Shown: positions 1-24,199 of the stretch, piece by piece
Position numbering within the stretch: the first letter of the stretch is position 1
Layout of the letters: the number at the start of each line of letters is the position of its first letter
IMG/VR virus record: IMGVR_UViG_3300044676_004015
Coordinates: 1 to 24,199 of that record
Length of the DNA stretch: 24,199 nt
Reading direction: 5' to 3' (one strand)
DNA from: a virus
Taxonomy: Duplodnaviria; Caudoviricetes
Program-made: the position numbers and the translations under genes
Notes under the pieces: generated by a model
What the model was told of the DNA's origin: nothing
The model's database searches: none
The model's input: only the letters and a program-made list of their open reading frames with translations

Positions 1-159
1 TCCACACTTTCTTAAGACATCAAGATCGGAATTAATTTTTTTTTCTTGTTCCAATTGTTCTTCTTTTTTTTTCTTATCGTTTAAGTCCCATTCGGCTTTT
101 ATCGATAACTCTTCTTCTTGCGTCAACTCGACACGCAAGCCGTCTACCATCTTATGCAT
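1..159 (-). CDS. Small protein downstream of the tail fibre, possibly a fibre assembly chaperone; 3'-truncated by the window edge
   Basis: Not in the ORF track. ATG at 159 preceded by GGAG; reads MHKMVDGLRVELTQEEELSIKAEWDLNDKKKKEEQ... open to the window edge. Function is inferred from position only. Confidence 0.6.
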   Translation of the reverse strand, partial: MHKMVDGLRVELTQEEELSIKAEWDLNDKKKKEEQLEQEKKINSDLDVLRKCG

Positions 160-169
160 AAAATCTCCA

Positions 170-3151
170 TTACGATGTTTTCAGTCCATATAAAATAAAG
201 TCACCGGATGCAATGTTACCAGAAGAAAATAAAAATCTTATTGCATCATAATCACCCGTATTTAGTCGAATGTTGCTAGTTTGGGTTTCTGTAAAAGCTC
301 CATCGGTTGCTCCACCTATAAGAGAACCTCTTATAGTTGCATAACCTGTTCCCGAGTTATTAAAGTTAAATAAATAAAAACCACCAGTATTCGCTTCAAG
401 GGCTTGATTTCCCCCTCCATTAACTACTCGCATCTCTGTAGTACTAGCATTATAAAAAACACTAATAGATGAAGCATTAGAATAGAATCCAGTTCTAGCG
501 TAGTCTCCAGCACTTGTGTCATAAGTAGATCCACCGTCTGTAGATACTATAAATCTTCCATCTACACCATCGGAAGCGGGTACTACATTTCGCATAACTA
601 AGTATAGGATATCGTAGGTACTTGAAATTGATAAATCTATAGTTGCGGATGAAGAGGCTGTTGTGGTTGATATATATTCCCATGCTCCACCAGCCGCCGC
701 TTGAAAAGTAGGTGCGGCACCTGCTCCATTTGATGTTAAAACATGCGTTGCGGTGCCAGCTGAGACGGTTGCTGGTGCCCCCGCTGCATCCCATGTGATT
801 AGTTCACCATCAGTTCCGTTAGCTAAATCCGCTACATCCACGTTAGATAAACTGTTACCCGTTCCATTAGCATCAAACGTTTTATTCGTTAAGGTATCAG
901 TAGTAGCTGCGCCTATACCGCCAAGATTTGATAAAGCAGTAGGCGCGTCGCTAGCTCCCGTTCCCCCGTCTGCTACCGCAAGGTCTGTAATACCATTAAT
1001 CGTTCCACTATCAATATTAACATTTGTAAGGGCTTGCGATCCCATATCCCAGGCACCGGCCAGCGCTCTAGTTCCATCAGCCAGTAAGTATTGTGTGTTT
1101 CCTGCTATGAATATGAATCCATTTCTACGGAGAACCAAAGTCTTGTTAGGTACAGATACACACCATACATTTCCAGAATAATCAACACGGCTTTTTGTTC
1201 CTTTACCAAAAAGGACCTTTTCTTTATTGGTTATGTTGATCGTCCAGCATCCATTTTTAAAACCGCCTTCTCGATAGTAATCGTATGACTTTAATCCGTT
1301 AAAAGTACAAAGCTGGCATAACTGATCTTTAAGAACAATATCTCCCGTGTGATATGAATATCTTACTTGTCCATCAAAGTTATCTATAAGCCTTCTACAA
1401 GCATCTTCTTTTGTTATTTCAATAGTTGATCTTTTGCTTCCATCTCCATAAATAAGACCTGATAAGAAAGCTCTAAATTGCTTTCCTCTAAGCTGCATTA
1501 ACTTATTAGAAATTCTTTTTTCTGTTATCCATGTTCTGAGATTTTCTCTAGCCCATGCACTTCTTATATAAAAAACCTCTGTTTGACCTGTCCTTCTTGT
1601 ATATGGGACATCAAGCTTCTTAAGAAGATCTTCAATATAATCGGCTTGATTGTCTTTTTGATAAATTCGTATTCCATAGCCCTGTCTTTTTGGATCACAA
1701 AAATTTCCCTCAGAAATTATCAACCCAAGAAGCTCGAAGAACTCATTAGGTTTTTCAAATGTTTCTCCTTCTAGGAATCCACTAACAGGAACTTCGAATA
1801 CAGACTTATCTATAGCTTCTTCTGCTGTGCATGTAAGCCATTTCGATTTAGGGTTCTTTTCTTCTTTGCATGTATTACGATATATCATCGTATGTTGTGG
1901 AGTAACTAGAATCTCTCCATAGCGATTCTTAAAGCTTATAAGTTCATCAAATGAATCATAGACATACTTTTCTTGAATTTCATTATATTCAAGATCGTTT
2001 GTTTCAAGATTAAGAGTAAGAGCTTTTTGTCCTTTTTCTATTTCTTCATACGGGATAAATCCATTCTCTGTTAACAGCTCCGTATCTTCAGAAAAACAAT
2101 GATCGTCATCACCTAAGCCAGCTAATTCACCATGATCTGTTACGCCAGTAGTCGTTAATACGGTATCGAACGGTGTTGAAAGATCGTGAAACGTTGAGGC
2201 ACTATTTTGAATGATTATCTTCGCTATAAGCAAAGCGTGGCCTTCAAAATGCGGTGGTGTTGAACTAGGTGATCCTGCATCTACAGCTTGAGATAAAGTA
2301 TAATTTCCTTGCCCATATAATATGTAAGTATCCCCATCAACCCCTCTATAAACCCAGTGAACCCCGTAGCGACTTCCAGTTAATGTTGCAAGAGTACCAG
2401 AATTATCATCGTATTGCGTATTATCTACTTGAGTCTGAGCCGTTACCTCAGTCCAACCGCCTACACCATCACGATAAAAATATGAAAAGGTTCCTGCTGC
2501 TGAAGAATCAAAACTAGCTATAGTAAATCTAGTTAATCCTTCCCAAAAAATCCCCGTTGTTATTGCTATATTGCGCGTGCCTGTTTCGGAAGTAATTTCT
2601 CCTGAGACTCTTGCAAATGTATTGGTTTCTTGCATACGCCTGACCATAAGACTTGCATGATCACCAATTAAAATGCCTGCTTGGTTAGTGATATGGAGAG
2701 TTGTGCTATCTCTGTATACAGTTCCTACCAATACATTAGTGTTATAATCTGTTCTTTCGGTAACTGTGATTGCATATTGTGGAGTGCCAGAATTGTATTC
2801 TATGTAAATATAATTGAGATCATTGTTTGTAAGAGCAACGCCAGTAGAAGCGGCTACTGTGGCAAATGACAAAGTATCAGTTGCGTCATCAGTAGGTCTT
2901 ATGGCTACGTGTATTTCTGTTAAATCAACTGTACCAGATCCACCATCAGAAATAACATTTCCTGCAACAAGCATTCCTGCACTATGGAATAAATCATTCA
3001 TTTCCTGAAGTGTGCTGTAGGTAGAGCCAGCGATAAAGTCCATGGCACCATTTCCTACACCCTGGAAAGTTGGGGCCGTCGCACCCCCGTTACTCATAAG
3101 TACCTGTGTTCCAGTTCCACCGTCTTGACCTAAAGCGTTATTTATTGCCAT
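170..3151 (-). CDS. Tail fibre-like protein precursor containing an intein (993 aa; about 659 aa after splicing)
   Basis: G/T/A/S-rich fibre motifs (VADGGTGAS, VLTSNGAGAAPTFQ, HGELAGLGDDDH/TQYL), a C-terminal beta-rich domain ending SGNIASGDFILYG, and AAGGA RBS. Residues 352-685 are an intein. Confidence 0.8.
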   Translation of the reverse strand: MAINNALGQDGGTGTQVLMSNGGATAPTFQGVGNGAMDFIAGSTYSTLQEMNDLFHSAGMLVAGNVISDGGSGTVDLTEIHVAIRPTDDATDTLSFATVAASTGVALTNNDLNYIYIEYNSGTPQYAITVTERTDYNTNVLVGTVYRDSTTLHITNQAGILIGDHASLMVRRMQETNTFARVSGEITSETGTRNIAITTGIFWEGLTRFTIASFDSSAAGTFSYFYRDGVGGWTEVTAQTQVDNTQYDDNSGTLATLTGSRYGVHWVYRGVDGDTYILYGQGNYTLSQAVDAGSPSSTPPHFEGHALLIAKIIIQNSASTFHDLSTPFDTVLTTTGVTDHGELAGLGDDDHCFSEDTELLTENGFIPYEEIEKGQKALTLNLETNDLEYNEIQEKYVYDSFDELISFKNRYGEILVTPQHTMIYRNTCKEEKNPKSKWLTCTAEEAIDKSVFEVPVSGFLEGETFEKPNEFFELLGLIISEGNFCDPKRQGYGIRIYQKDNQADYIEDLLKKLDVPYTRRTGQTEVFYIRSAWARENLRTWITEKRISNKLMQLRGKQFRAFLSGLIYGDGSKRSTIEITKEDACRRLIDNFDGQVRYSYHTGDIVLKDQLCQLCTFNGLKSYDYYREGGFKNGCWTINITNKEKVLFGKGTKSRVDYSGNVWCVSVPNKTLVLRRNGFIFIAGNTQYLLADGTRALAGAWDMGSQALTNVNIDSGTINGITDLAVADGGTGASDAPTALSNLGGIGAATTDTLTNKTFDANGTGNSLSNVDVADLANGTDGELITWDAAGAPATVSAGTATHVLTSNGAGAAPTFQAAAGGAWEYISTTTASSSATIDLSISSTYDILYLVMRNVVPASDGVDGRFIVSTDGGSTYDTSAGDYARTGFYSNASSISVFYNASTTEMRVVNGGGNQALEANTGGFYLFNFNNSGTGYATIRGSLIGGATDGAFTETQTSNIRLNTGDYDAIRFLFSSGNIASGDFILYGLKTS
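1097..2098 (-). mobile_element. Intein with LAGLIDADG homing endonuclease (334 aa), inserted at DDDH|TQY
   Basis: Block A CFSEDTELLTENGF; block B VTPQH (TxxH); LAGLIDADG motifs ELLGLIISEG and FLSGLIYGDG; blocks F/G VWCVSVPNKTLVLRRNGFIFIAGN followed by +1 Thr. Removal restores LGDDDHTQYLLADG. Confidence 0.93.
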
Positions 3152-3162
3152 TTTATCCTTCC

Positions 3163-3915
3163 TTAAACAATGGTGAAGTTACCGACCGAATCAATGACGG
3201 CCCAATCTGAATTTTCTGTGATACACAATAATTCTATAGAGGCATATTGCTCTATTGCGGTAAGGCTTCCACCAGTTCCCGTTGTCGTATCTGTTGCTGC
3301 ATAATGAATTGTCTGAGATGCGTTTTGAGCAACCTTAAAAAGACCAGCTCCTTTGCCAACGATTTGGATTTCCTGTCCAACTGTTGCTGTTGTTGGAAGT
3401 GTTAAAGTTACCAAGCTAGCATTATTGGCAATATAACCGTTTTCAACAACCATCGTAGCTGAAGTTCCAGTTTCCTCATTCCAAGTAAATCCACCACCTG
3501 TTGCACTAATAGTAATGGAACCTGCAGCGTTGACAATTGATACTCCGCTTCCAGCTGTTAAAGTGGAGGCAACTGGTGAGACTCCTGCGGTATCCCCTAT
3601 AAGAAGCTGCCCATCGGTTAGCGGTCCAACTAATTCAACTGCATTAGTTCCATCGCCAACCATAACAGCGCCATCGGTTAAGCTAGCTAAACCAGTGCCT
3701 CCGTTATCTACAGTAACAGGTGAATCTAAGTCTACGGTTACGGTACTTGTTGCTGCTGAGGTAGTTATTCCGGTTCCACCGGCAACTGTAAGGACACCAG
3801 AACCATCCGGTGTGGCCGAACCACTATCTCCATCAACCTGAATAGTGGCTGTTCCCCCACCAGGCGACATTATTAAATCTAATTCACCCGTCACAGGGTT
3901 AAGTTTTAAAGCCAT
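3163..3915 (-). CDS. Putative minor tail/fibre protein (250 aa)
   Basis: G/T-rich beta-repeat character (VDNGGTG, LTAGSGVSI, LTLPTTATVG); lies next to the fibre gene; AAGGA RBS. Confidence 0.6.
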   Translation of the reverse strand: MALKLNPVTGELDLIMSPGGGTATIQVDGDSGSATPDGSGVLTVAGGTGITTSAATSTVTVDLDSPVTVDNGGTGLASLTDGAVMVGDGTNAVELVGPLTDGQLLIGDTAGVSPVASTLTAGSGVSIVNAAGSITISATGGGFTWNEETGTSATMVVENGYIANNASLVTLTLPTTATVGQEIQIVGKGAGLFKVAQNASQTIHYAATDTTTGTGGSLTAIEQYASIELLCITENSDWAVIDSVGNFTIV

Positions 3916-3927
3916 ATTAAATCCTTT

Positions 3928-4230
3928 TTAAGCGTAGGAATACCCAGCCCTATCATCCCAAGTAAATTCATATTCTGTTGAAGGGATACCTTCACTGTTT
4001 TGTGGCCATGTTCTTGAAGTAAGTGAGTTGTTGGCATCCCAGGCGTGAAAAGATATTTGCCAACCTGTTTCATCATCGGCTGTTCCAGCTTTAGCTCTTC
4101 CTATATAAAGAGGATTTCCACTAGCATCATTCTGAGCGCGAATTTCCACTTCAGAATCCATAACTATAAATTCTCTTCTATCTTTTTGACCGAATTTAAA
4201 AGGGCGGTTTTGCCCTGAACGATTTGCCAT
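3928..4230 (-). CDS. Hypothetical phage virion-associated protein (100 aa)
   Basis: Clean ORF with AGGA RBS; YIGRAKAG...WQI...WDDR pattern; located in the tail module. Confidence 0.6.
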   Translation of the reverse strand: MANRSGQNRPFKFGQKDRREFIVMDSEVEIRAQNDASGNPLYIGRAKAGTADDETGWQISFHAWDANNSLTSRTWPQNSEGIPSTEYEFTWDDRAGYSYA

Positions 4231-4285
4231 TGTGGTGGTTCCTATGTGTTTTGCAAGTATTCTGTGGTGTATGCTTTTTCTTATA

Positions 4286-4316
4286 ATTTATAGGGGATAA
4301 AAAATCCCCTATAAAT
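4286..4316. terminator. 13-bp perfect inverted repeat; possible terminator or processing hairpin
   Basis: ATTTATAGGGGAT-AAAAA-ATCCCCTATAAAT just downstream of the 322-aa gene stop; no strong U-tract on the minus strand. Confidence 0.45.
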
Positions 4317-4328
4317 ATGTAATTTTAT

Positions 4329-5297
4329 TTAAGCTTGTAGGCCAATCTTCAAAGATTGAAGGCCAACTTCGCCAGCTACATCAGAGCCATTTAAGAAGTG
4401 GATGAATGGCATAACAACGTCTCCATCATCAAAAGTAAACGCTGCTGTGACTGTAGGCGCTGAACCTGCAATTTCATAAGTTACTACACCGGCTGCGCTA
4501 ACTAATACTTTAAGAGTTTGAGCTGCTGCGTCACCGCCCCAAGCATCAGTTGTATCGGTATCTGTAGTTCCACCAGCGTTAAGCTCTGTAAGCAATGCTA
4601 CATTTGTTGCTGAGGTTGCTTGATTCAATCCAATACAAGCGTAATCTGTGTAAGTTGCAAGTGTCGCATTGTTAGCTTCCACTTTTCTAAAACCCATAAC
4701 TAAAGGATCGCATCCGCTGATATCCTCTACATAAATTTTAGCTTCCATTTCAAAAGCTGCAGTAGTTCCGATTGTATAAGCATGTTTAGCATTTGCTCTT
4801 GCACCGAAGTTGTACTCTGCACCTTCATTATCAGTTTCATCTAAAGCAATATTCAATCCATTTGCAGTCATGCGTGGAGCAATGATTGTTTGACCGGCCC
4901 CTAGAATAAATTGCTCCATCAAACAGCCATCTTGCAAATACATTAGGTTTACATCCCCTGTTGCCCCTGTTGGCGCTGCACCTGTCGTTAAATTAGATTG
5001 TAGAATTGGCGATTGTGAAACTGTTAGATCTGTTCCAGCGGCATAAAGATATTCAGCATCAATTTCCAATACATCACCAGGCATAGAAAAAGCACTCGAT
5101 GCTGTGATATACCAACTTGCCGAACCACTTGCCGAAGCTGCCAGCATATAAATGTTGTTGCTAGAGGTATCCACCCATACTTGCCCAATATCATAATTTT
5201 TATCAGTTGCTAGTGGTGCTCTTGCTGATAATACCGGTACTGGGAATACATCTTCAAAAGGTTTTCCAATTCCATAAACTCTTGATCTTTTAGCCAT
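4329..5297 (-). CDS. Putative virion/tail appendage protein with beta-sandwich C-terminal region (322 aa)
   Basis: N-terminal RAPLATDKNYDIGQVWVDT resembles a fibre/spike head-binding motif; acidic and beta-rich; AGGAG RBS. Confidence 0.6.
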   Translation of the reverse strand: MAKRSRVYGIGKPFEDVFPVPVLSARAPLATDKNYDIGQVWVDTSSNNIYMLAASASGSASWYITASSAFSMPGDVLEIDAEYLYAAGTDLTVSQSPILQSNLTTGAAPTGATGDVNLMYLQDGCLMEQFILGAGQTIIAPRMTANGLNIALDETDNEGAEYNFGARANAKHAYTIGTTAAFEMEAKIYVEDISGCDPLVMGFRKVEANNATLATYTDYACIGLNQATSATNVALLTELNAGGTTDTDTTDAWGGDAAAQTLKVLVSAAGVVTYEIAGSAPTVTAAFTFDDGDVVMPFIHFLNGSDVAGEVGLQSLKIGLQA

Positions 5298-5359
5298 TGC
5301 CTTAATCTCCTAAATGTGGTGTTAGCTATATAAGAATCTTTAATTGAAAAAGATTTAAG

Positions 5360-5396
5360 TTGCAATATAAATTACACTTGTATATAATTATATACA
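5360..5396 (+). promoter_or_regulatory. Sigma70-type promoter overlapped by a perfect 18-bp palindrome (putative operator); leaderless start
   Basis: TTGCAA (5360-5365), 17-nt spacer, TATAAT (5383-5388), 7 nt, then ATG (5396). Palindrome TGTATATAATTATATACA spans 5379-5396. Confidence 0.75.
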
Positions 5397-5548
5397 TGGA
5401 AACGTACAACAAACATAAGACTCTTGTAGTAAGACTTACTAAAGAAGAGCATCAACAAATCAAATTAGAGGCTTTAAAGCGGAATATTTCTATTTCAAAG
5501 CTCGTAAAACGGGCCTTGATTCAATATGTTGCTAAAGAAGGAGAATGA
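5396..5548 (+). CDS. Ribbon-helix-helix (Arc/CopG-like) DNA-binding protein (50 aa)
   Basis: KTLVVRLTKEEHQQIKLEALKRNISISKLVKRALIQY fits the RHH pattern. True start is probably ATG 5396, since the track's TTG at 5360 is the -35 box. Confidence 0.8.
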   Translation: METYNKHKTLVVRLTKEEHQQIKLEALKRNISISKLVKRALIQYVAKEGE

Positions 5549-5549
5549 T

Positions 5550-5606
5550 ATGATTGGTATATTCTACATCACAGTATTTTTTATTTTACTGGGCCTCAAT
5601 AGCTGA
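5550..5606 (+). CDS. Putative 18-aa hydrophobic membrane peptide MIGIFYITVFFILLGLNS
   Basis: ATG 1 nt after the RHH stop; AAGGAG ends 6 nt upstream; almost wholly hydrophobic; overlaps the 3' end of the convergent 497-aa gene. Confidence 0.5.
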   Translation: MIGIFYITVFFILLGLNS

Positions 5607-7079
5607 TTTAATATTTAACTCTTGTAGCGCTTTTGCTACCGCCGGATCTACTTCCTTCACTTCGTCAATCATTTGTCTTTTAAGGTGCTCTGCCACTTGA
5701 AATTTGTTCTGATTTAAAGCGCTTATCATTTTTGTGGAAAGATTTTGTAATCGTGGATTTGTTAGCATATGTTCAGCTAATTTTCTAGAACCCTCATAAG
5801 CCGCTAATCCTTTTATCATGCCGAAGTTGCCAGTAAGAAGTCCTGTAAGAGCTATTCCACCTTTACCTGCTGCATAAAGCTTATCGTGCTCACTTGTTTT
5901 GAGGCGTTTAGCTATTTCAGCGTACTTTCCATACAGTTTATTCGTCATATCAAATGAACGTCCCAGTTCTCCATCAACCTCCATCAAGGCTTTTTTTATA
6001 GGATCTTTGAGAGTAGATAGCTGTTTAGTTTTTGAACCGAGTTCATGATTTATATCCCTGAAAAACTTAATGACCTTTTCACCCGTCATTTCACCCTTTA
6101 ACAGTTGTTGAAAGTCCTCTTGAACTACATTTCTCACTGAAGAAGGCATTTGCTCAAATTTATCTTGTAGCGATTTGACAAGTTTTGAAGATTGTTTCTC
6201 CGTGAAGACTTTTTGTGCTGCTGGGGATTCTTTTATGGAATTGAAAACATTTCCTATGCTTTCTTGACTAGCTTTAAGCTTGGCTTGAGTGGATTCTCCT
6301 TTCGACGCTAACTTTGTTAGCCACTTTTGCTTCATTTCCCCCTGAAGAAGTGGAGTAATTTCAGATTCTTTCATGCCTGCCTGTCTTGCAAAATCTAAAA
6401 GCTCTTTCTTTGTAGCGTTTTTGGTCATCATGTCCTTTACTCGATCTGCAATCTTTTGCGGTGCTTTATCTGCAATAATTTTAGCTAAAACTCCCTCTGA
6501 GGCTCCAGCCTTATTTGCCGCGCTTAATGATGGGGCAAGTAAAGGAACCGTTTCGGAAATCGTTTGCACCCACTCAGGCATTCCAGCTTGCTTAGCACCT
6601 TCTCCGGCTGCCGAAGCCGCTCCGATACGCGTTGCAGTTCCTAAGCCTCCACCAGCTAAAAGACCACCTGGTGATCCAAGTATGGTAGGGGCCATTCCCA
6701 AACCTCTTTCAATTGCACCTGGTACGAAATCTTCGGTAGTAGGAAACCATTCATCAAGTTGCGCTGCAATTTTTTCAGGCTCGTATTTTTGTTCATCTAT
6801 AACATTTCCCTGACTGTCCACAGTTTCTTGAGTGTCCGGAAGTGGCCCCATCATTCTTCCAAATTGAATAAGACCTTTAACCGCTCCTTTAGGAATGGAA
6901 TTTAAAACTGACTTCCAATAACCTAATTCTTCCGGTTGCTCTTCCTGCTGCGATGCCATGCTGAAAAAGTCAAGTTTACCACGATCTTCACCTTCAGCTA
7001 CGGGCTTTTTAACCTCTTTTACTTCTTCCTTTTGAACCGTATCAGGATCACTAAGAATATCAAAAAGCGTTTGAGTCAT
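5586..7079 (-). CDS. Putative internal virion/DNA ejection protein (497 aa)
   Basis: Helical, A/K/Q-rich, with Gly-rich hydrophobic stretches; third of three TAATG-coupled genes at the position of P22 gp7/gp20/gp16. Confidence 0.6.
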   Translation of the reverse strand: MTQTLFDILSDPDTVQKEEVKEVKKPVAEGEDRGKLDFFSMASQQEEQPEELGYWKSVLNSIPKGAVKGLIQFGRMMGPLPDTQETVDSQGNVIDEQKYEPEKIAAQLDEWFPTTEDFVPGAIERGLGMAPTILGSPGGLLAGGGLGTATRIGAASAAGEGAKQAGMPEWVQTISETVPLLAPSLSAANKAGASEGVLAKIIADKAPQKIADRVKDMMTKNATKKELLDFARQAGMKESEITPLLQGEMKQKWLTKLASKGESTQAKLKASQESIGNVFNSIKESPAAQKVFTEKQSSKLVKSLQDKFEQMPSSVRNVVQEDFQQLLKGEMTGEKVIKFFRDINHELGSKTKQLSTLKDPIKKALMEVDGELGRSFDMTNKLYGKYAEIAKRLKTSEHDKLYAAGKGGIALTGLLTGNFGMIKGLAAYEGSRKLAEHMLTNPRLQNLSTKMISALNQNKFQVAEHLKRQMIDEVKEVDPAVAKALQELNIKSAIEAQ

Positions 7080-8410
7080 TACATTTTCCCCACTTTTTCA
7101 GCGAACTCTTCACTCGTCATCAAATAAAGCTGCAAATCTTCTCCATTAGGAACCTTATACCCAAGTTTTTTGGCCACATCTAAAGCAACTTTAGAATCTT
7201 TATACTTATCAAGAAACAAAGCTCCCATTGCCAAAGTCATTGGAGTTCCTTTAGGGACTTTTTTATTCATTGCCTTTTGCATTCCAGTCTTTCCCATCTC
7301 TTTTTCTTCAAGCTCACGCATACGATAAACCGATCTGTCAAATACTGCACTTTCTAGGTGCTCGACAGCTTGCCGTGCCCTGCGATCAACGTCTTTTTTA
7401 GAGTAACCATATAACTCTTCGTCTGCAGCAGCTAACTCATCAAATTTTTTAAGATAAGCTTCTTCAAGAACAAGCTCACCTTCAAGCATTTCTTGAGTCG
7501 CAAGATTTGCTTCCATCGATTGCCCTACTTTAGGAAACATCGAAGCTAAACGCTCTTCAAACCATTGGTTTTGTCCTTTAGCAGAAACACGAGCCATATT
7601 ACTAAGTAAATTTTCTTTACCTGCCGTGATTAGCTGTGTTCCCTTTGAGTTTCTTAAAGCGTCTCCAGCTGCACCACCTATTGAATCAGCAATTTGGTTA
7701 ATGCTAAAAGATCCCACTTGCCCTGACTCTACTGCCAATCTTGAATGACGTAAGGCGCTTCTCTTTTTAGGTACCGCATCCCTAAGACTAGCTATTTTTT
7801 CTTCTTGTTTTGCAGCAAATTGAGTGTGATATTTTCGGTCTTCAGCGCTTATTTTTTGATCTATTTTTCTTTTTTCTATTTCTGCTTTTGCTGTTTCGCT
7901 AATTATTCTGTTTGGGTTTGATGAAAGATTAACCAAATCCGCATTCGAAAACGACTCCATCCTATCTTTTTTAGGGGCTTCCATAGACAGGTTTTTATCC
8001 TGTGTTAATATTGGGGATTCGCCTATTGCCTGTGAAGATGCATCGCCTTGATTTAATGTATTTGCTGACCTTCCAAAAATTTGATTGGCACCATATTGAT
8101 CCCCTTGTTGAGATATAGATTTTTTCATTACATCTTGTAGCAAGGATTGATAAGCCGTAGGATCGATGTTAGATGCTGCTAGTGCCGATTGTAACGCGCC
8201 TACATTTTCCATAGGCGATTTACTTTGATCATAATTATTCGCCCAATCAGAAACTAATTCCATTCCAACTCTTTGATCTTCTCGTTTTCTAGCCTCTTTT
8301 TGTGAAGCTAAGCGATTTTCAGCTCTTTGTTGCAACGCTCCAGCTAAAGCACCACCTGCTGTTGAAATCCCCTGGGAAAGCCCTGATAGATCCGGTATTA
8401 CAATAGGCAT
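7079..8410 (-). CDS. Putative internal virion/DNA ejection protein (443 aa)
   Basis: Gly/Ala N-terminus (GLSQGISTAGGALAGALQQ) and coiled-coil character; TAATG overlaps on both sides. Confidence 0.6.
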   Translation of the reverse strand: MPIVIPDLSGLSQGISTAGGALAGALQQRAENRLASQKEARKREDQRVGMELVSDWANNYDQSKSPMENVGALQSALAASNIDPTAYQSLLQDVMKKSISQQGDQYGANQIFGRSANTLNQGDASSQAIGESPILTQDKNLSMEAPKKDRMESFSNADLVNLSSNPNRIISETAKAEIEKRKIDQKISAEDRKYHTQFAAKQEEKIASLRDAVPKKRSALRHSRLAVESGQVGSFSINQIADSIGGAAGDALRNSKGTQLITAGKENLLSNMARVSAKGQNQWFEERLASMFPKVGQSMEANLATQEMLEGELVLEEAYLKKFDELAAADEELYGYSKKDVDRRARQAVEHLESAVFDRSVYRMRELEEKEMGKTGMQKAMNKKVPKGTPMTLAMGALFLDKYKDSKVALDVAKKLGYKVPNGEDLQLYLMTSEEFAEKVGKM

Positions 8411-9174
8411 TATTTTGCCTCCAATAGCTCAACTTTTTTAGATAGTTCTTTAATAGCATTGATAGACAATGCAAGTAATCCGTAAACATCAACCCCAAGG
8501 ACTCCATCAACTTGACCTTGAATTGCTTCAGGCATATCTTCAGCGATGAAACCAATTTTGTTTTTGCTATCCTTTACGAAATCGTCTTTGTAATCGTACT
8601 GCTTAACATCCATATTTGTTATAACATCCAAACCCGAATCGAAGTCTCTAACATTTTCCTTCACATGCTTAGAAGAGGCCATAATTCCTGCAGCACCCAT
8701 TTGACCACCGGCACCTATCAATGGCCCTAAGATACCCTGTCTTTGTTGTATGATTGGATCGAACTGCCTTTGACCAATCATACCTGTAAGACCTTGTAAA
8801 GCCTGTAAACGGTTTTGTTGCTGCCCTTGATAGAATTGGCCCATTTGTGAACCTAACATTGTGCTTAAATCTGCAGCCGATTGACCTAAAGCTTGGTTTA
8901 AAGCCGAAGATGATCCGGCACCGGCATCTATAAACCTTTGCTGTATCATTGGCATAACTTGTTGTTCATATTGCTGCAAAGCAGGGTCTACAAACGCTTG
9001 CTGAAATAAGCCTTGAAACTGATTTTGGTCATAAGGCTGTATGAATTGAGAAAAAGCTTCATTTGCTTGGGGTCCAAGCCCCTGTAAAGCTTGAGCTAAA
9101 TAACTAGATTGTTCACCTGTCATTAAAGGCGCGCTTCCTGATTGCTTAGCACTTCCCATTAGAGTAGAACCCAT
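8410..9174 (-). CDS. Putative DNA-transfer/ejection protein with C-terminal peptidase S74 intramolecular chaperone domain (254 aa)
   Basis: Q/G-rich helical N-terminal 166 aa, then SSKHVKENV...YDYK...IGFIAEDMPEAI...VDVYGLLALSINAIKELSKKVELLE, the S74 pattern ending in a coiled coil. Confidence 0.75.
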   Translation of the reverse strand: MGSTLMGSAKQSGSAPLMTGEQSSYLAQALQGLGPQANEAFSQFIQPYDQNQFQGLFQQAFVDPALQQYEQQVMPMIQQRFIDAGAGSSSALNQALGQSAADLSTMLGSQMGQFYQGQQQNRLQALQGLTGMIGQRQFDPIIQQRQGILGPLIGAGGQMGAAGIMASSKHVKENVRDFDSGLDVITNMDVKQYDYKDDFVKDSKNKIGFIAEDMPEAIQGQVDGVLGVDVYGLLALSINAIKELSKKVELLEAK

Positions 9175-9225
9175 CTTAAACCTCTTTGTTCGCTTTTTGT
9201 TCTATTTCTTTACCGTCCCATTCCA

Positions 9226-9651
9226 TCAACACTCACTATGTTTCGGGTATGCGGTCATCCAATATATTTTTTTTAGTTTACAATCTTTTGCTATTTCTTT
9301 CGCCTTCTTTGATAATAAAGTTACAGCTTTTCCTTTACACCAGTATTTTTTATCCATAGAAAATGTTTGCACTACTAAAGACTTGCTTAAAGAGTCTACC
9401 TCACACCAAAACATGCCTATAACTTTATTTCCTTCATCAGCAATAACATAAAGCATAGATAGTGGATTAAGAACAGGGCCGTTCTCTGTTTGCCTCATAC
9501 AAATAAGTTCTTGGTATTTGTACCAATCATCCACTTCATAAGTTCTTTCACGTACCTGTTCAATAAGATCTTTTGGTATATGCATTGGCGTAAAGACTCT
9601 AATAAACTTAAGCTTATCAAAATCAACTTCTTTCGATTGACTGTCCGACAT
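9226..9651 (-). CDS. GNAT-fold virion assembly protein (P22 gp14/T7 gp13 position); C-terminus possibly frameshifted
   Basis: VIGMFWC...VQTFSMDKKYWCKGKAVTLL resembles GNAT motif A. ORF stops abruptly at HSEC, and a 19-codon -1-frame tail fills the gap to the next gene. Confidence 0.6.
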   Translation of the reverse strand: MSDSQSKEVDFDKLKFIRVFTPMHIPKDLIEQVRERTYEVDDWYKYQELICMRQTENGPVLNPLSMLYVIADEGNKVIGMFWCEVDSLSKSLVVQTFSMDKKYWCKGKAVTLLSKKAKEIAKDCKLKKIYWMTAYPKHSEC

Positions 9652-10177
9652 ATCTCACGTGTCCTTTTAATGTTCCAGCTGTTGCAACCGCTATATTAGC
9701 GACACTTCCACCCGATTGACTTTGTTGTATTCTCATTGTTCTTGCGCTATCATCTACGATTCCATAAGTCACGCCTGTAAAAGATAAAGATTCGGTATAA
9801 ACAGTTCCTGTAAATAAATTGCCATCTGTTTGAGCAGCTATGTATGGTAAATCTATTTGAAGAGTTCCTGTTCCTGTGTGACCTGTCCAAACTATATTAA
9901 ACCAAAAATCTACTAGGATACCCTTTCTTAACACCCACGCATTTTGTGTTGTATATGTACCAGCCCCTTGAGTGGAAGCTCCTCGTACTGTAGGAATAAA
10001 CTGACGACTGCCCGTTTCAGAACTTGTTCTATAGTCTCCGTTAACTGCGTTTGCCGTATCTTCATACTGCCTCTGTAAAGTGAACACTAAATCTTGTATG
10101 TATCCATCTAAACCTTCACCACCTTCTTTTATTTTATCGCTATGAACCGGAAGGACTGTTGTATTGGGAAGCGTCAT
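9623..10177 (-). CDS. Putative tail needle/minor tail protein (184 aa)
   Basis: N-terminal heptad helix (LDGYIQDLVFTLQRQYEDTANAVN) plus a beta-rich C-terminal domain; follows the nozzle with ATGA overlap, at the position of P22 gp26. Confidence 0.5.
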   Translation of the reverse strand: MTLPNTTVLPVHSDKIKEGGEGLDGYIQDLVFTLQRQYEDTANAVNGDYRTSSETGSRQFIPTVRGASTQGAGTYTTQNAWVLRKGILVDFWFNIVWTGHTGTGTLQIDLPYIAAQTDGNLFTGTVYTESLSFTGVTYGIVDDSARTMRIQQSQSGGSVANIAVATAGTLKGHVRYVGQSIERS

Positions 10178-12549
10178 ACAACCCTCCCACGCTCTTTAAA
10201 CCAAGGCATAAATGCGTGTATTTTAAGTGGCTTATTTTTTCCTTTGGATGTTATCTTTATTTTGTGTTGATAACCCGTCCCACCAGCATAAACCCTTTTC
10301 CACGCCTTTGATGATGCATAAGGTAATTCTGTTATTACGCCACCACTTTTATATATTCCGTAATCAGTTGAATCAACACCTATAGTAAAGTTGTTTACGT
10401 CTACTACTGTTACCGTAAAAGAAGCGCCATTTATAGCTTCCATTCCATCAACACCGTAAATATAAACTTCATCATCATCTAATAAACCATGATTGTTAGA
10501 GGTAACACATGCAGGGCTAGCTTGTGTTATATTTGAAACTTCACTTCTTTCAGTTAGATAAGGCAATAGGTTTATTGTCTTATCTACGTAAGGACTTTGA
10601 GAGTTATTTGCGTAAAAAGATACTGTAATATCTGTTTTCTCATGCGTATCAACAAATAAATCAATATATCCCAACTGTGCTTGTTTTCCCTGTTGCATCC
10701 ATGGGTTCCAAGCGGCTGAGTTTAATTCAAACGAAATGCTATTGGATGAAGTTAAAGCTGCCGTTCCACCTGAAGTGTAGGTTGTATATGTTGAAGAATC
10801 AACCCCGCTAAGCTCGAACTCATTACCCGATTTATTAGCTATTGTAAACTCTCTATTATTAATCTCTGTCATTCCACCCACATCAGATATAGTAATAATA
10901 TCACCGTCCACAAAGCCAATATCTCCCCCTATTGTTACTACTGCAGGCGAAGCCTTTGTCACACCGTATATATCAAATGAAAGTATTTTTTCATCGTCAT
11001 CACCGCCCTCTTCGAGTACATGAATTTCCCCAGATACATTTCCACCAAGAAAAATCTCAGAACTAGCATCCAAGTAAAAATCTCTAATAGTATCATCGCT
11101 AAAAGAATTGAGGGTTTTATCACCAAAATCTGCAATTGTAGAATCCGATGCTGCACCACCATAACCAAGAACGTTCATTGCGATATTATATTTAGAAAAC
11201 GCTTGTGAATCGTCATCATAAATTAAAGCGGCATCTATTTCCTCAGAGTCTAATTTTGGGTAAAGCATCCATAAACGTTCATTAGAATAACTTCTTTTTG
11301 CAAATACTTTTGCAAAATACTCGCTGTTTATCTCTTCATTAACAAAATCTTGTATTCTATGATCCACTCGTTTTGCATCGATCCCGTCTGTGGCTGTTAT
11401 TCCCCGCCTTCCGGCCGCTAAAACGTATCTGTCGAATTGAGCTGTGGTCATTTTCCCATCACAAGCTCTGAAATCGTTTAACTTATCCCATCTAAAAGGA
11501 AGGCCTGGATCGCTAGTGGGTCGTAAAGTCCATATGCTGTTTGTAAAATATACTATTAATGAATCTTGAAGGAACTGAGCACTTATTATGTGATCGCCTG
11601 TTGGCGCGTCTACAAAACCACCTTTACCTGCGGTATCATCATCCCATGCACCGGAAACTGAAGGGCCTTGAGCTTGGCACCAACGCGCCCTTTGTGGATA
11701 TGTATTCGAAGCCTCAATCGTATGTAGGCAAACTAAGCGTTGTTTGAAAGCGAATATTAATTTACACCCATTTAAATAGTTTCCACTACCGCTATTTATT
11801 TCAGGGCGAAAGGCTGCTGTTGCTGTACCACCGTCATAATAACGTATTCCATTTAATGCTGGTGGGCCTGCTGCGTATGCACGGCCATTAGTAAAATATA
11901 ATCTGTATTGTGTTGATGCTGCAGTTGATGCAGTTGAAGACCAATTAGCACTATGAATATAATCGTTGTTATCACTGCTAGCGTCCATAATATCAGTAGA
12001 GTCGATAGGATCAAAGTTTTCATTCGTTCCATTATATTTACACGCTCTTAGTTGATCAAATGCAATTAACTCTTTTACGTTTCCACTGTCAATGTAATTA
12101 TACAGTCCCATCACTCTAGTACCAGGAATGATATAAACATCACCAAGACTTGACCAAGCTGTAAAGGAGCTTGAATCTACATTTTCTAGTTCAAAGGTTC
12201 CACCAGCTCCACCTGTAACGTTTGCGACTGTATAACGATGACCATTTAATTGAGTAGTACCAACTATATTTCTTATTTCTACTACATCGCCGTTAGTTAA
12301 ACCTGTAACATCAGCAAGCGTAATTACACAGGGATCAGCTAAAGTTACACCAGTAATAACCCAATTTGATTGGTCTTGATAAACAGTGTCGCCAAGCTTT
12401 ACAAAACCCTCCCTTTTTTCAACAGCGCCATGCCTTATATGCCCATTTACAATATCCGTAAATGCATCTTGTGGTAATAACCAAGGACTTAGATCAGTAT
12501 CTAATCCAGTGGCAAAGGGAGCAATTAAAAAGGCCGTGTATCCTGTCAT
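10174..12549 (-). CDS. Tail nozzle/DNA stabilization protein (P22 gp10/tail tubular B-like, about 791 aa) with three FCCH-like inserted repeats
   Basis: Beta-propeller-like composition, FKQRLV...RARWC motif, and position after the adaptor. Start is ATG 12549 (GGGGA RBS, ATGA overlap with the HNH stop), not 12594. Confidence 0.75.
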   Translation of the reverse strand: MTGYTAFLIAPFATGLDTDLSPWLLPQDAFTDIVNGHIRHGAVEKREGFVKLGDTVYQDQSNWVITGVTLADPCVITLADVTGLTNGDVVEIRNIVGTTQLNGHRYTVANVTGGAGGTFELENVDSSSFTAWSSLGDVYIIPGTRVMGLYNYIDSGNVKELIAFDQLRACKYNGTNENFDPIDSTDIMDASSDNNDYIHSANWSSTASTAASTQYRLYFTNGRAYAAGPPALNGIRYYDGGTATAAFRPEINSGSGNYLNGCKLIFAFKQRLVCLHTIEASNTYPQRARWCQAQGPSVSGAWDDDTAGKGGFVDAPTGDHIISAQFLQDSLIVYFTNSIWTLRPTSDPGLPFRWDKLNDFRACDGKMTTAQFDRYVLAAGRRGITATDGIDAKRVDHRIQDFVNEEINSEYFAKVFAKRSYSNERLWMLYPKLDSEEIDAALIYDDDSQAFSKYNIAMNVLGYGGAASDSTIADFGDKTLNSFSDDTIRDFYLDASSEIFLGGNVSGEIHVLEEGGDDDEKILSFDIYGVTKASPAVVTIGGDIGFVDGDIITISDVGGMTEINNREFTIANKSGNEFELSGVDSSTYTTYTSGGTAALTSSNSISFELNSAAWNPWMQQGKQAQLGYIDLFVDTHEKTDITVSFYANNSQSPYVDKTINLLPYLTERSEVSNITQASPACVTSNNHGLLDDDEVYIYGVDGMEAINGASFTVTVVDVNNFTIGVDSTDYGIYKSGGVITELPYASSKAWKRVYAGGTGYQHKIKITSKGKNKPLKIHAFMPWFKERGRVV

Positions 12550-13334
12550 AATATCCCCAAATGTGTACATATTTTTTTCAAGTGAACTTTCCACTCAAAT
12601 AGTGAAAGAGAGTGCTTACCGACATTACATTTTCGACAACATGGAACCACATTGTCCTTCGTGTATCCTTTTGATGACTCTACTCTATCGATTCCGCTAT
12701 ATAAGAAAATTCTTTCTTCATTGAGAATTTTTGAATATTTAACATTAAATTGCTGACTCGGAAAATCGCCACAGTATGCACAATTGCTCTCCGTCAATTT
12801 TGCAAACAATTCCTTCGTTAGACAAAAGTCTATTTTCCTTCGCTTTGCTTGATTTTTTGAATGTGTGAATAAACTTTGAAGTGCCGTTGTTTTTGCATCC
12901 TTAATTTGCCAACACCCACATGTTTTTGACGCTCCACTTACAACACTGCCACCTAAAAGCTCTTTTTCATTTCCACAATCGCAACGACAAAGATATTTAT
13001 TTCCATTCCAATCTTTTGGATTTTCTTTCTCTATTCTCTTCAACACCGTCCAGCTATTAAACTTTAGCCCGGTTAGATCCCGCTCTCTTAGGCATCCACA
13101 ACTTTTAGTTCCACCAGACAATAAATGATTTGCTCTCACACTTTTATTTACTCCACAAGCACATTTACAAACCCAAAAAGCATTACCTCCTTTTTTTTCT
13201 TTATCTCTAAATAACACTTTCAAATTTCCAAAAACCTTTCCAGATAACTCTATCAATCTACTCATAAACATACCGCCTTTATAGCAGTATAACATATATT
13301 GATCAAAAGGAGCTATTAAAAAAGGCTGGTACAT
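12546..13334 (-). CDS. Free-standing HNH-type (His-Me finger) homing endonuclease with two N-terminal Cys-rich repeats
   Basis: Repeats GKVFGNLKVL..WVCKCACG..TKSCGC and GLKFNSWTVL..YLCRCDCG..SKTCGC; C-terminal CAYCG..GIDRVESSKGYTKDNVVPCCRKCNVGK. Start is ATG 13334 (TAATG-coupled) or internal ATG 13271/13265. Confidence 0.85.
   Translation of the reverse strand: MYQPFLIAPFDQYMLYCYKGGMFMSRLIELSGKVFGNLKVLFRDKEKKGGNAFWVCKCACGVNKSVRANHLLSGGTKSCGCLRERDLTGLKFNSWTVLKRIEKENPKDWNGNKYLCRCDCGNEKELLGGSVVSGASKTCGCWQIKDAKTTALQSLFTHSKNQAKRRKIDFCLTKELFAKLTESNCAYCGDFPSQQFNVKYSKILNEERIFLYSGIDRVESSKGYTKDNVVPCCRKCNVGKHSLSLFEWKVHLKKICTHLGIL
13278..13306 (-). promoter_or_regulatory. Putative sigma70 promoter for the HNH gene
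   Basis: TTGATC (13306-13301), 17-nt spacer, TATAAA (13283-13278) with TGn extension; ATG 13271 lies 6 nt downstream. Confidence 0.45.
13305..13334 (-). repeat. Imperfect direct repeat of the nozzle 5' end (MYQPFLIAPF); partner copy at 12514-12549 (MTGYTAFLIAPF)
   Basis: TACCAGCCTTTTTTAATAGCTCCTTTTG vs TACACGGCCTTTTTAATTGCTCCCTTTG: 22/28 nt identical, flanking the HNH gene. Confidence 0.85.
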
Positions 13335-13900
13335 TACATTGGCCCCACTGCAAACCATCCAAAGGCAACGCCACCGCTAGGCACCTGGCCATTCCACGAT
13401 CTAGCGTTAAATCCGGATGCTGTTATATCCGATGCCCCCCATTGTCTAGGGCTTGATCCCGTTATTGGGCTGTTGTAGGGCGTTGTCGTTAAACTCCATG
13501 CTGTACTACTAAACGTTTTAGGAAAAGTAACAGCTTTTGTTTGCGTTCCAGCGCTCATAGTACCGCGTCCCCACTGCATTAATAAACCTGGTGATAAATA
13601 TACGTATCCACTTTGAGCAAGCGATCTATCCGTAAAGCTTAACTGACTAATCACTGAATCTTGATCAATCCCAAATAATTCGGGATTTCCCGAACCATCA
13701 TCTTTACAATATGTTATGTAAGCTTCCGATATTGCAGTGGGATCATTAGATACACCTAAAGGCGTTCGATTAGCATAGTTTGTTGCTTGAGGCTTAAATG
13801 TACTATCAGCCTCTTCAATTGCTGTCCAATTAGGTCTTATTACAGAGCCTAAAGTTCTTAATTTATTTGTATCAGTTGGTTTAGTAGTATCCCAAGCCAT
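13334..13900 (-). CDS. Small tail protein with C-terminal gp53-like/fibre-tip domain (188 aa)
   Basis: GLLMQWG...VTFPKTF...WFAVG pattern typical of phage fibre C-termini; GAGG RBS. Confidence 0.65.
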   Translation of the reverse strand: MAWDTTKPTDTNKLRTLGSVIRPNWTAIEEADSTFKPQATNYANRTPLGVSNDPTAISEAYITYCKDDGSGNPELFGIDQDSVISQLSFTDRSLAQSGYVYLSPGLLMQWGRGTMSAGTQTKAVTFPKTFSSTAWSLTTTPYNSPITGSSPRQWGASDITASGFNARSWNGQVPSGGVAFGWFAVGPM

Positions 13901-13912
13901 TATAAGCCCTCA

Positions 13913-14815
13913 TTAAAACATTGGTAGAGCACGGCTTGATTCAAGATCAACATGCGTGCGTGTTAGGATATAATTTATTTGTTCTTTATAAAGCATTGTA
14001 AGCTCGCCGTACCGCTCCATTTCACCAAAGTCACTAGCTATTCGCCTAGCAGCTCCAAATGCAATAGCAGGCCCCCATTCTTCTTGTAGAGGCTTATCAT
14101 CACCTAGTGTGAATGAAGTCTTATTCGCTCCCGTACTTGGCTTTACATAAAGCAAAGACCAGGCTTTAATACGGAAGCGATAAGCCTTATCGGGTATCGG
14201 GAAAAACTTAAACTGATTATCAAACATTAATACAGAGGTAGGAAAACCAGCTTTGTATTGAATAAAGCTAGCCTGTATTGTTTGCCCATCAGTCGGCGCT
14301 GTATTAAAAGTTACCGATATTGCCGAAGTTAAATATGTTACCGTACCTGTTCCACCAGCATCACCCGTTAAAATACCCTCACCGTCATCTGTAAAAACCT
14401 CAACGGTATCGTCTACAATCACGGAACCAGGGATAATAGGTGCATTGCTAGAATACGTATTACTGAATGTTGTTGTACTTCCGTCTCCTGTCCACGTTGA
14501 AAAACGCTGTATATTCTCTGGGTTATCCCTAAAAAAAGCATCAGGATCTTGATAAAATGCAATGTTCCTTCGGTCTATTGTAGCCTCCGGAACAAAGTTT
14601 GTATAATCCCCAGGAAAGGAATAGTTTTGTGCGTTTGCTGTCGTGTTGAACTCATGAAGTGTATAATTTCTATTGAGCTTAACCTCAGCAGGAAATTCAA
14701 ATTGAAAATACTTGTTAATGTATTCATCTATTTGTGTATTGCTCAATTCCGAAACAGAAAGCCTGCCGCTTAATTGTCTCGTTTTTTGACGTATCTCTGC
14801 TAAGCTCCAGCTCAT
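13913..14815 (-). CDS. Head-tail adaptor/tail tubular protein A-like (300 aa) with a beta-rich insert
   Basis: Helical N-terminus (LAEIRQKTRQL..IDEYIN), FFPIPDKAY, and C-terminal helices (IAFGAARRI); position after the capsid genes. Confidence 0.65.
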   Translation of the reverse strand: MSWSLAEIRQKTRQLSGRLSVSELSNTQIDEYINKYFQFEFPAEVKLNRNYTLHEFNTTANAQNYSFPGDYTNFVPEATIDRRNIAFYQDPDAFFRDNPENIQRFSTWTGDGSTTTFSNTYSSNAPIIPGSVIVDDTVEVFTDDGEGILTGDAGGTGTVTYLTSAISVTFNTAPTDGQTIQASFIQYKAGFPTSVLMFDNQFKFFPIPDKAYRFRIKAWSLLYVKPSTGANKTSFTLGDDKPLQEEWGPAIAFGAARRIASDFGEMERYGELTMLYKEQINYILTRTHVDLESSRALPMF

Positions 14816-14826
14816 AAAAACCTCTA

Positions 14827-15147
14827 TTATTCAAATACTTGTCGACACTGAAAACGTGATTTATAACCCTTCAAGCTTTTCTCCATTTGACCACTTCCGT
14901 TCGGCATATAATTCCAAATAGGAGTTTGTCGTGATTCTATATGTTGAACTACTGCACGGGATTTTTTATACCTGCCACCATGTAATAAAGTATGCTTTTC
15001 GACGTTTTGAGTTGGGCCGAATGAAAATTTTAAAGGTACACCTGGCTCTTCGAGATTAAAAAATTCAAAATGAATCTCTTCTTTTAGCCATTCCTTTTCT
15101 CTTTCCTTTGCGCTTTTAACCACGCTTGGCGCTTCTAACTTTGTCAT
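14827..15147 (-). CDS. Hypothetical phage protein (106 aa)
   Basis: Clean ORF with AGGAG RBS in the head-completion region. Confidence 0.7.
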   Translation of the reverse strand: MTKLEAPSVVKSAKEREKEWLKEEIHFEFFNLEEPGVPLKFSFGPTQNVEKHTLLHGGRYKKSRAVVQHIESRQTPIWNYMPNGSGQMEKSLKGYKSRFQCRQVFE

Positions 15148-15166
15148 TTCTTTCTCCTATATGTTT

Positions 15167-15209
15167 AAAAAGGGGAAGCCAAAAGAATGGTAACTTTTAA
15201 CTCCCCCCC
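15167..15209 (-). terminator. Rho-independent terminator after the capsid/decoration genes
   Basis: GGGGGAGUUAAAAG-uuaccauu-CUUUUGGCUUCCCC followed by UUUUU; the stem pairs fully only on the minus strand (G-U pairs). Confidence 0.75.
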
Positions 15210-15215
15210 AAATTA

Positions 15216-15809
15216 TTAGGTCACAGATTCATCTCCGCGACATACCATAACCATAACAGCACTGTTAGCTCCAACAGGGCCTGTTCCAACTGTAATACCA
15301 CGTCTAGCAAGGTTTTCAATTGGAATAGCAGCTCCGGAAGAATCGCTAACACGAGTTACCTTTCCACCGGAAACCCAAACAGCACCCGAAGTGGTATTTG
15401 TACCAGTTGTAATCGTTGTAGCTGTAATAGATGCAATTGTGTACTGAGCATTCAACGTTGCTCCAGAACCACTTTCAGCAATGCCATCAACACTTATAGT
15501 GTCACCAGCGGCAAAACCATAAAGTGCGGTGTCATCCACTGTTATCACACCAGGATTAGCATTAGTGAAGGCACTAATAGTTGCTCCATAATTCGAACTT
15601 TCACTTAGTGGTGTAAAACCGTTGGTTGTAGTGATAGTTCCAGCATCAACGTCTAAATAAGACGCATCGTCCATTTGATTGTTCCAGTACCAGCTTCCAC
15701 CATTAGTGGTATCTACTGTTGTTGCTTCAGCAACTGTGAAACCAACATCTTGATCTCTTGCAACTGCTGAAGCTGCATTGGTCCATTTTATTGTCTTGAC
15801 CTGAGCCAT
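15216..15809 (-). CDS. Probable capsid decoration/minor capsid protein with one FCCH-like insert (197 aa)
   Basis: Directly after the major capsid gene and before the terminator; T/S/G-rich; ISAFTNANPGVITV..GFAAGDTISV..VSGG matches the nozzle repeats. Confidence 0.6.
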   Translation of the reverse strand: MAQVKTIKWTNAASAVARDQDVGFTVAEATTVDTTNGGSWYWNNQMDDASYLDVDAGTITTTNGFTPLSESSNYGATISAFTNANPGVITVDDTALYGFAAGDTISVDGIAESGSGATLNAQYTIASITATTITTGTNTTSGAVWVSGGKVTRVSDSSGAAIPIENLARRGITVGTGPVGANSAVMVMVCRGDESVT

Positions 15810-15851
15810 ATCATATCCTTTAGTTGGAAATTTTTATTTTTTTTCTGTGTT

Positions 15852-16532
15852 TCATGAATGTGAGGCTTGAAGATTTAGCATAAATGCATCATTGAGGATG
15901 CGACTTACGAATGGGTGTTGAAACCCAACTGTTCCACGTTGATGCAATGGATCGGCGCTTCCTGCGGAACCTAAAGGCTCAACATAGAACTCTCCACTTT
16001 CACCACCTAAATGCACAACCGCATAAGCTTCTTTACCAACAATAAAGTTGTCATATACGGGAGTTGCAGCAGCAGAAACGCTTCCTACACTGCTATAAAG
16101 CCATCGTACGTTTCCGGTTGTTCCCCACTCCGAATCTAAAACAGACTGTTGATTTGGGTACTGTGAGCTGTGAACGAAGTTAGAAACAGCCTCTAAATCG
16201 TCTAAAAGTGCAGTGTCCATAAAACCCCAAAATGCTGGTCTAACAGGAACAGTACCAAATGCATCACGCCCTGGAACTATCTCTGAGATCATTTCAGCAT
16301 CGTTTCCAAGCAATTGGAAAACGGCTGCATCAATATCTGCTTTAGTTAGCTCTGTAGGTGTTGATCCGTTAGAACCATTGCTACAAGCTAGTGTGGAGGC
16401 TGTTGACGCTAAAACATCGCGTGTAATCTCATCAATTGTCTGTCCAAGGTTTTGAGATAAAAGTCTCGCTGACTCATTGAGCACGCGGTCTTCTACTGTT
16501 AGTTCAACCTGGTTTGTTATCGTTACAAAGTT
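15852..16532 (-). CDS. Major capsid protein, N4-gp56 family, exon 2 (226 aa)
   Basis: The frame extends 16 codons upstream of the track start (NFVTITNQVELTVEDR). Motifs EWGTTGNVRW and GSADPLHQRGTVG are typical of the family. Confidence 0.9.
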   Translation of the reverse strand, partial: NFVTITNQVELTVEDRVLNESARLLSQNLGQTIDEITRDVLASTASTLACSNGSNGSTPTELTKADIDAAVFQLLGNDAEMISEIVPGRDAFGTVPVRPAFWGFMDTALLDDLEAVSNFVHSSQYPNQQSVLDSEWGTTGNVRWLYSSVGSVSAAATPVYDNFIVGKEAYAVVHLGGESGEFYVEPLGSAGSADPLHQRGTVGFQHPFVSRILNDAFMLNLQASHS

Positions 16533-17641
16533 CTTTTTGTTACTACTCTTTCGAGCGGCTAGTCATTTCTGCTAGCTCCCCCTGTTACCAAAGGGTTCGG
16601 ACTATATCTTCAGGAGTGTAATCCTGCGTCACTTCTTTTGTTTTTCCACATTTTGGAATGTGTTTTTCCGGAGCAAATCTTGCTGCAATGCATCGTTAGT
16701 TTTCCTGGTTTACGGGTAAACTCTTTTGAGCATTGTAAGCAATTAAATTTACGATTTTCTTTTTTTTCATCGTAATATTTAACATGAGATTTTCGAAGGG
16801 ATTTTTCATTACAACTATGACAATTTTTAGCTATAGAGAATTTCTTAACTTCAAACTCTTTTGAGCAAGTTACACATGTGACCTTTTTCAAGTCTGTGTA
16901 ATTTTTGTCATTTTCATAAAAAGATGGATCAATTTTTCTTAACATACATGAAGGAACGTATTCCCTTATTATATCAAAAAACTTATCTCTATCTTTTCTC
17001 CTTAATCTCATCCAATAATAGGTTTTCCCATTTGAATTCTTCTTAATAGTTCTGAATGTTACACCAAACTTTTTATGAATCATTCTACATAACAACTCAT
17101 TTTCAACTTGGTTAAACGCATGACTGCATATAAAAGGGTTTCTCCAACCCATTTCTCCAGCCAATACTCCATCATCCATATACCACAAAGCTAACCCAAG
17201 TGGGGTTAAGCATTTCATAACATGCTCTGTAACGGTCTTTCTTTTGTCGTAATACATATGCTCGTATAGCTTATTGTAAAACGGGTGGGAAAGTGTCCTT
17301 ACAATTACATTTGGAAACACTTTATTATTTAATGTTGTTGATGATTCGGTTATTTTAGTCTCATTCAAATAGCTTAGAATATCACGCTTAAATTCAGCGT
17401 ATTCCTTATCCGCTAACTTACTACAAGAGGTAAAATACTGTGTTTTTCTTCCTTTTGTTAAAGAAGGTATACACCCGTCACCTAACATCATACCTATTAC
17501 TGCTCCTTTAAATTCCAATCTGTTCTTAAACATAGTCTCTACACCTTCCTTTTCGGCTTGGCTCGGGATTGTCCTTTACGGAGTTTCCCCGAATTCAGTG
17601 ACATTTTACTACGGCAACCTCTAAGCAGCAAGCTTATCTAT
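16533..17641 (-). mobile_element. Group I self-splicing intron (1109 nt) in the major capsid gene
   Basis: Exon 1 ends UACGGU pairing with IGS GCCGUA (U-G wobble); terminal G at 16533; P10 AACUUU/GAGGUU; P3 GUCACU/AGUGAC; P4 UUCGGG/CCCGAG; P7 GACUA/UAGUC; S element AAGAUAUAGUCC (16599-16610); P9 stems with GNRA loops. Confidence 0.93.
16610..17533 (-). CDS. Intron-encoded LAGLIDADG homing endonuclease with C-terminal Zn-finger-like repeats (307 aa)
   Basis: Motifs VIGMMLGDG and LALWYMDDG; tail CVTCSKEF..CHSC and CLQCSKEF..CSKIC. Confidence 0.92.
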   Translation of the reverse strand: MFKNRLEFKGAVIGMMLGDGCIPSLTKGRKTQYFTSCSKLADKEYAEFKRDILSYLNETKITESSTTLNNKVFPNVIVRTLSHPFYNKLYEHMYYDKRKTVTEHVMKCLTPLGLALWYMDDGVLAGEMGWRNPFICSHAFNQVENELLCRMIHKKFGVTFRTIKKNSNGKTYYWMRLRRKDRDKFFDIIREYVPSCMLRKIDPSFYENDKNYTDLKKVTCVTCSKEFEVKKFSIAKNCHSCNEKSLRKSHVKYYDEKKENRKFNCLQCSKEFTRKPGKLTMHCSKICSGKTHSKMWKNKRSDAGLHS

Positions 17642-17902
17642 ACCGTAAAAATCAACACGTGCTTTGATATCAGTAGCAGAAAGAGCAGCGCCTGGAGGCG
17701 AAACACCATCTACTAGTGGTACTGGCACAGTTGATAATCTTGCATAACGACGGAAAACGATTGTATCGCCTTCTTTCTTTGGTAGTACCCTTTTTTGTGC
17801 AAATTTTGTGTGAATAAGCTGAGGGTACGCGGTCATCAATAATAGACGATCGTAGTATTCTCTTACTGCCGGTGGCAAAGTTGCGACATCTGTAATAGCC
17901 AT
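17642..17902 (-). CDS. Major capsid protein, N4-gp56 family, exon 1 (87 aa; spliced product 313 aa)
   Basis: YYDRLLL..LPKKEGDTIVFRRY..LVDGVSP..FYG joins in frame to NFVTITNQV; AAGGA RBS. Confidence 0.9.
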
Positions 17903-17925
17903 AACTAAATTCCTTATGTTGTTAG

Positions 17926-18597
17926 TTAAAATCTACCCAGGTTTTTATTCGCCATCTTCATAAAGTCTGCATCAGACATGTTCCTTATACCGCTTACTTT
18001 GGACTGTGGTGCTGACATTCCCACCGATGATAAACTTCCAGCCTTTTGGCCGTTTTCAACTATGCGTTGAGCATCGGAGGATTTTTTTGCAGCTCTATTG
18101 GTTTCCCTATAGTTCTCACTGTTTTTAGCAAGAAAGTACGCAAGCTCATATCGATTATCATCCTTTTGAAGAGTCGTTTTCAAAGCTGGATTCTTTTTAA
18201 TTACATCAGGCAAATACTGTGTAACTATCTCGTTGTAATCGGGATACTTTTGTTGAACACGTAACTCATCAACGCTGGTTTTATAATCAGTTTTGATTTG
18301 CCCAAGAAATTTCTTAGCCTCTCTAACTGTTAAAACATCATCATCTTGCAAACCGTCCATTTCAGGCTCCTTAACGGCCGGCTCTGATTGATTGGCTTGC
18401 ATAAGCGACACGTGGTCTTGAAGCATCTTCATTTGCTCTTGAAGTTGTTGACGTTCACGCCTTTCAGCTTGTAAAGCTGTCACTGGAACCATATCTGGTG
18501 ACTGCTCCGCTTGTGGCTGTTCCTGCAAACTAACTTCCGAATCGGCGGCATTCGCAACTTCGCCCGTAATTTCTACTTCGTGGTGTTCTTGTTCCAT
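17926..18597 (-). CDS. Capsid scaffolding protein (223 aa)
   Basis: Acidic N-terminus, VPVTALQAERRERQQLQ coiled coil, C-terminal MSDADF helix; immediately upstream of the capsid gene. Confidence 0.75.
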   Translation of the reverse strand: MEQEHHEVEITGEVANAADSEVSLQEQPQAEQSPDMVPVTALQAERRERQQLQEQMKMLQDHVSLMQANQSEPAVKEPEMDGLQDDDVLTVREAKKFLGQIKTDYKTSVDELRVQQKYPDYNEIVTQYLPDVIKKNPALKTTLQKDDNRYELAYFLAKNSENYRETNRAAKKSSDAQRIVENGQKAGSLSSVGMSAPQSKVSGIRNMSDADFMKMANKNLGRF

Positions 18598-18630
18598 ATG
18601 TGTAGTTCCTTCGCCCTTAAGATGGCGGCT

Positions 18631-19005
18631 CTATAGTCGATTATAGACATACGCATTTGCTATATCTTTACGTCCAGTTTGAACAACAGGCGCTTCTTGC
18701 AAACCTATGTGTGGTGCTAAACGTTCAAGATCAATTGGCATGTCATGTACATTTACTTGTGTATCTACAACTTCCCCATCTTTAACTTCTAAAATTATTG
18801 TGCCTAATAAGGCTTTGGGTTTTGTGTCGTAGTCTTTTATTAAACGAACCAGAACGTACTCTCCCGTGTCCATTTTCATTTTGGTCGGCTTGTGGTGTAT
18901 AACAATCCAATAATGGCCTTTAGGTCTTCGATTCAAGATGTCTTCGACAGCTTGGTTATCGGCCCTTGCCATTTCTTGTACGGTCTCACCTATCTCTTGC
19001 ACCAT
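18631..19005 (-). CDS. Hypothetical phage protein (124 aa)
   Basis: Clean ORF with GAGG RBS between portal and scaffold. Confidence 0.7.
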   Translation of the reverse strand: MVQEIGETVQEMARADNQAVEDILNRRPKGHYWIVIHHKPTKMKMDTGEYVLVRLIKDYDTKPKALLGTIILEVKDGEVVDTQVNVHDMPIDLERLAPHIGLQEAPVVQTGRKDIANAYVYNRL

Positions 19006-19014
19006 TGTTAACCT

Positions 19015-19185
19015 CTAATGCTTGTAATCATGTGCTTTATCTGAATACCCTTTTTTGCATGACTTAAGGGGCTGTAAACGTCCCATGTCATACTTTTGAG
19101 AATCTGGCTTGATTTCCTTAGTATTACCATGATTTTTCATGATTTCACCGGCCTTCATGCCCATCATTTTTTTATAGTCTTTCAT
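19015..19185 (-). CDS. Small basic hypothetical protein (56 aa)
   Basis: ATG 19185 with AGAGGT RBS overlapping the portal 3' end; MKDYKKMMGMKAGE... The longer track start is unlikely. Confidence 0.6.
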   Translation of the reverse strand: MKDYKKMMGMKAGEIMKNHGNTKEIKPDSQKYDMGRLQPLKSCKKGYSDKAHDYKH

Positions 19186-21244
19186 CTGAAACCTCTTGGT
19201 TGTTTGAATTTCCCATTTCTGGGGATTGCGGAGTTCTTGCACCTGCATCAGAAATCATTACGTTGTCTGACTTTAGCTTCTCTTCTTCCAATCTATTTTG
19301 ATTTCTAAGCATTTCGGTTAAAACAAGCTCTTCTTTAGCATTCCTTAAATCCATCTCTTCCAATTCTTTAATTGCTTTAACTTGATCAAGAACAGCTTGT
19401 GTTGAGTTCTGCACTGACTCGCTAGCGCGTTCATCTGAGAGGCCCATATTCGCAACCGATCGTGTAAAGCGCTCTTTAGCTCCAGCCACCTGTTGTAACG
19501 ACTGAGATTGTGCAAGTTCCATTTGAGCCTGCAATAGCTTGTCTTGAGTTTCTTGCTGTAATGCTGCCGATTCTGCTTGTGCTTTTTGGAATTTATCCAT
19601 CTCTTCATAGTATTCGGACTTCCCTTGTATTGGAGCAGCTTTAGCAAGCAGACCTGGAGGTATCGGCTCACCTAGTTGTTTTAAGTCTAACAATTGTCTA
19701 AAGAATACTTGTCGTTGTGTATCAGTTAGCACGCCCTCTTGAACTGCACAATCGTACTTAGTAAATTCGTTGTTATAGAACTCTTCAGTAGGTTCTTGAT
19801 TAATAATTCTTTGTACTTTTTGAGGAGTCCATTGCTGAATTAGTTTTAAAGCTTTTTGTGACATGTACTTTTGAGAAAAGCGCAAGTTGTCGAAAACATC
19901 TTGTAAGTTAGTTAGTGCTGCACCTTGTCTAAGCATTGTAAGCACACCACTTTCATTACCCGATTCCATTACACCGAAAGCAGCATCATTAACACCGGCA
20001 ATTTCCTTAATATCAGCATCGAATTGCTGTTGAAGTTGAAACATAGATGGTGGGATTTGAGCGGGTGGTATCTTTTCGATTGAACCCGGTGCAGCGTCTC
20101 TAGCGCGCCAAATAACTTTACCCTGTGAAGACTGGAATAGGCTGCGTGGATTAACAACCGATCCTTCCGTTGCTATGTAACCCGAATTAATTTGACTATC
20201 AAGCAAATCCGTCATTTGGCTACGACGCTTGTTAGCTTCCCTTTGAGGGTCTATCATACAACGTATTAGGGATTGGGTCTTTAAGCTCCAATCGTCGCTC
20301 TCAGGCTCCCAGATTGCCGTGAACGGTACAAACGGATACTCATCCAATCCATAAGGATTAATATCCTCTCTCATTACTTCGTCGTTAACTATAACAACGC
20401 GTTCCACGTATTTTTTTTGTCGTGTAGAAAGCTCAAAACTTGGATTAATTGCCTTTAACTGTTGAAAAAGACCATCCCCAGCATCCCAATCTCTAAATTC
20501 ACCCGTTTCCATATCAACAAGAATTTCCTGTTGTTCCCACTTTTGACGGTAGAATTCGTTATAGGCCATAAGCTCTTGACCGGCTGGCTGCCTTTGGTAT
20601 GGTAGCCAAGTAAACTTGTCATCCCTTGACCAACCGCACTGTTGAAGTCTATAAACGTCCTTTTCTTGACCAGGAAGTAATGAAGCAACCAAATCAGCAC
20701 TTAAGTATTTTCTTCGCATAATGTATGCACAATCAGAAAAATCAAGCTTAGTTAGATAAGGGTCTGTGATAAAACCTGACCACGGCTCACGGCTAAACTT
20801 AATATCTCCATTGATGGGATCATCTCTGTAATCCATCCAAATAGATGCTAAATTCCACCCTGTTTTACAAGCTCCACCAAAACAATCAGAAATAGTTCGA
20901 TAGCCGTCACCGTAATTCATTACGTGCAACATACACTGTGAAAGTTGATCCGCTGTCTTTTGATCGGAATTTTCTACGGGTGCCACAACCGAAGAAAGCC
21001 TATGCTGTCGCTGGTATCCCGTTATCATGTTAACAACGGGTCTTATACGGTTGAAAACAAAAGTGTTTCTACCTTCGGAGTGTAATGCGCGCTTTTCAGT
21101 TTCATCCCACTGATCGCCTAAAAAAAACCGTAAATCCTTATCCGCTTGAGGATAAAAAGAATCCCACGCAAGATAAGCGTCCTCATATGAATCGTTAAAA
21201 TCACTAAGAAGACTTCTATCACTTTTGTTGTATTTACTAGACAA
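19172..21244 (-). CDS. Portal protein, P22-like (about 690 aa)
   Basis: FFLGDQW, FNRIRPVVNMITGYQ, YPFVPF, DPQREANKRRS, ESG motifs and a C-terminal coiled-coil barrel. Likely start is TTG 21244 (GGAG 6 nt upstream). Confidence 0.9.
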   Translation of the reverse strand: MSSKYNKSDRSLLSDFNDSYEDAYLAWDSFYPQADKDLRFFLGDQWDETEKRALHSEGRNTFVFNRIRPVVNMITGYQRQHRLSSVVAPVENSDQKTADQLSQCMLHVMNYGDGYRTISDCFGGACKTGWNLASIWMDYRDDPINGDIKFSREPWSGFITDPYLTKLDFSDCAYIMRRKYLSADLVASLLPGQEKDVYRLQQCGWSRDDKFTWLPYQRQPAGQELMAYNEFYRQKWEQQEILVDMETGEFRDWDAGDGLFQQLKAINPSFELSTRQKKYVERVVIVNDEVMREDINPYGLDEYPFVPFTAIWEPESDDWSLKTQSLIRCMIDPQREANKRRSQMTDLLDSQINSGYIATEGSVVNPRSLFQSSQGKVIWRARDAAPGSIEKIPPAQIPPSMFQLQQQFDADIKEIAGVNDAAFGVMESGNESGVLTMLRQGAALTNLQDVFDNLRFSQKYMSQKALKLIQQWTPQKVQRIINQEPTEEFYNNEFTKYDCAVQEGVLTDTQRQVFFRQLLDLKQLGEPIPPGLLAKAAPIQGKSEYYEEMDKFQKAQAESAALQQETQDKLLQAQMELAQSQSLQQVAGAKERFTRSVANMGLSDERASESVQNSTQAVLDQVKAIKELEEMDLRNAKEELVLTEMLRNQNRLEEEKLKSDNVMISDAGARTPQSPEMGNSNNQEVSDERL

Positions 21245-21376
21245 TAGTAACTCCAAATGTAAAGCGCTTTTACATCTTAAATTTCAGAGTTACCTTCTTA
21301 TGAAACTAACCCTATGTGTTTTGCTAAAAAACAAAGACTTTGTGCAGTGGTGATGCATCTTTGCTTTTTTTAAACT

Positions 21377-22723
21377 CTAATAGCTTTTGCTATATAAAGT
21401 TTCCATTCTATTTGCTTCCTCTTCAGTCATCCTGGACCGTTTTGCAGTATTGTGGGCCACGCCAAGGTATCTTAACGCATCATTATAATGCGAACTCCAG
21501 TCGTGGAGTGGCTTATCAGAGAAAACATTCAATTTTTCATTGTAACGGTAGTGGTAATTTTCTATACACTTAAGTAAATACATACAGTTTTTTTTGTCTA
21601 TCCAAAGTTTATGAAATATTGATCGAACTGCTGTAATTCCTTCATGTATTGACAAGTTTGGCACTATTTCAAAGTTAATACCTAAGTCCCTTGCTTTTTC
21701 TAAACGAGTTATCGCTCCGCCTGCCCACTCCCTAACTTGAATATCATGAGGTGCATGATGAGTCCCGTAATTCCATAAACCGGCCTGTTTTTTTTCTTCT
21801 AAAATTCGTACATAATGTTCTAATCCCTCACCTTCAGCCGAATAAGAATCTATTATGCGAATTTCCTGCCCCACAGTTTGTGCAAATATAATCGTAGTAG
21901 CATCAGAAACACCTATATCCCAATAAGTATCGACTAAAGCAAAGGGATCGAACCGTACGCTGCATATACGCTCATCTTTTTCCATAGTTTCGAAGTACTT
22001 GCCATAAACCGAACCCTCAACGCCCTTATTAAAATCACAATAATACTCTTGCTGAATGAGAATCTCACTCATCCCTTCTTGTCTTTCTTTTTCTATATCT
22101 TCATCTGTTATTACGCCTGTATCTTTTATCGAAAGCTTTTGACAAAACCAATCAGGATTATCTTTTGCCATTAAATATAAATCATAGGCGTGGTTTCTAC
22201 CTCTAGGCGTTGTGTTAAATATTGCCCACCCACCATTTTCACGCAAAATTGGTCTTACAAACTCCCAGCTTTTTGGGTCTTGTAAAGCAAACTCAGAGAA
22301 AGCACAACCTATAGGGTTAATACCTACATTTAAAATCTTATCCGTTCCCATGATTTGAATAATCGAACCGTTAACAAGTTCTATCTTCATTTCAACAGAA
22401 TTCTCAGACTTAATTAACTCTTTAGGGATATAATCAATAAAACGCTTTCCATCTTTATTCGAACCGTCCCATAAAATACGCTTTCCTAATCTTGACGTTG
22501 GAAAAAAGTAACAATACGTACCAACACGATCGCAAATGGCTTCACGTATCATGTAATTCCAACAGATAATTTCCTTTCCAGCCCTGCGATGATGAATTAA
22601 AACCGCACGCTTAATACCAGAATCCATCGCCTCAAAAAAAGGCAATTGATAATCACGTGGTACTAAATCAGGAAGTCTTATTATCTTTTGATCCGTCTGT
22701 TTTTGCGAAGGTGACTTTTTCAA
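21377..22723 (-). CDS. terL: Terminase large subunit (448 aa)
   Basis: PRDYQ, Walker A HRRAGKE, Walker B CAFSEF, coupling motif TTPRG, nuclease WDIGVSD and HYNDALRY. TTG start with GGTGG RBS. Confidence 0.93.
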   Translation of the reverse strand: MKKSPSQKQTDQKIIRLPDLVPRDYQLPFFEAMDSGIKRAVLIHHRRAGKEIICWNYMIREAICDRVGTYCYFFPTSRLGKRILWDGSNKDGKRFIDYIPKELIKSENSVEMKIELVNGSIIQIMGTDKILNVGINPIGCAFSEFALQDPKSWEFVRPILRENGGWAIFNTTPRGRNHAYDLYLMAKDNPDWFCQKLSIKDTGVITDEDIEKERQEGMSEILIQQEYYCDFNKGVEGSVYGKYFETMEKDERICSVRFDPFALVDTYWDIGVSDATTIIFAQTVGQEIRIIDSYSAEGEGLEHYVRILEEKKQAGLWNYGTHHAPHDIQVREWAGGAITRLEKARDLGINFEIVPNLSIHEGITAVRSIFHKLWIDKKNCMYLLKCIENYHYRYNEKLNVFSDKPLHDWSSHYNDALRYLGVAHNTAKRSRMTEEEANRMETLYSKSY

Positions 22724-23132
22724 CTGTTATTCCACCCGAATGTTCGATTTTCTGTGTAGGTTCTTCATAGTCGATGTATTTTCCCCACTTATTAAGAATA
22801 TCCATAAGCAAGGTTACCGATGTTTTTTCACCGTTCTTTTTCAATATGCTATTTGGTGTAAACGCTAAATATTTAGCTCTATCAAGTGCGATTAACGCCA
22901 CGCGCTTTTTAATCCTATCGGGATATTCTTGAAGCTCGTATTTCTTAACCCAGTTATAAAACGTTGAAAATGAAACACCAAGGTTAGCCGCTGCTTGCGT
23001 TATGCTACCCATAGAATCCTCTATCATTTCTTCAACTTGCTTCTTAGAATACGGTGTAAGACCTTGCTTTTTAGGCGGAGACTTTGCTTTTTTTGGCTTA
23101 GCTGCCTTTGGATCTTTCTTTTTTGCCATCAT
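22668..23132 (-). CDS. terS: Terminase small subunit (HTH-containing, 154 aa)
   Basis: HTH SITQAAANLGVSFSTFYNW, C-terminal KIEHSGGI; overlaps the terL start. Confidence 0.75.
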   Translation of the reverse strand: MMAKKKDPKAAKPKKAKSPPKKQGLTPYSKKQVEEMIEDSMGSITQAAANLGVSFSTFYNWVKKYELQEYPDRIKKRVALIALDRAKYLAFTPNSILKKNGEKTSVTLLMDILNKWGKYIDYEEPTQKIEHSGGITVEKVTFAKTDGSKDNKTS

Positions 23133-23181
23133 GTGTTCCTATGTTTCGCGCTTTTTGTGGTGTGCGCTCTACTTTTGTATA

Positions 23182-24198
23182 CTATGTTCGCTTTTTGTTC
23201 GCCTTATTAAATATTTCAGAATCGACTTCCAAACCGTTACGCTTAACTACGCAATCCCGCCCATTCTTTTTTCTATACTCTACCCAACGCTTTACTATAA
23301 CATCGCAATAGTTCGGGGATAATTCCATCATGAAACATTTACGCTTGGTTTGCTCACAGGCGATTAACGTACTGCCTGAACCTCCGAATAGGTCTAATAT
23401 ATTCTGGCCCTTGTTACTTGAATGTTGTATTGCGTGAACTACTAAAGAAACTGGCTTCATTGTTGGATGTAAATCGCAAACTGCAACCTTTGACATGTCC
23501 CAAGTAGAAAGAGCGTGGCCTTCTTTTGGAAAATTGAAAATGTGTTTTCCTCTTGTAGCATAACAGATAAGCTCCGTGTTCCAAGTCCAGTGACGCTTCA
23601 TAAGAGAGGGCATGGGATTTGTTTTTGCCCACACGCAATAGCTATGATGGTTTGACCAAGAAGCCATCCATTTCCAAATATCGGGGGCTAAATGGTGGCT
23701 TGTACAAATATTTACCGAACAGTCTTCTTTTAAAAAAGGAAGGGCTGTATCAAGAAATTCTACAATATTAAAGTTTTTGTCCCATTCAGAGGCCTTTAAT
23801 TTTCCTGCCATTTTATTGTTACTATCTGCGGCCACTAATTTATTTTCACTAGCTAGATTGTATGGTGGGTCGGTAAACATGAAACTAGCTTTCTTTCCGT
23901 TCATTAGCTTCTCAACGTCGGTAATACTTACCGAATCCCCACACATGAGACGGTGTTCACCTAATTCATAGATATCGCCCTTTTTAGTCTCTGGCTCTTT
24001 AGGCGGTTCGGGCGCATCATCGTCGCCCTCTTCCGATTCTATTTCCTCTACTACCGTGGGATTAAAACCGCCCATTTCTTCGGGCGTAAAACCAGAATCC
24101 ACCAAAACGTTTGGATCGTAGTAGTTCGCTAGCATATCAATATCAAAATCAGCTTGAACTTTGTTGTCGCGCAAGTTAATACGCAAAGCCTCTTCATC
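23182..24198 (-). CDS. DNA N6-adenine/N4-cytosine methyltransferase (beta class, probably ParB-fused); 5'-truncated by the window edge
   Basis: LGEHRLMCGDS, FTDPPY, HPTMKP, ILDLFGGSGSTLIA; frame open to the window edge; typical position upstream of terS. Confidence 0.92.
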   Translation of the reverse strand, partial: DEEALRINLRDNKVQADFDIDMLANYYDPNVLVDSGFTPEEMGGFNPTVVEEIESEEGDDDAPEPPKEPETKKGDIYELGEHRLMCGDSVSITDVEKLMNGKKASFMFTDPPYNLASENKLVAADSNNKMAGKLKASEWDKNFNIVEFLDTALPFLKEDCSVNICTSHHLAPDIWKWMASWSNHHSYCVWAKTNPMPSLMKRHWTWNTELICYATRGKHIFNFPKEGHALSTWDMSKVAVCDLHPTMKPVSLVVHAIQHSSNKGQNILDLFGGSGSTLIACEQTKRKCFMMELSPNYCDVIVKRWVEYRKKNGRDCVVKRNGLEVDSEIFNKANKKRT

Positions 24199-24199
24199 G

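What the first reader, a model, noticed from the sequence alone, without database searches (positions are those of the whole stretch)
12514..13334. Free-standing HNH gene that takes over the nozzle gene's original N-terminus and supplies a recoded replacement
Seen: the HNH ORF is bracketed by two copies of the nozzle start. The upstream copy (MYQPFLIAPF, 13334-13305) is TAATG-coupled to the preceding gene and runs in frame into the endonuclease. The downstream copy (MTGYTAFLIAPF, 12549-12514) has its own GGGGA RBS inside the HNH 3' end and an ATGA overlap. Within FLIAPF the copies differ only at silent third positions (ATA/ATT, CCT/CCC). Inference: the element inserted about 10 codons into an essential gene, captured its translation start, and repaired the gene without splicing by carrying a replacement N-terminus that may resist cleavage. 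Terminus-duplicating homing endonuclease genes are known from fungal mitochondria; I do not know of a described case at the 5' end of a phage tail gene.
Basis: partly seen in the sequence, partly recalled or inferred. Interest (0 to 1): 0.85.

Follow-up and report, generated by a model that had tools for sequence, protein, structure and literature searches.

The report
Nuclease gene duplicates nozzle gene start
In an uncultured phage, a nuclease gene sits about ten codons into the tail-nozzle gene, with the old gene start left in front of it and a second start overlapping its end, which likely keeps the tail protein whole without splicing and likely lets ribosomes run on through the insert.

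Summary
Real and not chance. A PacI-like His-Me ("HNH") nuclease ORF lies between two copies of the start of a T7-gp12/P22-gp10-type nozzle gene. The upstream copy matches the family consensus (YQPFLIAPF) and keeps the usual coupling to the preceding gene. In 111 of 113 readable relative junctions the nozzle follows that gene directly with no insert. Six of 349 related nucleases, all close relatives, begin with the same in-frame stub. One relative phage keeps only a 27-codon stub-plus-nuclease-tail mini-ORF, still in frame and coupled at both ends. Silent recoding is not a general feature (the relic's copies share 19 identical bases). An insert-free relative also carries the "replacement" YTA. 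Cleavage, immunity and expression are untested. It works like the fungal mitochondrial endonuclease ORFs that duplicate a gene end, but at the 5' end, in a phage. My ten paper searches found no phage description. This scan has noted the same layout in at least nine other genomes (unchecked notes). New variant of a known kind.

The parts
13334..13900 (-). Upstream tail-fibre-like gene (188 aa); its TAA overlaps the stub ATG (TAATG)
   Evidence: (PF21882 Gp53-like_C, E 4e-9)
13305..13334 (-). Native-type nozzle start left as a 10-codon stub (MYQPFLIAPF), in frame with the nuclease
   Evidence: same stub on nuclease relatives
13266..13304 (-). 13-codon open linker between stub and nuclease M24; carries the predicted control signals
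   Evidence: residues 1-17 and 19-24 have pLDDT under 50 in the model
13286..13294 (-). Extended -10-like motif (TGnTATACT), the only one in the window; candidate internal promoter
   Evidence: not called by the sigma-70 scan
13269..13291 (-). Predicted 9-pair hairpin that pairs the nuclease's own Shine-Dalgarno site
   Evidence: z -2.7 and -3.0; 71 of 3453 33-mers of the window fold as well
13272..13279 (-). Nuclease's own Shine-Dalgarno site, 6 nt before ATG M24 (13265)
   Evidence: duplex -8.4 kcal/mol versus -5.6 for the stub start; M24 invariant in alignment A3
12546..13265 (-). Nuclease body (239 aa): two Cys-rich repeats (CxC..SCGC) plus a PacI-like beta-beta-alpha-metal domain (D216 R217 Y224 N228 N237, CxxC pairs)
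   Evidence: phrog_374, E 4e-32; PacI 3ldy, E 2e-7
12554..12558 (-). Nozzle ribosome site GGGGA inside the nuclease's last codons
   Evidence: tail shared with relic L015
12514..12549 (-). Second nozzle start (MTGYTAFLIAPF), ATGA overlap with the nuclease stop
10174..12549 (-). Full-length tail nozzle gene (791 aa), T7 gp12 / P22 gp10 / VP1 gp16 type
   Evidence: (8zkk nozzle gp16, E 3e-10)

Best explanation
A free-standing nuclease gene of the PacI-like His-Me type sits at about codon 10-11 of the phage tail-nozzle gene, with the native-type start left upstream in frame and a second ribosome site and start overlapping its own end, and it likely spreads as an intron-less homing endonuclease that leaves the nozzle whole. 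Shown: the two starts, the empty state of nearly all relatives, the same stub on related nucleases, the shared tail-plus-ATG, and an in-frame deletion relic. Inferred: ribosomes finishing the upstream gene restart at the stub, read through the nuclease, stop at the ATGA and restart on the nozzle, so the coupling chain of the tail operon survives the insertion (about 0.6). Inferred: a second route starts at M24, shut by a hairpin on long transcripts and open on a short transcript from a promoter in the linker, as for T4 endonucleases (about 0.45). Inferred: the enzyme cuts empty alleles in co-infection (about 0.7), near the start codons, where loss of the Gln codon may protect the occupied allele (about 0.35).
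For: Empty alleles: 111 of 113 readable junctions have the upstream stop within 40 nt of the nozzle's FLIAP position and no nuclease (118 distinct junctions from 164 loci). The upstream copy is consensus: of 43 FLIAP junctions 27 read YQP, and their DNA is closer to the upstream copy in 36 and to the downstream copy in 2. Stub on relatives: 6 of 349 nuclease-family proteins score 19-36 bits against a nozzle-start profile, next best -1.3. They fall in five 90% clusters at 47-100% identity, with open in-frame linkers of 13, 17 and 22 codons; chance per length class is 0.10, 0.07 and 0.045. Relic L015/L016/L017: a 27-codon mini-ORF, MNYQPFLIAP fused to the nuclease's last helix, with TAATG upstream and ATGA downstream. 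Patchy distribution: the window's nozzle nests among empty alleles (97* clade), apart from the L015/P0024 clade (100*), whose sister P0022 starts MNYQP like that clade's stub; the tree needs two changes. Nuclease identity to P0124 is 65%, against 52% for the nozzles likely linked to them. Conserved catalytic-type residues align with PacI D92, R93, Y100, N113. L8 and P11 are invariant in 50 nozzles, so the start likely could not simply be lost.
Against: No activity or expression data. The nuclease has a stronger ribosome site of its own and residues 1-24 are low-confidence and outside the predicted fold, so the fusion may not be the main product. Stub counts are biased: an out-of-frame stub would be invisible in protein databases, and P0128 and P0256 (48-49%) cannot be judged. 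No DNA was obtained for any other full-length occupied allele; the P0024-P0124 link rests on a shared longest-contig length of 40,721. The empty allele L083 reads YTAFLIAPF and is the closest in 5' DNA to the window's downstream copy, so that copy may be an ordinary host allele. Loss of YQP in two readable replacements has a chance of about 0.14 (16 of 43, squared). The tree is the quick version; two changes could also be one old gain with losses if branches are wrong. The sigma-70 scan called no promoter on this strand.
Confidence: 0.72

Rival explanations
1. Same insertion, but the stub is not a working start: the nuclease is made from its own site at M24, and the stub persists as a homology arm, as the recipient's refreshed sequence, or as an operator overlapping the nuclease promoter (as for I-TevI).
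For: Canonical Shine-Dalgarno site 6 nt before an invariant Met; hairpin and extended -10 motif; residues 1-24 low-confidence in the model; the stub lies directly upstream of the candidate promoter. Operators resembling the homing site are described in PMC2988022 (passage).
Against: Frame is kept through three linker lengths and through the L015 deletion, which a silent stub would not need. The stub keeps TAATG coupling and a ribosome-site-like GGGG (-5.6 kcal/mol).
Confidence: 0.3
2. Polarity reversed in this lineage: the downstream copy from Tyr onward is the recipient's own nozzle, the element adds only site, ATG and two codons, and the stub came in with the element from a donor; the cut lies upstream or far away.
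For: L083 is empty, reads YTAFLIAPF, matches the downstream copy at 31 of 36 nt and has the highest 5' identity of 40 junctions. Window and L015 agree through the nuclease tail and ATG but only at 20 of 27 nt in the replacement. T4 free-standing enzymes cut far from their genes.
Against: Stub first residues vary (M-, MA-, MG-, MN-, MP-) as host starts do, and the MN stub matches the sister nozzle P0022. L083 could itself be a precise loss by recombination between the two copies.
Confidence: 0.25
3. One ancient insertion inherited vertically and lost many times, or a domesticated nuclease kept for a phage function; no current homing.
For: Occupied alleles are rare and cluster (20 of 500 shuffles as low). 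Base composition is close to the neighbours (GC3 0.27 versus 0.25-0.33).
Against: Absent from 111 of 113 junctions, including the window's nearest relatives; destroyed by deletion in L015; catalytic-type residues conserved; the nuclease is more conserved than its likely hosts.
Confidence: 0.1
4. A self-splicing intron or intein, or a misassembly.
For: The same genome has a likely group I intron in the capsid gene and an intein-like block.
Against: No Rfam match over 12300-13600 at E up to 1. The ORF fills the insert, leaving no room for a ribozyme core. The copies are in different frames with a stop between. An independent contig spans both junctions unchanged.
Confidence: 0.02

Closest known systems
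Mobile endonuclease ORFs (mORFs) of fungal mitochondria: Allomyces macrogynus atp6; Glomus atp6, atp9, cox2, nad3 (PMC3630166, passages); free GIY-YIG genes duplicated with the N-terminus of atp9 (PMC7487136, passage)
   Same: An intron-less endonuclease ORF enters a coding gene and a duplicated gene end keeps the gene complete; the ORF can be in frame with host sequence.
   Different: Here it is the 5' end, about 10 codons, in a phage virion gene; the nuclease is His-Me, not LAGLIDADG or GIY-YIG; a bacterial ribosome site and stop-start overlaps are part of the repair; a foreign origin of the carried end is not shown.
Gene-fracturing free-standing endonucleases: Aeh1 mobE in nrdA, T4 mobA in gene 60 (PMC2988022, section 17); fractured genes of Dassa et al. 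(PMC2677866, passages)
   Same: Insertion inside an essential gene; a hairpin over the nuclease ribosome site; the nuclease's 3' end overlaps and supplies the start of the downstream part.
   Different: Those hosts become two polypeptides that reassemble. Here the downstream gene is full length and the upstream piece is a 10-codon stub fused to the nuclease.
T4 seg/mob free-standing endonucleases, intronless homing (PMC2988022, section 7 and passages)
   Same: Optional nuclease gene between conserved genes; translational coupling by overlap (mobE UAAUGA); hairpin and promoter control.
   Different: Those lie between genes with no duplicated start reported in the passages read; their cut sites are far from the gene.
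R.PacI (PDB 3ldy; PMC3384342, passages)
   Same: Beta-beta-alpha-metal core with Asp-Arg, Tyr in place of the His base, two Asn and two CxxC pairs.
   Different: PacI is a 142-aa restriction enzyme; this protein adds two N-terminal Cys-rich repeats, likely for DNA binding.
ShiLan out-of-frame HNH insertion in actinophage methylases (PMC11855218, passages)
   Same: Phage HNH insertion in a coding gene that is neither intron nor intein.
   Different: ShiLan is read through in the host frame and hides the HNH in another frame; no second start is supplied.

Membership tests
Free-standing (intronless) homing endonuclease | Nuclease domain of a homing-endonuclease superfamily with intact catalytic residues | tested here: met
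   phrog_374 E 4e-32; PacI match E 2e-7 with D216, R217, Y224, N228, N237 invariant in 12 sequences
Free-standing (intronless) homing endonuclease | Optional at its locus: empty alleles exist | tested here: met
   111 of 113 readable junctions empty
Free-standing (intronless) homing endonuclease | Not inside an intron or intein | tested here: met
   No Rfam match; own stop; copies in different frames
Free-standing (intronless) homing endonuclease | Lateral spread at the same site | tested here: inconclusive
   Two changes forced on a quick tree; 65% versus 52% identity, with the linkage inferred
Free-standing (intronless) homing endonuclease | Cuts the empty allele, spares the occupied one, biased inheritance | not testable with these tools
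   Needs enzyme assays and mixed infection
Fungal mORFs with duplicated gene terminus | Endonuclease ORF inside a coding gene with a duplicated terminus that restores a full-length gene | tested here: met
   N-terminal here
Fungal mORFs with duplicated gene terminus | LAGLIDADG or GIY-YIG nuclease in a mitochondrial gene | tested here: not met
   His-Me nuclease in a phage: works like, is not a member
Fungal mORFs with duplicated gene terminus | Carried terminus is of foreign origin | tested here: inconclusive
   YTA is rare (1 of 112 proteins) but present in empty L083
Gene-fracturing endonucleases (mobE/nrdA type) | Host gene split into two functional polypeptides | tested here: not met
   Downstream nozzle aligns over 99-100% of its closest homologues; stub is 10 codons
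Gene-fracturing endonucleases (mobE/nrdA type) | Hairpin over the nuclease ribosome site | tested here: inconclusive
   Predicted, z -2.7 to -3.0; no homologous DNA for covariation
Gene-fracturing endonucleases (mobE/nrdA type) | Nuclease 3' end supplies the downstream start | tested here: met
   GGGGA and ATGA; shared with L015 at 41 of 50 nt
Canonical H-N-H motif (Pfam HNH) | His general base and Pfam HNH match | tested here: not met
   No Pfam family matched; Tyr at the PacI Y100 position
Podovirus tail nozzle (T7 gp12, P22 gp10 type) | Sequence or fold match to solved nozzles; position after the adaptor region | tested here: met
   8zkk gp16 E 3e-10; Foldseek E 4e-21 to 4e-10 to Pa223, VP1, T7 and P22 tail chains

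The most novel reading that the evidence does not exclude
A phage homing endonuclease repairs an essential virion gene purely at the level of translation initiation. It turns the host's discarded first ten codons into its own N-terminus and forms an obligate ribosome relay (upstream gene, stub-nuclease, nozzle) that selection keeps in frame even after the nuclease is deleted, leaving a 27-codon coupling peptide; the stub may double as the enzyme's operator. With the scan's other cases this would be a widespread, unnamed splicing-free life style of phage homing endonucleases.
Probability: 0.45. Interest if true: 0.72.

Novelty: new variant of a known kind. Interest (0 to 1): 0.58.

Why it matters
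It shows a way for a selfish nuclease to live inside an essential phage gene without an intron, an intein or a split protein. This locus family appears to hold several stages of the cycle: empty alleles, full elements, an in-frame deletion relic and a possible precise loss. The relic makes a clean test of whether translational coupling through the insert is under selection. The duplicated start marks a candidate target for a large (over 7,000 representatives at E up to 1e-30) PacI-like nuclease family with no Pfam model. It also explains annotation errors: gene callers extend the nozzle upstream (798 and 806 aa) or give the nuclease a tail-protein N-terminus.

Tried and rejected
Single-sequence nozzle scan of viral contigs: nothing; the alignment-based scans worked. 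Five viral scans for another full-length occupied allele and one for the tail-ATG motif returned only distant nucleases or the L015 relic; none of 162 distant nuclease loci has a nozzle within 3 kb. An automatic search for duplicated starts around 80 distant nuclease loci gave only weak, uninterpretable scores. Reads: 8 of 24 listed runs were laid; no joint skipping the insert; coverage was patchy, so this says nothing about empty alleles in those samples. No RNA holder listed. Sigma-70 scan: 2 sites, both on the other strand, 3.0 expected. Folds of the nozzle start and of the relic were no better than shuffles. The nozzle model leaves residues 12-28 at low confidence, so it did not show a structural role for the start. 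The careful tree did not finish; the quick tree was used. Host not identified: four genome-bin contigs from unrelated taxa hold relatives at 42-48%. Silent recoding as the immunity mechanism was rejected as general (L015). ICP1 CapR and IPA-HNH papers gave no matching architecture in the passages read. No supplements were read; they could hold undescribed phage cases.
Full report
Observation. The window is part of a podovirus-like genome read on the minus strand: terminase, P22-type portal, capsid, adaptor-like gene, a 188-aa tail-fibre-like gene, the nuclease and a 791-aa gene. The copies match at 22 of 28 nt; the next best match in the window is 19. A contig from a run not marked as a possible source spans both junctions unchanged.

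The two genes. The 791-aa protein is a tail nozzle: its profile matches VP1 nozzle gp16 (E 3e-10), and its model (pLDDT 87.8) matches tail chains of Pa223, VP1, T7 and P22. The nuclease has no Pfam match but matches phrog_374 and R.PacI (E 2e-7; also the top fold hit, weak at E 0.009). By the alignment, D216, R217, Y224 and N237 line up with PacI D92, R93, Y100 and N113. PacI is described as having Tyr in place of the active-site His (PMC3384342, passages); that these four are its catalytic residues is recalled. Two Cys-rich repeats precede the nuclease domain; residues 1-17 and 19-24 are below pLDDT 50.

Which copy is native. Of 119 listed nozzle homologues, 112 could be placed; 41 read YQPFLIAPF and 1 reads YTAFLIAPF. 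Three scans gave 164 loci. After dropping duplicates and loci without the start, 118 distinct junctions remained. In 113 the upstream stop was visible, and in 111 it lies within 40 nt of the FLIAP position, with no nuclease at the junction. The exceptions are L015 and L103 (an unrelated non-coding insert). Among 43 FLIAP junctions (one is L015's own nozzle start), 27 read YQP, and the DNA is closer to the upstream copy in 36 and to the downstream copy in 2.

The architecture recurs. Six of 349 nuclease-family proteins carry a nozzle-like start, scoring 19-36 bits against -1.3 for the next best: the window's protein, P0241 (96%), P0122 (70%, MAYQPFLIAPL), P0242 (69%, MGYQPFLIAPF), P0243 (65%, MNYQPFLIAPF) and P0126 (47%, MPEKFLIAPF). 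All are in frame, with linkers of 13, 17 or 22 codons. Chance of an open in-frame linker is 0.10, 0.07 and 0.045 per class, but the classes share ancestry, and out-of-frame cases would be missed; P0128 and P0256 cannot be judged. The stubs end at or within the last codon of FLIAPF, which places the left junction there.

A deletion relic. L015, L016 and L017 (one junction sequence, three contigs) have an 83-nt insert: TAATG, then MNYQPFLIAPYEWKGHIKKICKHLEIL, then ATGA into MTAYAPFLIAPF. The tail matches P0243's end (EWKAHIKKICKHLEIL) and the window's tail at 41 of 50 nt. The nuclease body is gone, yet frame and both overlaps remain. A single deletion keeps frame one time in three, so this suggests, but does not prove, selection for read-through. 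The two copies there share 19 identical bases, so silent recoding is not required.

Spread. In a quick tree of 56 rows (50 different, starts removed), the window's nozzle nests among empty alleles (97* clade), apart from the P0023/L015/P0024 clade (100*), whose sister P0022 starts MNYQP like that clade's stub; two changes are forced. The window's nuclease is 65% identical to P0124, while its nozzle is 52% identical to P0024 and 66% to the empty L003/P0002. That P0024 and P0124 are neighbours is inferred from a shared longest-contig length, not read. This fits lateral spread; it is not proof.

The nuclease has its own Shine-Dalgarno site 6 nt before M24, which is invariant in six close relatives. 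Its duplex energy is -8.4 kcal/mol, against -5.6 for the stub start and -5.5 for the nozzle start (with a recalled anti-SD motif). The site is paired in a predicted 9-pair hairpin (z -2.7 and -3.0; the stretch was chosen after seeing the fold, and 71 of 3453 window 33-mers fold as well). The window's only TGnTATACT overlaps the hairpin's 5' arm, so a transcript from it would lack that arm. T4 and Aeh1 endonucleases are controlled this way (PMC2988022, passages). The sigma-70 scan did not call it. Two translation routes are therefore plausible, and capture of the start is likely rather than shown.

Against a designed replacement. The empty allele L083 reads YTAFLIAPF, matches the downstream copy at 31 of 36 nt, and is the closest of 40 junctions in 5' DNA. 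It may be a precise loss, or the downstream copy may be an ordinary host allele behind an element-supplied ATG. Both readable replacements lack the Gln codon that four of five stub clusters and the relic's stub keep; with 16 of 43 junctions lacking YQP anyway, that is only a lead for immunity.

Mechanism. Shown: anatomy, empty alleles, recurrence, relic. Inferred: the nuclease cuts empty alleles in co-infection and is copied in by repair; the carried ribosome site, ATG and duplicated codons keep a start whose L8 and P11 are invariant; ribosomes relay from the upstream gene through the stub-nuclease ORF to the nozzle. An intron is excluded by the lack of an Rfam match and of room for one, an intein by frame and stop.

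Known relatives and novelty. It works like fungal mORFs that carry a gene end (PMC3630166, passages; N-terminal atp9 cases mentioned in PMC7487136, passage) but is not a member of that group. It shares the hairpin and the start-supplying overlap with gene-fracturing phage endonucleases (PMC2677866, passages; PMC2988022, section 17) but does not split the protein. Ten paper searches and passages of PMC10448857, PMC3706429, PMC11855218, PMC7315562 and PMC8096241 showed no phage case of a duplicated start; the library lacks most subscription papers and I read no supplements. The scan's own notes list nine similar findings in other genomes, eight shown, none on this sequence; they are unchecked and are not support. 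Verdict: a real new variant of a known kind, well supported in anatomy, untested in biochemistry.

Noticed in passing
window 17902-15852 (minus): The major capsid gene is split after ..ARVDFYG by an insert of about 1.1 kb holding a LAGLIDADG ORF (17533-16610); the frame resumes near 16532. Weak group I intron match at 16578-16791 (E 0.0066, below the family threshold). Likely a group I intron.
   Followed up: partly
window 2098-1079 (minus), inside ORF 3151-170: Intein-like block of about 340 aa with a LAGLIDADG-like domain in a 993-aa tail-type protein; matches are below curated cut-offs. The genome thus seems to carry three kinds of homing element.
   Followed up: partly
L015:2419-2504: 27-codon mini-ORF: nozzle stub fused in frame to the nuclease's last helix, coupled at both ends.
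   Followed up: yes
L083, nozzle start near 2500: Empty allele with the rare YTAFLIAPF start; possible precise loss of the element or source of the second start.
   Followed up: partly
L103, about 215 nt upstream of the nozzle start: Non-coding insert between the upstream gene and the nozzle, unrelated to the nuclease; no Rfam match.
   Followed up: partly
P0016 and P0013 (database proteins): Nozzles starting MSGYQTGYTAFLIAPF and MTGYSGFLIAPF, resembling the window's second start; may be occupied or formerly occupied alleles; no DNA obtained.
   Followed up: no
window 10174-12549 and 15216-15809: Three E1-FCCH-like (ubiquitin E1 FCCH) domains inserted in the nozzle and a weak one in a 197-aa structural protein; nozzle homologues range from about 630 to 900 aa.
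   Followed up: no
window 9226-9651 and 8410-9174: GNAT acetyltransferase and a protein with a peptidase S74 chaperone domain in the tail region.
   Followed up: no
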